Origin: an uncultured Actinomycetes bacterium
GTDB taxonomy: Bacteria; Actinomycetota; Thermoleophilia; UBA2241
Length of the DNA stretch: 64,000 bases
Assembly (NCBI GenBank): GCA_963767005.1
Contig: CAVYCN010000006.1
Coordinates: 64,001 to 128,000 of the forward strand
Direction of reading: 5' to 3'
The position numbers and the translations under genes are program-made. This document shows, in pieces, positions 1 to 64,000 of the stretch; the stretch's first letter is position 1, and each line of letters starts with the position of its first letter. The notes beneath the pieces are model-generated. The model saw only the letters and a program-made list of their open reading frames with translations. It was not told the DNA's origin and did not search any database.

Positions 1-4
1 AGCC

Positions 5-1101
5 GTGAGCGGCACCGCGCTGCGCTTCGTCGCCCTGCTCGACGGCACGACCGCCGGCGCTGCCGGTCAGGCGCGCGCCCTGGGCGCCTTCATCGACGGC
101 CTGTCGACGACCGCCGCGACGGTCTCGGGCGAGACCGTCGTCTTCTGCGCCGACCCGGTCGCCGGCCGCGAGCTCGCCGACCTCGCACCGACCAGCGACG
201 TGCGGCTCGTCGCGACGCCGGCCCGCCGACCCGAGCTCATGGTCGAGCGCCTGCTCGCGTCCGGCGCCGCCGGCGCCGACCTCTACCTGGCCGGGCCGGG
301 CTCGACCGGCGCCGAGCTCGCCACGCGCCTCGCCTGCCGTGCCGGCGGCGGCGCCTTGACGGGCGTCGTCGACCTCCGCCTTGCCGGCGAGACGGCGCGC
401 TGCCACGCCGCCGTGTGCTCCGGCCACCTGACCGGAAGCTTCGACCTCACGCGGCGACCCTGGTGTCTGAGCCTCGACGCCGCCTGGGCCGACGAGCGGC
501 CCGCAGCACCTGCCGAGCACCGCGTGCTGTCCGGCGGCCCGGACGGGGTCGCAGCCGGCGAGTCGAGCGACGCCGCGCCGGCGGCGGCGCGGAGCGCGGC
601 CGCCTCTCTCGGCGACGAAGGTCCGCTCGTTGAGCCCTTCGCCGACGTCGAGCTCGTCGCGCCGGCGGCGGCCAGCGACCTCGCGGGAGCCCGCTTTCTC
701 GTAGTCGCCGGCTACGGCGCCGGCCGCGACGGCGTCGCCCGCCTGGCCGCCGCGGCGCGCCGCATGGGGGCGGCCTTCGGCGTGAGCCGCCCGGTCGCGA
801 TGAACGCCTGGGCGCCGCTCGACCGACTGGTCGGCGCCTCGGGAGCACGCAGCGCGCCGCTCGTGTGCGTCGTGGCGGCCGCCTCGGGCGCACCGGCGCT
901 GTACTGGGGGATCGAACGGGCCGGCTTCGTCGCGGCGGTCAACTCAGACGAGCATGCCCCCATCGCGCGCAAGGCCGACGCCGTCGTGGTCGACGACGCC
1001 GTCGCCGTGGTCGAGGCCCTCGCCGAGATCGTGGAGTCGCAGCCGCGCGGCGCTAGCGCGCCGCCCGCCGGCGGTCCGCGCCCGCAATCCGTTCGCTCGG
1101 G

Positions 1102-1105
<4 letters not shown>
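5..1105 (+). CDS. etfA: Electron transfer flavoprotein alpha subunit (EtfA/FixB), divergent
   Basis: C-terminal ETF-alpha FAD domain (VVAGYG...GVSRPVAMNAW...VGASG...AVNSDEHAPI..KAD). GTG start in a GTGA overlap suggests an upstream gene, probably etfB. Confidence 0.8.
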
Positions 1106-3269
<2,164 letters not shown>

Positions 3270-3273
<4 letters not shown>

Positions 3274-4166
3274 TTCGAGAAGGCGGTCCGCACGCCGTCC
3301 GCGATGAGGTTGATGGCGATGACAAGCGACGCCAGCGCCAGGGCCGGGAACAGCACGACCCAGGGCGAGCTCTGCAGGACGCCGCGCTCGGTGGCCACGA
3401 CGAGGCCCCAGTCGGACGACGGCGGCTCGAGGCCGAAGCCGAGGAACGAGAGCGTCGCCACCGTGAACACGGCGTAGCCGAGGCGCACGGTGCCCTCGAC
3501 GACGATCGGCTGCGTGATGTTGGGCAGGATCTCGCGCGCCATGACGAAGGCCGAGCGCTCGCCGCGCAGACGGGCCGCCATGACGTACTCGCGCTCGCGC
3601 TCGCCGATCACCGCCGAGCGGATGGTACGCGACACGACCGGCGTGAAGAGCGCGCCGATCACAAGGATGAGGATGGCGTACGACCGGCCCAGCAGCGAGA
3701 TCACGAGGATCGACGTGATGATGATCGGCAGCGCCAAGAAGGCGTCGACCACGCGCATGATGATGTCGTCGGTGAGGCCCCGGTAGAATCCGGCGACGAG
3801 GCCGACGATCCCGCCCCAGAGCAGGCACAGGACGGTGGCCAGCGGCGCGATGATGAGCACGCTGCGGGCGCCGGCCATGGTGCGGGCGAACACGTCGCGG
3901 CCGAGGTCGTCGGTGCCGAACCAGTGGCCGCCGCCGGGCGAGGCCAGGATCGCGCCGGTCGGCGTGGTCGGACTCTGCGTCACGTGGGTCGAGAAGATCG
4001 CCATGAAGACCCAGAAGCCGACGATGACGAGACCGACCAGGAACGTCGGACTGCGAAACAGGGTCCGCAGGACGTAGCGCCGCTGGCGGCGCTGCTCGGC
4101 CGCGGCGGCCGCGTTGGCCTGCGTCTCGAGCGCACCCCGGTCTGGTGTCGTGCCGGTCGTCGCCAC
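3270..4166 (-). CDS. Peptide ABC transporter permease (OppC/DppC)
   Basis: HWFGTDDLGRDVFAR motif, EYVMAARLRG loop, LSFLGFG...DWG. Confidence 0.93.
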
Positions 4167-4167
4167 G

Positions 4168-5118
4168 TCAGGTCGACTTGCGGATACGCGGGTTGAGCAG
4201 GGCCACGACGATGTCGGCGGTCAGGTTGGCGGCCATGTAGATCAGAGCGATCACGAGCACGCAGGCCTCGAGCAGCGGCTGGTCGTGAAAGAGGGCGGCG
4301 TTGACCGTGTAGTTGCCGATGCCCGGGTAGTTGAACAGCGTCTCGATCACGACGAGGCCGCCGATCAGCCAGCCGATCTGGCTGCCGATCACGGTGACGG
4401 TCGGCACCATCGCGTTGCGCAGCACGTGGCTGAACACGACACGTGCGCGCGGCATGCCCTTCAGCGTGGCCGTGCGGATGTAGGGCTGGTCGAGGACCTG
4501 GGCGGTGCCGGCCCGTGCCATGCGCGCGATGTAGCCGAGCTCGACGAGCATGAGCGGGATGGCCGGCAGGATCAGGTAGTAGAAACGGTCGATGAACGGA
4601 CCCGGCGTCTGGGGCATCGCGTAGGACGGCAGCCAGCTCAGGACCACCGAGAAGATCACGATGAGGATGACGCCGCTCACGAACTCGGGCATGACCGTCA
4701 TCGACAGCGAGAAGATCGTGATCGCCCGGTCGAGCGGGCTGTCGCGGTGCAGCCCGGCGAACACGCCCAAAGCGATCGAGGTGGGCACGATGATGATCAG
4801 CGCGAAGCCGCCGAGCAGTAGCGAGTTGCCGAGCGAGTGCCAGACGATCGAGGTGACCGACAGGTTGGTGTACTGCAGCGAGTTGCCGAGGTGGCCGGTC
4901 AGGAAGTGACCGGCCCACTCGAAGTAGCGCACGTAGATGGGCCGGTCGACGCCCAGCTTGTGGTCGAGCGCCTTGACGGCCGATTGAGTGGCGTAGGGAC
5001 CCAGGCGGACCCGGCCGATGTCGCCGGGCAGCACCTCGGACAAAGCGAACACGAGGATCGACACCAGCACCAGCGTCGGCAGCATGAGCAGCAGCCGGCG
5101 CGCGATGTATCGTGCCAT
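4168..5118 (-). CDS. Peptide ABC transporter permease (OppB/DppB)
   Basis: YIARRLL start, YIRTATLKG...HVLRNA, VIETLFNYPGIG. Confidence 0.93.
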   Translation of the reverse strand: MARYIARRLLLMLPTLVLVSILVFALSEVLPGDIGRVRLGPYATQSAVKALDHKLGVDRPIYVRYFEWAGHFLTGHLGNSLQYTNLSVTSIVWHSLGNSLLLGGFALIIIVPTSIALGVFAGLHRDSPLDRAITIFSLSMTVMPEFVSGVILIVIFSVVLSWLPSYAMPQTPGPFIDRFYYLILPAIPLMLVELGYIARMARAGTAQVLDQPYIRTATLKGMPRARVVFSHVLRNAMVPTVTVIGSQIGWLIGGLVVIETLFNYPGIGNYTVNAALFHDQPLLEACVLVIALIYMAANLTADIVVALLNPRIRKST

Positions 5119-5165
5119 ACCCGGGTCCCTACGCCTTTCTCAGCAAGAGACGGTGAAGCTCAGGG

Positions 5166-6845
5166 TCACTTCGTTACGTACGCCTGCGCGGCGTTGAAGT
5201 AGAACGAGCCGGGGCCCTGGACGCCGTAGACGTTCTTCCACTGCGTGCGCAGCTGCGAGATGAAGAACGCGACCAGGATCGGCGTCTCGTCCTGCTGGAT
5301 CGACGACAGCTTGGTGGCCAGCGTCGTGCGGGTGGCCTCGTCGGTGGTCGACTCGTACTGGTTGAACGCAGTGACGAAGTCGGGGTTGTTCCAGTGCGAC
5401 GAGCTCCAGGCGCTGGTCGGCAGGAGCATGGCCTGCGCGTAGACGCCCGGGGTGGGCCGGCTGCCCCACTCGACGATGACCATCGGCGCGTTCAGCCACG
5501 GCGTGGTGCTGTTGCTGCCGGAGTAGATCGCGTTGTAGCTGATCTCGTTGATCTTGACGTTGATGCCGGCCGGCTTGCACTGCGCCTGGATGAGCTGCGC
5601 GTAGGCCGGGTTCTCGAGGTAGTTGGCGACGGTCAGCGTGACGTCGAGGCCGTTCGGATGACCGGCCGCCGACAGCAGCGACTTGGCCTTGGCGATGTTG
5701 ACGTTGCGCACCGCCGGGGTCGGGCTGCCCGGGAAGATCGTCGGCTCCCAGAAGGTGTCGTAGCCGAGGTTGCTGCGGCCGCCGTAGAGCGCCTTGTTGA
5801 TGGCGTTGCGGTCGAGGCACCAGGCGACGGCCTGGCGGATGCGCTTGTCCTGCCACGGCGTCTTGTTGACGTTGAAGGCGACCTCGCGGATACCGCTCGA
5901 CGGGTAGACGTCGACGCGCAGGTTGGTGTCGCTCAGGACCGACTGGCCGCCCTGGAAGACGGTCTGCGGCTGCACGTCGACGGCGTGGGACTGCAGCTGC
6001 AGGTTGGCCGCCGAGGCGTCGGTGACGAGGATGAAGTCGAGCTCGTCGAGGTACGGGAGCTGGCGGCCCTGGGCGTCCTTGCCCCAGTAGGACGGGTTCT
6101 TGACCATCGTGACGCGCTGGTTGGTCACGAAGCTCTTGATCATCCACGGGCCGGTGCCGACGGCCTTCTTCTGGAAGTTGCCGTCGTAGTTGCGCGGCAG
6201 GATGGCCGTGTTGTACGACGACGAGCTCACCAGGTACGGGAAGTCGGCGAAGGGCTTTTCGAGGTTGAACTGCACCGTGTGCGTGTCGACCGCCTTGGTG
6301 CCGCCCGGCGAGAGGATGCCGGCGAGGGCGGCGAGAGCGCCCGAACCGCTCTTGGGATTGATGACCCGCTCGATGCTCGCCACGACGTCGGCGGCCTCGA
6401 AGGGGCTGCCGTCGTTGAACGTGACGCCCTGGCGCAGGTCGAACGTCCAGACGTCGCCCTTCTGGTTGGGCGTCCACTTGACGGCCAGCTTGGGCACGAG
6501 GGCGTTGGTGTTGCTCAGGTCGATCAGGTACTCGGCGACCTGATAGACGAGCACGATGCCGCCCTGGTCGTAGATGGTGACCGGGTCGAGCGTCTTGAGC
6601 GGCGGCGGGATGATGGCCTTGAGGGTGCCGCCGGTGACGACCGCAGGCGCCGAGGCGCTCGCCGATGGCGTCGTGGCGGTGCTGCCGCCGGAGCTGCCGC
6701 AGGCGGCCAGGAGCTGGCCGACGACCGTGGCCGAAAGGCCGAACACCGACGCGCGCACCAAGAGCTGGCGCCGCGTCATCTTCCCCGTGAGCACCTGCTC
6801 GACGAGGTGCTGCCCGTATTCGCGTGCGTACTGCTCATCCGTCAT
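5166..6845 (-). CDS. ABC substrate-binding protein family 5, Tat-exported lipoprotein
   Basis: TRRQLL twin-arginine motif, LLAAC lipobox, WTFDLRQGVTFNDG and GTGPW signatures. GGGGGAG RBS before ATG 6845. Confidence 0.92.
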   Translation of the reverse strand: MTDEQYAREYGQHLVEQVLTGKMTRRQLLVRASVFGLSATVVGQLLAACGSSGGSTATTPSASASAPAVVTGGTLKAIIPPPLKTLDPVTIYDQGGIVLVYQVAEYLIDLSNTNALVPKLAVKWTPNQKGDVWTFDLRQGVTFNDGSPFEAADVVASIERVINPKSGSGALAALAGILSPGGTKAVDTHTVQFNLEKPFADFPYLVSSSSYNTAILPRNYDGNFQKKAVGTGPWMIKSFVTNQRVTMVKNPSYWGKDAQGRQLPYLDELDFILVTDASAANLQLQSHAVDVQPQTVFQGGQSVLSDTNLRVDVYPSSGIREVAFNVNKTPWQDKRIRQAVAWCLDRNAINKALYGGRSNLGYDTFWEPTIFPGSPTPAVRNVNIAKAKSLLSAAGHPNGLDVTLTVANYLENPAYAQLIQAQCKPAGINVKINEISYNAIYSGSNSTTPWLNAPMVIVEWGSRPTPGVYAQAMLLPTSAWSSSHWNNPDFVTAFNQYESTTDEATRTTLATKLSSIQQDETPILVAFFISQLRTQWKNVYGVQGPGSFYFNAAQAYVTK

Positions 6846-6933
6846 GGCGTCACTCCCCCTGATACTGGACCCTTCCACACACTTGCGACGGGGCGAGAGC
6901 CACGGGCCGGCCGTGCCCCGATCAGTCTCCGCC

Positions 6934-6962
6934 ACCATACACAGCGGCCTGCCTTCATGCAA
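6934..6962 (-). promoter_or_regulatory. Sigma70-type promoter of the ABC operon
   Basis: TTGCAT-N17-TATGGT, with TG extension, on the minus strand. Confidence 0.6.
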
Positions 6963-7118
6963 TACGAATCAACCACTCGATTAGCGGCGAGACGCCTGTA
7001 AGAGAATCATTGTTCGGCAAACCCCCGTCGGGACCGGCGATTCGCTTGCTTCACCGCGGCCCTGCCAACAGATGTGCGCTCGTCGAGTGCCGGTCACGGC
7101 TCCCCCGCCGCGCTGAGC

Positions 7119-8477
7119 TCACGCGCCGAGCCACACGCCCTGCCGACCAAGCTCCGCCTGCACGCGGCAGACGTCGACGGCGCTGGTGCCGCCGCCGCTC
7201 AGCGACACGGCGGCGGCGACCCCGGCGGCCTGGCCGGTCACCGCGCAGCACATCTGGTTGCGGGTCGCGGCGTGCGCGACGCGGTCGCCGGCGACGCAGC
7301 GCCCCGCGACCAGCAGGTTCTCGACACCCTCGGGCACGAGCACGCCGTAGGGCACCTGAAAGTAGCGGCCGGTCGTCGGCAGCACGAGCAGGCCGTAGCC
7401 GTCGATGAACTCGGGAAACACGCCGACCGCGTCGGCGAAGCGCGCCTCGCCCCGCACGTCGTTGCCGGTCAGCTCGTAACGCCCGACGATCTTGCGCGAG
7501 TCGCGCACGCCCAGGGTCATGCCGAAGGCACGCAGCCGGGCGCGCTCGAACCCGGGCGTGAAGCGGCGCAGGGCCTCGATTGCCAGCAGCGCCCGGCGCC
7601 GCCCCTCGATCTCGGCACGCGTCAGGTCGCGCACGTCGGTCGCGTCGTAGCCGCCCATCACCACGAGGTTGAGCGAGCTCACCTCGCCGTCGTCGCTGAC
7701 GTGGCCCCAGGTGCCGCCGATGCCCTGCACGTCGGTGGGGATCACACCGGCCTTGCGCGCCAGGTCGAAGGGCTCCTGCAGATAGGGGCTGAAGAGGTCG
7801 TCCTCTTTGCCGGTCGTCTCGACGTGCCAGCCGCTCGTCCAGTCGCCGTAGGTGGGAGCGACGATCGCCACATGATCGAGGAACCGGCGCTTGTCGACGC
7901 CCGAGCACGAGAACATCACGGTGACGCCGAGCGACTCGCCGGGCGCGATCGTGCGGCAGGGCGCGCCGGCGCGGCAGGCCAGGTCGGCGTCGCCGGTCGC
8001 GTCGATCACCCGTGCGGCGAGCACGGCCTGACGCCCCGACTTGCTCTCGGTGATGACTCCCCTGACGCGGCCGCCCTCGACGAGCGGCTCGACGGCGAGG
8101 CAGTGCAGCAACGGCTCGACCCCCGCCTCTTCGACGACGCGGTCGGCCACCACCTTGAAGAGCTCGGGGTCGAGCGCCTGGCTGCACGACTGCGCGTCGG
8201 GCGTCGTGGCGCCCATCTCCGCGGCGCGTCGCTCGAGCTCGACACCGATGCCGCGCAGGTCGACCGTGCCCTCGTGGCGGTACCAGGCGATCGTGTCGAC
8301 GCCGACCTGGGTGATCACGCCCCCCAGGCAGCCGTAGCGCTCGAGCAGCGTGGTGTGGGCGCCGGCGCGGGCGGCGGCCAGGGCGGCCGCCAGGCCGCCC
8401 GGGCCGCCGCCCACCACCAGGACCTCGGTCTCGCACAGGACGGGCGTACGACGAGCCGCCTCACGCACGTGACTCAC
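7119..8477 (-). CDS. FAD-dependent oxidoreductase (FAD_oxidored family)
   Basis: VVGGGPGG Rossmann motif, IDATGDADL, NLLVAGRC, TGQAAG. Start codon uncertain. Confidence 0.88.
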   Translation of the reverse strand: MSHVREAARRTPVLCETEVLVVGGGPGGLAAALAAARAGAHTTLLERYGCLGGVITQVGVDTIAWYRHEGTVDLRGIGVELERRAAEMGATTPDAQSCSQALDPELFKVVADRVVEEAGVEPLLHCLAVEPLVEGGRVRGVITESKSGRQAVLAARVIDATGDADLACRAGAPCRTIAPGESLGVTVMFSCSGVDKRRFLDHVAIVAPTYGDWTSGWHVETTGKEDDLFSPYLQEPFDLARKAGVIPTDVQGIGGTWGHVSDDGEVSSLNLVVMGGYDATDVRDLTRAEIEGRRRALLAIEALRRFTPGFERARLRAFGMTLGVRDSRKIVGRYELTGNDVRGEARFADAVGVFPEFIDGYGLLVLPTTGRYFQVPYGVLVPEGVENLLVAGRCVAGDRVAHAATRNQMCCAVTGQAAGVAAAVSLSGGGTSAVDVCRVQAELGRQGVWLGA

Positions 8478-8631
8478 GCGTTCACCGTCCAATAGAGCGT
8501 GGCGTATGGACCCATTCCCAGCCTCCAGACGGCGCTGTGGCGGCGCCGATCCGCCACGTTCGCGCGAGCGGCCGAAGCCTCGGTGGCACCGGTCCGCTGC
8601 CGTCGGCGAACGGTCGCAGCGGCCCTTCGCC

Positions 8632-8680
8632 GATTGACCGGTCTGGTAGGATGGCCCCCTGGCTAACCGACCGGTCAATC
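8632..8680. promoter_or_regulatory. Inverted pair of probable TetR operators in a divergent promoter
   Basis: GATTGACCGGTCTGGTAG (8632-8649) and CTAACCGACCGGTCAATC (8663-8680) are 16/18 reverse complements, between the oxidoreductase and tetR genes. Confidence 0.65.
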
Positions 8681-8825
8681 AGCCAGCCATTCCACCGCAG
8701 CGCGGAAGGAGTGTCAACCTGGGTCGGCCGGTGGGGGGCCGGCGGACGGTGGGGGGGCCGGCGGACGGCCACGGCGGCCGGACAGACTGCAGCGCGGAAA
8801 CGAGCCACGGCACGGGGGGAAGGAC

Positions 8826-9623
8826 GTGACGAGCGGCGACGAGAGCACGACCGCCAGGCCGGCAGGGCGGTCGACCGGGGGTCGGGCGGGTGCCGCAACA
8901 GGCCCGGCCGGGCGCGACCGTCGTGCGGCGACCACACGGCGCTACAAGGCCGACGTCCCGTCGGGCCGCCACTTCGACGACCCCCTCCCCACTCTGCCCG
9001 CGACGGCACGCAACCTGCTGCTGGCCGCCAAGCACATCATCGCGAGCCAGGGCTTTCACGCGCTCACGCTGAACAGCGTGGCGGCGGCGTCGGGCGAGAA
9101 CAAGGCGATGATCGCCTACTACTTCGGCAACAAGGCCGGCCTCGTGGCGGCGGTGCTGGACTCGGTCATCCACGACGAGTACGTCGCCTCGCTGAACCGC
9201 ATGAAGCACGTCGACCCGGCGCGCCGCTCCCATCAGCTCATCGAGGAGATGGGGCGCATGGCGAGCTCCACCGACGAGTTCTGCGTGTTCTTCGAGATGC
9301 TGCCCCACGTGCTGCGCGACGACGCCTTGCGGCTCCGGATCGCCCAGCTCTACCGCTGGTACTGGAGCATGAAGCTGCAGTGGCTCGGGGCGACCGACGG
9401 GGCGCTCGACGATCCCGAGCTGCTCGGCCTCACCCAGCTTCTCTCGGCCGTGATCGACGGCCTCGCCGTCCAGGTGGCCGTCGACCCGGCGATCGACCTC
9501 GCCAACCCGCTGGGCGTGCTCGCCGCGATGCTGCCGGACTCGCCGGGGCTGCCCCGGCCGACGGCGACCGGTCCTGCAGACGACGCCGGGCACACCCCGG
9601 CGCCGGCGCCCGAGCGACCGTAA
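8826..9623 (+). CDS. TetR/AcrR family transcriptional regulator
   Basis: HTH GFHALTLNSVAAASGENKAMIAYYFGNKAGL; TetR_C-like helical C-terminus. Confidence 0.9.
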   Translation: MTSGDESTTARPAGRSTGGRAGAATGPAGRDRRAATTRRYKADVPSGRHFDDPLPTLPATARNLLLAAKHIIASQGFHALTLNSVAAASGENKAMIAYYFGNKAGLVAAVLDSVIHDEYVASLNRMKHVDPARRSHQLIEEMGRMASSTDEFCVFFEMLPHVLRDDALRLRIAQLYRWYWSMKLQWLGATDGALDDPELLGLTQLLSAVIDGLAVQVAVDPAIDLANPLGVLAAMLPDSPGLPRPTATGPADDAGHTPAPAPERP

Positions 9624-9634
9624 GGGGGCGCGGC

Positions 9635-10135
9635 TTGAAACGCGCGGTCCACGGTACGCAGAACGTCAGCCGCATGTGTCTGGTCTGCGGAGTCGAGAAC
9701 GAAGCCGGTCTGCACGGCAGCTTCCACGAGCTCGAGGGCGGCGAGCTGCTCGGCGTGTTCCGGCCGGGCCCCGAGCACCAGAGCTACCCCGGCCGCCTGC
9801 ACGGCGGGATCTCCTCGGCCATGCTCGATGAGACCATCGGCCGCGCCGTCACGATCGCCCACCCCGGCACCTGGGGAGTGACGGCCGAGCTCACCGTGCG
9901 CTTCCGCAAACCCGTGCCGCTCGACGGCGAGATCAGGGTGGTCGGCCGCATCACGCGCGACACGAGCCGCCTGTTCGAGGGCAGCGGCGAGATCGTGCTC
10001 GGCGACGGCACCGTCGCCGTCGAGGCCCGCGGCAAGTACGTGAAGATGCCGCTCGACGCCATCACCGACGGCGACTTCGACGAGCGCGACTGGTTCACCG
10101 ACCCGCGCACCCCGCCCGACACCGTCGAGCTGTAG
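9635..10135 (+). CDS. PaaI-family (hotdog) thioesterase
   Basis: CLVCG..N..GL and HQSYPGRLHGGISSAMLDETIG. TTG start with GGGGG RBS. Confidence 0.88.
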   Translation: MKRAVHGTQNVSRMCLVCGVENEAGLHGSFHELEGGELLGVFRPGPEHQSYPGRLHGGISSAMLDETIGRAVTIAHPGTWGVTAELTVRFRKPVPLDGEIRVVGRITRDTSRLFEGSGEIVLGDGTVAVEARGKYVKMPLDAITDGDFDERDWFTDPRTPPDTVEL

Positions 10136-10310
10136 CGGCCGGCGGCCCGCGCAGCGGCCCGCCGCACCGCCCGAGCAAGAGGACCCGCTCCTGTGCGGCG
10201 GGCCGACAGCCGGCGGATCGGACCCGACCATGACTCGGGCCGACCGCGCCGGCCATCGCCCCTCCGCGCCTCTCGAGCCAGCGGCACCCCTGCCTATTCC
10301 CCACCGCCAC

Positions 10311-10449
10311 CTCGCCCCACCGTTGGTCGCCCGGCCCCGCCTCGCCCTACCGTCGGTCGCCCAGCCCGCCGTCTCGCCGCACCGTCGGTCGACCGAGCTG
10401 CCGCCTGGCCCCACCGTTGGTCGACCGGCCGGCCCGCCGCCTCGCCCCA
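10311..10449. repeat. Intergenic array of 4.5 imperfect ~22-bp units, 30-36 bp period
   Basis: CTSGCCNNACCGTYGGTCGMCC at 10311, 10341, 10373 and 10405, partial copy at 10441. Confidence 0.85.
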
Positions 10450-10474
10450 GGCCTCTGCGCGCCGGTGCCGGCGA

Positions 10475-10505
10475 TTGTTGAGGCAAACTCATAACAGGGT
10501 AGACT
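10475..10505 (+). promoter_or_regulatory. Promoter with overlapping imperfect palindrome (probable MarR operator)
   Basis: AT-rich TGTTGAG-GCAAA-CTCATAACA followed by a TAGACT -10. Confidence 0.5.
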
Positions 10506-10555
10506 CACAGTCGTGCCGTGAGCGGCACGATGCTCTCGAGCGAACGGAGAGACCC

Positions 10556-11107
10556 ATGACCACCCAGACGACCGCCGCGACGTCCAGCGGACCGGCGCGA
10601 GCCGGCGCCGACCTCGTCGGCCAGCTCGCCGAGCTGCTGGCCTGCGCGTCGTGGCGGTTGCGCCGCACCGCGCGCGCCGAGCTCGAGCCGTTCGGCCTGA
10701 CCTTCGGCCAGGCCCGCGCCCTGCGCCTGCTGTCGCGCGCCGGCGAGCCCTTGCGCATCGGCGAGCTCGCCGCCCGCCTCGAGATCGTGCCGCGCTCGGC
10801 GACGACGATGGTCGACACGCTCGAGGCCGCCGCCCTCGTGTCGCGGCGGCCCGACCCGCTCGACCGCCGCTCGATCCTTGTCTGTCTCACCGCCACCGGC
10901 GACGAGCTCGTGGCGCGCCTCGGCCGGGCCCGCAGGGCCAGCGCCGAGGCGCTCTTCGCACGGCTCGAGCGGCCCCAGGCCGAGCAGCTTCGCGACCTGC
11001 TCGCCACGCTGCTCGAACGTGCGCCGGGGCCGCGAGGCGAGCCCGCCCCCGCGAGCCCGCGGGCGGCGCGGGGCAAGCCGGCGTCGCCGGACGGGGCCGC
11101 CTCATGA
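10556..11107 (+). CDS. MarR family regulator
   Basis: Winged HTH (LTFGQARAL...IGELAARL...DPLDRRS). GGAGAG RBS. Confidence 0.9.
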   Translation: MTTQTTAATSSGPARAGADLVGQLAELLACASWRLRRTARAELEPFGLTFGQARALRLLSRAGEPLRIGELAARLEIVPRSATTMVDTLEAAALVSRRPDPLDRRSILVCLTATGDELVARLGRARRASAEALFARLERPQAEQLRDLLATLLERAPGPRGEPAPASPRAARGKPASPDGAAS

Positions 11108-13131
11108 TGGGGCCCGGCGGCTTTGGGGCGCTGCGTTCGATGCGCCGCGGCGGCAAGGCGGACAAGGACGCCACCGTCCCGAAGGGCACGACGCGTCGCA
11201 TCCTGACCTTCGTAGCCCCGTACAAACGGCCCCTGGCGGTATTCCTCGTGCTTGTCGTGATCGACGCGATCGTGAGCGCGGCGAACCCGCTCATCTACCG
11301 CGAGATCATCAACCGCGGCATCCTGGGCCACGACGCCGGCCTGATCGTGGCGCTGGCCCTGCTGGTCGCCGGCATCTCGATCGCCGACGCCGGCCTGTCG
11401 CTCGTCGAGCGCTTCATCAGCGCCCGGGTCGGCGAGGGGCTCATCTACGACATGCGCACACGTGTGTTCGACCACGTGCAACGCATGCCGCTCGCCTTCT
11501 TCACGCGCACCCAGACCGGCGCCCTGGTGAGCCGCCTGAACAACGACGTGACCGGCGCCCAGGAGGCCTTCACCGACGTCCTGTCGAGCGTCATCGGCAA
11601 CCTCATCAGCGTGGGCATCGTGCTCGTCATCATGTTCGTGCTGTCGTGGGAGCTCACGCTCGTCGCGCTGGCGCTGCTGCCGGTGTTCATGCTGCCGGCC
11701 CGCTGGCTCGGCCGCCGGCTGCAAGCGATCACCCGCGAACGCTACGAGCTCACGGCAGAGATGAACAACGGCATGGTCGAGCGCTTCAACGTGGCCGGTG
11801 CGCTGCTCGTCAAGCTCTTCGGCCACCCCGAGGCCGAGAGCGCGGCCTTCAGCGACAAGGCCGCCCGCGTGCGCGACATCGACGTGGTGCAGGCGATCTA
11901 CGGGCGCTTCTTCTTCGTCGCCCTGCTGCTCACGGCGGCGCTTGCCACCGCGCTGGTCTACGGCTGGGGCGGCGTGCTCGCCGTGCACGGCGCGCTCGAC
12001 GTCGGTACGGTCGTCGCCCTCGTCGCCTACCTCAACCGGCTGTACGGGCCGCTCACGGCGCTCTCCAACATCAACGTCGACCTCATGACCGCGCTCGTGT
12101 CGTTCGACCGGGTCTTCGAGGTGCTCGACCTGCCGCCGATGATCGCCGAGCGACCCGATGCCGCGACGCTGCCGCGCGGACCGGCCCGCGTCGAGTTCGA
12201 TCACGTCGGCTTCGCCTACCCCACGAGCAGCGACGTCTCACTGGCCTCGCTCGAGTCGGTCGCCGTGCTGAACGACACGCCCGGCCAACAGGTGCTGCAC
12301 GGCGTGAGCTTCACGGCCGAGCCGGGTCAGCTCGTCGCCCTCGTCGGACCGTCGGGCGCCGGCAAGACGACGATCAGCCAGCTCGTGCCTCGCCTCTACG
12401 ACGTCGACGAGGGTGCGGTGCGCATCCACGACGTCGACGTGCGCGACGCGAGCTTCGCGTCGCTGCGCGGGGCGATCGGCATGGTCACCCAGGACGTCCA
12501 CCTGTTCCACGACACGATCCGCGCCAACCTGCTCTACGCCAAGCCCGACGCGACCGACGCCGAGCTCGCCGAGGTGCTGGGCGCCGCCCAGATCATGCCG
12601 CTGATCGAGTCGCTGCCCGACGGCCTCGCCACCGTGGTCGGCGACCGCGGCTACCGTCTGTCGGGCGGCGAGAAGCAACGCATCGCGATCGCCCGCCTGC
12701 TGCTCAGGGCGCCCGACGTGGTCGTGCTCGACGAAGCCACGGCTCACCTCGACTCCGAGTCCGAGCTCGCTGTGCAGGGCGCCCTCAAGGTCGCGCTCGC
12801 CGGCCGCACCTCGCTCGTGATCGCCCACCGCCTCTCGACGGTGCGCGACGCCGACCAGATCCTCGTGCTCGACGACGGCCGCGTCGTCGAGCGGGGACGT
12901 CACGAGGAGCTGCTGGCCGGCGGCGGCCTGTACGCCGAGCTCTACCGCACTCAGTTCCTCGGTCGCAACGGGGACGGCGACGGCCGGGTCGCGCAGGGCG
13001 ACGGCGACGAGGCGGGCGCTGAGCCCGATGGGGCGGGCGCTGAGCCCGGCGAGTACGGCGCGGCGCGCGACGAAGGGAACGTGGACCGCGACGCCGACGG
13101 CCGCCGCGCCGCGGAACTCGGCCTCGGCTAG
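11104..13131 (+). CDS. ABC exporter, fused permease/ATPase (MdlB-like)
   Basis: N-terminal multi-TM domain, GPSGAGKT, LSGGEKQR, LDEATAHLD. ATGA overlap with marR. Confidence 0.93.
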   Translation: MMGPGGFGALRSMRRGGKADKDATVPKGTTRRILTFVAPYKRPLAVFLVLVVIDAIVSAANPLIYREIINRGILGHDAGLIVALALLVAGISIADAGLSLVERFISARVGEGLIYDMRTRVFDHVQRMPLAFFTRTQTGALVSRLNNDVTGAQEAFTDVLSSVIGNLISVGIVLVIMFVLSWELTLVALALLPVFMLPARWLGRRLQAITRERYELTAEMNNGMVERFNVAGALLVKLFGHPEAESAAFSDKAARVRDIDVVQAIYGRFFFVALLLTAALATALVYGWGGVLAVHGALDVGTVVALVAYLNRLYGPLTALSNINVDLMTALVSFDRVFEVLDLPPMIAERPDAATLPRGPARVEFDHVGFAYPTSSDVSLASLESVAVLNDTPGQQVLHGVSFTAEPGQLVALVGPSGAGKTTISQLVPRLYDVDEGAVRIHDVDVRDASFASLRGAIGMVTQDVHLFHDTIRANLLYAKPDATDAELAEVLGAAQIMPLIESLPDGLATVVGDRGYRLSGGEKQRIAIARLLLRAPDVVVLDEATAHLDSESELAVQGALKVALAGRTSLVIAHRLSTVRDADQILVLDDGRVVERGRHEELLAGGGLYAELYRTQFLGRNGDGDGRVAQGDGDEAGAEPDGAGAEPGEYGAARDEGNVDRDADGRRAAELGLG

Positions 13132-14372
13132 ATCGCCCAGCGCTCCCGTACGAGCACAGGCAGCTCGCCGGCGGCGGCGGTCACGCCGCTCACGGTCACG
13201 TCGGGAGCGCCGATCATGACGTCCTGGTGCACGTCCGATTCGTTCACGCCGCGCGCCTCGAGGGCGGCCGGGTCCTCAGGCAGACCGTCAGGGAACGAGT
13301 CGTGGATGGCGGCGCCCCAGGCGATGTGGCAGGCCGCGTTCTCGTCGAGCAGCGTCTCCTTGAACACGACGCCCAGGCGTCCGACCCGTGACGACGAGTC
13401 GACGAGCGCCACCTCGCCCAGCCGGCAGGCGCCCTGATCCTGGCTGATGCTGGCCTTCACGGCGTCGGCGTTGGTCCGCGCCTGCACATCGACGATGCGG
13501 CCGTCCTCGAAGCGCAGGACGAGCCCGGTGACGAGCTGGCCGTTCACTGTGACCGGCTTGGTCACGACCGCCGTGCCGCTCACCCCGCGAAAGTCGGGGG
13601 CGACGTAGATCTCCTCGCTCGGCAGATTGCAGAGGAACGTACGACCCCAGCTCGTCGTGAGCCAGGCGGGCTGCCAGTGGGCGTCGGCGTGCAGCGGGAT
13701 GTGCAGGTCGGTGCCGCCGCCGCGGAAGCGCACGGCGACGAAGCCCGCCTCGTCGAGGCGGCGCGCCTGAGCCTGGAGCTCGTCGCGGCGCGCGCTCCAG
13801 GCGGCCACCGGGTCGGGCTCGTCGAGGCGGACCGCGGAGAGCAGGTCGCGCCAGAGGCGGGCGACGTCGGGCTCGCCGTAGATGCGCCGCGCCCAGGCGG
13901 GCGTCGGGCAGGCACAGAGGCTCCAGTTCACGCGCGCCTGGATGGTGCGGTAGGCGGGCAGCGCGACCGCCGTCTGAAGCGCGCTGGCGCGTCCGGCCGG
14001 GACGCCGGCGTAGGGGTCGTCGAAGGGGTCGCCGAGGGTGCGGATGCGCGCCCAGCGCTCGTCGACGACGTTCTGGTAGGCGGCTTCGAACCAGGCCGGC
14101 ACACTCGTGGCGAGGGCATCGGTCGGCGCGCCGCCGGCCTTGGCGGCCAGCACCCGGTCGTCGAAGTAGATCGTCTCGGCGACGCTCGCGCCGCAGGCGT
14201 AGGCGCGCTCGGCGAGGGCGGCGATCAGGTAGCTGTGCGCCACGTCGCCGGTGATCAGGATCTTCTGGCCCTCTTCGAGGTTGACCGCGGCGCGTAGCAT
14301 GAGGTCGGCGTACCGCCGCAGGTCGGCGGCGCTGATGCCGTACGCGCCAGAAGGGTCGATGCTGTCGCTCAT
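13128..14372 (-). CDS. Aminopeptidase, M29 (AmpT/PepS) family
   Basis: NLPSEEIY, LGEVALV, LLDENAACHIAWG and NESDVHQD motifs. Confidence 0.92.
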   Translation of the reverse strand: MSDSIDPSGAYGISAADLRRYADLMLRAAVNLEEGQKILITGDVAHSYLIAALAERAYACGASVAETIYFDDRVLAAKAGGAPTDALATSVPAWFEAAYQNVVDERWARIRTLGDPFDDPYAGVPAGRASALQTAVALPAYRTIQARVNWSLCACPTPAWARRIYGEPDVARLWRDLLSAVRLDEPDPVAAWSARRDELQAQARRLDEAGFVAVRFRGGGTDLHIPLHADAHWQPAWLTTSWGRTFLCNLPSEEIYVAPDFRGVSGTAVVTKPVTVNGQLVTGLVLRFEDGRIVDVQARTNADAVKASISQDQGACRLGEVALVDSSSRVGRLGVVFKETLLDENAACHIAWGAAIHDSFPDGLPEDPAALEARGVNESDVHQDVMIGAPDVTVSGVTAAAGELPVLVRERWAI

Positions 14373-14596
14373 GGATGGCTCCCCACTTCGAGCCGGCCGT
14401 GCCGGCCGCGGACCGTCGTACAGCTACGTTCTCCTGGCCCGCTACGATACACCTCGTGGCCGCTGCCCGCTCACGGCCCGGGGTCCCGGCCCGGCGGCGG
14501 CACCGGGCTCGTTGCGACCCCGCGCGGGTACAGTGCAGTCGCGCCGCGGCCCCCGGCGACCGAGGCGGTCCCTGGCTCACCGTCACGGAGGGCGCC

Positions 14597-15292
14597 ATGA
14601 ACATCGGCATCATCGGCTCGGGCATCGTAGCCCAGACCCTGGGTGAGCGTCTGCTCACCGTCGGCCAGCAGGTCATGATCAGCGCGCGCGACCCCGACGC
14701 GCCCAAGGACCTCGGCGAGCGCGGCGTCCTGGCGGCGGCCGGCGTGTGGGCGACCGCCCAGTACGACCAGGGCCGGCCGGCGGCGGCGGGCACGTTCGCC
14801 GAAGCGGCGGCCTTCGGCGAGCTTCTGATCAACGCCACGTCCGGCACGGGTTCGCTCGCCGCCCTGGCGGCCGCAGAGCAGGCCGACATCGACGGCAAGA
14901 TCATCCTCGACCTGTCCAACCCGCTCGATTTCTCGCACGGCATGCCGCCGCGCCTGTCGATCTGCAACGACGACTCGCTGGCCGAGCAGATCCAGGCCGC
15001 CTATCCCGGAGCGCGCGTCGTCAAGGCCCTGAACACAGTGACCGTCGCCGTGATGGTCGATCCCGGACGGCTCGGCGAGGAGACCGACCTGTTCGTGGCC
15101 GGCAACGACCACGACGCCCGGACCTGGGTGGCCGACAACGTGCTCAGGGACTGGCTGGACTGGGCGCGCGTGGTCGACCTCGGCGACCTGACCGCGGCAC
15201 GCGGCCTCGAGATGTACCTGCCGCTCTGGCTGCGCCTCTGGGGCGCGACGGGCACACCGCTGCTGAACGTGCGACTCGTAGTCGCGAGCTAG
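14597..15292 (+). CDS. F420_oxidored family NADP oxidoreductase
   Basis: IGIIGSGIV, DLSNPLDFS, SLAEQIQ...VVKALNTV, DLGDLTAARGLE. GGAGG RBS. Confidence 0.88.
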   Translation: MNIGIIGSGIVAQTLGERLLTVGQQVMISARDPDAPKDLGERGVLAAAGVWATAQYDQGRPAAAGTFAEAAAFGELLINATSGTGSLAALAAAEQADIDGKIILDLSNPLDFSHGMPPRLSICNDDSLAEQIQAAYPGARVVKALNTVTVAVMVDPGRLGEETDLFVAGNDHDARTWVADNVLRDWLDWARVVDLGDLTAARGLEMYLPLWLRLWGATGTPLLNVRLVVAS

Positions 15293-17718
15293 GCCCCGCC
15301 GTCCTGCGTCGGCTCCGCCGCGCTGCTCTGGCCGCGCAGGTAGGCGTCGATCGAGCGGGCCGCGGCCTTGCCGTCGCCCATCGCCAGGATCACGGTGGCG
15401 CCGCCGCGCACGATGTCGCCGCCGGCCCAGACGCCGGGCAGGCTGGTGGCGTGGTGCTCGTCGGTTGTGATGTTGCCCCAGCGGTTGGTGGCGATCTGCG
15501 GGGTGGCCTCGGTGAGCAGCGGGTTGGCCACCGTGCCCAGGGCCACGACCACGGCGTCGCAGGCCAGCTCGAACTCGGATCCGGGCAGCGGCACCGGCCG
15601 CCGCCGACCGGAGTCGTCGGGCTCGCCGAGCGCCATGCGCTGCAGGCGCACGGCGCGCACCCAGCCGCTCTGGTCGCCTTCGATGCCAAGCGGCGCCACG
15701 AGGAAGTGGAAGTCGATGCCCTCCTCTTCGGCGTGAGCGATCTCCTCGATGCGGGCCGGCATCTCGGCGCGCGTGCGCCGGTAGGCGCAGATCGCCGCCG
15801 CGGCGCCCAGGCGCTTGGCGGTGCGCACCGAGTCCATCGCCACGTTGCCGCCGCCGAAGACCACGACGCGGGCGGCGCGCATGATCGGCGTGCCGCCCTC
15901 GCGCTCCTGCCAGGCGCCCATGAGGTTGACCCGGGTCAGGTACTCGTTGGCCGAGTAGACGCCCTTCAGGTTCTCGCCGGGCACGTTTAAGAACATCGGC
16001 AGGCCGGCGCCGTTGGCCACAAAGACGGCGTCGAACTGGGCGGCGAGCTGGTCGACGGTGAGGGTGCGCCCGACGATCACGTCGCACTCGATCTCGACCC
16101 CCAGGCGGCGCAGGTTGGCGACCTCGGCATCGACGATCTTCTTGGGCAGGCGGAACTCGGGGATGCCGTAGCGCAGCACGCCGCCGGTGTCGTGCAAGGC
16201 CTCGAAGACGTGGACCTTGTGTCCGGCGCGGGCGAGCTCGCCGGCCACGGTCAGCCCACCGGGGCCGGCGCCCACCACGGCGACGTTCTTGCCGGAGGGC
16301 GTGACCTCGGGGACCTCGAAGGGCAGGTGCTCGGCGGCCCAGTCGGCCACGAAGCGCTCGAGCCAGCCGATCGCCACGGGCTCGCCCTTCTTGCCGCGCA
16401 GGCAGACGCCCTCGCACTGGGTCTCCTGGGGGCAGACCCGGCCGGTGGTGGCCGGCAGGGCGTTGTCGGTGAGCAGCAGCTGGGCGGCGGCGGCGAAGTC
16501 GGCGGCCGCCAGGGCGGTCAGGAAGGCGGGGATGCGCACCTCGACCGGGCAGCCGGCCACGCAGGGTGAGTTCTTGCAGGCCAGGCAGCGGTTGGCCTCG
16601 CGGATCGCGTCGGCGGCCGTCAGGCCGAGGTTGACCTCGCTGAAGTTGTGGGCGCGCCGGGCGGCGTCCTGGGCCGGCATGGCGACGCGGCCGATCGCCA
16701 TGCGCTGCTTGGCCGTCAGGGGGGCGCCGGGGACCAGTTCGACCTCGGGGGTCGCGGGGGCGGGCTCGGGCGCGGCGGCGGGGGTCGCGGCTGCGGCTCT
16801 GGGAGTCGCGCCAGGGGCAGGCTCGGCGACCGCGGCGGACGGGGCCGGGGCGGTGGAAACAGGAGCGGCGTCGGCCTCGACCAGGGCGTCGGCGGCGGCC
16901 ACCAGGCGGCAGCCGTGGCTGTCGAGCTCGTGGTAGGTGGCCTGGCGGCCGGCGAGCTCGTCGAAGTCGACGAGCAGGCCGTCGAACTCGGGGCCGTCGA
17001 CGCAGGCGAAGCGGGTCTGGCCGCCGACCGTGACGCGACAGCCGCCGCACATGCCGGTGCCGTCGACCATGAGCGGGTTGAGGCTGACCACGGTCGCGGT
17101 CGCGGTCTTGGCGGTGAGGGCACAGACGGCCTTCATCATGGGCACCGGACCGACGGCATAGACGGCCGCCGGATGGCGCTCGCCGGTCTCGGCCAGCAGC
17201 CGCGCCAGCGGCGCCGTGACAAAGCCGGTCTCGCCCAGGGAGCCGTCTTCGGTCGTCAGATAGAGCTCTGATGAGAAGGCGCCGAGCTCGTCGGCCAGCA
17301 CCACGTAGGGGGCGCTGCGCCCGCCGATGATCGTGATGAGCTCGTTGCCGGCGGCGGCCAGGGCCTTGGCCAGCGGGTAGAGCACGGCGGTGCCGGCCCC
17401 GCCGCCCACGCAGACCACCCGGCCGAGGCGGGCGATGTGGGTGGGCTGACCCAAAGGTCCGGCCACGTCGGCCAGCTCGCCGCCGGCGGCCACGGCGCAG
17501 ATGCGCTCGGTGCTGATGCCGACGGCCTGGATGATGAGCGTGATGGTGCCCTCTTCGGGGTCGTCGTCGGCGATCGTCAGGGGGATGCGCTCGTCGCCCG
17601 GGGCGGCGCGCACGATGACGAACTGGCCGGGCTTGCGCGAGCGGGCCACGCGCGGCGCCGAGACGATCAGGCGGTGCAGGCGAGGAGCGATCTCCTCGTT
17701 GGAGAGGACTTCGAACAT
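15289..17718 (-). CDS. nfnAB: Fused NfnA-NfnB (SudB-SudA) electron-bifurcating transhydrogenase
   Basis: NfnA: PGQFVIVR, ERIPLTI, DGTGMCGGCRV...CVDGPEFD. NfnB: RCLACKNSPCVAGCP, GRVCPQETQCE, YGIPEFRLPK, GGGNVAMD, AGGDIVRG. The halves are joined by a Pro/Ala linker. Confidence 0.9.
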   Translation of the reverse strand: MFEVLSNEEIAPRLHRLIVSAPRVARSRKPGQFVIVRAAPGDERIPLTIADDDPEEGTITLIIQAVGISTERICAVAAGGELADVAGPLGQPTHIARLGRVVCVGGGAGTAVLYPLAKALAAAGNELITIIGGRSAPYVVLADELGAFSSELYLTTEDGSLGETGFVTAPLARLLAETGERHPAAVYAVGPVPMMKAVCALTAKTATATVVSLNPLMVDGTGMCGGCRVTVGGQTRFACVDGPEFDGLLVDFDELAGRQATYHELDSHGCRLVAAADALVEADAAPVSTAPAPSAAVAEPAPGATPRAAAATPAAAPEPAPATPEVELVPGAPLTAKQRMAIGRVAMPAQDAARRAHNFSEVNLGLTAADAIREANRCLACKNSPCVAGCPVEVRIPAFLTALAAADFAAAAQLLLTDNALPATTGRVCPQETQCEGVCLRGKKGEPVAIGWLERFVADWAAEHLPFEVPEVTPSGKNVAVVGAGPGGLTVAGELARAGHKVHVFEALHDTGGVLRYGIPEFRLPKKIVDAEVANLRRLGVEIECDVIVGRTLTVDQLAAQFDAVFVANGAGLPMFLNVPGENLKGVYSANEYLTRVNLMGAWQEREGGTPIMRAARVVVFGGGNVAMDSVRTAKRLGAAAAICAYRRTRAEMPARIEEIAHAEEEGIDFHFLVAPLGIEGDQSGWVRAVRLQRMALGEPDDSGRRRPVPLPGSEFELACDAVVVALGTVANPLLTEATPQIATNRWGNITTDEHHATSLPGVWAGGDIVRGGATVILAMGDGKAAARSIDAYLRGQSSAAEPTQDGGA

Positions 17719-17997
17719 GCCGACCTCGCGTTCGCTGACCGGGCAGATGGCGGACGGCTGCCGCCGCGGCGACGAGCGCCGTGCGAACCTCGCGAGGGTG
17801 GACGAACCACCCCGGCCGCCCGGGTGCCAATGTTATCGTCGCGGCGCCGCCGGCGCGAGCGCGGCGTCCGCACCCGGACGGCTTCTCGCTGCAATCGACC
17901 GCGAACAGCGTCGGCTTCGAGCGCGCTCAACGGCTACCACAGGGCGAGCCGACGGAGTACCATCGAGGGGTGAACCGAGCCATGGAAGGGGGTCACT

Positions 17998-18201
17998 ATG
18001 CCCGTCTGTTGCCCCTACTGCGGGTGCACGCTCGACGCTCCACCCAAGGCGCCCGAGGAGTGTCCGACCTGCCACGGGACGATGCACTTCGAGTGGGTCG
18101 CCGGCACGAGCGAACGATGCCTCATGACCGACGAGCAGTGCAACGACAACGAGAGAGCCTGGCAGAAGTGTGACGTGAGGGCGACGCGGCGCCTCGGCTA
18201 G
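17998..18201 (+). CDS. Small Cys-rich (9 Cys) zinc-ribbon-like protein
   Basis: 67 aa with CCPYCGC...CPTCH; GAAGGGGG RBS; high-GC3 codons. Confidence 0.65.
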   Translation: MPVCCPYCGCTLDAPPKAPEECPTCHGTMHFEWVAGTSERCLMTDEQCNDNERAWQKCDVRATRRLG

Positions 18202-18309
18202 CCCGGCGCCTGCCCTCGACAGCCTCCTCTTCGCCCCTCGTCCCAGACCGCGGCGGCCACCGTCCGGCCGTCCGGTAAAGACCTTCGCGCGGCGACCGAT
18301 ACATCAGGC

Positions 18310-19371
18310 ATGGACCGGTCGAGGCGCAGGCGCACCCTCTCGACGGCGGCCGCCGTCGTGCTGGGCATCGCCGTGCTGTTCGGCACGGTCGCGATGTCGA
18401 GCGCGCGCGCCGACCAGGCGATCGTCGCCGTCCAGACGCCCAAGACCCTCGCCGGCCTCGAGACCGCGGCTCACGCCCAGCGCCTGCAGATGGCCCGGCT
18501 CGAGGCCCAGATGCAGGTCATCCACCGCGCGTACGAGGCGGCCGAGGCGCACCTGACCGCCATCGACGCCAGCCTGTCCCAGACGCGCCTCGAGTACTCC
18601 CAGACGCAGACCGACCTGCAGCAGGAGAGCGCCCTGCTCGGCGCCCGCCTGGCGGCCATGTACAAGATGGGGTCGTTCTCGTTCCTCGACGTGCTCGCCG
18701 GCTCGGCCAGCCTCGACCAGGTGCAGACCCAGATCACCTTCTACCGCAAGCTCACCGAGCAGGACGGCCGCACCGAGGCGACCGTGGCCGCCCTGAACGA
18801 CCAGGTCGGCCACCTCGCCGCCGCGCTCACCACGAAGCGCGCGGGCGCCGAGGCCGCCCAGCAGGCGGTCGACGCCCAGCGCCTCGCCATGTCCGACAAG
18901 ATCGCGCAGCGGCGCGCCATCCTCGAGAACCTCGTCGGTCAGATCGAGAAGATCATCGACCGCGGCCGGCCCAGCGGCGGCACCCTCTCCCCCGTGCCCC
19001 TGTCGAACAGCTACACGCCCATCACCTGGGCCAAGGCGCTGCTCGAGCAGCTCGGTATGCCGCTCACGAGCCAGAACGTGGCCGCGGTCACCGCCTGGGA
19101 GCTCGCCGAGGGCGGCCACTGGCACAACACCGCCCACTACAACCCGCTCGATACCACCATGCCCGAGCCTGGCGCCACCTCGATGAACTCAGTCGGGGTG
19201 AAGGCCTACGTGAGCTGGGCGCAGGGATTCGTGGCGACGATCGCCACTCTGCGCAACGGCTACTACGGGCAGATCCTCGCGGCGCTGCGGGCCGGCGACA
19301 ACGCCTACGCGGTGGCCGACGCGGTGGCCGCCTCGCCCTGGGGCACAGGCAACTTCAGCGGCCTGCTCTAG
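18310..19371 (+). CDS. Secreted coiled-coil (CwlO/PcsB-like) protein with putative lysozyme-like C-terminal domain
   Basis: Signal peptide, long coiled coil with LAAMYKMG..SFLDVL, C-terminal WELAEGG..HN..YNPLDTT...YVSWAQG domain. Confidence 0.75.
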   Translation: MDRSRRRRTLSTAAAVVLGIAVLFGTVAMSSARADQAIVAVQTPKTLAGLETAAHAQRLQMARLEAQMQVIHRAYEAAEAHLTAIDASLSQTRLEYSQTQTDLQQESALLGARLAAMYKMGSFSFLDVLAGSASLDQVQTQITFYRKLTEQDGRTEATVAALNDQVGHLAAALTTKRAGAEAAQQAVDAQRLAMSDKIAQRRAILENLVGQIEKIIDRGRPSGGTLSPVPLSNSYTPITWAKALLEQLGMPLTSQNVAAVTAWELAEGGHWHNTAHYNPLDTTMPEPGATSMNSVGVKAYVSWAQGFVATIATLRNGYYGQILAALRAGDNAYAVADAVAASPWGTGNFSGLL

Positions 19372-19463
19372 GGAACGGGCAAACGCGCAGGCGGGAGCTC
19401 GAAGGAACGAGCGAACGTCGGAGCGGGACTGCGGGGAACGAGCGAACGCCGGGGCGGGAGCTC
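19372..19463. repeat. Three imperfect ~29-bp direct repeats, 31-32 bp period
   Basis: GGAACGRGCRAACG-N5/6-GCGGGA(G)CT at 19372, 19404 and 19435. Confidence 0.85.
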
Positions 19464-19477
19464 CCCCGCGCGCGAGG

Positions 19478-19575
19478 CGCGAGTGTGGAGCTTTCTCTGG
19501 AGGACGACCTCCCCACAGCGGTTTACGACCCGAAGGCCTTCGTCCCGCACACGCCCGGCGTCCACTCGTCCGCTT
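19478..19575 (-). ncRNA. Candidate structured RNA mimicking 16S rRNA h16/h17/h18 junction (uS4 site)
   Basis: Minus strand 19550-19517 reads GTGCGGGACGAAGGCCTTCGGGTCGTAAACCGCT (16S h16). A GGAGG-TCGT-CCTCC mini-helix and AGAGAAAGC follow, and the ends can pair (CGAGTGGA with TCCACACTCG). Confidence 0.65.
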
Positions 19576-19581
19576 GATACC

Positions 19582-19613
19582 CGGCGCCCGGCGCTTTGCA
19601 GCGCCGGGCGCCG
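19582..19613. terminator. Perfect 14-bp GC hairpin downstream of the drr operon
   Basis: CGGCGCCCGGCGCT-TTGC-AGCGCCGGGCGCCG, with no clear U-tract. Confidence 0.65.
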
Positions 19614-19637
19614 TTCGCCGCGGAGATGCCCGCCCGC

Positions 19638-20414
19638 CTACGTGGTGACCACGATCGTCCTGCGGCGGTAGACGGCCACCGACAGAAGGTACGAGACGAC
19701 GAGGATGCCGAGGATCCACGCCAGCGCCGCCCAGACCCTGGGACCAGCCGTCCCGTCGACCAGCAGTGAACGCATCGTCTCGACCACCGGCGTCATCGGC
19801 TGGTGCTCGGCAAAGCCCCGCAGCCAGGGCCTCATGGAGCTCGTCGGCACGAACGCGGGGCTGATGAAGATGAACAGGAGCAGCACGTAGCTGAACGCGC
19901 CGGCCCCCTCCACCGTCTTGGCGAGCAGACCGAAGAAGATGGCCAGCCAGGTCGTCGCGAGCGTGAACAGCAGCAGAATCGCGGCAAAGACCAGCCACGC
20001 CACCACGCCGGCGTGTGACCGGAAGCCGATCGCGAACGCGACCGACAGGACCACCAGGGACGAGAAGAGGTTGGACAGGGTGGACGACGCCACCTGCCCT
20101 CCGAGGATCGACGACGGCGCGAGCGGCATCGTCCTGAAGCGATTGATGATGCCGCTCTGCACGTCCATGCTGAGGCGCACCGCGGCGTACGCAATGCCGC
20201 TCACGACCGTCATGACGACGATGCCCGGCACGATGAAGTCGACGTAACTGGCCGCGCCCGTCTGCCGTCCCACCGCCCCGCCCCACACGTAGACGAACAG
20301 CAGCATGAGTGCGATCGGCATCAGCAGCACGGTGATGATGGTGTCGGGACTGCGCGTGATATGGCGCAGGCTGCGCTTGGCCAGGGTCCAGGTGTCTGCG
20401 AGCGCGCGCGTCAT
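19638..20414 (-). CDS. ABC-2 type permease (DrrB-like)
   Basis: RSLRHITRSPD, YVDFIVPGI, GIINRFRTMP, AEHQPMTP; about 6 TM segments. Confidence 0.92.
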   Translation of the reverse strand: MTRALADTWTLAKRSLRHITRSPDTIITVLLMPIALMLLFVYVWGGAVGRQTGAASYVDFIVPGIVVMTVVSGIAYAAVRLSMDVQSGIINRFRTMPLAPSSILGGQVASSTLSNLFSSLVVLSVAFAIGFRSHAGVVAWLVFAAILLLFTLATTWLAIFFGLLAKTVEGAGAFSYVLLLFIFISPAFVPTSSMRPWLRGFAEHQPMTPVVETMRSLLVDGTAGPRVWAALAWILGILVVSYLLSVAVYRRRTIVVTT

Positions 20415-21373
20415 CGCTCCTCCCCCCCGTCGGCGCCGGTCATCTTGAGGAACACGTCGTCGAGTGTGGCCACCTTCTGGGAGAACTCGGTCGGCTCGAT
20501 CCGAGCGTCCTCGAGCGCCGCGAAGACGCGGGCGACCTGAGCCGCGGAGCCGTCCGTGGCGATCGTCAGCCGCGCGCCCTCGCGTCTGGCCGGCGCGTAG
20601 CCCTTGCCGAGCGCCGCACCGGCGGCGTCACGGGTCTCGTCGTCGGGGAACGTCAGCTCGATCAGCCCGCCCGGCACGAGCTTCTTCAGCTCGCCGGCCG
20701 TTCCGCGGGCGACGATCCCGCCCTGGTGCAGGACCGCGATGTCGTCGGCGAGCTCGTCGGCCTCGTCGAGATACTGTGTCGTCAGGAACACCGTGGTCCC
20801 GCCCGCGGCCAGCGTGCGGATCGTGCGCCACATCTCGTTGCGGGCCGCCGGGTCGAAGCCGCTGGTAGGCTCGTCCAGGAAGATGACGGCAGGACTGCCG
20901 ATCAGGCTCATGGCGATGTCGAGGCGCCGGCGCATGCCACCCGAGAACGTCGACACAGCGCGATCGGCCGCCTCCTCCAGGCCGAACCGCCGCAGCAGGT
21001 CGGCGGCCGTCCCGGCGGAGTCGGCGACGTGGCGCAGGTCACCGATCAGCAGCAGGTTCTCGCGGCCGGTCAGACGGTTGTCGACGGCGGCGAACTGCCC
21101 CGTCAGACTGATCTCGCCGCGCACCTTGCCCGGCCGGGCGGCGACGTCGTAGCCGGCCACCGTGGCCGTGCCGCCGTCGGCTTTGATGAGGGTCGTCAGG
21201 ATGTTGATCGTCGTCGTTTTGCCGGCGCCGTTGCTGCCCAGCAGGGCGAAGACCGTCCCTCTCTGCACGCTGAAGCTGAGGTCCTTCAGCACCGAGACGT
21301 TGTTGTACGACTTGCTGAGCGACCTGGCCTGGATGGCCGTCTCCGCGGCGAGCGAGGCGCTCAGGCTGCTCAT
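20411..21373 (-). CDS. ABC ATP-binding protein (DrrA-like)
   Basis: GSNGAGKT, FSGGMRRRLD, LDEPTSG, TLDDVFL tail. Confidence 0.92.
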   Translation of the reverse strand: MSSLSASLAAETAIQARSLSKSYNNVSVLKDLSFSVQRGTVFALLGSNGAGKTTTINILTTLIKADGGTATVAGYDVAARPGKVRGEISLTGQFAAVDNRLTGRENLLLIGDLRHVADSAGTAADLLRRFGLEEAADRAVSTFSGGMRRRLDIAMSLIGSPAVIFLDEPTSGFDPAARNEMWRTIRTLAAGGTTVFLTTQYLDEADELADDIAVLHQGGIVARGTAGELKKLVPGGLIELTFPDDETRDAAGAALGKGYAPARREGARLTIATDGSAAQVARVFAALEDARIEPTEFSQKVATLDDVFLKMTGADGGEER

Positions 21374-22143
21374 ACCGAGCGCTGGTAGGCGCGGAACGCG
21401 CGGGTGGCGATCCAGGTGCAGACCACGGAGAACACCAGCAGATACAGGGTATGGCTGAGCACGCCGCTCGACCCGGGGCCGTTCATGAGCGCCGTGCGGC
21501 CCGCCTGGATCGCCCAGTTGGCCGGGTTGTACCGGGCGATGTCCTGGATCCACTGGGGCGCCAGGTCCTGCTGCAGGAAGGCCGACGACAGGAAGATCAG
21601 CGGCAGCAGGAGCATGTTGACCGCCGCGATCACCGACTCCTCCTTGCGCAGCAGCAGGGCGACGCCGTTCGACAGCGAGGCGACGCCGATCGACAGCAGG
21701 GCCGAGACGACGATCAGCACGGCGACGCCGCCCCAGCCGCCGGCGAAGCGACCGCCCACGAGCAGCGCAAGGCCCACGATGATGGCGGTCTGGATGAGGA
21801 TGGTCAGCACCTGCGGCGTGACCCGGCCCAGCATGATCGCGCCGCGGCTCGTCGGCGCCACGAGGAACCGGTCCATGACGCCGCGGTCGAGATCGTCGAT
21901 CACGCCCATGCCGCTCCAGCCGCCGGCGAACATGGCGCTCATGACGACGATGCCCGGCGTGAGGAACGTGATGTAGGAGTGCGTGGCAAAGCCGGGGATC
22001 TCGACGACCTTCTTGAACAGGGCGCCGAAGAGCAGCAGGTAGATGATCGGTTGCGCCAGCGAGAGACCCACGAACCAGGGCTGGCGCAGGAAGTTGCGTA
22101 CCTGGCGCGCGGTCAGGTAGAGCGTGTGGCGCAATGCTGTCAT
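21370..22143 (-). CDS. ABC-2 type permease (DrrB-like)
   Basis: LAQPIIYLLLFG, YITFLTPGI, GVMDRFLVAP, RYNPANW. Confidence 0.92.
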   Translation of the reverse strand: MTALRHTLYLTARQVRNFLRQPWFVGLSLAQPIIYLLLFGALFKKVVEIPGFATHSYITFLTPGIVVMSAMFAGGWSGMGVIDDLDRGVMDRFLVAPTSRGAIMLGRVTPQVLTILIQTAIIVGLALLVGGRFAGGWGGVAVLIVVSALLSIGVASLSNGVALLLRKEESVIAAVNMLLLPLIFLSSAFLQQDLAPQWIQDIARYNPANWAIQAGRTALMNGPGSSGVLSHTLYLLVFSVVCTWIATRAFRAYQRSV

Positions 22144-23120
22144 CGGACCACCTCCGCGGCCGTGTCGGCGTCGGCGAAGCGCCGACCGGTGTACTTCAGA
22201 TAGACGTCGTCGAGCGAGGGCCGGGCGACCGTGACCGAGACCACCGGCACGCCCTGCGCCTCGAGGGCCTGGAGCATGACCGGCACCGCGCGAGCGCCGT
22301 CGTCGGCGCGGGCATGCACGATCCGGCCGTCCTCGATCGTCACGTCGCGGACGCTTTCGACGCGGCCCAGGGCCGCCGTCACGCGACCGTTGGCATCGGC
22401 GACGCCGAGCTCGACGTGCACGGCGTCGCCGCGCAGCTCGCTCTTCAGGGCGTCGGGCGTGCCCTCGGCCACGATGCGCCCCTGGTCGACGATCGCCACG
22501 TGACGCGCCAGGCGGTCGGCCTCCTCCAGGTAGTGCGTGGTGAGCAGGATCGTGAGACCCTCCTCGGCGGCGAGGCGCTCGATCTCGCGCCACATGTCGG
22601 CGCGGGCCGCGGGGTCGAGCCCGGTGGTGGGCTCGTCCAGGAACAGCACGGCGGGCCGGTGGATCAGGCCCATGGCCACGTCGAGCTTGCGCTGCATGCC
22701 GCCCGAGTAGGTACGGGTGACGCGCCGCGCGGCGTCGGCCAGGTCGAAGCGCTCGAGCATGGCGTCGACGCGCGCCTCGAGCTCGCGACCCGTCATGCCG
22801 TACAGGCGGCCCTGCAGGCGCAGGTTCTCGCGCCCGGTGGCCTGCACGTCGACGCCCGACTTCTGCGCCACGGAGCCGATCGCGCGACGCACGCGGTCGG
22901 GGTGGCGCAGCACGTCGATGCCGGCCACCTGAGCCGCGCCCTCGTCGGGCCGTGACAGCGTCGTCAGGATCCGCACCGTGGTCGACTTCCCCGCCCCGTT
23001 CGGGCCGACGAGGCCGAACACGCTGCCCGGCTGCGCCTCGAAGCTCACGCCGTCCAAGGCGCGCACCCCCTTGGGGTACGTCTTCACCAATCCTTTCGCT
23101 GCGATCGCGGTGTCACTCAT
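22140..23120 (-). CDS. ABC ATP-binding protein (DrrA-like)
   Basis: GPNGAGKS, YSGGMQRKLD, LDEPTTG, PSLDDVYLKYTG. Confidence 0.93.
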   Translation of the reverse strand: MSDTAIAAKGLVKTYPKGVRALDGVSFEAQPGSVFGLVGPNGAGKSTTVRILTTLSRPDEGAAQVAGIDVLRHPDRVRRAIGSVAQKSGVDVQATGRENLRLQGRLYGMTGRELEARVDAMLERFDLADAARRVTRTYSGGMQRKLDVAMGLIHRPAVLFLDEPTTGLDPAARADMWREIERLAAEEGLTILLTTHYLEEADRLARHVAIVDQGRIVAEGTPDALKSELRGDAVHVELGVADANGRVTAALGRVESVRDVTIEDGRIVHARADDGARAVPVMLQALEAQGVPVVSVTVARPSLDDVYLKYTGRRFADADTAAEVVR

Positions 23121-23194
23121 GCGTCGTCATCCTTCGCTCGCCGGCCGGTCCCGCGAATGCTCGCGGACCAGGCCGGAACGTTTCCAGAACGGTC

Positions 23195-23255
23195 ACAGTT
23201 TAGTTCCAAGATATTTTGAGTGTCAAACTTTTCTTCTGTGGTATATTCTCTCCAT
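23195..23255. promoter_or_regulatory. AT-rich divergent promoter/operator between drrA and the MarR fusion
   Basis: Near-palindrome CAAGATATTTTG; extended -10 TGGTATATT on +; TTGACA on the minus strand at 23221-23226. Confidence 0.55.
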
Positions 23256-23279
23256 CTCTTCCCCGTTCTGGAGGCGACA

Positions 23280-24383
23280 TTGGCAAGCAAGGCGGACAAG
23301 CTGATCGACGAGGTCGGGGGGGAGCTCGGCGAGCTGCGCCGGGCGGCCGACAGCCTCGACGAGGCGGTCGCCACCAAGTTCGGGCTCAACCGCACCGACC
23401 TGCGCTGCCTGGGGATCATCTACCGCCGCGGCAGGGTGACGGCCGGCGAGCTCGCCGAGGAGAGCGGACTGTCGCCGGGCGCGATCACGACCGTGCTCGA
23501 CCGCATGGAGCGCGGCGGCTACGCGAACCGCGTGGCCGACCCCGCCGACCGCCGCCGCGTGCTCGTGACGTCGACCGCGGCGACCCGCGAGCTCGGCGCC
23601 CGCCTGTACGGCGAGGTCGAGCTCGCCGGACGCGCCCAGCTCGAGGGCGTCGCTCCCGACCACATCGAGGTGATCCGCGATTACCTGCGCGGCGTGCGGC
23701 TGTTCTACGAGGAGCTCGTGCGCAGCGTGCAGGGACCGGCGGACGCCGGCGGCGACGGCGCCGCCACCGTGACGGCGACCGACGCGAGCGCGCCGCTCGC
23801 CGGTGTCACTCTCGGCCGGCTGGTGATCGTCAAAGGCGCCGCGCGGGTGGACATCCGCGTCGACGACTCGCTGACCGATCTCTACCACGCGACCTTCGAC
23901 GCGCCCCCGCAGATCACGGTCGACGGCGGCACAGTCACGATCGGCCAGAAACGCCGTTTCCTGCCGTTCGACTGGCGGGTGGCCAGGACCGACCTCCGAC
24001 TCAACCCCGCCGTGCCCTGGGAGATCGCGCTCAAGGGCGGCATGTGGAAGCTGACGGCCGACCTCCGCGGCCTCGAGCTGCGCTCGCTCGACGTCGACGG
24101 CGGCGCGAGCGACGTCGAGATGTGGCTGCCGGCGCCGGCCGGCGTCGTGCCCGTGCGCATCTCCGGCGGTGCCAGCCACGTCCACCTCCACCGCCCCATG
24201 GGCTGCGCCCTGCGCGCCGACGTGAGCGGTGGCGCCAGTCAGATCGAGCTCGACAGCCGCGCGCAACACGCGATCGGCGGCCGCGGCCGCATCGAGACCC
24301 CGGACTTCGCCCAGGCGAGCGACGGTTACGAGCTGCGTTTCACCGGCGGTGCCAGCCACCTCGAGATCGACGTCGCCAGGTAG
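23280..24383 (+). CDS. MarR regulator fused to a C-terminal beta-solenoid (GGAS-repeat) domain
   Basis: MarR (LNRTDLRCL...TAGELA...DPADRRRV) followed by repeats GGASDV, GGASHV, GGASQI, GGASHL. TTG start with GGAGG RBS. Confidence 0.8.
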   Translation: MASKADKLIDEVGGELGELRRAADSLDEAVATKFGLNRTDLRCLGIIYRRGRVTAGELAEESGLSPGAITTVLDRMERGGYANRVADPADRRRVLVTSTAATRELGARLYGEVELAGRAQLEGVAPDHIEVIRDYLRGVRLFYEELVRSVQGPADAGGDGAATVTATDASAPLAGVTLGRLVIVKGAARVDIRVDDSLTDLYHATFDAPPQITVDGGTVTIGQKRRFLPFDWRVARTDLRLNPAVPWEIALKGGMWKLTADLRGLELRSLDVDGGASDVEMWLPAPAGVVPVRISGGASHVHLHRPMGCALRADVSGGASQIELDSRAQHAIGGRGRIETPDFAQASDGYELRFTGGASHLEIDVAR

Positions 24384-24391
24384 GAGCCCGC

Positions 24392-24430
24392 AAGCGACGA
24401 GGGCGGGGTACTCCGGCGCCCCCGTCGCTT
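24392..24430. terminator. Imperfect hairpin between convergent genes
   Basis: AAGCGACG.GGGCG...CGCCC.CGTCGCTT. Confidence 0.5.
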
Positions 24431-24481
24431 CGCGCCTTCACCGACCGGCCGGCGGGTGCGCTCCGGCCGTCCGAGCCGACG

Positions 24482-26884
24482 CTACTTGCCGGCGACGTTG
24501 ACCGTGCCGCCGAGCGTCCCGGGAGCCGGCCAGGGCTGGGGCCGGCCGTCGCCGGGCGGCGCGGCGACGCCGTCCGGCGCCGCCGCGCCACGCCCTTCGA
24601 CGCTCACGTTCGGCAGCCACTCGAGCCAGCGCGGCAGGTACCAGTTCCAGTCGCCGAGCAGCTCCATGGCGGCCGGCACGATGATCGTGCGCACCACGGT
24701 GGCGTCGAGCAGCACGGCCACGGCAAGGCCGAAGCCTATCTGCTGGAACATGACCAGGCGGCCGCCGGCCATGCCGGCGAAGACACACACCATGATCGCC
24801 GCGGCGCCGGTGATGATGCTCGCTGTGCGGCCCACGCCCCAGGCCACCGCCTCGCGCGTGTCGCCGGTATGGTCGTAGCGCTCCTTGATGCGCGACAGCA
24901 GGAACACCTGGTAGTCCATCGAGAGACCGAACAGCAGGCTGAACAGGAACAGCGGCACCCAGGCCTCGATCGTGTCGACCCTGGTCAGGCCGAGCAGGTG
25001 GGCGCCCACGCCCTTCTGGAAGACCAGCACCAGCAGGCCGTACGAGGCGCCGACCGACAGCAGGTTCATGGCGATCGCCTTGGCCGGGATGACGATCGAG
25101 CGGAAGGCGACGAGCAGCAGCACGAACGAGAGCGACAGCACGACGGTCAGGGCGATCGGCAGCCAGCGGTGGAAGAAGGCGAGGTAGTCGACGACGAAGG
25201 CGGTGTTGCCCGACACATACACCTTGGCCGGCGCGTCGCCAAAGGCGGCCGGCACCATGTCCGCGCGTACGTGCTTGACGAGGGCCTGGGCGGCCTCGCC
25301 GGCCGGGTCGCCCGCCAGGGTGGTCGTGACCACCGTCAGGTCGCCGGCCTTGTCGACCACCGTCTGGGCGGAGCCGAAGCGGCCGTCGCGCTTCATGGCG
25401 GCGACGAGCGTCGCGACGCCGCGACGCACGGCCGGAGTGGCCGCCGGCCCGTCGACCACGATCTGCAAGGGGTCGACCTTGCCCAGGCTGAAGTCGCGCC
25501 CGAGGATGTCCCAGCCCTGCTTGGCGTACTGGTCGGCCGGCAGGTAGCGGGCCGTCATGTTGGTGTTGCCGGTCTTCATCGCGAGCACCGGAGCGGCCAG
25601 CACGAGCAGGCAGACGACCGCCGCGATGAGCCACACCGCGGGCCGCCGCATGATGCTGTGGGCGAGGCGTTCGAACAGGCCCGAGCGACCGCTCGCGCGG
25701 TCCATCGCGAGGCGGCCGACGAGCGGTAGGCGCAGGGCGTTCACGCGGTCGCCGAGCAGGCCGAGCAGGGCCGGCAGCAGCACCAGGGTCGTAGCGAGGG
25801 TCGTGAAGACCACGAGCATCACACCGAGGCCCATGCCGATCGTGATGTCGAGCGGCACGATGACCATGCCGAGCATGGCGAGCACGACGGTCATGCCGCT
25901 GAAGAAGATGGCGCGATTGGCCGTGGCGCCGGTCGCGGCGATGGCGTCGATCCGGTCCAGGCCGTGGGCGCGCTCCTCGCGATAGCGCGAGACCACGAAC
26001 AGCGTGTAGTCGATGCCGACGGCGAGACCCATCATCGTGAGGACGTTCAGCACGAAGGTGTTGATCGGATAGACCTGGCCGATCAGGCCGGTCAGGGCCA
26101 AGGCCAGCACGATGCTCACGATGCTGAGCAGGAGCGGCATGCCGGCCGCGACCAGGGCGCCGAACACGACGACGAGGATGACGAGGGCCGCCGGTATGCC
26201 GAACACCTCGGCGTTCTCGAGGTCGCCCTTGGCCACCGTGTCGATCATCTTGTTGAGGCTGGCGTCGCCGGTCTGGGCGAGCGTGAAGCCGGGCTGCGCG
26301 CTCGCGACCACCGCGGCGTGCAGCCTGTCGACGTTCTTCTCGGCCTGGTCGAGGTCGCCGGCCATGACCACCGGGATCAGGGTGGCGTGACCGTCGCGCG
26401 AGCGCAGCGTCTGGTCGCGGCTCGTGTAGAGGGTCGAGACGTTCTGGACGACGCCGGCGCCGAGCTTGCCGATACGTCCGGCGACGCCCTCGACGTACGC
26501 CCGAAAGCGCGGGTCGCCGACCTTGTAGCTGGCCGAGCGCACGATCACGAAGTCGGTGTAGCGCTGCGGGCCGGTGAGCCGCTGCTGCACCAGGTTCTGG
26601 CCGATCACGCTGTCGGGCTCGCCGCCGCGGAACTTCATGTCCGAGGTAACGCCGCTGCCGAGCAGCGCTCCCATCGACACGACGGCCACGGCGACCAGCG
26701 CAAGCCAGGCCCCGGTCGCCCGCCACGGATGTGTCGCGCTCGCGCGCGCGAGCCGCTCGGTGAACGACACGCGGCCCGCCGCGGCCCCGGCCGCGCTCCC
26801 GTGCGCACCGTTCGTCGCTTCGCTCGCGGCCCTCGCGCCGCCGTCGGCCTCCGCCGTGCTTCGCCTGCGCGTCGTCTGCCTCAT
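24482..26884 (-). CDS. MMPL/RND family transporter
   Basis: GLAVGIDYTLFVVSRYREE and FGLSMDYQVFLLSRIKE, LLDATVVR; two-repeat topology. Confidence 0.93.
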   Translation of the reverse strand: MRQTTRRRSTAEADGGARAASEATNGAHGSAAGAAAGRVSFTERLARASATHPWRATGAWLALVAVAVVSMGALLGSGVTSDMKFRGGEPDSVIGQNLVQQRLTGPQRYTDFVIVRSASYKVGDPRFRAYVEGVAGRIGKLGAGVVQNVSTLYTSRDQTLRSRDGHATLIPVVMAGDLDQAEKNVDRLHAAVVASAQPGFTLAQTGDASLNKMIDTVAKGDLENAEVFGIPAALVILVVVFGALVAAGMPLLLSIVSIVLALALTGLIGQVYPINTFVLNVLTMMGLAVGIDYTLFVVSRYREERAHGLDRIDAIAATGATANRAIFFSGMTVVLAMLGMVIVPLDITIGMGLGVMLVVFTTLATTLVLLPALLGLLGDRVNALRLPLVGRLAMDRASGRSGLFERLAHSIMRRPAVWLIAAVVCLLVLAAPVLAMKTGNTNMTARYLPADQYAKQGWDILGRDFSLGKVDPLQIVVDGPAATPAVRRGVATLVAAMKRDGRFGSAQTVVDKAGDLTVVTTTLAGDPAGEAAQALVKHVRADMVPAAFGDAPAKVYVSGNTAFVVDYLAFFHRWLPIALTVVLSLSFVLLLVAFRSIVIPAKAIAMNLLSVGASYGLLVLVFQKGVGAHLLGLTRVDTIEAWVPLFLFSLLFGLSMDYQVFLLSRIKERYDHTGDTREAVAWGVGRTASIITGAAAIMVCVFAGMAGGRLVMFQQIGFGLAVAVLLDATVVRTIIVPAAMELLGDWNWYLPRWLEWLPNVSVEGRGAAAPDGVAAPPGDGRPQPWPAPGTLGGTVNVAGK

Positions 26885-27184
26885 GACACCCCTCACCGTC
26901 GCCGTCGCCCTCGGGGCCTTAAGCTCGGCCCTCGCCAGAAGGCTACGCGGCGGCGAGCGCCGCGGCGTCGCTCCAGCGTGGCGCATCGGGGTCAACTGCG
27001 GGGGGAGATCGCGGTGCCGCGCGGGTCCGCCCGCGAGTGACGAGCGGCCCCCTCTACCCCGGCGGAGGTAGACGACGACCCTCCCGGGGAAGACCCGCCA
27101 GAAACCCGGGGCCTGTGGCGCAGCGGCCGCCGCGGCGGCCGGATGATAGGCTTTCGCGACTCGCGAGCAACGGAGGTCCCGCAC

Positions 27185-28381
27185 GTGACGACCACCCACC
27201 CCACGCCACCGGCGGCCCCGCCGGCGCCGGGTCGCACCGGCGCCGTGCCGGACGTGGGCGAGACGCCCACGACCGGCACGGCGCCGCGCTACCACGCCCC
27301 GCTCAGCGGCGGCGTCGAGCAGATCGACACGCCGGCGCTGCTGCTCGACCGCGACCGGCTCGAACGCAACATCGCCGCCATGGCGGCCTTCGTCGCGGGC
27401 GGCCCGGCGCAGCTCCGGCCGCACAGCAAGACCCACAAGTGCGTCGAGATCGCCCGCCTGCAGCTCGCCGCCGGCGCGGTCGGCATCACCTGCGCCAAAG
27501 TCGGTGAGGCCGAGGCCCTGGCGGCCGGCGGCATCCTCGACATCCTGATCGCCAACCAGGTGGTCGGACCCATCAAGATCGCCCGCCTGGTCGCCCTGGC
27601 GCAGCGCTGCGCCCTGACGGTTGCGGTCGACGACGCCGGCAACGTGGCCGCCCTCTCGGCGGCCGCGGCGGCCGCCGGCGTCACGCTGCGCTGCTACGTC
27701 GAGGTCGACGTCGGCATGGCGCGCTGCGGCGTCGCCGACGGCGCCGCCGCGCTCGAGCTCGCCCTCCGGGTGGCCGCCGCGCCCGGCCTGGTCTTCGCCG
27801 GCCTGCAGACCTACGAAGGCCACCTCCAGGAGGTCGTGCCGCTTGCCGAGCGCGTCGCGCGCACCCGCCACGACATGGCCGCGGCGCTCGCGGCCCGGCA
27901 GGCCGTCGAGGCCGGCGGCCTGCCGGTCGGCCAGGTGAGCGGCGGTGGCACCGGCACGCACATGGTGACCGGGCGGCTGCCCTACATGACCGAGCTGCAG
28001 TGCGGCTCCTACGCCACGATGGACGCGCTGTACGCGGCGGTCGGCGGCGCCGACTTCGAGAACGCCCTCACGGTGCTCGCCACGGTGATCAGCCGGCCGC
28101 GACGCGATCGCGCCGTGCTCGACGCCGGCCTCAAGGCCGTGACGCCCGAGTTCGGCCCGCCGACGGTGCTCGTCGACGGAGCGACCTGGCTCGACTTCTC
28201 CGAGGAGCACGGCGAGCTCGCCCTCGAGGGCGCCGCGTGCGGGCTGCGCATCGGCGACAAGATCGCGCTCGTGCCGCGCCACGGCTGCACGACGATCAAC
28301 CTCTACGACGAGATCCACGTGCTGCGCGACGGGCGCCTCGACGACGTGTGGCGCGTGACCGGTCGCGGCCGGAGCCAGTGA
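27185..28381 (+). CDS. PLP-dependent D-threonine aldolase / D-serine dehydratase (DSD1) family
   Basis: TPALLLD, RPHSKTHK (PLP Lys), GGGTGT, DAGLKA, SEEHG, PRHGCTTINL. Confidence 0.9.
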   Translation: MTTTHPTPPAAPPAPGRTGAVPDVGETPTTGTAPRYHAPLSGGVEQIDTPALLLDRDRLERNIAAMAAFVAGGPAQLRPHSKTHKCVEIARLQLAAGAVGITCAKVGEAEALAAGGILDILIANQVVGPIKIARLVALAQRCALTVAVDDAGNVAALSAAAAAAGVTLRCYVEVDVGMARCGVADGAAALELALRVAAAPGLVFAGLQTYEGHLQEVVPLAERVARTRHDMAAALAARQAVEAGGLPVGQVSGGGTGTHMVTGRLPYMTELQCGSYATMDALYAAVGGADFENALTVLATVISRPRRDRAVLDAGLKAVTPEFGPPTVLVDGATWLDFSEEHGELALEGAACGLRIGDKIALVPRHGCTTINLYDEIHVLRDGRLDDVWRVTGRGRSQ

Positions 28382-29397
28382 TGGACGGCGGGCTCGCTTC
28401 GTTCGTCCGCGCCCTGCCCAAGGCCGAGCTCCACCTGCACATCGAGGGCACGCTCGAGCCCGAGCTCATGCTCGCCCTCGGCGAGCGCAACGGCGTGCAC
28501 GTGCCCTACGCCGACGCCGACGAGGCGCGCGCCGCCTACCGGTTCTCCGACCTGCGCTCGTTCCTCAACCTCTACTACCGCGGCATGGAGGTGCTGCGCC
28601 ACGAGGCCGACTTCTGCGAGCTCACGGCCGCCTATCTGCGCCGCGCTCACCGCGACGGCGCGCGCCACGTCGAAGTCTTCTTCGACCCGCAGAGCCACGT
28701 CGTGCGCGGCGTACCGTTCGACGAGGTCGTGGCCGGCATCGCGGCGGCGCTCGCCGACGCCGAGCGCGAGCTCGGCCTCTCGTCTCGCCTGATCATGTGC
28801 TTCCTGCGCGACGAGAGCCCGAGCAGCGCCCGCGAGGTCCTGCACCAGGCGCTGCGCTACCGCGACCTCATCGTCGGCGTGGGCCTCGACTCGGCCGAGG
28901 TCGGCCACCCGCCGCGCGACTTCGCGGCGATCTTCGCAGAGGCGCGCGCGGCCGGCTTTGTGACCGTCGCCCACGCCGGCGAGGAGGGCCCGGCCGGCTA
29001 CGTGAGCGAGGCACTCGACGTGCTCGCGGTGCGGCGCATCGACCACGGCGTGCACGCGATCGACGACCCCGCACTCGTCGCGCGCCTGCGCCGCGACCAC
29101 GTGACGCTCACCATGTGCCCGCTCTCGAACCTGCGCCTGCGCGTGGTCAACGACCTCGCCGAGCATCCGCTCGCGCGCCTGCTCCGGGCCGGCGTGCCGG
29201 TCACCATCAATTCCGACGACCCCGCCTACTTCGGCGGCTACCTGGTCGACAACTACCTGGCCGTCGCCGAGGCCCTGCGTCTCGAGCCGGCCGAGCTGGT
29301 CGCACTCGCCCGCAACTCGATCACCGGCTCGCTGCTGACCGACGAGCGCTGCGCCGCGCTGCTCGCCGAGCTCGACGAGCAGGCGACCCGCGCCTGA
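28381..29397 (+). CDS. add: Adenosine/adenine deaminase
   Basis: PKAELHLHIEGTLEPE, AHAGEEG, RIDHG, NSDDPAYFGG. Confidence 0.92.
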   Translation: MDGGLASFVRALPKAELHLHIEGTLEPELMLALGERNGVHVPYADADEARAAYRFSDLRSFLNLYYRGMEVLRHEADFCELTAAYLRRAHRDGARHVEVFFDPQSHVVRGVPFDEVVAGIAAALADAERELGLSSRLIMCFLRDESPSSAREVLHQALRYRDLIVGVGLDSAEVGHPPRDFAAIFAEARAAGFVTVAHAGEEGPAGYVSEALDVLAVRRIDHGVHAIDDPALVARLRRDHVTLTMCPLSNLRLRVVNDLAEHPLARLLRAGVPVTINSDDPAYFGGYLVDNYLAVAEALRLEPAELVALARNSITGSLLTDERCAALLAELDEQATRA

Positions 29398-29447
29398 CGG
29401 TTCCAGGCCTCTGCGACGAGCAGGCGGCCCGCGCCTGACGGTTCCAG
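29373..29447. repeat. 34-bp direct duplication spanning the add stop codon
   Basis: CGACGAGCAGGCGRCCCGCGCCTGACGGTTCCAG at 29373 and 29414, 1 mismatch. Confidence 0.9.
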
Positions 29448-29487
29448 ACGCTTCCGCCGGCCCCGCCCCCGTCATATCCTTGCTCGC

Positions 29488-30015
29488 ATGCCGCAGCTCG
29501 TCACACCGGCCGAGGAATACCGCGCCTCGTTTCTGGCGGCGCTCGTCGAGTACCACGAGGAGCACCGCCACCTCGAGCTCGGCCTCGAGACGCTGAACGC
29601 GCCCGACTCGTTCGCCCGCTACGTGGCCGCGCTGCGCGCCGAAGAGAACCTGCACACCGATGACCGCTCAGGGCGCGTGCCGCAGACGAACCTCTGGTGG
29701 GTCGACGGCTACGAGTACCTGGGACGCATCGCAATCCGCCACCGGTTGAACGCCGGCCTGCGCAGCGTCGGCGGCCACATCGGCTACGAGATCCGTCCGA
29801 GAGCGCGCCATCGCGGCCACGCCACCGCGATGCTCGCCGCGGCCCTGCCGCTCGCCCACGCCATGACGATCGACCCGGCGCTCATCACCTGCGACGTGAA
29901 CAACACGATCTCGCGGCGGGTGATCGAGGCCAACGGCGGACGCTACGCCGGCCGTGACGGCGACGAGCTGCACTTCTGGGTGCCGACCTCACCGCCCGCC
30001 GCGCCCGACTGTTAG
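29488..30015 (+). CDS. GNAT N-acetyltransferase
   Basis: GRIAIRHRLN...GGHIGYEIRP..R.RGHAT...N..SRRVIEANGG. TATCCT 7 nt upstream suggests a leaderless transcript. Confidence 0.9.
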   Translation: MPQLVTPAEEYRASFLAALVEYHEEHRHLELGLETLNAPDSFARYVAALRAEENLHTDDRSGRVPQTNLWWVDGYEYLGRIAIRHRLNAGLRSVGGHIGYEIRPRARHRGHATAMLAAALPLAHAMTIDPALITCDVNNTISRRVIEANGGRYAGRDGDELHFWVPTSPPAAPDC

Positions 30016-30033
30016 CCGGGCACCCGTTGCGGG

Positions 30034-30324
30034 CTACGCGCGGCGCTCCTCCTCGCGGTCGAGCATCTCGTGCAGCTCGCGGGCCGAAACCTGGCGCAGC
30101 CGCAGGGCGGTGGCGCCGGCACGCAGGAACCGGGGCACGTAGTCGTTGATGGCCTCTTCGGCCCCGCCGGCGCGCACGAACACGTAGCCGGTGTGGTTGC
30201 CGACGAAGCAGCCCCACTCGTAGGCCTCCTGAAAACCCGGGCCCTGGTTGAGGGTCGCGTCGATCGACTCGAGACAGCGCTCCGGATCGTGTGGCACGAC
30301 GACGAGGAATCGCGCCCGGGCCAT
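30034..30324 (-). CDS. Small conserved-looking hypothetical protein (H-x4-C...WGC..G.H)
   Basis: GGAGGGG RBS; 96 aa alpha/beta pattern. Confidence 0.7.
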   Translation of the reverse strand: MARARFLVVVPHDPERCLESIDATLNQGPGFQEAYEWGCFVGNHTGYVFVRAGGAEEAINDYVPRFLRAGATALRLRQVSARELHEMLDREEERRA

Positions 30325-30490
30325 CGCCCCCTCCCTTGCTTGCGCGCCAGAGACTGACTGGCGGATGCCCGCCGCGAGAGGCGGCCAAACCGGCCCCGGC
30401 AGTGACGACCGGCAGCCGGCAGCCGTCGGCGTCGGCCGGCCGCTGGCGTATCATCCGTGCGAGCTTGGCTTTCCGACCGAAGGAGACGAC

Positions 30491-31165
30491 GTGGGCAGGC
30501 TGGCACGCGGCGTCGCCTGGGGCGCCATCTTCTGGTGCGCCTTCCTGGCCTTCTGGACGCGCGCGGCGGGGCTTGCGTGGGTGCCGTTCGCCGTTCTCGC
30601 CGTCCTGTGCGTCGTCTTCCTCGTGCTCTCGGGTCGGCGTGAGCGGCGTGCCGGCAAGTCCCTGCCCCGGGGCGTCAAGCGACTCGCCTACCGCAGCGAC
30701 GAGACCTACGTGGCGTTCTGCTGGCTCTGGCACCGCGGCCAGCCACGACGGATGCGCGTGCTGCGGTCCGACGAGCACGCCGCCGCGGCGGCGGACGAGG
30801 CCGAGGGCCAGACCTGCGTCTACGACGGCGGGGACGACCGGTTCGTCGACGACGGCGTCGCGCCGCGCCGGACCTACCACTACAGCCTCTTCGTGGCGAA
30901 CGCGGCGGCAGGCTGGGCCGAGCCGGTCTGCCAGTCGGTGATGACGTACTCGCAAGCCGACCAGGTCTCGCTCGAGTCGCAGAGCCCGGCTCCGCCGCTC
31001 ACACGAGAGCAGGCGAACGCGGCCGAGCTGATGATGGCCCTGCGGCGAGGCCCGGACTGCCTCCTGACCGACAGCGTGGCCGGCGTCGCCACCGACCTCA
31101 TCTTCGCCGCGGCGTCGGTGTTCGCCGGCGACAAGGCCGCGGACGGCTGGCAGGAGATCACGTAG
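30491..31165 (+). CDS. Membrane protein with FN3-like domain
   Basis: AGGAG RBS, 2 N-terminal TM segments, FVDDGV...TYHYSLFV FN3-like strand. Confidence 0.65.
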   Translation: MGRLARGVAWGAIFWCAFLAFWTRAAGLAWVPFAVLAVLCVVFLVLSGRRERRAGKSLPRGVKRLAYRSDETYVAFCWLWHRGQPRRMRVLRSDEHAAAAADEAEGQTCVYDGGDDRFVDDGVAPRRTYHYSLFVANAAAGWAEPVCQSVMTYSQADQVSLESQSPAPPLTREQANAAELMMALRRGPDCLLTDSVAGVATDLIFAAASVFAGDKAADGWQEIT

Positions 31166-31196
31166 GTCGTCGGGCGGCCGCCGGCGACCCGGCCGG

Positions 31197-31745
31197 TCAG
31201 CTCCGGGCAGCCTGTCTGGACGGCGCGAAGTCGACCGCGTCGCTGCGCGCCACCTTCACATACGAGCCCAGCGTCGCGTTGTGATGAGCGATGATCTGGG
31301 GCGCGGTCAGCGCCTCGGTGTCGAAGGTGCTGTGAGCATCGCCGACCAGGATGACGCCGAGTCCGAGGGTCACGGCCTGGCGGACCGTCGAGTCGACACA
31401 GAACTCGGTCTGCAGGCCGCAGACCACGACCTCGTCCACGCCGAGCTGGGCCAGGGTCTCCGCGAGCCCGGTGTCGTGGAACGCGCTGCCGTGGGTCTTG
31501 CGCACGAAGCGGTCGCCGTCCCTGTGTACGTCGAGGCCGTCCACGAAGTCCCACAGGGCCGACTCCGCGACGATCTCCTCGTCCTCGTGCTGCACGAAGA
31601 AGACCGGGCTGCCGGCGGCGCGCGCCGCGGCGGTCAGGCCGTTGATGGTGGCGACCAGCGCGCCGCCTTCGTGGACCTCGTGGACCGCGCCGTCCTCCCA
31701 GGCGTACACGCCCTTCTGGACGTCGATCACGAGCAGTGCCTTCAC
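31197..31745 (-). CDS. Isochorismatase/cysteine hydrolase
   Basis: ALLVIDVQ, K...SAF..T.L, GLQTEFCVDST. Confidence 0.92.
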   Translation of the reverse strand: MKALLVIDVQKGVYAWEDGAVHEVHEGGALVATINGLTAAARAAGSPVFFVQHEDEEIVAESALWDFVDGLDVHRDGDRFVRKTHGSAFHDTGLAETLAQLGVDEVVVCGLQTEFCVDSTVRQAVTLGLGVILVGDAHSTFDTEALTAPQIIAHHNATLGSYVKVARSDAVDFAPSRQAARS

Positions 31746-31940
31746 GGGATCTCCTTTCTGGACCGGCCCGACGGACCCGCCCCTGGACGCATGCCGACCC
31801 GCCGCGCACCACGCGCGCGGCGCACGACATGCTATGCCCGAACAGACAACGTCCCATCCTCAAGGAACCGTGGCCCGGCACGATAACCGTCGTGAAGGGC
31901 GCCCATGTCGGCACGACCCACCGGCCCGAGGAGGGACATC

Positions 31941-33146
31941 ATGCTCCACTGCAGCTCCTGCGGCCTGTCGCTGTCGCGGGGCGCTGCCATCTGTCCGGCC
32001 TGCGGCTCCTGGAGCGCCGCCGCCGCGGCACCGGCCGCCGACACCAGCCCCGTGCGCCGACCCGTCGCCGTCCAGAAGACGAGGCGACCCGCTCAGCCGG
32101 TCCGGCAGCCGGCCGTACGACCGAGGACCGTGAACGTCGCCTGGTCGGCACAGCCTGCGGCGGCCCGCAGAGCTCCGGTCGCGCTGCCGACCGCCGACCA
32201 GGGCCGGCCGCCATGGGCCGCGGCCCGAGCCGCCGGCGAGCCGGCGCTACTCGCCCAGACCGCCGTCGCCGAGCCGGCGCCGGCCGCGCGGACGGTCGTC
32301 GCCGAGCCGGCGGAGCCGGACACGCCGACCGACACGGCTCCGACGCGCTGGTCGGCCGTGCCGGTCGACACCCCGCCGCCCCCGTGGTCGGCCGATACCG
32401 GCGCGGAGCCTGTGCACCGCCCAACCGTCATCCGGTCGGCCTGGACGGTCGGTCCGGGGTTGGCGCGCACCGCCCTGATCGGCCTCGTCTGCCTCGCCGC
32501 CGTGATCGGCTGCGCGCGCGGTCTGACGATGGGCACGATGGTCCATCTGACGGTCGACGCCACACGACCCACGCTCAGCGAGTACCGGCAGCTCCGCGCG
32601 GGGCTCAGCTACGAGCAGGTCGACGCGGTCTTCGGCGACAGGCTCGGGCTCGACGAGTCCTCAGCCGACGCCCAGGTGCGCCGCACGTTCGGGAATGGCG
32701 CCCGGCTCGATCTGCGGTTCAGCGGGGGCGTCCTGCAGGGCTTCGCCGAGCACGGCCTGGGCGAAGGCCCCTCGCTGCGGGTGTTCAGGACGGCCGGCGC
32801 CGGCGCGCTGCTGTTCTCGCTCGCCGGCGGCCTTGCCGGCGCCACCGCCTGGTGGCTCCTGCTCTACCTCGTGGCGTCGTGGCGCGGCTGCCGTCTGGCC
32901 GCCGGCCGGCTCGCCGTCCTGGCCGCCGCCGGCCTCGCGGTCGGGCTCGTCGCGGCGCTGGCGCTGCCTGTGCTGCTGGGCTACGCGATCGCCTTTGCCG
33001 TGTTCCTCGGGCTGCTCGTCGGCTGGACCCGGCGCGATGTCGCCGAGGCGTTCATCATCGCGGCGGTCGCGGTCGCCGGCGGATCGCTCGCCGTGTGGCT
33101 GCCGACCCTGCTCGGCCTGCAGCTTTCGGCGCTGCTTGCTCGCTGA
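31941..33146 (+). CDS. Zinc-ribbon membrane protein with BLIP/DUF3862-like extracellular domain
   Basis: CSSCG...CPACG, Pro/Ala linker, TM, EYRQLRAGLSYEQVDAVFG, then 4-5 TM segments. GAGGAGG RBS. Confidence 0.65.
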   Translation: MLHCSSCGLSLSRGAAICPACGSWSAAAAAPAADTSPVRRPVAVQKTRRPAQPVRQPAVRPRTVNVAWSAQPAAARRAPVALPTADQGRPPWAAARAAGEPALLAQTAVAEPAPAARTVVAEPAEPDTPTDTAPTRWSAVPVDTPPPPWSADTGAEPVHRPTVIRSAWTVGPGLARTALIGLVCLAAVIGCARGLTMGTMVHLTVDATRPTLSEYRQLRAGLSYEQVDAVFGDRLGLDESSADAQVRRTFGNGARLDLRFSGGVLQGFAEHGLGEGPSLRVFRTAGAGALLFSLAGGLAGATAWWLLLYLVASWRGCRLAAGRLAVLAAAGLAVGLVAALALPVLLGYAIAFAVFLGLLVGWTRRDVAEAFIIAAVAVAGGSLAVWLPTLLGLQLSALLAR

Positions 33147-33188
33147 GCCTCTCCTGAGGGGCGCCTCCACCGGCGGTCTGGACCGACG

Positions 33189-34433
33189 CTAGCGCTCCGG
33201 CTCGGTCAGGTCGCGCCGGCCCTCGCGCAACAGCCACGCGATCCCTCCGCCGATGGCGACCGCCGCCAGCGCGACGGCGCCGAGCTGTACACCAAGCCCG
33301 CCGAGAGCCACGCCGGCGACGGCGAGCCCAGCCGTCTCGGCGATCGACTGGACCGCCGCATCCAGGGCGAAGACGCGACCGTGGGCCTCCTCGGCGGCCA
33401 GCCGCTGGGCGGTCGTCCAGGCGAGCACGCCGAAGACCATGCCGGCCACTCCCCAGAGGAACGCTCCCGCATACGCCGCCGCCACGTGGACGGTCCCGAC
33501 GAACAGGCAAGCGGCGAGACCGTAGGCGACCGCCGCCAGACCGAGGCTCGGGCGGCGCTCGAGCAGGCGTGCAAACCGGGGCATGGCGACGCCCGCGACG
33601 ATCGCGCCGACGCCGGCGGCCGCCTCGAAAAGGGCGAACTGCGACGGCGGCCGGTGAAGGACATGGCGGGCGTACAGCGGCTCGACCACGAGGAACGCGC
33701 CCGACGTGAACGACACGCCGGCCGCGACGAGGATCACGGCTCGCAGGCGAGTCTGCCCCCAGACGACCCGAAAACCCTGCGCGAGCTCCCCGAGCCAAGA
33801 AGCACGCTCCCCCGCCGGCGGACGCCTCGACGGCAGCGGGAACAGGACGCCGGCGCCGACCGCGAACGTCGCGGCATCGACCAGGAACGCCGCCCTGAAC
33901 CCTGAAAGCGCCAGGGCGGCGCTCGCCACGAGCGGACCAAGGACCTGGCCGACCTGGCCGGCCGCGCTGAGCAGGGCGTTGGCGGTCAGCAGGTCGTCCG
34001 GTTCGACGATCTGGGGCGGCAGGGCGGCGGCGGCGGGCGCGGCCAGCGCCCGGGCGCTGCCCGCCGCGAGCGCGAGGACGTCGAGCGCCGGCAGCGAGCC
34101 CGCCGTCGCGAGGCCCAGCGCCGAGGCAGCGCCGCCGAGGTAGGCGACCACGAGCGCCCGCCTGGCGCCGAGCCGATCGACGAGGACGCCGAGCGGCGGG
34201 CTGAGGACGGCGAGCGGCATTGACCAGCAGATGATGAGGAGCGAGATCTCACCGGGTCCGGCGCCGAAGCGATAGGCGGCAAAGCCCCAGAGCGCGATCG
34301 CCGAGGCCCAGCTCCCGACGCCGTTGACGGCCTCGCCGATCGTCAGCGCGAGGAACCGGGGGTCGCGCAGCGACGGGCGTACCGGAGGTCCCCCGGCGCT
34401 CGCCCGCGAGACGCTCTCGTCGCCGCGACGCAT
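33189..34433 (-). CDS. MFS transporter (DHA3-like)
   Basis: GVLVDRLGARR motif A; about 12 TM segments. Confidence 0.88.
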   Translation of the reverse strand: MRRGDESVSRASAGGPPVRPSLRDPRFLALTIGEAVNGVGSWASAIALWGFAAYRFGAGPGEISLLIICWSMPLAVLSPPLGVLVDRLGARRALVVAYLGGAASALGLATAGSLPALDVLALAAGSARALAAPAAAALPPQIVEPDDLLTANALLSAAGQVGQVLGPLVASAALALSGFRAAFLVDAATFAVGAGVLFPLPSRRPPAGERASWLGELAQGFRVVWGQTRLRAVILVAAGVSFTSGAFLVVEPLYARHVLHRPPSQFALFEAAAGVGAIVAGVAMPRFARLLERRPSLGLAAVAYGLAACLFVGTVHVAAAYAGAFLWGVAGMVFGVLAWTTAQRLAAEEAHGRVFALDAAVQSIAETAGLAVAGVALGGLGVQLGAVALAAVAIGGGIAWLLREGRRDLTEPER

Positions 34434-34631
34434 CGACCCGCCCCCCGAGTCGCTCCCTGCGATCCTGCCGGGTCCTCGCTCCCCCTCCAGCGAAGTCCAA
34501 CCGGGCAGCAACCTAACGCAAGCGTGCGGCCCGGTCCAGACAGGACCCGGCCAGCGCCACCCGCGCTGCGGCTGGACCCGCCGCGCCACGCAGCGCGAAC
34601 GGGGCGTCAGGCGCGGCCTGCCGCCCCGGCG

Positions 34632-35297
34632 TCAGGCGCGGCGCTTGACCGCGGCGTCGGCGAGCACGTCGGCCGCCTCGTTCAGGCGCAGGCCGACGAC
34701 GTCGAGCCGGCGCAGCAGCTCGCGGATCTTGATGACCTTCATCGAGAGCTTGCGCTGAAAGAGCCGGGCGAGCTCCTCGTCGTAGAGCCGGCGGATCTCG
34801 TTGGCCGACTTCTTCGTGGCGAGCGCCGTCCGGCTGGTCAGCTTCTTCGGGTCGCTCGCGATGATGCGCACGGCCTTGCGCAGGTCCTCGAGGCCGGCGG
34901 CGGTGGCGTCGAGCAGCCCGGCGTACGGGTCCTTGGTCGCCACGTCGAAGAGGTCCCACTCACGCGCGAAGTCGCGCAGGTTGTCGAGCACGTCGTCGAT
35001 CGAGCGCGAGAGGCGAAAGAGGTCCTCACGGTCGATGGGGGCGACCAGCACGCCGGCGAGCTTGGCGACGAACTTGCCGCGCAGCAGGTCGCCGCGGTGC
35101 TCGATATCGGCCATGCGCTCCTGCGCCTCGGAGGGCGTCCGCTGACCCTCCGCTACCTCGCGGGCGAGCGTGCAGGCCGAGATCGTCTCGTTCAACTGCA
35201 GCTCGAGCGGCGCGATCAGGGTCTGCGACTCGTTCTGGGTCAAGACCTTCACGACGCGGCGGACCGTGCGGACCGGTCCCGCAGCACTATCACTCAA
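34632..35297 (-). CDS. DUF47 phosphate transport regulator
   Basis: EHRGD...PIDREDLFRLS..IDDVLD. TTG start overlaps the pit stop, with GGGGAGG RBS. Confidence 0.9.
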   Translation of the reverse strand: MSDSAAGPVRTVRRVVKVLTQNESQTLIAPLELQLNETISACTLAREVAEGQRTPSEAQERMADIEHRGDLLRGKFVAKLAGVLVAPIDREDLFRLSRSIDDVLDNLRDFAREWDLFDVATKDPYAGLLDATAAGLEDLRKAVRIIASDPKKLTSRTALATKKSANEIRRLYDEELARLFQRKLSMKVIKIRELLRRLDVVGLRLNEAADVLADAAVKRRA

Positions 35298-36262
35298 CGC
35301 ACTAACCTCCCCGCCGCGGCGAGCGCGGCTCCGAGACCGACCGACAGCGGCAGGGTGACGAGCCACGCCACCACGATCCGTGATACTTGATTCCACCTGA
35401 TGCCGAAAGGAGACGTCGCGACGCCGCTGCCCACGGCGGCGCCGGTCGCCGCCTGCGTGGTGGAGACCGGCACGCCCAGGGCCGATGTCGCCAGCACGAC
35501 GCACGACGAACCGATCGCGGTCGCGATGTAGTGCGGCGTGCGGATGTACATGACGCCTTCGCCCACCCCGGCCGCCATCGTGCGTACGGTCAGCAGGATG
35601 CCGGCGCCGAACAGGCCGGCGATGGCGAGCTGGCCCGGCACGGTGGCGGCCACCGGGTCGAGCCGCGCGGAGGTGCCGATCGCGATGATCGCCACCATCT
35701 TCTGGGCGTCGTTGGCCGCATAGGCCAGACACTGCAGCAGGTAGCCGACGTACTGCGCGCCGTTGATGAAGCGGCGGGCGATCAGGCGCCCGAGCGGACC
35801 GCTCAGGATGCGATAGACGAGCCAGCCCGCCGGCACGCTGAGCAGCGGCGCGGCGATGCCGATAGCGATCACCTTGAAGATCACCGACCACTGGACGGGC
35901 AGCCCCGCTCCCAGGCCGGCGCCGACGATACCGCCGGTGAGCGCCAGGGTCAGGCTGGTCGGCGTGCCCCGCCTGGTGAGGCCAAAGACGACGACGAGCG
36001 CGGTGACCACGGCCGCCAGCAGGGCGATCCTGCCGTTCTCACCCTGGAACGAGACGAGCCGGTGGGCCAGGGTGGTCGCGACCGCGGTGCCCACCAGCAG
36101 CGGACCGACGGCCACGAGGGCCATGAGGCACGCGACGGCGACGGCCGGGGTGATGCGGCGCGTGCGGGTCCCCATGACTGTCAGGGTCGCTCCGTCGTTG
36201 GCGCCGCTCACCAGCGCAAACCCGGCGGCCGATGCGAGAAGGAGCGCTCCGCTGACTGTCAT
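35294..36262 (-). CDS. pit: Inorganic phosphate transporter (PiT family)
   Basis: GANDGA and AANDAQK signature repeats, PVSTTQ. Confidence 0.9.
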   Translation of the reverse strand: MTVSGALLLASAAGFALVSGANDGATLTVMGTRTRRITPAVAVACLMALVAVGPLLVGTAVATTLAHRLVSFQGENGRIALLAAVVTALVVVFGLTRRGTPTSLTLALTGGIVGAGLGAGLPVQWSVIFKVIAIGIAAPLLSVPAGWLVYRILSGPLGRLIARRFINGAQYVGYLLQCLAYAANDAQKMVAIIAIGTSARLDPVAATVPGQLAIAGLFGAGILLTVRTMAAGVGEGVMYIRTPHYIATAIGSSCVVLATSALGVPVSTTQAATGAAVGSGVATSPFGIRWNQVSRIVVAWLVTLPLSVGLGAALAAAGRLVR

Positions 36263-36485
36263 AGGCGATGCTGCAAACAGACCTCCGAGTTGGCCGCGCC
36301 AAGGGGGAAGTGCTACCGGATACCCTTCGAGACGACCGACGGCGCACGATCAGCGCGAGCCGGTGTCGCAACAGGCACTCAGTATACGCCATGCGGCCCG
36401 GTCGTCTGACGTCTCGCCGATGACCGGCGGTCGCCCCGCCCGGGTCGTCAGCGGTCGCTGTGTCGGTCGGGCAGGCCTCGAGCCG

Positions 36486-37730
36486 TTACACAGCGGACAG
36501 ATCGAGCGCGAACAGCCGCGTCACCCAGAGCAAGCCGACGAACGAGCAGGCGATCAGGGTCCAGGCCAGCACCGGCCGGCGTCGCGTGAGCAGGCCGAGC
36601 ACCATGAAGAGCGGAAAGACGACGCCGACGAGGCGCGGAAACGAGTACAGGGCACGCTGATCCGAGGGAAACAGCAGCGGAACCAGGACGCTCCCTACAG
36701 TGAAGACCGTGTACGCCGGCGGCAGGCGCCGCCAGCCGGCCGCGATCAGTACGACGACCAGGACGAGCACCGCGAAGCCCAGCAGCGTGAGCAGGGGGTC
36801 GGGCACGCCGTTGACCGGCGCCAGCAGGCGCCCGAGTCCGGCGCTATGGACGTACAGCAGGCGCAGCGCCCCGAGCGCGGCGTGGAACCCGCGCCACGGA
36901 TCGCGCCAGGGCCAGGCGAGCGCCCGACCCCAGTACGCGTGCTCGGCTGCGCCGAAGGCCAGGGGGTCGCCGCGGCGCCACCACAGGTAAGCCATGAAGG
37001 CGACCAGGCCGGCCGGCACGAGCAGCAGCCAAGCGAGCCTGAGGTCGCGGCGGCGCAGCGCGACGCTGTGAAGCGACCAGCCGCGCTGCTGCCCGTAGAG
37101 CACGAGCAGCGCCGGCAGCAGCACGAGGCCGCTGCTGCGCGTCGCGACGGCGAGCATACCGGCCAGACCGGCGAGCGCCCAGCTTCCGCGGCGAGCGAAG
37201 GCAAAGGCGGCGAGGCAAAGCAGCAGGAACAGCGACTCGCTGTAGACGAGGCCGAACGACACGGCGGTCGGAAACACGGAGATGAAGGCCACGGCCAGTG
37301 CCGCGGCGCGAGTGCCGAGCTCGGCCGCCGTGAGCCGGTACAGCAGGACCATGGCGGCCGCAAAGCAGGCCAGCGACAGGAGCACACCGGCCACCAGGTA
37401 GTCGCCGCCGGTGAGCAGCGTGGCGGCGCGCAGCGCCAGCGGATACGCCGGGAAGAACGAGGGGCTGTCCGGCCGCCGGTAGCCGCCCTGGGCGATGGCG
37501 ATGAACCAGCCGCCGTCCTTGAAGGCCCACTCCCGTGTCAACCGCTGCACGACGCTCGCGTGGGCCGAGAGACCCGGAGCCCGGGCTGAGCCGGCGACGG
37601 CGTAGCCGACCGCGAACACCGCGAGGCGGCTCACGATCGCCACCGCAAGGGCCATGAGAGCGTCGACCGACAGCGCCGGCGCGCGACGCCGCACGGCGTC
37701 GGCCCGTCCGGTCGCCGTCACGGGCAGCAC
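36486..37730 (-). CDS. GT-C mannosyltransferase-like (PIG-V/PMT-like) membrane protein
   Basis: DGGWFIAIAQGGY, FFPAYP, YSESLFL, TRSSG, SFPR; multi-TM. Start uncertain. Confidence 0.85.
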   Translation of the reverse strand: MLPVTATGRADAVRRRAPALSVDALMALAVAIVSRLAVFAVGYAVAGSARAPGLSAHASVVQRLTREWAFKDGGWFIAIAQGGYRRPDSPSFFPAYPLALRAATLLTGGDYLVAGVLLSLACFAAAMVLLYRLTAAELGTRAAALAVAFISVFPTAVSFGLVYSESLFLLLCLAAFAFARRGSWALAGLAGMLAVATRSSGLVLLPALLVLYGQQRGWSLHSVALRRRDLRLAWLLLVPAGLVAFMAYLWWRRGDPLAFGAAEHAYWGRALAWPWRDPWRGFHAALGALRLLYVHSAGLGRLLAPVNGVPDPLLTLLGFAVLVLVVVLIAAGWRRLPPAYTVFTVGSVLVPLLFPSDQRALYSFPRLVGVVFPLFMVLGLLTRRRPVLAWTLIACSFVGLLWVTRLFALDLSAV

Positions 37731-37979
37731 CGCGCCCCCCGGCCGGCCCCTTCGACTCGATCGGTCGGGCCTGCACCGGAGCGAATCCCGGAGCTCGCGC
37801 CCGTCCGTGCTGTGCCAAGCGGCATCACAACCTGACCCCCATCGGGCATCCGCCGGCGGCCGACATGCGCAGAGAGCCGCGCGACCCCGCCAGAGTCGCC
37901 CCGGGGTGGTTCGCAACCTGGGGCCGCCTGGCCAAGGGTGTGCGCGACGCGCCTTACGAGCGCGCCGACGGCGGCCGAG

Positions 37980-39422
37980 CTACCCCACCCGCACTCGTAC
38001 GGCGCGGCTGTCGACCACGCCGAGCCAGCAGACGCGGTAATACGTGGTCGCCTTAGGGCGAAGACCGGCGACGAGCCACTGGCCGAGCGAGCTTGTGCGC
38101 AACGGCTTGACGTTGCTCCAGCCCTTGCCGACGAGGTGTTGCTGCAGCTCGAGCAGCACGTTGACGGTGGGGACGACACACGTGAGCGTGCCGCTGAGGC
38201 TGACGCGCGCGCCGCTCCTGACGGAGCTGGGCGCCGTGATCGTCAGCCTGTTGTGCCCGGCGAAGGCGTACCAGGCGCGCTTGGGCGCGCCGCCCGCCGT
38301 CTCGAGGCCGGTGTAGAAGCCGAGGTCGGGCGAGCCCGCCGGCCCGGGCACGTCCTTGACGAGATACCAGAGGAGCAGCTTCACCTGAGGGTACTTCCTG
38401 GCCACGAACGCGTAGGCGCGCTCGAGGTAGTCGGCCTGGGTGATCTGACTCACGTACTGGTTGCTGAAGGCTCGACAGGGGGCGGTCTGGTAGCCGTATT
38501 CGGTCAGCCAGAACTGCTTGTGGGGGAAGATCTTGAGCAGGCTCGAGAGGTTGCCGAGGGTGACGGTGATGTCGGGGAAGCTCGGCTGGCTCTCGGGAGC
38601 CAGGTTGCGGTTTCCGCCGGGCGAGTACGGGTGGTGCGAGTAGACCTTGAACAGGCTGCCCGCGCCGTGCTGCGCCAGCCACTTGGCAAAGGCCTGAGGC
38701 GGCGTGTTGGAGCCTTCGGCGGTCGGCGCGGTGGCGCCGGCCACGATGGTCGCCTTCGGGTCGGCCGCCTTTATGGCCGAGTGGAAGGCGGTCAATATGC
38801 TGAGGTAGTGCTCCTCGGCGAAGTGCGAGTCGCCGCTCACGCGCTGCGGGTAGAGGTAGAGCGTGAGGTTGGGCTCGTTCCAGCACTCATACGCCGCCAC
38901 CTGGCCGGCGAACTGCGTCGCGAACTGCTGGCAGAACGCCCCGAAGTAGGCGAGGTCGGCGTTCTTCATCACCACATACGGTTGGTAGACGTTGTCGGGC
39001 CAGTACCGCGAGTCCGAGGCCCACTGCGGCACCTGGTAGAAGGTGACCATCACCTTGAGCCCATCGGCGTCCGCGTCCTGGATGGCTGCAGCGGCGTTCT
39101 GCATGTAGGGCGAGTTCGGGTCGAAGGCGGCTGGGTCGGTTTCAGTCGGCTGTGTCGCAGGGGCGGCCAGCGCCCACGACACGAAGATGCGGACGTAGCT
39201 CGCGCCGAGCTGTTTGATCTCGTCGACCGTGGCCTGCTGCGCCGTTGGGTCGGCGGGCAGGTCGGTGAGGGTCGGTTCCGCGATGCCGCGGGCGACTGCG
39301 GCCCTCGCGGCAGCCGGCGCGACAGCTCCGGCAGCGAGCACGCCGGCCAGGACGAGGAGGGCGACGAGGATGCCGGCGAGTGCCGGGATGGACCGTATCG
39401 GGACGTGCCCTGCGCACTTCAT
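37980..39422 (-). CDS. Secreted clan GH-A glycoside hydrolase (GH39/GH5-like) with C-terminal beta domain
   Basis: Signal peptide, WNEPNL acid/base, HHPY, WLTEYG nucleophile. Confidence 0.85.
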   Translation of the reverse strand: MKCAGHVPIRSIPALAGILVALLVLAGVLAAGAVAPAAARAAVARGIAEPTLTDLPADPTAQQATVDEIKQLGASYVRIFVSWALAAPATQPTETDPAAFDPNSPYMQNAAAAIQDADADGLKVMVTFYQVPQWASDSRYWPDNVYQPYVVMKNADLAYFGAFCQQFATQFAGQVAAYECWNEPNLTLYLYPQRVSGDSHFAEEHYLSILTAFHSAIKAADPKATIVAGATAPTAEGSNTPPQAFAKWLAQHGAGSLFKVYSHHPYSPGGNRNLAPESQPSFPDITVTLGNLSSLLKIFPHKQFWLTEYGYQTAPCRAFSNQYVSQITQADYLERAYAFVARKYPQVKLLLWYLVKDVPGPAGSPDLGFYTGLETAGGAPKRAWYAFAGHNRLTITAPSSVRSGARVSLSGTLTCVVPTVNVLLELQQHLVGKGWSNVKPLRTSSLGQWLVAGLRPKATTYYRVCWLGVVDSRAVRVRVG

Positions 39423-39469
39423 GGCTTTGAACATACCGGCGGGTCCGGCGAGGGTCAAGCGGCCGCGAC

Positions 39470-40255
39470 CTACCGCTCGATAAGGACGGGGCTGCCGGTC
39501 GGCACCCAGCGGCTCACCCTGAGCACATCGGCGTTGTGCATGCGGATGCAGCCCTCGCTCACTGCCTGGCCGATCAGGGCGTCATCGTTCGTGCCGTGGA
39601 TGGCGAGCGCGCCGCTACCCGGCAGTCGTGGCTGGTAGCCGCTCAGGCCGAGGGCGAGCACGCCGAACGGGCTGCCCGGCATGGGCGTCGTCTTCTCGGC
39701 CACGAAGAAGAGGCCGGTCGGCGTCGGGTACGCCGAGGAGCCGATGGCCACCGCGAACCGGCCCACGGCGCGACCGCTGCGATACACGGTCAGCCGGCGC
39801 GAGGAGAGGCTCACGACGATCCTGGCCGGCGTCGTGTAGGTCGCGATGCTGCTCGCCTGCACCCAGCCGGTACTGAAGTCGGGGCTTTGCGGCAGCCACA
39901 CGTCGTACCAGGTCGCGTCGCCGATGCGCCTGGTGCTGCGCACGAGCATGACGGTGACGCAGCGGTGGGCGTTCACGCGCGGCAGCGTGGCGCGCACCGG
40001 CGCCGACGAGCTCGGCCGCTCGTAGGCGACCGTCGTCGCCCTCGCCTCGGCCACGAGCCAGAGTGTCCGACGCCCGTGCACGGGCGTCGACCCCACGCCG
40101 GGAGACGGGCTGGGTGAGCCTGCGGCGGCCGCGGGCGCGAGCGCGCCGGCCGCGCCGTGGCGCACATGGACGACGAGAAAGCCGGCGAGAGCGATCAGGA
40201 CGAGCGCTCCCAGGGCGGCGATGACCCTCGTGCTGCGACCTCTCTGCGGTGACAC
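39470..40255 (-). CDS. L,D-transpeptidase (YkuD)
   Basis: PTPTG and AIHGTN...SEGCIRM catalytic motif; N-terminal TM. Confidence 0.92.
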   Translation of the reverse strand: MSPQRGRSTRVIAALGALVLIALAGFLVVHVRHGAAGALAPAAAAGSPSPSPGVGSTPVHGRRTLWLVAEARATTVAYERPSSSAPVRATLPRVNAHRCVTVMLVRSTRRIGDATWYDVWLPQSPDFSTGWVQASSIATYTTPARIVVSLSSRRLTVYRSGRAVGRFAVAIGSSAYPTPTGLFFVAEKTTPMPGSPFGVLALGLSGYQPRLPGSGALAIHGTNDDALIGQAVSEGCIRMHNADVLRVSRWVPTGSPVLIER

Positions 40256-40339
40256 AGGCGCTCCGGTAGGTGGCGGGGACTCGCATCCGCAGGATAGAGG
40301 ACCCGGCGCTGCCTGTACACCGAGGGTACCGCCGGCCCC

Positions 40340-40374
40340 TTGCGGCGCGAGCCGCGCTCGATAGAATCAGGCGA
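40340..40374 (+). promoter_or_regulatory. Promoter of the priming glycosyltransferase operon
   Basis: TTGCGG-N16-TAGAAT inside GATAGAATCAGGCGA. Confidence 0.5.
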
Positions 40375-40397
40375 GTGATGCGCGACGGAGGGGTGGT

Positions 40398-41897
40398 TTG
40401 GGGCATGAGGTGCTCCGCGTAGTGGGATCAGGCTTCGCCGTTCACGACGTCGTGCTCGATCGCGACGTCCGCGCGCCGGAGATGCTCTCGACGTCGACCG
40501 TACCGCACGGCTACATGGTCCGTCGCTTCGTGTCCATCTGCATCCTCGCCGCCATCGACGTCGGCTCGCTGTGCGTGGCGGTCGCGCTCGCCGCGCGCAT
40601 CCTGTCCTATCTGCACGGATCCGTGCGCGTGTTCCTGCCCTGGCACTTCGTCGTGCTCGTGCTCGCGCTGCTCGCGGTGTTCGCCGTCAACCAGCTCTAC
40701 GGTTTGCGAGCCCGGCGGCACAGCCGCACGCGCCGTCTGCGCGCGGCCGCGTGGGTGCTGGTCGTGGCCCTCGTGCTGAACGGCCTAGCCAACATCTGGG
40801 TGCCGTTCGACGTGATCGTCGCTTGGCTCATGGCGATGAGCCTGTCGACCGCGGGCCGCGAGCTCTACGACTTCACCCTCGGCGTCGTGTTCGGGGTCGA
40901 CCTCGAGGCCAAGCGCACGATCCTGCTCGGCTCCGACGACGCCCTGCGTGCCTTCGCCGACCTGCGCCGTCGGGCGCCGCGCCTGCAGGTCGACGTGATC
41001 GGCATGGTGGGCGAGCGGTTGCCGGATCCGGCCTTGCAAAGCCAGGCGGGCCTGCCCTCGCTCGGGCTGCTGTCCGACCTCGAGCTGATCGTGCAACGCA
41101 CGCGCCCCGACGAGCTGCTCGTGGTCGATCGCGAGATCGAGGTGCGCCACCTGGTCGAGCTTGCCGACCTGTGCCGGCGACACACCCTCACGCTCAAGCT
41201 GACCGACCTCGAGATGCGCTTTCGTGAGTCGGGCGTGTGCCTCGTTCCAGGCCTCGAAGAGCCCCTGTTCGTGTCGGCGCCGTCGCGGCACAGCGGCGCC
41301 GGCTGGCTGCTCAAACGCAGCTTCGACGTCGTGGCGGCGGGCGTCCTGCTCGTGCTTCTGTCGCCGCTGTTCGGGCTGGTGGCCCTGGCCATCAAGCTCA
41401 CCTCGCCGGGACCGGTTTTCTACGTCGCGCCGCGGGTCGGCCTGGGACAGCGCCCGTTCCGCTGCTACAAGTTCCGCACGATGGCCGACGACGCCGATCG
41501 GCGGCAGGCGGGGCTCGAGGCCCGCAACGAAGCCGACGGCGCGATCTTCAAGATGAAGGACGATCCTCGCGTGACCCGGGTCGGCAGCACCCTGCGGAAG
41601 CTCAGCGTCGATGAGCTGCCCCAGCTCATCAACGTGCTCCGCGGCGAGATGAGCCTGGTCGGGCCGCGTCCCCTGCCTCTTCGCGACAACGAGCTCCTCG
41701 CCGCCTGGCACAAGCAACGCCACGTGGTGTTGCCCGGCATGACCGGGCTCTGGCAAGTGCGCGGCCGCAGCCAGACTTCGTTCGCCGACATGATCAGGCT
41801 CGATTTCGACTACATCGAGTCATGGTCCGTCTGGCTCGATCTCGTCGTCCTCACGCGCACGTTTGGCGTGGTCGCACACTCTCGCGGCGCGTACTAA
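40398..41897 (+). CDS. Polyprenyl-phosphate glycosyl-1-phosphate (priming) transferase, WcaJ/WbaP type
   Basis: [50 protein letters not shown]. Confidence 0.93.
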
Positions 41898-41953
41898 AAT
41901 CATCACGCCCGGCCGCTTCCGGCCGGGAGATTACCCGGTCGAAGGGAGTCACT

Positions 41954-42904
41954 GTGCCTACATCCGTCGTGACCGGAGGCGCCGGCTTCGTGGGTTCACA
42001 CCTGTGCGAGCGTCTGCTCGCACAGGGCCACCGCGTGGTGTGTCTCGACAACCTCGACACGGGGTCGCTCCAGAACATCGAGCACCTCCGCGACGCGGCC
42101 TTCGAGTTCCAGAACGTCGACTGTACCGAGTTCATCGACGTGCGGGGGAGCGTCGACTTCGTCTACCATCTGGCGAGCCCCGCCAGCCCCATCGACTATC
42201 TCAGACTCCCGCTCAAGACGCTCAAGGTCGGCTCGTACGGCACGCACAACGCGCTCGGTCTCGCCAAGTTCAAGCGCGCGCGGTTCCTCCTGGCCTCGAC
42301 GTCCGAGGTCTACGGCGATCCCCTGGTCCACCCGCAACCGGAGAGCTACTGGGGCAACGTCAACCCGATCGGCCCGAGGGGCGTCTACGACGAGTCCAAG
42401 CGCTACTCCGAAGCGATGACCATGGCCTACCATCGGCAGCAGGGCGTCGATACGGTGATCGCGCGCATCTTCAACACCTACGGCCCGCGGATGCGGCCCA
42501 ACGACGGGCGGGTCGTGCCGACCTTCGTGCGTCAGGCCATCGCGGACAAGCCCCTGACGGTCTTCGGCGATGGCACGCAGACCCGGAGCTTCTGCTACGT
42601 CACAGACCTGGTCGAGGGCCTCTGTCGGCTAGCCGAAAGCGACGAGCATCTGCCGGTCAATCTCGGCAACCCGACGGAGAGGACCGTGCTTGACCTCGTC
42701 GACACGATCATCGCGGTCACCGGGAGCCGGAGCGAGCCGGTGTTCGCCGCCCTCCCGGTCGACGACCCGAAGGTCAGGCGGCCCGACATCTCGAGGGCGC
42801 GCAGTCTGCTCGGCTGGGAGCCTACCGTCTCTCTCGAGGACGGCCTCGCCAAGCTGGTCGCCTTCGAACGTGGCCATCATTCGCACACTCAGACCGCACT
42901 CTGA
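41954..42904 (+). CDS. uxs: UDP-glucuronate decarboxylase (UDP-xylose synthase)
   Basis: [46 protein letters not shown]. Confidence 0.88.
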
Positions 42905-43844
42905 CCCGGTCTGCGACGCCCCGACCGGCATCTGCCGGCGAGGATCGAGCTGACGCTGCCGTCGCAGAAGCGAAGGAGCGCACGCTGCTCGCGACGACGC
43001 GGCCGGTGTCGAGCGCGATGAAGACAGGCAGCGCGCGGGCCGGGCAGGCGAGCCGGGCGAAACGTACGCGATAGCGGATCGCGTTCGCGGACCTCGTGCT
43101 CCACAAAGAGCGCAGCAGCCAACCGACGTCGCGCCGCGGGCTGGTGTGCAACCCGCCGGTCTTCGCCGCGACGTCGAGCTCGGCGCCAGTCGCGACGAGC
43201 AGCCGCCAGCCGTGCCGCGCGGCTCTGAGTGAGAACTCGTAGTCGGCTCCGTATTGCGGCAGCGACGAAGCGTAAGGACCCAGCTCTCGCAGCGCGCGCA
43301 TCGGCACGAGAGTGCCCTTTCCACTCAGGACCTGGCCGGGGAGCACGCAGGGCGCCTGCTCGCGCAGACGAGCCGGGTCGAGGCCTCTGCAGGGGTCGGA
43401 GAAGCGCGCCCTCCACCAGTCGATGGTGACCGCTGCCGACTCGATGCGTCCATCGGTCTCCGCGACGGCCACCGAACCGACCAGTGTCCGCGGGTGGGCG
43501 AGCGCCGCGCTGTGCAGCTCCTGCAGCCAGTCGGGCCGCGGCTCCGTGTCGTTGTTGAGAGTGACGAACGCGTCGTCGTCGGCGGCGCGTTCGAGCACCC
43601 AGGCCCGCGCCAGGTTGACGGCGCCGGTCCACCAGAGCTCGCCGCCTCCCGCGAGCGTCACTGCCTCGGGGAAGTCGGCGCGCAGCATGGCCGCCGTGCC
43701 GTCGGTCGATCCGTCGTCGACCACGACGACGGTCGAGCGCGGGTAGGCCTGGCGACGCAGCGCGAGCAGACAGCGGCGGGTCAGTTCGCGCCGATCGTGG
43801 ACGGGTACCACGACGTAGAGCCGGGCCCCGGGATCCGCCGCCAT
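42822..43844 (-). CDS. GT2 family glycosyltransferase
   Basis: [26 protein letters not shown]. Confidence 0.88.
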
Positions 43845-43850
43845 ATCGCG

Positions 43851-45554
43851 CTATGTCGCTCGCGAGCGGGAGCCGGACGGCAGGCCGGCAGCCGCTCCGA
43901 GCCCGAGGCCCGTCCAGAGCAGCGCGGTGTAGGTGAACGAATAGACGACCATGAAGAGGCTCGCCGAGACCAGCACCACGAGCCCCGCGGCAAGGACGAC
44001 GATCGTGGTGGAGTCGCCCGTCCCGCGCGTCCGCCGCCAGGAGCGCACCAGGAAGACGATGGCGCCGGCGACACTCGCAAGGTAGAGGACAAGGCCGATC
44101 CCGCCGGTCTTCAACCAGGTCTGGAGGTAGACGTCGTGTGGTTGGACCGTGACCGGGATCGGGCTGATGGAGCGCGGCACGACGAAATGCCAGTAGCCAC
44201 CGAATCCGTCGCCGACGACGGGGACCGCGCGGATCTGGCGCAGCGCGGAGCGCCAGACCGCTATGCGCCACGCGGAGTCGGCGTCGGCCGCCGGATCGAC
44301 GAAAGCGGCGCTTCTGGTCTGCACATACCCGATCGCGCTCTCGCCTGTCGACGACGAGCTCGACGATGGGCTCGGCGATGGGCCGGAGGCTATGCTCGAC
44401 GATGTGCTCGACGACGGGCTTGGCGACGGGCCGGTGGATGTGCTCGACGATGGGCTGGGCGATGGGCTCGACGAAGTGTCGGAGGCCGTGCTCGACGACG
44501 GGCTGGACGATGGCCTTGGTGATGGGCTCGGCGATACGTTGGCGGTGAGGGGCGCCGGGGTCGCTGACGGGACCGGCAGGGTCGTCAACGCGACCCATGA
44601 GACGGCGATCGAGACACAGAGCGCGGCGGCGACGGGTACGCCGACCGTGCGGACAGAACGGCGCGGGACGGCGCCGATGAGCAGCGCCCCAGCGACTGCT
44701 GCCGCCGCGGCCATCCAGACGGACCTGTGGCCGTCGAGGAAGACGAGCACGCCGGCCGCGCAGACGGCGGCGGCGATCGCCCAGAGCGGCACCGAGACGG
44801 CCCGGCGGGCCTTCGCGAGGATCAGGGCAGCGGTCGCATAGAAGATGCCGAGCGAGGCGCTCGCGGGGAAGAAGCGGCTGTACGGACCCACCGACCAGCC
44901 CTTGATCGCGCCGATCAGCGGCACGAGCGCAAGGGGGACGACGAGCGTACCGACGACCAGCGTCCAGAAGAGACGCCGCTGGACGGCGGCGTCGCGGGCG
45001 GCGACGCAGAGATAGGGGACCACGGCGAGCTGCAGGTACTGAAAGCGGAACTCGCCGGGAGCGGCGATGCCGTACCGTCCGACGTTGCGTGCCACCTCGG
45101 CGAGCAGCCACAGCCCGAACAGAGCGGCCGGCAGCCACACCGTGAGCGGCACGCCCCGCGAGCCGTCCGTGTGTCCCCAGCGTCGCCGCAACACGAGCAG
45201 GCACACGGCGGCGACCATGGCAAGCAGCACGATGTCGGAGATCTGCAGCCCGCCGAACGGCTGACCCCAGGTCCCGGAATTCTGGCCCTGGAGGACCCCG
45301 GTCGTGGGACGGGCGGCCGCGTTGATGAGCGCGTCGGGAAGATAGGCGGCCAGCAGGAAGGCGACGATGCTCACGGTGGGCCAGCGGAGGCACATCACGG
45401 TCGCTGCGGCGAACACCAGTACCCCGACGCCCGCCGCCCAGTGACCCATGAGCGCCAGACCGGCTGCCACAACGACGAGGCCCACCAGGATAGCGGCGAC
45501 TGCCGCAGGATGCCCGATCGACGCCAATCGTTGCCGTAGCCGCATCCCGCTCAC
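43851..45554 (-). CDS. O-antigen ligase/polymerase (Wzy_C) family protein with Ser/Pro insert
   Basis: Multi-TM, HRSVW, WRIAVW...G.GFG...HDVYLQ..LKTG.IG. Confidence 0.85.
   Translation of the reverse strand: MSGMRLRQRLASIGHPAAVAAILVGLVVVAAGLALMGHWAAGVGVLVFAAATVMCLRWPTVSIVAFLLAAYLPDALINAAARPTTGVLQGQNSGTWGQPFGGLQISDIVLLAMVAAVCLLVLRRRWGHTDGSRGVPLTVWLPAALFGLWLLAEVARNVGRYGIAAPGEFRFQYLQLAVVPYLCVAARDAAVQRRLFWTLVVGTLVVPLALVPLIGAIKGWSVGPYSRFFPASASLGIFYATAALILAKARRAVSVPLWAIAAAVCAAGVLVFLDGHRSVWMAAAAAVAGALLIGAVPRRSVRTVGVPVAAALCVSIAVSWVALTTLPVPSATPAPLTANVSPSPSPRPSSSPSSSTASDTSSSPSPSPSSSTSTGPSPSPSSSTSSSIASGPSPSPSSSSSSTGESAIGYVQTRSAAFVDPAADADSAWRIAVWRSALRQIRAVPVVGDGFGGYWHFVVPRSISPIPVTVQPHDVYLQTWLKTGGIGLVLYLASVAGAIVFLVRSWRRTRGTGDSTTIVVLAAGLVVLVSASLFMVVYSFTYTALLWTGLGLGAAAGLPSGSRSRAT
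44345..44537 (-). repeat. In-frame low-complexity repeat encoding (SPSPSPSSST)n
   Basis: Recurrent CTCGACGAYGGGCTNGGCGAYGGGC units. Confidence 0.85.
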
Positions 45555-45657
45555 GGCGCCATTCTAGACCAGGCGCAGCCCAGGTGCGAGGCGGCGTGGG
45601 TGACACCAGACTCGGGCATCACTCCTCGATCCGTTCGCGCACGACCCGCCGGTCGCA

Positions 45658-47202
45658 TCAGCCGGGTGTGTGGCTCGAGGTGGGCGCAGCCGACAGCCTG
45701 TCCAGGGTGGTCAGGACGCGACGGACGATCGGGGAAGCGCCGCCGGATGCCGCATCGATCAGCTCGCGCGCCTGCCTCCAGACTCGGCCCCGGAAGCCGC
45801 GCAGGAGGACGGCCGCCGTGACCAGGAGACCCGCGGCGACCTGCAGCGCGAGCGTGACGGCCACCCCCAGGGCGCCGGCACGTTGCGCAAACGAGAGCGA
45901 CAGGCAGGTGGCGCCCACGAGGACGCCGGCCACGGCGCCCGGGGCCAGGACAGCGGCGAGCGCCGCGCGGTCGCAGGCCAAGAACCGGGCCACGGCGCGC
46001 AGGTACCAGACGAAGGCCCAGGTCTGGGAGATGGCGATCGCCGCCGCGACACCGACGATCGAGGAGTGGCCGAGCAGGACCAGGAGGACGACGAGCAGCA
46101 CCACCTGCGAGCCGGAGATCCTGAGCTGGGTCGACAGCTGCGCCGTCGCCTGGCAGAGCATCGCCACCAGGCAGGCGATCAGCCATAACGGCGCGGCGAG
46201 CGCGAGAACGGCCAGAGGATCGGCGCTCGGCATCCAGCGCGCGCCCAGCAGCACCGTGACCAGCACGTGAGAGGCCCCCGCCAGCCCCCAGAGGGCGGGC
46301 CAGGCGAGCGCTGTGAAGACGGTGAGCACCGGCAGAAAGACGGCGCGGATCCGATCGCGCTCGGACTGGATGCGGCTGAACGACGAGGTGGCGACCCTGG
46401 CGAAGCTCGACCAGGCGTAGAACACCGGGACACTCACCAGGTTGAAGGCGCGGTTGTAGAAGCCGAGCTTCCTCGTGCCGAGGGTGTGTCCGGTCCACAG
46501 GGAGTCGAGGTTGCCCGCAAGGAACTCGAAGAAGCCGATGATCGAGACCTGAGATCCGAAGGAGTACAGGCGGCCGATGACGGAGCGGTCCCAGAGCGGT
46601 CGGATCGGATGACGGGTGACCGCGTAGTACGCGATCGCGGCCACGAAGCTCTGCGTCACATAGCCGGCGACCAGGCTCCATGCCCCCGCGCCCAGGGCTG
46701 CCAGGATCAGAGCGGGAGCCGCGTACCCGAACGCGAACGAGGCGACGTCGATGATCGTCATCGTGCGAATGCGCAGCTCGCGGCGCAGCAGCGCCGAGGA
46801 GGTGACAGAGAGGGCGCTGCCGATGAACACGAGCCCCAGCACGCGGAGCACGGGCACGATGCTCTCGTGATGGAACACGGTGGCCGCCGCAGGCGCGATC
46901 AGCCAGCACACGAGGTAGAAAGCCGCACCGAGCCCCAGCGCGGAGACGAAGGTGACGCGGACGTCGCGGTCGTCGATGCTCGGCCGCTGCACGAGAGCCT
47001 GGCCGAGGCCGAGCTGGGCGAAGTACTGGCCGAAGCCGATGACGACGTTCGCGGCGGCCACGAGCCCGAACTGGGCGGGGGTCAGGAGCCTGGCGAGCGT
47101 CACCGTGAGGACGAACACGAGCCCGATCTGGATCAGGATCGCCCCGTAGCTCCAGGTGAGGCCACGAGCCGTCCGGCTCGTGAGGGATCCCGTCTCACTC
47201 AC
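45658..47202 (-). CDS. wzx: Wzx flippase (WzxC-like)
   Basis: ARLLTPAQFG, LGLGQALVQ, LGFYNRAF; 12-14 TM segments. Confidence 0.9.
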   Translation of the reverse strand: MSETGSLTSRTARGLTWSYGAILIQIGLVFVLTVTLARLLTPAQFGLVAAANVVIGFGQYFAQLGLGQALVQRPSIDDRDVRVTFVSALGLGAAFYLVCWLIAPAAATVFHHESIVPVLRVLGLVFIGSALSVTSSALLRRELRIRTMTIIDVASFAFGYAAPALILAALGAGAWSLVAGYVTQSFVAAIAYYAVTRHPIRPLWDRSVIGRLYSFGSQVSIIGFFEFLAGNLDSLWTGHTLGTRKLGFYNRAFNLVSVPVFYAWSSFARVATSSFSRIQSERDRIRAVFLPVLTVFTALAWPALWGLAGASHVLVTVLLGARWMPSADPLAVLALAAPLWLIACLVAMLCQATAQLSTQLRISGSQVVLLVVLLVLLGHSSIVGVAAAIAISQTWAFVWYLRAVARFLACDRAALAAVLAPGAVAGVLVGATCLSLSFAQRAGALGVAVTLALQVAAGLLVTAAVLLRGFRGRVWRQARELIDAASGGASPIVRRVLTTLDRLSAAPTSSHTPG

Positions 47203-47218
47203 CGGCGCGACGGACTCC

Positions 47219-47938
47219 TCACGTGACCCGTGCGTAGAGCGCGTCGTACTGAAGCAGGCTGCCGGTCAGCGGATCGGCGAAGCCCTCGTCGAGGCCGACG
47301 AGCGCGAAGCCGAGAGCAGCGACGTGCTCGGCCATGTCGCTTGCGAGCGTCTGCCCCTCGTAGAGCGGGACGAGAGACATCTCGAGCTCGAGCAGCCGGA
47401 CGTGCGGCAGCACGTCGTGGGCGCCCCGCAGGACGTCCATCTCCCCGCCCTGGACGTCGATCTTGAGGTACAGGCGCTCGCCCTTCACGGTCCCGTCGGC
47501 GCAGACCGAGTCCAGGGTGGCGACGCGCGAGAGCTGGTCGCCGACGTAGGCCGACGTCGGAGCGGCGCTTCTGTGGGCCAGCGCCATGGGCAGATAGGAG
47601 CTGCTCGTCGAGTTCCCGGCGACGTGGATGGTCCGCTGCTCGTTGACGGCCCCCAGACCGAGCCGGTGAGCATGCCAGCCCCAGCGGTCGCCCGCGGCTC
47701 GCCTGGACAGCGCGAGGTAGGCGGTGTCGAGCGGTTCGAAGGAATGGATGCAGCCGCGATAGCCGTTCCGGCGCAGCTCCTGCGCCCATTGACCCTCGTT
47801 CGCGCCGACGTCGAGCACGGTGTCGATCGCGCCGCGCCGCGCCAGCAGGACCCTCCGGCTGACAAGGTCGGTCGGGTGACGTCGCCGCAGATCGAAGCCC
47901 GCCGTCCAGGCCGCGTCCTTGACGAGCGTCTTGATCAC
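47219..47938 (-). CDS. FkbM family methyltransferase
   Basis: DVGANEGQW, SFEP, LKIDVQGGEM.VL.GA. Confidence 0.92.
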   Translation of the reverse strand: MIKTLVKDAAWTAGFDLRRRHPTDLVSRRVLLARRGAIDTVLDVGANEGQWAQELRRNGYRGCIHSFEPLDTAYLALSRRAAGDRWGWHAHRLGLGAVNEQRTIHVAGNSTSSSYLPMALAHRSAAPTSAYVGDQLSRVATLDSVCADGTVKGERLYLKIDVQGGEMDVLRGAHDVLPHVRLLELEMSLVPLYEGQTLASDMAEHVAALGFALVGLDEGFADPLTGSLLQYDALYARVT

Positions 47939-48154
47939 CCTTCCGGCGTCTATGGCGGGTCTCCCTCGCGGTACCGATCCCGCCGCGCTGTCGTCGCGCG
48001 CGCAGGCTGGCGCCTATGGTATCAGCGTTGCGACGCGGCATCTGCCCGGATGCACCCGCTCGGCTCCGCCGCCGCGCGGCTCTCGCGCCTCGGGCGACGC
48101 CGCGCGGCCCTGCTGGCCGCGACGTCCGCGCGCTCCTCCTGTACCATGGGGAGC

Positions 48155-49303
48155 GTGAAACCGCTCATGGTGCAGCCGTTCCCGACGCACTACACCCTGC
48201 CCCTGCTGCGCATCCTGCAGCGCGACCTCGGCGCGCAGGTCCTGTTCTTCTCTGAAGGCGAGGAGCGCTACTGGCAGACTCATCTCGTGGCCGAGACGGA
48301 TGGCCTCGAATCGACACTCTGCCAGCGCAGGACAGTGGCGGGAGCCGTGACCGTCAACCCCAACCTCGTGAGAGAGCTGTCGACACGCGACTACGACGTT
48401 CTCTGCATGGCGATCGACGGCAAGTTCGAGCTGGCGAGCTGCGTCGCCGCCGCCCACGCCCGCCGCGTCCCGACCGTGCTGTGGACCGGCCTGTGGTGGC
48501 ACCCGCAGACGCTCGTTCACCGGCTCACGTGGCCGGCTATGCGAGCGATCTACCTGAGCACGGACGCGTTCGTGGTCTACGGCAACCACGTCCGTTCGTT
48601 CCTTCTCCAGCTCGGCGTCCCGGCGCGACGCGTCTTCGTGGCCGAGCACAGCGTGAGCAACGACCTGTACGGGCGCCCGGTCGACGACGAGGCCCGGCGG
48701 CTGGCCCGCGAGCGCATGAGCGCCGCACCGGGCCGGCCGGTCGTGCTATGCGTCGGCAGGCTCGTGCCGGAGAAGGGCCTCGACGTGCTGATCCACGCGC
48801 TGCACGGCCTCGGCCCGGCCAGGCCACTGCTGGCCGTCGTCGGCACCGGGCCCGAAGGTCGCCGACTGCAGCAGCTCGCCCGCGAGCAGGACGTGGACCT
48901 CACGCTCGTCGGCGCCGTCGCGTCGGCCGAGATGCCGGCCTTCTACGCAGCGGCGGACGTCGTCGCCCTGCCGTCCGTGACGACGCCACTCTCCCGCGAG
49001 CTCTGGGGCCTCACCGTCAACGAGGCGATGTGCCAGGGAAGGGCGGTGGTGGTGAGCGACGCCGTGGGCGCGGCGGCCGGAGGTCTCGTCGTGGACGGCG
49101 TGACCGGCCTCGTGGTGCCCGAGCAGGACGTCAGCGGCCTCCGCCGCGCGCTCGAGCGCTCGCTCGGCTCGCCCGCCCTGCGCGCTCAGCTCGGGGCGGC
49201 GGCTCTCGATCGCGTCGCTCTCGACACGCACGAGCGCATGGCCGCCGTCTTCGCCGAGGCGTTCTCGTACGTCAGGTCTGGGGGCGGACCCGGTACGACT
49301 TGA
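48155..49303 (+). CDS. GT4 family glycosyltransferase
   Basis: VGRLVPEKG, ELWGLTVNEAM. GTG start 7 nt after TACCAT; ATG 48146 is the alternative start. Confidence 0.9.
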   Translation: MKPLMVQPFPTHYTLPLLRILQRDLGAQVLFFSEGEERYWQTHLVAETDGLESTLCQRRTVAGAVTVNPNLVRELSTRDYDVLCMAIDGKFELASCVAAAHARRVPTVLWTGLWWHPQTLVHRLTWPAMRAIYLSTDAFVVYGNHVRSFLLQLGVPARRVFVAEHSVSNDLYGRPVDDEARRLARERMSAAPGRPVVLCVGRLVPEKGLDVLIHALHGLGPARPLLAVVGTGPEGRRLQQLAREQDVDLTLVGAVASAEMPAFYAAADVVALPSVTTPLSRELWGLTVNEAMCQGRAVVVSDAVGAAAGGLVVDGVTGLVVPEQDVSGLRRALERSLGSPALRAQLGAAALDRVALDTHERMAAVFAEAFSYVRSGGGPGTT

Positions 49304-50243
49304 GGTCGCCCAGCATCACGGCGAGCGCCAGCCGCGGCAGGGTGTTGCCGGCCCGGAGCGGCGCCGCCGGGCCGCTCTGCGGCGAAACGCCGGCGAGCTC
49401 CCGCTCGGTCGCGCGCAGCGCCTCGAGGTACGGCTGGTAGAGGATCTTCCTGACCGGACGGGGCATGCGGCCGTAGCGGGCGAGCCGGGCGTCGTACAGG
49501 CGCGAGCCGTATAGGCGCAGACCGTGGTAGTGATAGGCGATCAGCCTCTCGCCGTCGACCGTCGGCCCGTCGGGCGTCTGGGCGAAGGTGTAGTTCATCC
49601 AGTTCCACGGCGCCACGCCGATGCCCTTGCGCTCGAGCACATGGATCCCGTCGAAGAGCTCGACCGCGCGATCGAGGTACTTCTGATCGTTGTAGCGGTC
49701 TTCCTCGAGCTTGTCGTAACACCATTCGATGCACCGCTCGCGCCACCACTCGAGGACGTCCCGCGTGCGTTGCGCGTTGCGCAGCGCGATGATGCCGACG
49801 TTGTAGCGGCCGTAGGCCTCACGGCTGAGCAGGTGCGGCGGAAAGCGGTGGCCGATGATCCCGAGACAGGCGTCGCCCATCTCGTCCCAGATCGGGGCGG
49901 GATCGGCGAAGAAGAGGTAGTCGGCATCGACGTACGTAAGCTCCGCCATGCCGTGCTCGCGGAACAGGTAGAGCGGCCAGGACGGCGAGCACGTGAAGTA
50001 GTACTCGACCCGGCTGCGCCCGGTCTTGGCGGCGACCAGGCGATGGTCGCCTCGCTCGAAGTCAGGCGCCCGGACCGGGCGCAGGCTCGGGTCGCCGAGA
50101 TCGTCGAGGAAGCTCGCCGACGCGTCGTCGAAGCAGAGCGCCCACAGGATCGCGTCGGTCGAGTGGGACAGCAGGGACCGGTGCATGGTGATGGCACGGC
50201 CGAGGTAGTTGACGTCGAAGTAGGTGCAGTAGTGCCGGGTCAT
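49272..50243 (-). CDS. Putative GT-A fold nucleotide-diphospho-sugar transferase
   Basis: YCTYFD.NYL, YVDAD (DxD), YNVG, DQKYLD, VAPWN. Confidence 0.8.
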   Translation of the reverse strand: MTRHYCTYFDVNYLGRAITMHRSLLSHSTDAILWALCFDDASASFLDDLGDPSLRPVRAPDFERGDHRLVAAKTGRSRVEYYFTCSPSWPLYLFREHGMAELTYVDADYLFFADPAPIWDEMGDACLGIIGHRFPPHLLSREAYGRYNVGIIALRNAQRTRDVLEWWRERCIEWCYDKLEEDRYNDQKYLDRAVELFDGIHVLERKGIGVAPWNWMNYTFAQTPDGPTVDGERLIAYHYHGLRLYGSRLYDARLARYGRMPRPVRKILYQPYLEALRATERELAGVSPQSGPAAPLRAGNTLPRLALAVMLGDLKSYRVRPQT

Positions 50244-51400
50244 GGCACTCCGGCCGTCGCCGCGGTGAGGGCCTCCGCCACCCGTTCCGCGCGCTCGCAC
50301 CCGAGCTGGGGGAAGATCGGCAGGGACAAGACCGTCTCGGCCGTCCGGTCGGTCACCGGCAGGAGCGCGCCCTCGGCAAAGCGGGCGAAGGCGGGCTGCC
50401 TGTGCGCCGGTACGGGGTAGTGGATCGCGGTCGCGATCCCTGCTTCGGCGAGTGCGGCCGCAAGCTTGCCTCTGCGCTCGGTCCGGATCGCGTACTGGTG
50501 GTAGACGTGACGCGCTCCCGGTCGTTCGCTGGGCAGGACGAGACCCGCCGAAGCGAGCGCCCGGCGGTAGACGGCGGCGATCTCGCGGCGGGCGTTCAGG
50601 TCGTCGGGGAGGTGGCGGAGCATGACGTTGAGAACGGCGGCCTGGAGCTCGTCCATGCGACTGTTGGCGCCGTCTTCCGCGCTCACGAATCGCGTGCGCC
50701 AGCCGTACTGGCGCAGGCAGCGCACCCGTTCGGCCCGTTCTGCCGACGCCGTCACGGCGGCGCCGGCGTCGCCCATGGCGGCGAGGTTCTTGGTGGGGTA
50801 GAAGCTGAAAGCGGCGGCGTCGCCGAACGTGCCCACGCAGCGACCGCCGAGCATCGCGCCGTGCGCCTGGGCGCAGTCTTCGACCACGGCGACGCCGTGG
50901 CGTCGGGCGATGCCGAGGATCGCGGGCATGTCGCAGGGATGCCCGTACAGGTGGACCGGAACGACCGCCCGCGGTAGCCGGGACCCGGCAGGCCAGTCCT
51001 CGAGGAGCTTCTCGAGCTCGCCCGGGTCGAGGACCATCGTGTCGCGTTCGATGTCGACGAAGACGGGCGTGGCGCCACAGCGACGGATCGCGGCGACGGT
51101 GGCCGACGCGGTGTGGGACACCGTGGCGACGACATCGCCGTCGCCGACGTCGCACGCCCTCAGGCAGAGCTCGAGCGCATCGGTGCCGCTGGCCACGGCC
51201 ACGCACTCGAGCGTTGGTACCGCCGCGCCGTCCGCGCCGAGGAATCGCGCGAAGCTCTGCTCGAACGCGCGCACCTGGGGGCCGAGCAGGTAGCAGCCGC
51301 TGCGCACGACGTCGGCGATCGCCGCCTCGATCTCGTCGCGGTGGGCGCGCACGCCGGCTCCGGGGTCCGCCTGCGGGATCGTCGGGGGCCGATCGCTCAC
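50240..51400 (-). CDS. DegT/DnrJ/EryC1/StrS sugar aminotransferase
   Basis: VHLYG, EDCAQAHG, SFYPTKNL, NSRMDELQAA. Confidence 0.93.
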   Translation of the reverse strand: MSDRPPTIPQADPGAGVRAHRDEIEAAIADVVRSGCYLLGPQVRAFEQSFARFLGADGAAVPTLECVAVASGTDALELCLRACDVGDGDVVATVSHTASATVAAIRRCGATPVFVDIERDTMVLDPGELEKLLEDWPAGSRLPRAVVPVHLYGHPCDMPAILGIARRHGVAVVEDCAQAHGAMLGGRCVGTFGDAAAFSFYPTKNLAAMGDAGAAVTASAERAERVRCLRQYGWRTRFVSAEDGANSRMDELQAAVLNVMLRHLPDDLNARREIAAVYRRALASAGLVLPSERPGARHVYHQYAIRTERRGKLAAALAEAGIATAIHYPVPAHRQPAFARFAEGALLPVTDRTAETVLSLPIFPQLGCERAERVAEALTAATAGVP

Positions 51401-52404
51401 AGGTACGCGTCGAGGTGAGCCCGGTAGTAGGCGATGGTCTCGGCCAAGCCGGTCTGCAGGTCGGTGCGCGGCCGCCATCCGGTGACCCGTCGCAGCTCGC
51501 TGTCGTCGGCGACGTAGTCGCCGATGTCGATGCGGCGACGGTCGGCCGGGAACTCCTTGACCACATACCGGCCCTGTCCGGCGAGCGCCACGACCAGGTC
51601 GGCCAGCGCGGCGAGCGTGACCGGGGGATCGAGTCCGCCGACGTTGAGCGCCCTGCCTTCGATCACCGCGGACAGACCGGCCGCGATCAGCGCCTCGACG
51701 GCGTCGTCGACGTAGGTGAAATCGCGCAGCTGCCCGCCGCCCCAGACCTCTATGGCGTCGTCTTCGAGCACGCGCCGTATCCAGATGCCGAGAAAGGTCT
51801 GGCGGGCGTCCTTGACCCTCATACGCGGCCCGTAGGTGTTGGTCAGCCTGAGGGCGCAGGTGCGTAAGCCGTAGGCGGCGTTGTAGACCAGGTGGTAGGA
51901 CTCCCCGGCCGTCTTGTTGATGCCGTTGACGTCTACCGGCCGTACCAGGTGGCGCTCATCGACAGGCAGGTAGTCGGGGCGTCCGTAGATCTGGCGCGTG
52001 CTGGCGAAGACGATCTTGATCTCGGGCGAGCGTTTGCGGCAGGCCTCGAGGATCGACAGCTGGGCCCGCGAGTTGATCTCGAGATCGGTGTAGGGGTCGG
52101 CCATGGAGTCCATGTGGCTGGTCTGGCCGGCAAGGTTGAAGAGATAGTCCTGGCCCTGCACGAGGTAGAGCATGCTCTGCTCGTCGCGGACGTCGGAGAT
52201 GTTCACCTTCACCTGGTCCTCGATGCCGGCGACGTTGGCAAGCAGGCCGCCGTACTCGGGGATGAGGCTGTCGACGATAGTGACGAAGGCTCCCTCGCGG
52301 ACCAGTCTCGCCGCCAGCGTCGAGCCGATGAAGCCCAGCCCGCCGGTGATGAGCACCCGTCGACCGGCGTAGCCGCCCTGGTCGGGGCTCGGGAAGGCGC
52401 TCAC
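51397..52404 (-). CDS. NAD-dependent epimerase/dehydratase
   Basis: ITGGLGFIGS, ASTRQIYG, NGINK, RLTNTYGP. Confidence 0.92.
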   Translation of the reverse strand: MSAFPSPDQGGYAGRRVLITGGLGFIGSTLAARLVREGAFVTIVDSLIPEYGGLLANVAGIEDQVKVNISDVRDEQSMLYLVQGQDYLFNLAGQTSHMDSMADPYTDLEINSRAQLSILEACRKRSPEIKIVFASTRQIYGRPDYLPVDERHLVRPVDVNGINKTAGESYHLVYNAAYGLRTCALRLTNTYGPRMRVKDARQTFLGIWIRRVLEDDAIEVWGGGQLRDFTYVDDAVEALIAAGLSAVIEGRALNVGGLDPPVTLAALADLVVALAGQGRYVVKEFPADRRRIDIGDYVADDSELRRVTGWRPRTDLQTGLAETIAYYRAHLDAYL

Positions 52405-53321
52405 GACTGTGGCCCTCCCGCCTGGAACGTCGCGTCTTCGCGCTCCGGCGGCGGCGAGGCCGCTGCCGGCCTGAACAGGAACCCCCGGTACCCGGCGCGC
52501 TCCGGCGCGCGTCTGACGTATGGTCGCTCCCCCTCGAGGAACTCGCGCTCGAGCGCCAGGCCGGCCGTCGCGGCCGCGCGCAGCAGCTCCTGTCGATTGA
52601 GGAACCAGCCCACATACCGCGTGTCGTACCCGTAGCGGCGCGGGTCCTGCACGACCGGGAAGCTCCGCGCCGCGAACGTGACCGGCGTGCGACCTATGTA
52701 GAGCCAGGGGTCCGCAGCGGTCGCGAGCGACGTCAGCAGGCCGCGCCAGTCCTCAGTGTACTGCAGGGAGCTCATCGCCATGACGAGATCGTAGCGTTCG
52801 ACGAGGCAGTCGTCGCCGCTCGTGAACTCGACCTGCGGAAGGAGCTGGGTCCCCGCGCGGCAGATCGCGGGCAGGTCCCTGCACGTCCAGCGGAGCTCCA
52901 CGTCGGGACGCAGGGCCTGGGCGAAGATGTAGTAGTGGCCAAGGCCGCCACCCCAGTCGAGGACGCGAAGGGGCTGCCGCCCTGCGCGGCCGAGCACGTA
53001 GGCGAACGACATGACCGTGTTGTGCACGGCGAGATCGTCGTTCTCGATCGCCGACGCCTCGTGGTTCACCCCGAGGGCGTTGGCGCCCGAGACGGCCGCA
53101 AGGAAGGCCGGCCACTTGGCGACCTGGGCGCGAGCGATGCTCGAGTCGTCCCAGCCGTCGCGCAACCCGGGTGTCGTCCAGGCGCCGGGCTCATACTGCC
53201 ACTCGCGCCCGCCGAGCAACCCGACGGAACGAGCGGCGTCGAGCGCGGCGTCGGGCACCATGCGCCTGAGCGCGCGGCGCACTCTTGTGAGGGGTGGGGA
53301 CGCCGACAGTTGCGTGCTCAT
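52401..53321 (-). CDS. Class I SAM-dependent methyltransferase (polysaccharide-locus type)
   Basis: VLDWGGGLGHYY, SSLQY, W.LN motifs. Confidence 0.85.
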   Translation of the reverse strand: MSTQLSASPPLTRVRRALRRMVPDAALDAARSVGLLGGREWQYEPGAWTTPGLRDGWDDSSIARAQVAKWPAFLAAVSGANALGVNHEASAIENDDLAVHNTVMSFAYVLGRAGRQPLRVLDWGGGLGHYYIFAQALRPDVELRWTCRDLPAICRAGTQLLPQVEFTSGDDCLVERYDLVMAMSSLQYTEDWRGLLTSLATAADPWLYIGRTPVTFAARSFPVVQDPRRYGYDTRYVGWFLNRQELLRAAATAGLALEREFLEGERPYVRRAPERAGYRGFLFRPAAASPPPEREDATFQAGGPQS

Positions 53322-53422
53322 ATCGGGTCCCGCGCAGGGCGACCCGCGAAGCGGAACGGGGACCCGGGGCGGCTGCCGGCGAACACGTGCGGTCGCGCCG
53401 CGCCTCTGCGCCGGTGAGCTCT

Positions 53423-53461
53423 CATCGCCTGTGATTCTATCAGATAGAATCACAGGCGATG
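53423..53461. promoter_or_regulatory. Perfect 39-bp palindrome forming a symmetric divergent promoter
   Basis: CATCGCCTGTGATTCTATC-A-GATAGAATCACAGGCGATG, with TAGAAT on both strands. Confidence 0.75.
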
Positions 53462-54313
53462 CTCAGGAGCGAATCGCTTGACTGCCGGGGTACGCACGCC
53501 CGCCCGCCCTGCAGACACGTGCTGGGCATGCGTGTCGACAACGTCGAACCACTCCAGGCCCTCGCCCACGTCCTCGACATGTGCGCGCCGACACCCCAAG
53601 GCAAGCGCGGCCGCTACGTGTGCGCCGCGAACGTCCACATGACGATGGAGGCCCACGACGATCGGGCTTTCCGCCGGGTCGTGAGCGAGGCCGACCTCGT
53701 TGTGCCGGACGGTCAGCCGATGGTGTGGGCGCTGCGGGCGCTGGGCTGCTCCCAGAGCCGCCGGGTCCGCATGACCCCCGACTTCCTCGTCGAGCTGCTC
53801 AGCGTCGCGGAGGCTCGTGGTCTGAAGGTCGGCCTCTACGGCGGGACGGGCGAGACGCTGCCCGCGATCGTCCGCCTCCTTAGCGAGGCCTACCCCGACC
53901 TGCGCGTGGTCTACGCGTGGAGCCCGCCCTTTCGTCCGCTCTCTCCGACCGAGGACCGCGACGTCACGGCGGGCATCACCGCCAGCGGCGTCGACCTTCT
54001 GCTCGTCGGCATCGGCTGCCCGAAGCAGGAGCGGTGGATGGCCGCCCACGCCGTCGCCGATACGGCGTCGGGTGCGCCGGGGCTGACGTGCACCATGCTC
54101 GGAGTGGGCGCCGCGTTCGACCTGTTCGCGGGCCTGACGACCGAAGCGCCGCGCTGGATGCAGACGAGCGGCCTCGAGTGGCTCCATCGACTCGCGCGCG
54201 AGCCACGCCGCCTGTGGCGCAGGGACATGCGCGCGAACCCTCGGTTCGTGACGCTGTTCCTGCGCCAGCTTCTCGCGGATGCCCCTCGCCGGAGTGGGCA
54301 CCCCTTGTCGTGA
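53459..54313 (+). CDS. WecB/TagA/CpsF (GT26) glycosyltransferase
   Basis: ANVH, VPDGQP, RMTPD, GIGCPKQE, GVGAAFD, GLEWLHRL..EPRRLW.R. Confidence 0.92.
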   Translation: MLRSESLDCRGTHARPPCRHVLGMRVDNVEPLQALAHVLDMCAPTPQGKRGRYVCAANVHMTMEAHDDRAFRRVVSEADLVVPDGQPMVWALRALGCSQSRRVRMTPDFLVELLSVAEARGLKVGLYGGTGETLPAIVRLLSEAYPDLRVVYAWSPPFRPLSPTEDRDVTAGITASGVDLLLVGIGCPKQERWMAAHAVADTASGAPGLTCTMLGVGAAFDLFAGLTTEAPRWMQTSGLEWLHRLAREPRRLWRRDMRANPRFVTLFLRQLLADAPRRSGHPLS

Positions 54314-55041
54314 CGAGCTGCCGCAGGCGCTCCCTCGAGCACAGGCGGACCCAGACCGTCTCGTCGGTCTACGCGATCGCCGGTCGGTTCTTTCGCGCCA
54401 GGCGGATGAGGCGGTTCATGGACCTCTTCCAGCCCGACGCGGACACGACGGTCCTGGACGTCGGCGGCACGCCGGAGACCTGGCTCGACCAGCCGAACCA
54501 GCCGCGGGTGACCGTGCTCAACCTTGCCCCACCCACGACTCCACTCCCGACGTTCATGTCGTTCGAGACCGGCGACGCGACCCGCCTGGCGTACCGCGAC
54601 GGCGCCTTCGACATCGCCTTCTCGAACTCGGTCATCGAGCACGTCGGCGATTTCGCCGTTCAGCAGAGAATGGCATCGGAGCTGCGCCGGGTCGCCCGCT
54701 CCTATTACCTGCAGACGCCCGCGCGCACGTTCCCGGTCGAGCCCCATTTCCTGGCGCCCTTCGTCCACTGGCTGCCCGCGTCGGTCGGCCGCCGGATCCT
54801 GCGAAACTTCTCTGTCTGGGGGTGGATCACACGGCCGTCCCGGACGGACGTCGATGCTGCAGTGACGTCGATCCGTCTGCTTTCGCTGCGGGAGCTGCGG
54901 GCGCTGTTCCCCGACGCGACCATCCTGCCCGAGCGTGTCTTCGGCGTGACGAAGTCGTGGACGGTCGTCCGAGTCCGCGGCGAACGGGCCTGTCGCCTAC
55001 CTGCTTGCCGAGGCGAACCGCCGGACCGCGAAGCCGGCTAG
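54310..55041 (+). CDS. Class I SAM-dependent methyltransferase
   Basis: VLDVGGT, FDIAFSNSVIEHVG, QTP...FPVEPH. Confidence 0.88.
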   Translation: MTSCRRRSLEHRRTQTVSSVYAIAGRFFRARRMRRFMDLFQPDADTTVLDVGGTPETWLDQPNQPRVTVLNLAPPTTPLPTFMSFETGDATRLAYRDGAFDIAFSNSVIEHVGDFAVQQRMASELRRVARSYYLQTPARTFPVEPHFLAPFVHWLPASVGRRILRNFSVWGWITRPSRTDVDAAVTSIRLLSLRELRALFPDATILPERVFGVTKSWTVVRVRGERACRLPACRGEPPDREAG

Positions 55042-55416
55042 GAGCAGGGCGCCGCCGACGGCAAAGACGACGAGCGGCCGGCCGCCCGTGTAGTCGAGCT
55101 GCAGCGGCGTGGACGAGGGCGTCGGTGTGGTCGTCGTTGCCGCGCTCGGCGTGGGCGTGGGGCCCGACTTGGCCGCGAGCAGGCTGGCGAGGTAGTACTC
55201 GAGCACCGACTGGACGTCGCTGTACTGGGAGTACACCGGGTCAGTCTCGACCGCCGTCAGCGCGGCTCGCACCTCGGCGACCGTGTAGTGGCCGTCGACC
55301 ACGCCGTCCGCTGCGTCCTGGATGATCTGTGTCGTGATCGATCCCCAGGCTAACGGCGCGAACACGGCCGTCAGCACGAGGACGAGGATCGAGACGATGG
55401 CGATGCGCCGCAGCAT
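54997..55416 (-). CDS. Small exported protein with Thr/Pro linker and LPXTG-like (LDYTG) sorting signal
   Basis: Signal peptide, ~50-aa helical domain, PTPTPSAATTTTPTPSST, then LDYTGG, a TM and an RR tail. Confidence 0.75.
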   Translation of the reverse strand: MLRRIAIVSILVLVLTAVFAPLAWGSITTQIIQDAADGVVDGHYTVAEVRAALTAVETDPVYSQYSDVQSVLEYYLASLLAAKSGPTPTPSAATTTTPTPSSTPLQLDYTGGRPLVVFAVGGALLLAGFAVRRFASASR

Positions 55417-55604
55417 GACGGCCTCCGCGAAGCCTGGCTCCAGAGGGCTGCCGAAGAGGACAGTGTCCGCGATTGTACCACCGCAACGGCCGGTCGCGGT
55501 GCCGGCGTGGCCGCGTGTCCCTCCTGGTCTATACTGGCGGCTCGAGCACTCCCGACCCTGATTTCCGCGCGTCGATCGAGCACGGAGGCGACTCGCACAG
55601 GTGC

Positions 55605-57686
55605 ATGACTGAGACCCTGATCCCGAGCTCCCCGACGGCGGTGCCGGCGCGGGCTCGCAGTCACCCGACCCCACGCGTGGTGCGCACCGTCCTTGCCACC
55701 ATCGCACTGCTCGCGACGATCGCCGCCTTCGGCGCGCGGTCCGGCGGCTACATCTTCACGCGTTCGGCGCCGGTCGTGTTCGTCGCCGCCGGTCTCGTGG
55801 TCGCCGGCGTGTGGATCGTGCGCCGGCCCGAGCGGCCCTCGCGGGCTCACGTGATCGGCCTGGCCGCCTTCGCCGCCCTGGTCGTCTGGACCGGCGTGTC
55901 GGTGCTCTGGTCGGTCGGTCCCGACCTGTCGTGGGTGGGCTTCGACGTCGCCGCCTTCTACCTGCTGGTCGCGCTGGTCTGCGGCGTGCTGCCGGGCGGC
56001 GCTCGGCAACTGCGCGCTGCCGCCTACGGCCTCGCCCTCGTGATGACGCTGCTCGCCGGCTACGCGCTGCTCGGCAAGATCGTGCCAGAGGTCGTCACGA
56101 ACGCCCACGAGGTCGCCCGCCTGAGCGGCTCGATCGGCTACTGGAACGTGCTCGCGGCGCTCATCGCCATGACGGTCCCGATCTGTGTCGAGGCGGCGTC
56201 GCGCCCCGCGGCGCCGGCCTGGCTGCGCGGCCTCGTGTCGAGCGCGCTCATCGTGCTGCTCTTCACCTTCTTCTTCACGTTCTCGCGCGGCGGCTTTCTC
56301 GCCCTCGGCGTGGCGCTGCTCGCCTGGTTCGCACTCTCGCCGCGGCGCCTTGCGGGGTTCGCCTCGCTCGCGCTGCCCGCGCTGCTCGTGGCCGCCGTGC
56401 TCTGGCATGTGCGCCACCTTACGACCCTGTTCAACGCCACGAGCGACGACGCCCTGCGCACAGCCCAGGGCCACGCCCTGGCGCGTTGGGTGGTCGTGGC
56501 GGCACTCGTGGCCTTCGCGGCACAGCTGCTGCTCGCCTACTGGCAGCGCCGCCGGCCGCTGCCGCCAAGGGCCGCCCGGGCGCTGGGGGTCGCGCTGCTC
56601 GTCGTGCTCGTAGCCGTACCGATGGCCGGCGGCGCCGTCTACTTCCCGCATCACGGCGGTGTTGTGGCCTGGGCACGCACGCACGCCCACGACGCCCTGT
56701 CGGGGGCCGGACCGAGCAACAGCGCCTCGCGACTCACGTCGCTGGGCAGCAACGGGCGCGGGCCGTGGTACCACGAGGCCTTGCAGGGCTTCGCCGCACA
56801 CCCCGTGACCGGTAGCGGTGCCGGCACGTTCCGTTTCACGAACTACCTGTACCGTCGTCAGCTCTCGGTCGTCATGCACAGCCACAGCGAGTGGCTCAAC
56901 ATGTTGAGCGAGCTCGGGCTCGTCGGCTTCGTCCTGTTCGCGACGGCCGTCGCCGGTCTGCTGGCGGCGGCCTTCGGGCGCCGCCGCGTCGGCCGCTCCG
57001 ACCCGGAGCGCGCGCTGCTCGCCGCCTGCCAAGCCGGCGCGCTCGCCTTCGTCGTGCACATGTCGATCGATTGGGACTGGGACATGGCGGTGATCACGGT
57101 CAGCTTCTTGCTGCTCGCGGGCGCCGCCGCCGGGTACGTGCGGTCGTGCACGGCCGGCGCCACGACGCCCAAGCCGGTCACGGGCCGCGGCGAAGTCGCC
57201 GTAGCGCCGGCGGGGCCCACGCCGCTGCGGGACCCGGCAGGGCGCGTCCCGTTTGGGTCGTTCGACCGGGGGGGCCTAGGGTTGCGCGTGCTGGTCACGG
57301 GGCTCGTGTGCCTCGGCGTCGTCTCGTGGACCTTGCCGTACCTGGCACAGCGTGCCGACCTGCGGGCCGTCGACCAGGCCAGTCGCGGCCGGCTTGCGGC
57401 GGCCGCCGCGTCGGCGCGCCAGGCGAGCCGCTTCGACCCGCTGGCCGTCGATCCGCTCGTGACGCTGGCGCTCGTCCAGGCCGAGCAGCGCCGGCTCGCC
57501 GCCGCCAGGACAACGCTCATACGGGCCGCGCGGCTGCAACCGCGCAACTACCAGCCGTATTACCAGCTCGGCCTGCTCGAGCTGAGCGGCTTCGGCGATC
57601 GGACCGCCGCCGATGAGTGGTTCAGACGCGCCCTGACGCTGGACCCGCTCGACCCCGCCACCAACCGCCAGCTCGGTCTGACGTAG
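55605..57686 (+). CDS. O-antigen ligase-like (Wzy_C) protein with C-terminal TPR-like helices
   Basis: RLSGSIGYWN, TFSRGG, G.GAGTF, HSHSEWLN.LSELG.VG, HMSIDWDW, TPR-like tail. Confidence 0.87.
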   Translation: MTETLIPSSPTAVPARARSHPTPRVVRTVLATIALLATIAAFGARSGGYIFTRSAPVVFVAAGLVVAGVWIVRRPERPSRAHVIGLAAFAALVVWTGVSVLWSVGPDLSWVGFDVAAFYLLVALVCGVLPGGARQLRAAAYGLALVMTLLAGYALLGKIVPEVVTNAHEVARLSGSIGYWNVLAALIAMTVPICVEAASRPAAPAWLRGLVSSALIVLLFTFFFTFSRGGFLALGVALLAWFALSPRRLAGFASLALPALLVAAVLWHVRHLTTLFNATSDDALRTAQGHALARWVVVAALVAFAAQLLLAYWQRRRPLPPRAARALGVALLVVLVAVPMAGGAVYFPHHGGVVAWARTHAHDALSGAGPSNSASRLTSLGSNGRGPWYHEALQGFAAHPVTGSGAGTFRFTNYLYRRQLSVVMHSHSEWLNMLSELGLVGFVLFATAVAGLLAAAFGRRRVGRSDPERALLAACQAGALAFVVHMSIDWDWDMAVITVSFLLLAGAAAGYVRSCTAGATTPKPVTGRGEVAVAPAGPTPLRDPAGRVPFGSFDRGGLGLRVLVTGLVCLGVVSWTLPYLAQRADLRAVDQASRGRLAAAAASARQASRFDPLAVDPLVTLALVQAEQRRLAAARTTLIRAARLQPRNYQPYYQLGLLELSGFGDRTAADEWFRRALTLDPLDPATNRQLGLT

Positions 57687-57806
57687 GCGCTATCGCGACG
57701 GACACCGGCGAGGGGCGGAGCCGGGAGCGAGAGCAGACAGAGCACTTCCGCGCGGTGCTCAGTCGCGAGGAGCCCGCCGTCTTCGGGCGATCGGTCGCTC
57801 GTTGAC

Positions 57807-58337
57807 TCAGCGGTGGGAGTCGTCGATACCGAGGTCCAGGTCGCTCTTGCTCAGAAGCTCCTGGGCCGGCGCGAGCTGCTCGACCGGCACCATGATGCGG
57901 TAGGGCGCTTCGTCTGTCTCGAACAGCCCGAGGACACGGTGGCTGCGCGCCGGCCAGACCTGCACCGCGATGCCGCGGTCGGCGAAGAAGCGACGGAGCG
58001 CCAGGGCGTGCATCTGCAGGCCGCTCCGGGCGACCTCGCGCATCGACTCATCCACCGGGGCGGCGTCGGCTTGCGCCTGCTGCGCAAGACCGGCCGCGGT
58101 CAGGGTGTCGCGCGCCCTGCCCAGGTCGTGCTCGGCGACGCGCACGTGGAACGGGCCCAGCGCCCCGGCAACGACGGTCGGCGCGGCTGCCGGAGCCGGC
58201 CGGCCGCCCGTGTCCACGATCACGTCCTCGGGCCAGAACTCCGAGCAGGGGATGCCGGCCTGCTCGAGGGCTTTGACGATCCGCGTGGCCAGACGGCGGT
58301 CGCCCACGACGACCAGATCGATGTGCTCGTCACTCAT
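57807..58337 (-). CDS. Protein with two tandem DUF2007-like domains
   Basis: LEQAGIP...VRVAEHDLGRARDTL and FADRGIA...IMVPVEQLAPAQELL. GGAGGG RBS. Confidence 0.7.
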   Translation of the reverse strand: MSDEHIDLVVVGDRRLATRIVKALEQAGIPCSEFWPEDVIVDTGGRPAPAAAPTVVAGALGPFHVRVAEHDLGRARDTLTAAGLAQQAQADAAPVDESMREVARSGLQMHALALRRFFADRGIAVQVWPARSHRVLGLFETDEAPYRIMVPVEQLAPAQELLSKSDLDLGIDDSHR

Positions 58338-58454
58338 CTTCCGGCCCTCCTTCGAACCACCCGGCCCAGCGCCCCGCGTGGCGCGGATGACGCCAGACTA
58401 ACGCCGTCGTCCGAGAACGTCGAGAGGGCCGGCGGCCGGTCCGTCGCGGCGACC

Positions 58455-58822
58455 TTACAGTCCCATCAGGTGCAGCCAGTGAGGCAGCACGCCTCCGGTC
58501 AGGTCGACTGAGAAGCCGAGGCCAAGCTGTATCGCCGCCGCCGCGGCCACGAGGATCCGGGCCCAACGCCGCAACGTCCCCGGCAGGGTGACCAGACCGA
58601 AGACCGCCAGGACGGTCACACCGGTCTCGGGGGCGCCCAGACCGAGCAGACCGATCGCGGTGAGCGCGGGCATGACCTGCAGGTGAACGAGCACGAGCAG
58701 CGACCGCCGCCACGCAAGAAGGACGGCCGACAGCACGAACAGCGGGCTCACGGCGACGATCCGCCCCGTCCAGGACGCCGCCCGGCCGAGGCCCACCCAG
58801 ATGTCTCCCGCAAGCGTGTGCG
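58455..58822 (-). pseudogene. 3' remnant of a membrane protein gene truncated by IS3
   Basis: Hydrophobic reading frame runs into the IS3 left end without its own start. Confidence 0.55.
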
Positions 58823-58887
58823 TGGAGTGGACCCCTGAGATCGGCCCAGGTTGAAGTATGGTTTTGGACCGATGAAGGAGGCTCAGC

Positions 58888-59166
58888 ATGCCGCAGAAGC
58901 GCTACCGCCCCGAGGAGATCATCGCCACGCTGCGTAAGGCCGAGGTGCTGCTCGGTGAGGGCAAGAAGGTCCCCGAGGTCACCAAGGCCCTGGGCGTCAC
59001 CGAGGTCACCGACTACCGCTGGCGCCGCGAGAACGGCGGTCTCTCGCTCTCCCAGGCCCGCCACATGAAGGAGCTCGAGCGCGAGAACCTGCGTCTGCGC
59101 CGGGCCGTCTCCGACCTGACCTTGGACAAGCTCATCCTGCAGGAGGCGGCCCGGGGAAACTTCTGA
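58888..59166 (+). CDS. IS3 transposase OrfA
   Basis: KRYRPEEII..LR, YRWRRE.GG, KELERENLRLRRAVSDLTLDK.IL. Confidence 0.92.
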   Translation: MPQKRYRPEEIIATLRKAEVLLGEGKKVPEVTKALGVTEVTDYRWRRENGGLSLSQARHMKELERENLRLRRAVSDLTLDKLILQEAARGNF

Positions 59167-59576
59167 GCCCCTCGCGGCGCCGCAAGTGTGTCGATGCAGT
59201 GTGTGAGGGGCTGCACATCTCGCAACGCCGGGCCTGTCGCGCCTTGGGCCAGGCACGCTCGACGTGAGCGCCACCAGGTCCAGCTGCGCTCCGACGAGGA
59301 CGCCCTGACCGCGGCGATCGTCGCCCTGGCCGGGCACTTCGGCCGTTACGGCTACGAGCGCATCACCGGGCTGCTGCAGACGGCTGGCTGGAGCGTGAAC
59401 CAGAAGCGCGTGCAGCGCATCTGGCGGGCCTCAAGGTGCCCAAGCGCCAGCCGAAGCGGGGCAGGCTGTGGCTTGCCGATGGCTCCTGTATCTGCCTGCG
59501 GCCCGAGCATGCCAACCACGTCTGGGCCTACGACTTCGTGGCTGAGCGCACGCACGACGGCCGGCCCTTGAAGCTT
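59160..59576 (+). pseudogene. IS3 OrfB fragment, frameshifted and truncated
   Basis: SQRRAC..LG..RST, RYGYERI...VNQKRVQRIWR and NHVWAYDF lie in changing frames; the frame ends at DGRPLKL. Confidence 0.88.
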
Positions 59577-59798
59577 GACGAGCTCGGCGGTGCGCGCCGG
59601 GGCAGCACAGCTGCGCACCTCGCCGGTGTCGGCGTCGAGCGCTGCCGCTGCGACCGATCGTGCGTGCACGTCGAGACCGATGAACGTAGGCTCACTCATG
59701 CGGCGCCTCCCCGTAAATGCGGCTCTGCTGCCACCGGCTGTGGCAGCAACCCGCGCCAACTTACGAGGCGGGGCGCCGCGCCGCTACATACGGTCTAA
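59571..59798 (-). mobile_element. IS110-family remnant: left non-coding end plus first ~43 codons of the DEDD transposase
   Basis: ATG 59699 reads MSEPTFIGLDVHARSVAAAALD..TGEV, with GGGAGG RBS. The end reads CATACGGTCTAA on +. Confidence 0.82.
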
Positions 59799-59984
59799 CA
59801 TACAAGGTGGACCGATGAAGGGGGTCTGGCCACCACCACCACCACGGGCCGCTTTGGTGGACGTTGCGATGCGTCGGTGGGCACTCCACCGACTTAATGT
59901 GATACGCGGGAGGACGGACCCGTAGCCGGGTCTCCCCCGTATCGAGTGCGCTATTCTTTCGATGGTGATCGAGGGGGGTGACAG

Positions 59985-60158
59985 ATGGCCGAGTGTTCTA
60001 TTTGCGGTGCGCCGATTGAGGGCGAGGGCAAGAACCCCGACCCGCTCGGCGACGCGTCGAAAGACCGGTGCTGCGACTGGTGTTACGAGCACCTCATCGT
60101 CCCAGCGCAGGAACGCCGCAAGGAGGTCGCGCGGTGGAAGGAGGAACTGAGGGGCTGA
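59985..60158 (+). CDS. 57-aa Cys-rich protein (CSIC...GKNPDP...RCCDWC), absent from the ORF track
   Basis: Hand translation MAECSICGAPIEGEGKNPDPLGDASKDRCCDWCYEHLIVPAQERRKEVARWKEELRG. GAGGGGG RBS. Confidence 0.75.
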   Translation: MAECSICGAPIEGEGKNPDPLGDASKDRCCDWCYEHLIVPAQERRKEVARWKEELRG

Positions 60159-60287
60159 CCGAGACCGAACTCGTGGCGCTCACCGGTCATGGGACGAGAC
60201 GAGGCTGAAGCCAGGACTTCAGCATCAGCCCTGTCGCACTCGCTGCGTGACCGTCGTATCTGCCGCGCTGTGGTACCATCCTACGTC

Positions 60288-60337
60288 GGGGATGGAGTCC
60301 CCCATTGAACGCCCCGCCCGGGGCTGATGGCTCCTGT
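60288..60337 (+). promoter_or_regulatory. Fluoride (crcB) riboswitch
   Basis: GGGGATGGAGTCCCC...AAC-GCCCC hairpin-GCTGATGGCTCCTG fits the crcB consensus, with a GGAGT/GCTCC pseudoknot. Extended -10 TGGTACCAT at 60271-60279. Confidence 0.9.
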
Positions 60338-60381
60338 GGCATGCAAAGCGCCCCCACAGGGCCCGCAATGGAGGACTCTCC

Positions 60382-61731
60382 ATGCAGCAACTCTTCACGA
60401 TTGCCGCGCTCTGGCTCGCGCTCGCGGTCGTCGCCGCGATCCTCGCCTACCGCCTCAAGATCGCCATCGCCCTCGTCGAGATCTGCGTCGGCGTCGCGGT
60501 GGCTGCCATTGCCACGCACTTCGGCTTCTTCCATCGCCTCGGCTCCGACCAGCAGTGGCTACAGTTCCTGGCCTCGACCGGCGCAGTGCTGCTCACGTTC
60601 CTGGCCGGAGCGGAACTCGATCCAGCGGTCATCCGGGGCAAGCTGCCCGAGGTCACGATCGTCGGCTTGGTCGGCTTTGCCTCACCGTTCCTGGTGTGCG
60701 CCGCCGTGGCCCACTGGCTGCTCGGCTGGGACGGGCAAGCGAGCCTGCTCGCAGGCGTCGCCCTCTCGACGACCTCGATGGCCGTCGTCTACTCGGTCAT
60801 GCTTGAGACCGGCTTCAACCGCACCGACTTCGGCAAGGGCATCCTCGGCGCGTGCTTCATCAACGACCTCGGCACGGTGATCGCCCTCGGCCTGCTGTTC
60901 GCGCCCTTCACGTACAAGACGGGAGTCTTCATGGCGGCCACGGTCGGTGCGGTCGCTGTCCTGCCGCTTGTCATCAACTACCTGACCCGCGTCTACGGCC
61001 ACCGCACCGCCGCCATCCGCACCAAGCTCGTCATGGTCGTGCTGCTCGGTCTTGGGGCACTCGCCTACTGGGCCGGTAGCGAGGCGGTGCTGCCGGCCTA
61101 CATCGTCGGCATCGTGCTGGCCGGCGGCGCCGCTCAGGACCACCACTGGATCAGGCGGCTGCGCACGCTCACCGTCGGCTTTCTCACGCCGTTCTACTTC
61201 CTGCGCGCCGGCATGCTGGTCAGTGTGAGCGCGGTCGTCGCCGCGCCGCTCATGGTGCTCGTCCTGTTCGGTGCCAAGGTCGGCGCCAAGATCTTCGGCC
61301 TCTCGCCCGTCATCGGCTGCTTCCGCAAGGAGCGCAACGAGCGCTGGTACTACACGCTCATGATGTCGACCGGGCTCACGTTCGGCACGATCTCCGCCCT
61401 TTACGGTCTGAGCCACGGCATCGTCACGCAGCGCCAGTACTCGTACCTCGTCGCGGTCGTAATCGGTACGGCAGTGATCCCAACGTTGGTTGCCAGCCTC
61501 GCTTTCGTCCCTCGGCACCTCCTAGTCACCCGGGAGCCGAGCGAAGTCGAGCCCGTCATCACCGAGGTGAATGAGAGGGCGACGACGGCTGCGGCCGCTT
61601 TGGGTGAGGCTGCTATGCGGGCCCTCCGGGACATCGAGGCTCCATTCGTGGACGACAAGCTTCTCACGGCGGCGCTCGACGAACTCGACCTCGAAGAGGA
61701 GGAAGGCGAGGAAGTCGCGGACGAGGGCTGA
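60382..61731 (+). CDS. Cation:proton antiporter (CPA2/KefB-like)
   Basis: LTFLAGAELD, ALSTTSMAVVY, FINDLG, PFYFLRAG; about 12 TM segments; acidic tail. Confidence 0.9.
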   Translation: MQQLFTIAALWLALAVVAAILAYRLKIAIALVEICVGVAVAAIATHFGFFHRLGSDQQWLQFLASTGAVLLTFLAGAELDPAVIRGKLPEVTIVGLVGFASPFLVCAAVAHWLLGWDGQASLLAGVALSTTSMAVVYSVMLETGFNRTDFGKGILGACFINDLGTVIALGLLFAPFTYKTGVFMAATVGAVAVLPLVINYLTRVYGHRTAAIRTKLVMVVLLGLGALAYWAGSEAVLPAYIVGIVLAGGAAQDHHWIRRLRTLTVGFLTPFYFLRAGMLVSVSAVVAAPLMVLVLFGAKVGAKIFGLSPVIGCFRKERNERWYYTLMMSTGLTFGTISALYGLSHGIVTQRQYSYLVAVVIGTAVIPTLVASLAFVPRHLLVTREPSEVEPVITEVNERATTAAAALGEAAMRALRDIEAPFVDDKLLTAALDELDLEEEEGEEVADEG

Positions 61732-61873
61732 GGTCGGAACGACGGAGCCCATTGGAGGCAGGCCGGTCGCACAATCGAGAGGCAGCTTGAGCGACGGTAG
61801 TGGAGTGGTCACGCCCGGGTGCAGGGGGGGTCAGGGGTCGTCTGCGACCGGATGGCCAAGACGGCGCGGCCTC

Positions 61874-62512
61874 CTAATCCTCGCGCCTTCCGGTGTCGGC
61901 CGCCTCGAGGGCCTCCTGAGCCTCGCCCCTGATCCACCAGACCATGGCCAAGCCCGCGAGCGGGTCCGCCCACCACCATCCGAACAGCCTGTTGAGCAGC
62001 AGCCCGGCCAGCAACGTCGCCGACATGTAGACACAGACCAGCGAGCAGGCGCAGTCGCCACGCAGGGCTGGGCTGTCGAGCCTTCGCGCCAGAGTGAGAC
62101 GCCAGCGCCGGAGCACCGGCATGACGCAAAGAACGGCAACGGCCAGAACAACGCCTGGCACGGAGGCGTCGGGCTTCACGTGGCCGATGAAGCTGGCCAG
62201 GGCAACGATCACGATGTAGACGATCAGACCATATAGCGCGAGGCCGATGAGCCGTGAGGCCTGACGTTCACGTTTATCGAGCTGCTCCTCATCCGCACCC
62301 TCGCCACGCAGCATGAGGGCGCGGAGCACGACGAGGCTCGTGAAGATCTCGATGCCACTGTCCAGGCCGAAGGTCGTGAGTGCCACTGACCTGGCCGAGA
62401 TGCCGATGGCAAGGGAAGCGACGAGCTCGACGACCATCCAAGCAGCCGTCAGGGACTGTGCGACACGAGCTTGGCGAACCAGCCCGTACGGAGGCTCGAC
62501 AGTCGAGTTCAT
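61874..62512 (-). CDS. CDF/TMEM163-like cation transporter
   Basis: SVAL..FGLDS.IE, SPALRGD, WWWADP. Confidence 0.85.
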   Translation of the reverse strand: MNSTVEPPYGLVRQARVAQSLTAAWMVVELVASLAIGISARSVALTTFGLDSGIEIFTSLVVLRALMLRGEGADEEQLDKRERQASRLIGLALYGLIVYIVIVALASFIGHVKPDASVPGVVLAVAVLCVMPVLRRWRLTLARRLDSPALRGDCACSLVCVYMSATLLAGLLLNRLFGWWWADPLAGLAMVWWIRGEAQEALEAADTGRRED

Positions 62513-62674
62513 GCATTCATGCTAACGCACATACCCGCACCGGAGGGTGAGGCCGGGGTCAGGATTGGTCTGCGGTCGGCCGGTCCCTATACCCCGACAG
62601 GGGTCGCAAGGGGTATTGCGATCTACGGTCCGGCGAACACTCTTGACCTGCCGTGGCCGCGTGCTAGTTCGCAG

Positions 62675-62700
62675 GTGTCAACGGAACTGGGGCAACTCCA
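62675..62700 (+). mobile_element. Solo IS3-like right terminal inverted repeat
   Basis: GTGTCAACGGAACTGGGGCAACTCCA resembles IS3-family ends and directly precedes a headless ORF. Confidence 0.55.
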
Positions 62701-62875
62701 ACTCCAGTTCAAGCGGCTGACACCTCGGGTCTGGAGGTCGGCTGGTGGTAACGTGCGAACTCAGTGGGGAACCCGTCAACCTTCGCCGACCATCGACAGC
62801 GTCCAGTTCTGCATCGACTTCGTGGTCGAGTCTGCGCTTGTGCTCTCGGAGTTTGACTACTCGATCGAAGCGTGA
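62701..62875 (+). pseudogene. C-terminal fragment of an unknown low-GC gene
   Basis: ...FKRLTPRV...DSVQFCIDFVVESALVLSEFDYSIEA*, protein-like but with no start. Confidence 0.5.
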
Positions 62876-63033
62876 GCCGTCTGCCTAGACCGGCCGACGG
62901 TATCTAAACGCGCCTCAGATCGTCCCGTAGGGTTGGCCAGTCGGTTCCTCGACTCACACAAGCGGACTCTTTGGAGGGGGTGTTCACTTCTGGGGCGGTC
63001 GCTATACCCCCGACAGGGGTCGAAAGAGGGGGG

Positions 63034-63110
63034 TGGTGGGCGACGTTGGAATTGAACCAACGACCTCCAGCTTGTCGAGCTGGCGCTCTACGCAACTGAG
63101 CTAGTCGCCC
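63034..63110 (-). tRNA. tRNA-Val(GAC)
   Basis: GGGCGACTAGCTCAGTTGCGTAGAGCGCCAGCTCGACAAGCTGGAGGTCGTTGGTTCAATTCCAACGTCGCCCACCA folds as a cloverleaf with encoded CCA. Confidence 0.95.
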
Positions 63111-63123
63111 ACGAGAGTAGCCG

Positions 63124-63132
63124 ATTATAGCA
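63124..63132 (-). promoter_or_regulatory. Extended -10 promoter of tRNA-Val
   Basis: TGCTATAAT on the minus strand, 13 nt upstream of the tRNA. Confidence 0.7.
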
Positions 63133-63212
63133 GACCGTCCACGCCTGTCGCGCGGGCATTCGGACGGGCGTAAAGTGCGGCCATGAGCGGGGGTTGTCAA
63201 CGGTTCGTGCTC

Positions 63213-64000
63213 ATGCGTGCTCACGTCCCGCCTGTCCCCGTCGCGGCCGTGGCCGCACTCGCGATCCTTGCAGCATGCGCGCTGATGGCGGCATCTGGCT
63301 GCTCGACGTCGGCGGCTCCCGCACCCACTCCGGTGCCGGCCGCCTCGATCGCGCACTCGACGGCGCCACCGAGCGCGACGCCCTCGGCGACGACGGCCCC
63401 CGCGCCCTCGGCGACGCCTTCTGGCCCGTCGTCGTTCACGTTCACGGTGGCCGCGCTCGGCCCCTGGCGGCGCGCCCTGATGGTCAGGTCGGGATCGTGG
63501 TCGTCGCGCTGTCCGGTCTCGCTCGACGACCTGCGCCTCGTGTCGCTCACGTACTGGGGCTTCGACGGCCGGCGGCACACCGGCCTGCTCGTCGTGAACC
63601 GCGACGCCGTCGCGCCGATCGTCACGGCCCTGCACCGGCTCTACGAGATCCGCTTCCCCATCCGCCGCATGGTGCCGGTCGACGCCTACGGCGCGAGCGA
63701 CGAGCGCTCGATGGAGGCCGACAACACTTCGGCCTTCAACGGGCGCTTCGTCGAAGACTCGACGGTCTGGTCGCAGCACGCCTACGGCCGCGCGATCGAC
63801 ATCGACCCGCTCGAGAACCCCGAGGTCAAGGACGGCAAGGTCTACCCCACGACCGCCGGCCGCTTCCTCGACCGCACGCTCGGCCTGCCCGGCATGGTCA
63901 GCCCCGGCGACCCGGTGGTCGAAGCCTTCGCCGCCGTCGGCTGGGGCTGGGGCGGCTCCTGGTACTCGCTCAAGGACTACCAGCACTTCTCGGCGACCGG
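63213..64000 (+). CDS. M15-family (VanY/M15C-like) peptidase lipoprotein; runs off the window end
   Basis: Hand translation: ASGC lipobox, Pro/Thr linker, DNTSAFNGR, SQHAYGRAIDIDP, WGG.W...KDYQHF. Confidence 0.9.
   Translation, partial: MRAHVPPVPVAAVAALAILAACALMAASGCSTSAAPAPTPVPAASIAHSTAPPSATPSATTAPAPSATPSGPSSFTFTVAALGPWRRALMVRSGSWSSRCPVSLDDLRLVSLTYWGFDGRRHTGLLVVNRDAVAPIVTALHRLYEIRFPIRRMVPVDAYGASDERSMEADNTSAFNGRFVEDSTVWSQHAYGRAIDIDPLENPEVKDGKVYPTTAGRFLDRTLGLPGMVSPGDPVVEAFAAVGWGWGGSWYSLKDYQHFSAT

Follow-up and report, generated by a model that had tools for sequence, protein, structure and literature searches.

The window (the whole stretch of 64,000 nucleotides that was analysed) carries a sequence resembling part of 16S rRNA (Table 1), flanked by a permease gene whose end is at 19638 and by a convergent one that ends at 19371. 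As the initial annotation had described, a helix-16-like stretch, GTGG, a 5-bp hairpin and an A-rich linker follow one another there on the minus strand, and its account of the surroundings was confirmed: no rpsD or rRNA gene lies downstream, the flanking genes are convergent and a strong hairpin lies upstream. Two tandem DrrAB-like ABC exporter pairs and a divergent MarR-domain gene occupy 19638-23120 on the minus strand and 23220-24383 on the plus strand; the MarR-domain gene has a long C-terminal extension, and the second exporter pair is found in some relatives only. The protein encoded at 18310-19371 has a likely signal peptide and a C-terminal domain that neither Pfam nor NCBIfam names, and presumably resembles motifs of actinophage tape-measure peptidoglycan hydrolases. 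It has matches in 87 of the 89 genomes of the host family, which consists of uncultured Actinomycetota, with or without the element, and often with paralogues.

Table 1. Features of the locus (positions within the window; helix names and base numbers refer to 16S rRNA)
Feature	Position	Strand	Basis
DrrB-like ABC-2 permease, upstream neighbour, outside the element	19638..20414	-	PF01061
AAC motif and 13-bp inverted repeat	19582..19615	-	self-match
Predicted -10 promoter box with GGGTA core, of SigB-like or SigA-like type	19574..19582	-	GGGTA in 18/18 members
Predicted small RNA, 128 nt, four-way junction modelled on the 16S uS4 site	19440..19567	-	fold z, consensus fold, covariation
Closing stem P1, 5' strand; first base is the predicted transcription start	19551..19567	-	
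Last three bases of the P1 5' strand, corresponding to 16S 401-403 (3' strand of helix 4)	within 19551..19567	-	
G404-U405, then the whole of helix 16 (406-436) including internal loop and GUAAA	19518..19550	-	
U437, shortened helix 17, A-rich linker	19492..19517	-	U437 in 18/18 members
Helix-18-like hairpin with base stem, 3-nt bulge and upper stem, the 530 loop having been replaced	19460..19491	-	
Closing stem P1, 3' strand	19440..19456	-	covarying pairs
Convergent neighbour, weak PcsB-like coiled coil; marks the locus	18310..19371	+	PF24568 below cut-off

A structured element derived from 16S rRNA

The boundaries first given for the element had to be revised. The 98-base stretch 19478-19575 marked out by the initial annotation folds no better than its shuffles (z +0.84), whereas the RNA running from 19567 to 19440 folds at z -3.29, with none of 200 shuffles as good, and two homologues reach z about -5. 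The closing stem originally suggested is also wrong, because the bases taken for its 3' strand belong to the 5' arm of the helix-18-like hairpin, a part of the structure that had been missed. In the predicted fold of the window copy, the closing stem P1 pairs 19567-19551 with 19456-19440. The consensus fold obtained with RNAalifold from an unguided alignment of nine homologues is a four-way junction formed by the 17-bp P1, helix 16, a short helix 17 and the base of helix 18. Every member of the family, 124-148 nt in length, fits this junction.

The fold is supported by covariation. In the MAFFT alignment of nine sequences, eight pairs show two-sided changes, a result equalled by 2 of 500 shuffles. 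In an alignment of 17 sequences, which leans towards the model to which it was fitted and omits one member truncated by a contig end (L133), there are 12 such pairs and 95.8% of cells are paired, against 44-55% in slid controls; none of 500 shuffles did as well, shuffle statistics of this kind ignoring kinship. The two-sided changes affect 4 of the 17 P1 pairs (7 more have one-sided changes), 3 of the 7 pairs of helix 17 and 4 of the 5 base pairs at the foot of helix 18. Since G-U variants fix the direction, the RNA can be assigned to the minus strand. The conserved, structured element derived from 16S rRNA is thus real, and the original idea of a selected mimic of the uS4 junction, as opposed to a random scrap of rRNA, is supported by the homologues, the covariation and the pattern of kept parts. 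An imperfect direct repeat (19371-19400 and 19434-19463, 83% over 30 bases) was also noticed, in which the 3' side of helix 18 and the P1 3' strand recur 3' of the element; it was not seen in relatives.

By BLAST, a 46-base stretch of the element matches the 16S genes of relatives at up to 85% identity (E 7e-8); no assembled 16S gene was found in the window genome itself. The homologue in G021 scores 65.6 bits against the Rfam model of bacterial 16S rRNA (RF00177, cut-off 50), with helix 17 shortened. No Rfam family was identified for the window copy: between 17000 and 22000 of the window, neither the 16S model nor the S4 leaders gave a match at E<=5, and four homologous loci gave no S4-leader match at E<=1.

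Positions such as 401-403, 404-406 and 437 are given here in what we take to be the E. coli 16S numbering. In these terms, G404, G406 and U437 are present in all 18 members and U405 in 17. The GUAA of helix 16 likewise occurs in 18 of 18, a figure that is partly forced, eight members having been found through a pattern that covers 424-436; the helix-16 tetraloop varies in five. Mean pairwise identity is 0.94 in helix 16 and 0.55-0.62 in the flanks. Helix 17 is shortened in every member, and a separate helix 3 is missing, a single closing stem taking the place of helices 3 and 4. A full helix 18 with a version of the 530 loop is found only in G021 and G081 (loci L008 and L052, respectively), the loop having been replaced in the other 16. 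The same two members have A509/A510 of the 505-510 bulge, which are missing in the remaining 16, including the window copy. Even in these two sequences several bases of the 530 loop are changed; a hairpin is predicted there, with one two-sided change between the two, and it would hinder the pseudoknot.

The helix-16 stem differs from the present 16S rRNA of the host genus at four paired positions (two swapped pairs) and resembles the 16S rRNA of other families of the class. The copy is therefore old or foreign and not a recent duplicate. The flanks of the element are not rRNA and do not continue colinearly into the flanking 16S sequence, and the closing stem is new and covarying. In most members the P1 3' strand starts with GCG, a triplet that host 16S rRNA has both in the 3' strand of helix 3 and in the 5' strand of helix 4. 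The simplest origin that we infer from these sequences is a linear 16S piece, comprising about positions 401-550, that closed on itself; the element may instead have arisen by circular permutation. As a separate observation, the base stem of helix 18 in the 16S rRNA of the host genus and some of its kin (L165-L167, L062-L065) carries compensatory changes relative to the rest of the family.

Distribution, promoter-like box and inheritance

Altogether, 18 distinct members outside rRNA genes were identified, ten of them in the 89 family genomes and eight at further metagenome loci. When the intergenic stretch was compared with 61 genomes by BLAST, eight other genomes showed long matches; among the short matches, the 11 inspected were all 16S genes. 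A covariance model built from nine sequences found full-length members in 10 of the 89 family genomes, namely in 8 of the 12 genomes of the host genus and in G021 and G081, which belong to two other genera. The other matches of the model did not exceed 31 bits, and 11 of these, when inspected, all proved to be 16S. A pattern scan of metagenomes returned 11 loci, ten elements (two of them duplicates of genome members) and one 16S gene. One named record that has the element is labelled Thermoleophilia.

Wider searches returned members of the same family only. Of the 26 matches of the model in 151 genomes of the class, 2 were elements and 24 were 16S genes; patterns gave 13 in 401 class genomes (8 elements and 5 16S genes) and two in 401 genomes of the phylum (the window copy and one unrelated stretch). 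A pattern for the helix-18 variant found 42 loci in a collection of 185,579 species, including two elements identical in sequence to those of L008 and L052 and counted once. In viral contigs, two patterns gave one unrelated match and none, respectively, and so no member. Outside the family, then, no member was found in the 151 and 401 class genomes, the 401 phylum genomes, the all-species collection or the viral contigs, in searches that depend on exact patterns or rate a small number of candidates in each genome and could miss diverged or independent mimics. Within the 3.4-Mb genome the helix-16 loop motif occurs once at up to one mismatch. We therefore rejected a repeat or mobile element, the element being single-copy; a 21/22 match on contig C10 lies inside a coding frame.

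All 18 members have a GGGTA core upstream of P1, and the distance from the hexamer to P1 is 6-7 nt in 17 of them (8 in L133, judged by eye), although the spacer itself varies (identity 0.52). The variants of the box, GGGTAT, GGGTAC and GGGTAG, are all reported among promoters of the Streptomyces SigB family (PMC8346170), and a gene of the SigB/F/G family is present in the window genome. The final T of TANNNT, as in many tRNA promoters of this genome, is found in 8 of the 18 boxes, and a SigB-type GNNT at 12-14 nt in 5 of 17 members. A sigma-70 consensus scan found nothing, and among the genome-wide GGGTAT sites listed no clear -35 pattern was visible by eye, with crude gene calls. The -35 region fits neither the SigA nor the SigB type well, and neither promoter class is fully matched. 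Among 12 runs, no RNA run was listed as containing the sequence, which speaks neither for nor against expression. The motif AAC stands 33 nt before the box in 14 members, and the 13-bp inverted repeat that accompanies it in the window is, from its sequence, likely the terminator of the upstream operon, overlapping the promoter.

The surroundings of the element differ between members. All eight carriers in the host genus have it between convergent genes, while G021, G081 and three metagenome loci have different upstream neighbours. In G081 a divergent arsenite methyltransferase gene lies upstream and a convergent gene downstream, so that in this genome a UTR is excluded. About 300 nt downstream of the element in G021 lies a hemerythrin-like gene on the same strand. 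In G007 a frame at L078:15202-16314, about 6.4 kb from the element, is presumably of the IS110 transposase type, judging by its start. The GGGTA box in all members and the divergent upstream gene in G081 indicate that the element is probably a free-standing small RNA with its own predicted promoter and not the 3' UTR of the drr operon.

The supported groups of the element tree match those of the tree of the neighbouring protein, and the non-carriers G001, G006 and G008 nest among carriers. Together these observations mean that the element has been passed on along with its locus and that it disappeared on more than one occasion. It is missing from the assembled locus in all three of these close relatives, and in G008 the upstream flank is joined directly to the P1 3' strand, which is a deletion scar. 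No degenerate copy above 21 bits was detected at the locus in non-carriers (28 loci). In G009, 50 bases at L199:4181-4230 match the 3' third of the element at 76%, about 270 bases from a gene for the C-terminal domain of the neighbour; this may be a remnant or chance.

Candidate functions

What the element keeps of the 16S rRNA, and what it drops, points to ribosomal protein uS4. S4 binding is reported to need bases 404, 405, 406 and 437 together with helix 16, the tip of helix 17 and the 530 loop being dispensable (PMC2665224), and it is mainly because the essential parts are kept and the dispensable ones dropped that we name uS4 as the ligand. On these grounds we lean, by a small degree, towards the element being a uS4-binding decoy or buffer RNA. 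Against this count the missing helix 3, the loss of A509/A510 in 16 of 18 members, the patchy presence (10 of 89 genomes), the loss from G001, G006 and G008, the partly forced invariance of 424-436, the four paired positions at which the helix-16 stem departs from the host 16S rRNA, and the imperfect fit of the promoter. Deletion of helix 3 is reported to cost about 360-fold in binding, and the A509C/A510C change to abolish S4 binding (PMC2665224), while S4 is also described as binding an intermediate whose helix 3 has flipped away (PMC4604426). In structural terms, the long rigid P1 may compensate for the missing helix.

Reported roles of uS4 include nucleation of 30S assembly, repression of the alpha operon in E. 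coli and rRNA antitermination (PMC10931766). Given these roles, its capture would damp ribosome production or store the protein. In the mechanism that we envisage, the 3' strand of helix 4 in the ancestral piece of about positions 401-550 would have paired with the 3' strand of helix 3, or with an equivalent new strand, and the stem so closed would then have been lengthened into P1. An RNA of 125-150 nt would be transcribed from the GGGTA box, where a stress sigma factor of the SigB type may act, and this RNA would bind free uS4 outside the ribosome. The lowered level of free uS4 would slow 30S nucleation under stress, or uS4 would be held for later; the decoy itself would offer no working decoding surface. 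In its fullest form, which we put forward tentatively, this reading makes the 16S piece a stress-induced sRNA gene whose product catches uS4 as a brake on ribosomes acting in trans or as a uS4 store, the 530 loop having been rewritten and then discarded. With equal reserve, such an RNA might be regarded as a sponge for a ribosomal protein and as a natural minimal four-helix uS4 site, able to bind the protein and unable to seed a subunit.

The partner of a free-standing 16S mimic might also be another reader of helices 16-17-18: an enzyme with an S4 domain (RsuA, for instance), a factor for assembly or hibernation, or a nuclease that attacks rRNA and is lured away by the mimic. The missing helix 3 and A509/A510, which predict weak uS4 binding, speak for such a partner, RsuA is described as preferring helix 18 without the pseudoknot and as possibly sharing the S4 site (PMC7356742), and the patchy presence would suit a conditional protective role. 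However, the surroundings of U516, the RsuA target, are lost in 16 of 18 members, and the best-kept bases are the mapped S4 contacts. Nor did the ten regions compared, in which family libraries were applied to some of the neighbours, show a toxin, nuclease or RNA-modifying gene as a constant neighbour, and the two patterns found no viral member. We consider a partner other than uS4 rather unlikely.

Improbable, in our judgement, is decay: a 16S fragment of old date, which may formerly have been a leader or an RNA that bound uS4, would now serve mainly as a stable hairpin terminator or stabiliser without any protein partner. The stepwise loss of helix-18 features from G021 and G081 to the host genus, the deletion remnant in G008 and the absence of the element from most of the family are all in keeping with it, as is the position between convergent genes in all eight carriers of the genus. 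Yet the unpaired bases of the helix-16 loop, none of which a terminator needs, lie in the best conserved part of the element (0.94 against 0.55-0.62 in the flanks). Moreover, helix 16 is nearly unchanged between G000 and G081, whose neighbouring proteins have diverged to 50% identity, and the promoter-like box stands at a fixed distance in all members.

The initial annotation had offered three origins, of which the free-standing decoy sRNA is now the best supported; the other two, a 3' UTR element of the drr operon and a leader orphaned by loss of rpsD, found no support. Together with a 5' leader of some downstream gene, these make up the possibility of a uS4-responsive element acting in cis, which we regard as very improbable. 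It is true that in most members from the genus the element directly follows the ABC permease gene, and that in G021 a same-strand gene lies downstream. However, G021 and G081 carry the element beside other genes, in G081 with the divergent and convergent arrangement described above, and the hemerythrin-like gene of G021 has its own promoter-like sequence and exists in G001 and G006 without the element. Not one of the 18 members precedes a recognised ribosomal protein gene.

The genomic position of rpsD also speaks against an orphaned leader. The gene scores above cut-off in 57 of 61 genomes, inside the alpha operon; in the loci read it lies mid-operon, separated from the preceding rpsK by 10-20 bases, and rpsM follows rpmJ at a distance of 1-8 bases. 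The window genome, listed as 100% complete, yielded no rpsD, rpsK, 16S or tmRNA. Contig C7 (end at 155120) stops about 20 bases before rpoA, which accounts for the missing rpsD and rpsK; loss of rpsD was accordingly rejected in favour of an assembly gap. A cis-acting S4 leader with GUAAA, sought from secY to rpsK in eight relatives, was not found in any intergenic stretch. Two further observations concern these genomes: in the host genus (L221, L222, L226-L228) the infA-rpmJ spacer measures 71-77 bases, has shared sequence and a hairpin, and is possibly a ribosomal protein leader, and ARAGORN called tRNA-Pyl and tRNA-Sec at G000:C3:242986 and C4:389248.

Finally, an assembly chimera with a 16S read, conceivable given that the window genome has no assembled 16S and that 16S contigs pile up on the helix-16 stretch, has practically no chance and is refuted by the homologues: assemblies made independently have the element at this locus too, diverged in its own way, its sequence differs from the 16S of the host genus, and in a relative a contig from run X5 connects the element with the gene next to it, although among contigs from six DNA runs none spans the window's own element.

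Significance and comparison with known systems

A literature search, to which most subscription papers were closed, found no description of such a free-standing RNA, and the rRNA mimics compared here act, as far as the sources describe them, in cis on the mRNA of the protein itself. If the decoy reading is true, a free-standing gene made from an rRNA subdomain would represent a new control of ribosome assembly through removal of a nucleating protein. It would also be a clear case of rRNA reused as a regulator, whose intermediate stages can still be seen, from the full 530 loop through the rewritten loop and the plain hairpin to the deletion. With the element, a long-studied question becomes testable, namely whether uS4 can be bound tightly when both helix 3 and the helix-18 pseudoknot are absent. 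Its reach is limited by a narrow distribution, uncultured hosts, dispensability and a function that is putative.

The closest relative is the five-helix junction of the 16S rRNA itself (helices 3, 4, 16, 17 and 18), studied as the engineered minimal 5WJ RNA (PMC2665224). Both have a complete helix 16 with 404-406 and 437, and the element's helix 17 and 530 loop are trimmed in a way similar to the laboratory deletions reported to be tolerated (Bellur and Woodson 2009, PMC2665224). In contrast to 5WJ RNA, the element is natural, measures 124-148 nt, has four helices, with a single closing stem standing for helices 3 and 4, possesses its own promoter-like box and has lost A509/A510 in 16 of 18 members. 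The S4 leaders of Firmicutes and Fusobacteriales also copy the helix-16 GUAA, and their proposed or demonstrated ligand is uS4 (PMC7247131). As described there, however, such leaders form the 5' UTR of rpsD or of the alpha operon and copy few bases, whereas the element copies three helices; it is far more 16S-like than they are and does not have the 5' UTR position that defines them.

In its candidate mode of action, the element is instead comparable to stand-alone RNAs that do not derive from rRNA and have no sequence relation to it. CsrB/RsmY and 6S RNA imitate the natural nucleic-acid target of a protein, CsrA and RNA polymerase, respectively. By analogy with these RNAs, the element may sequester uS4.
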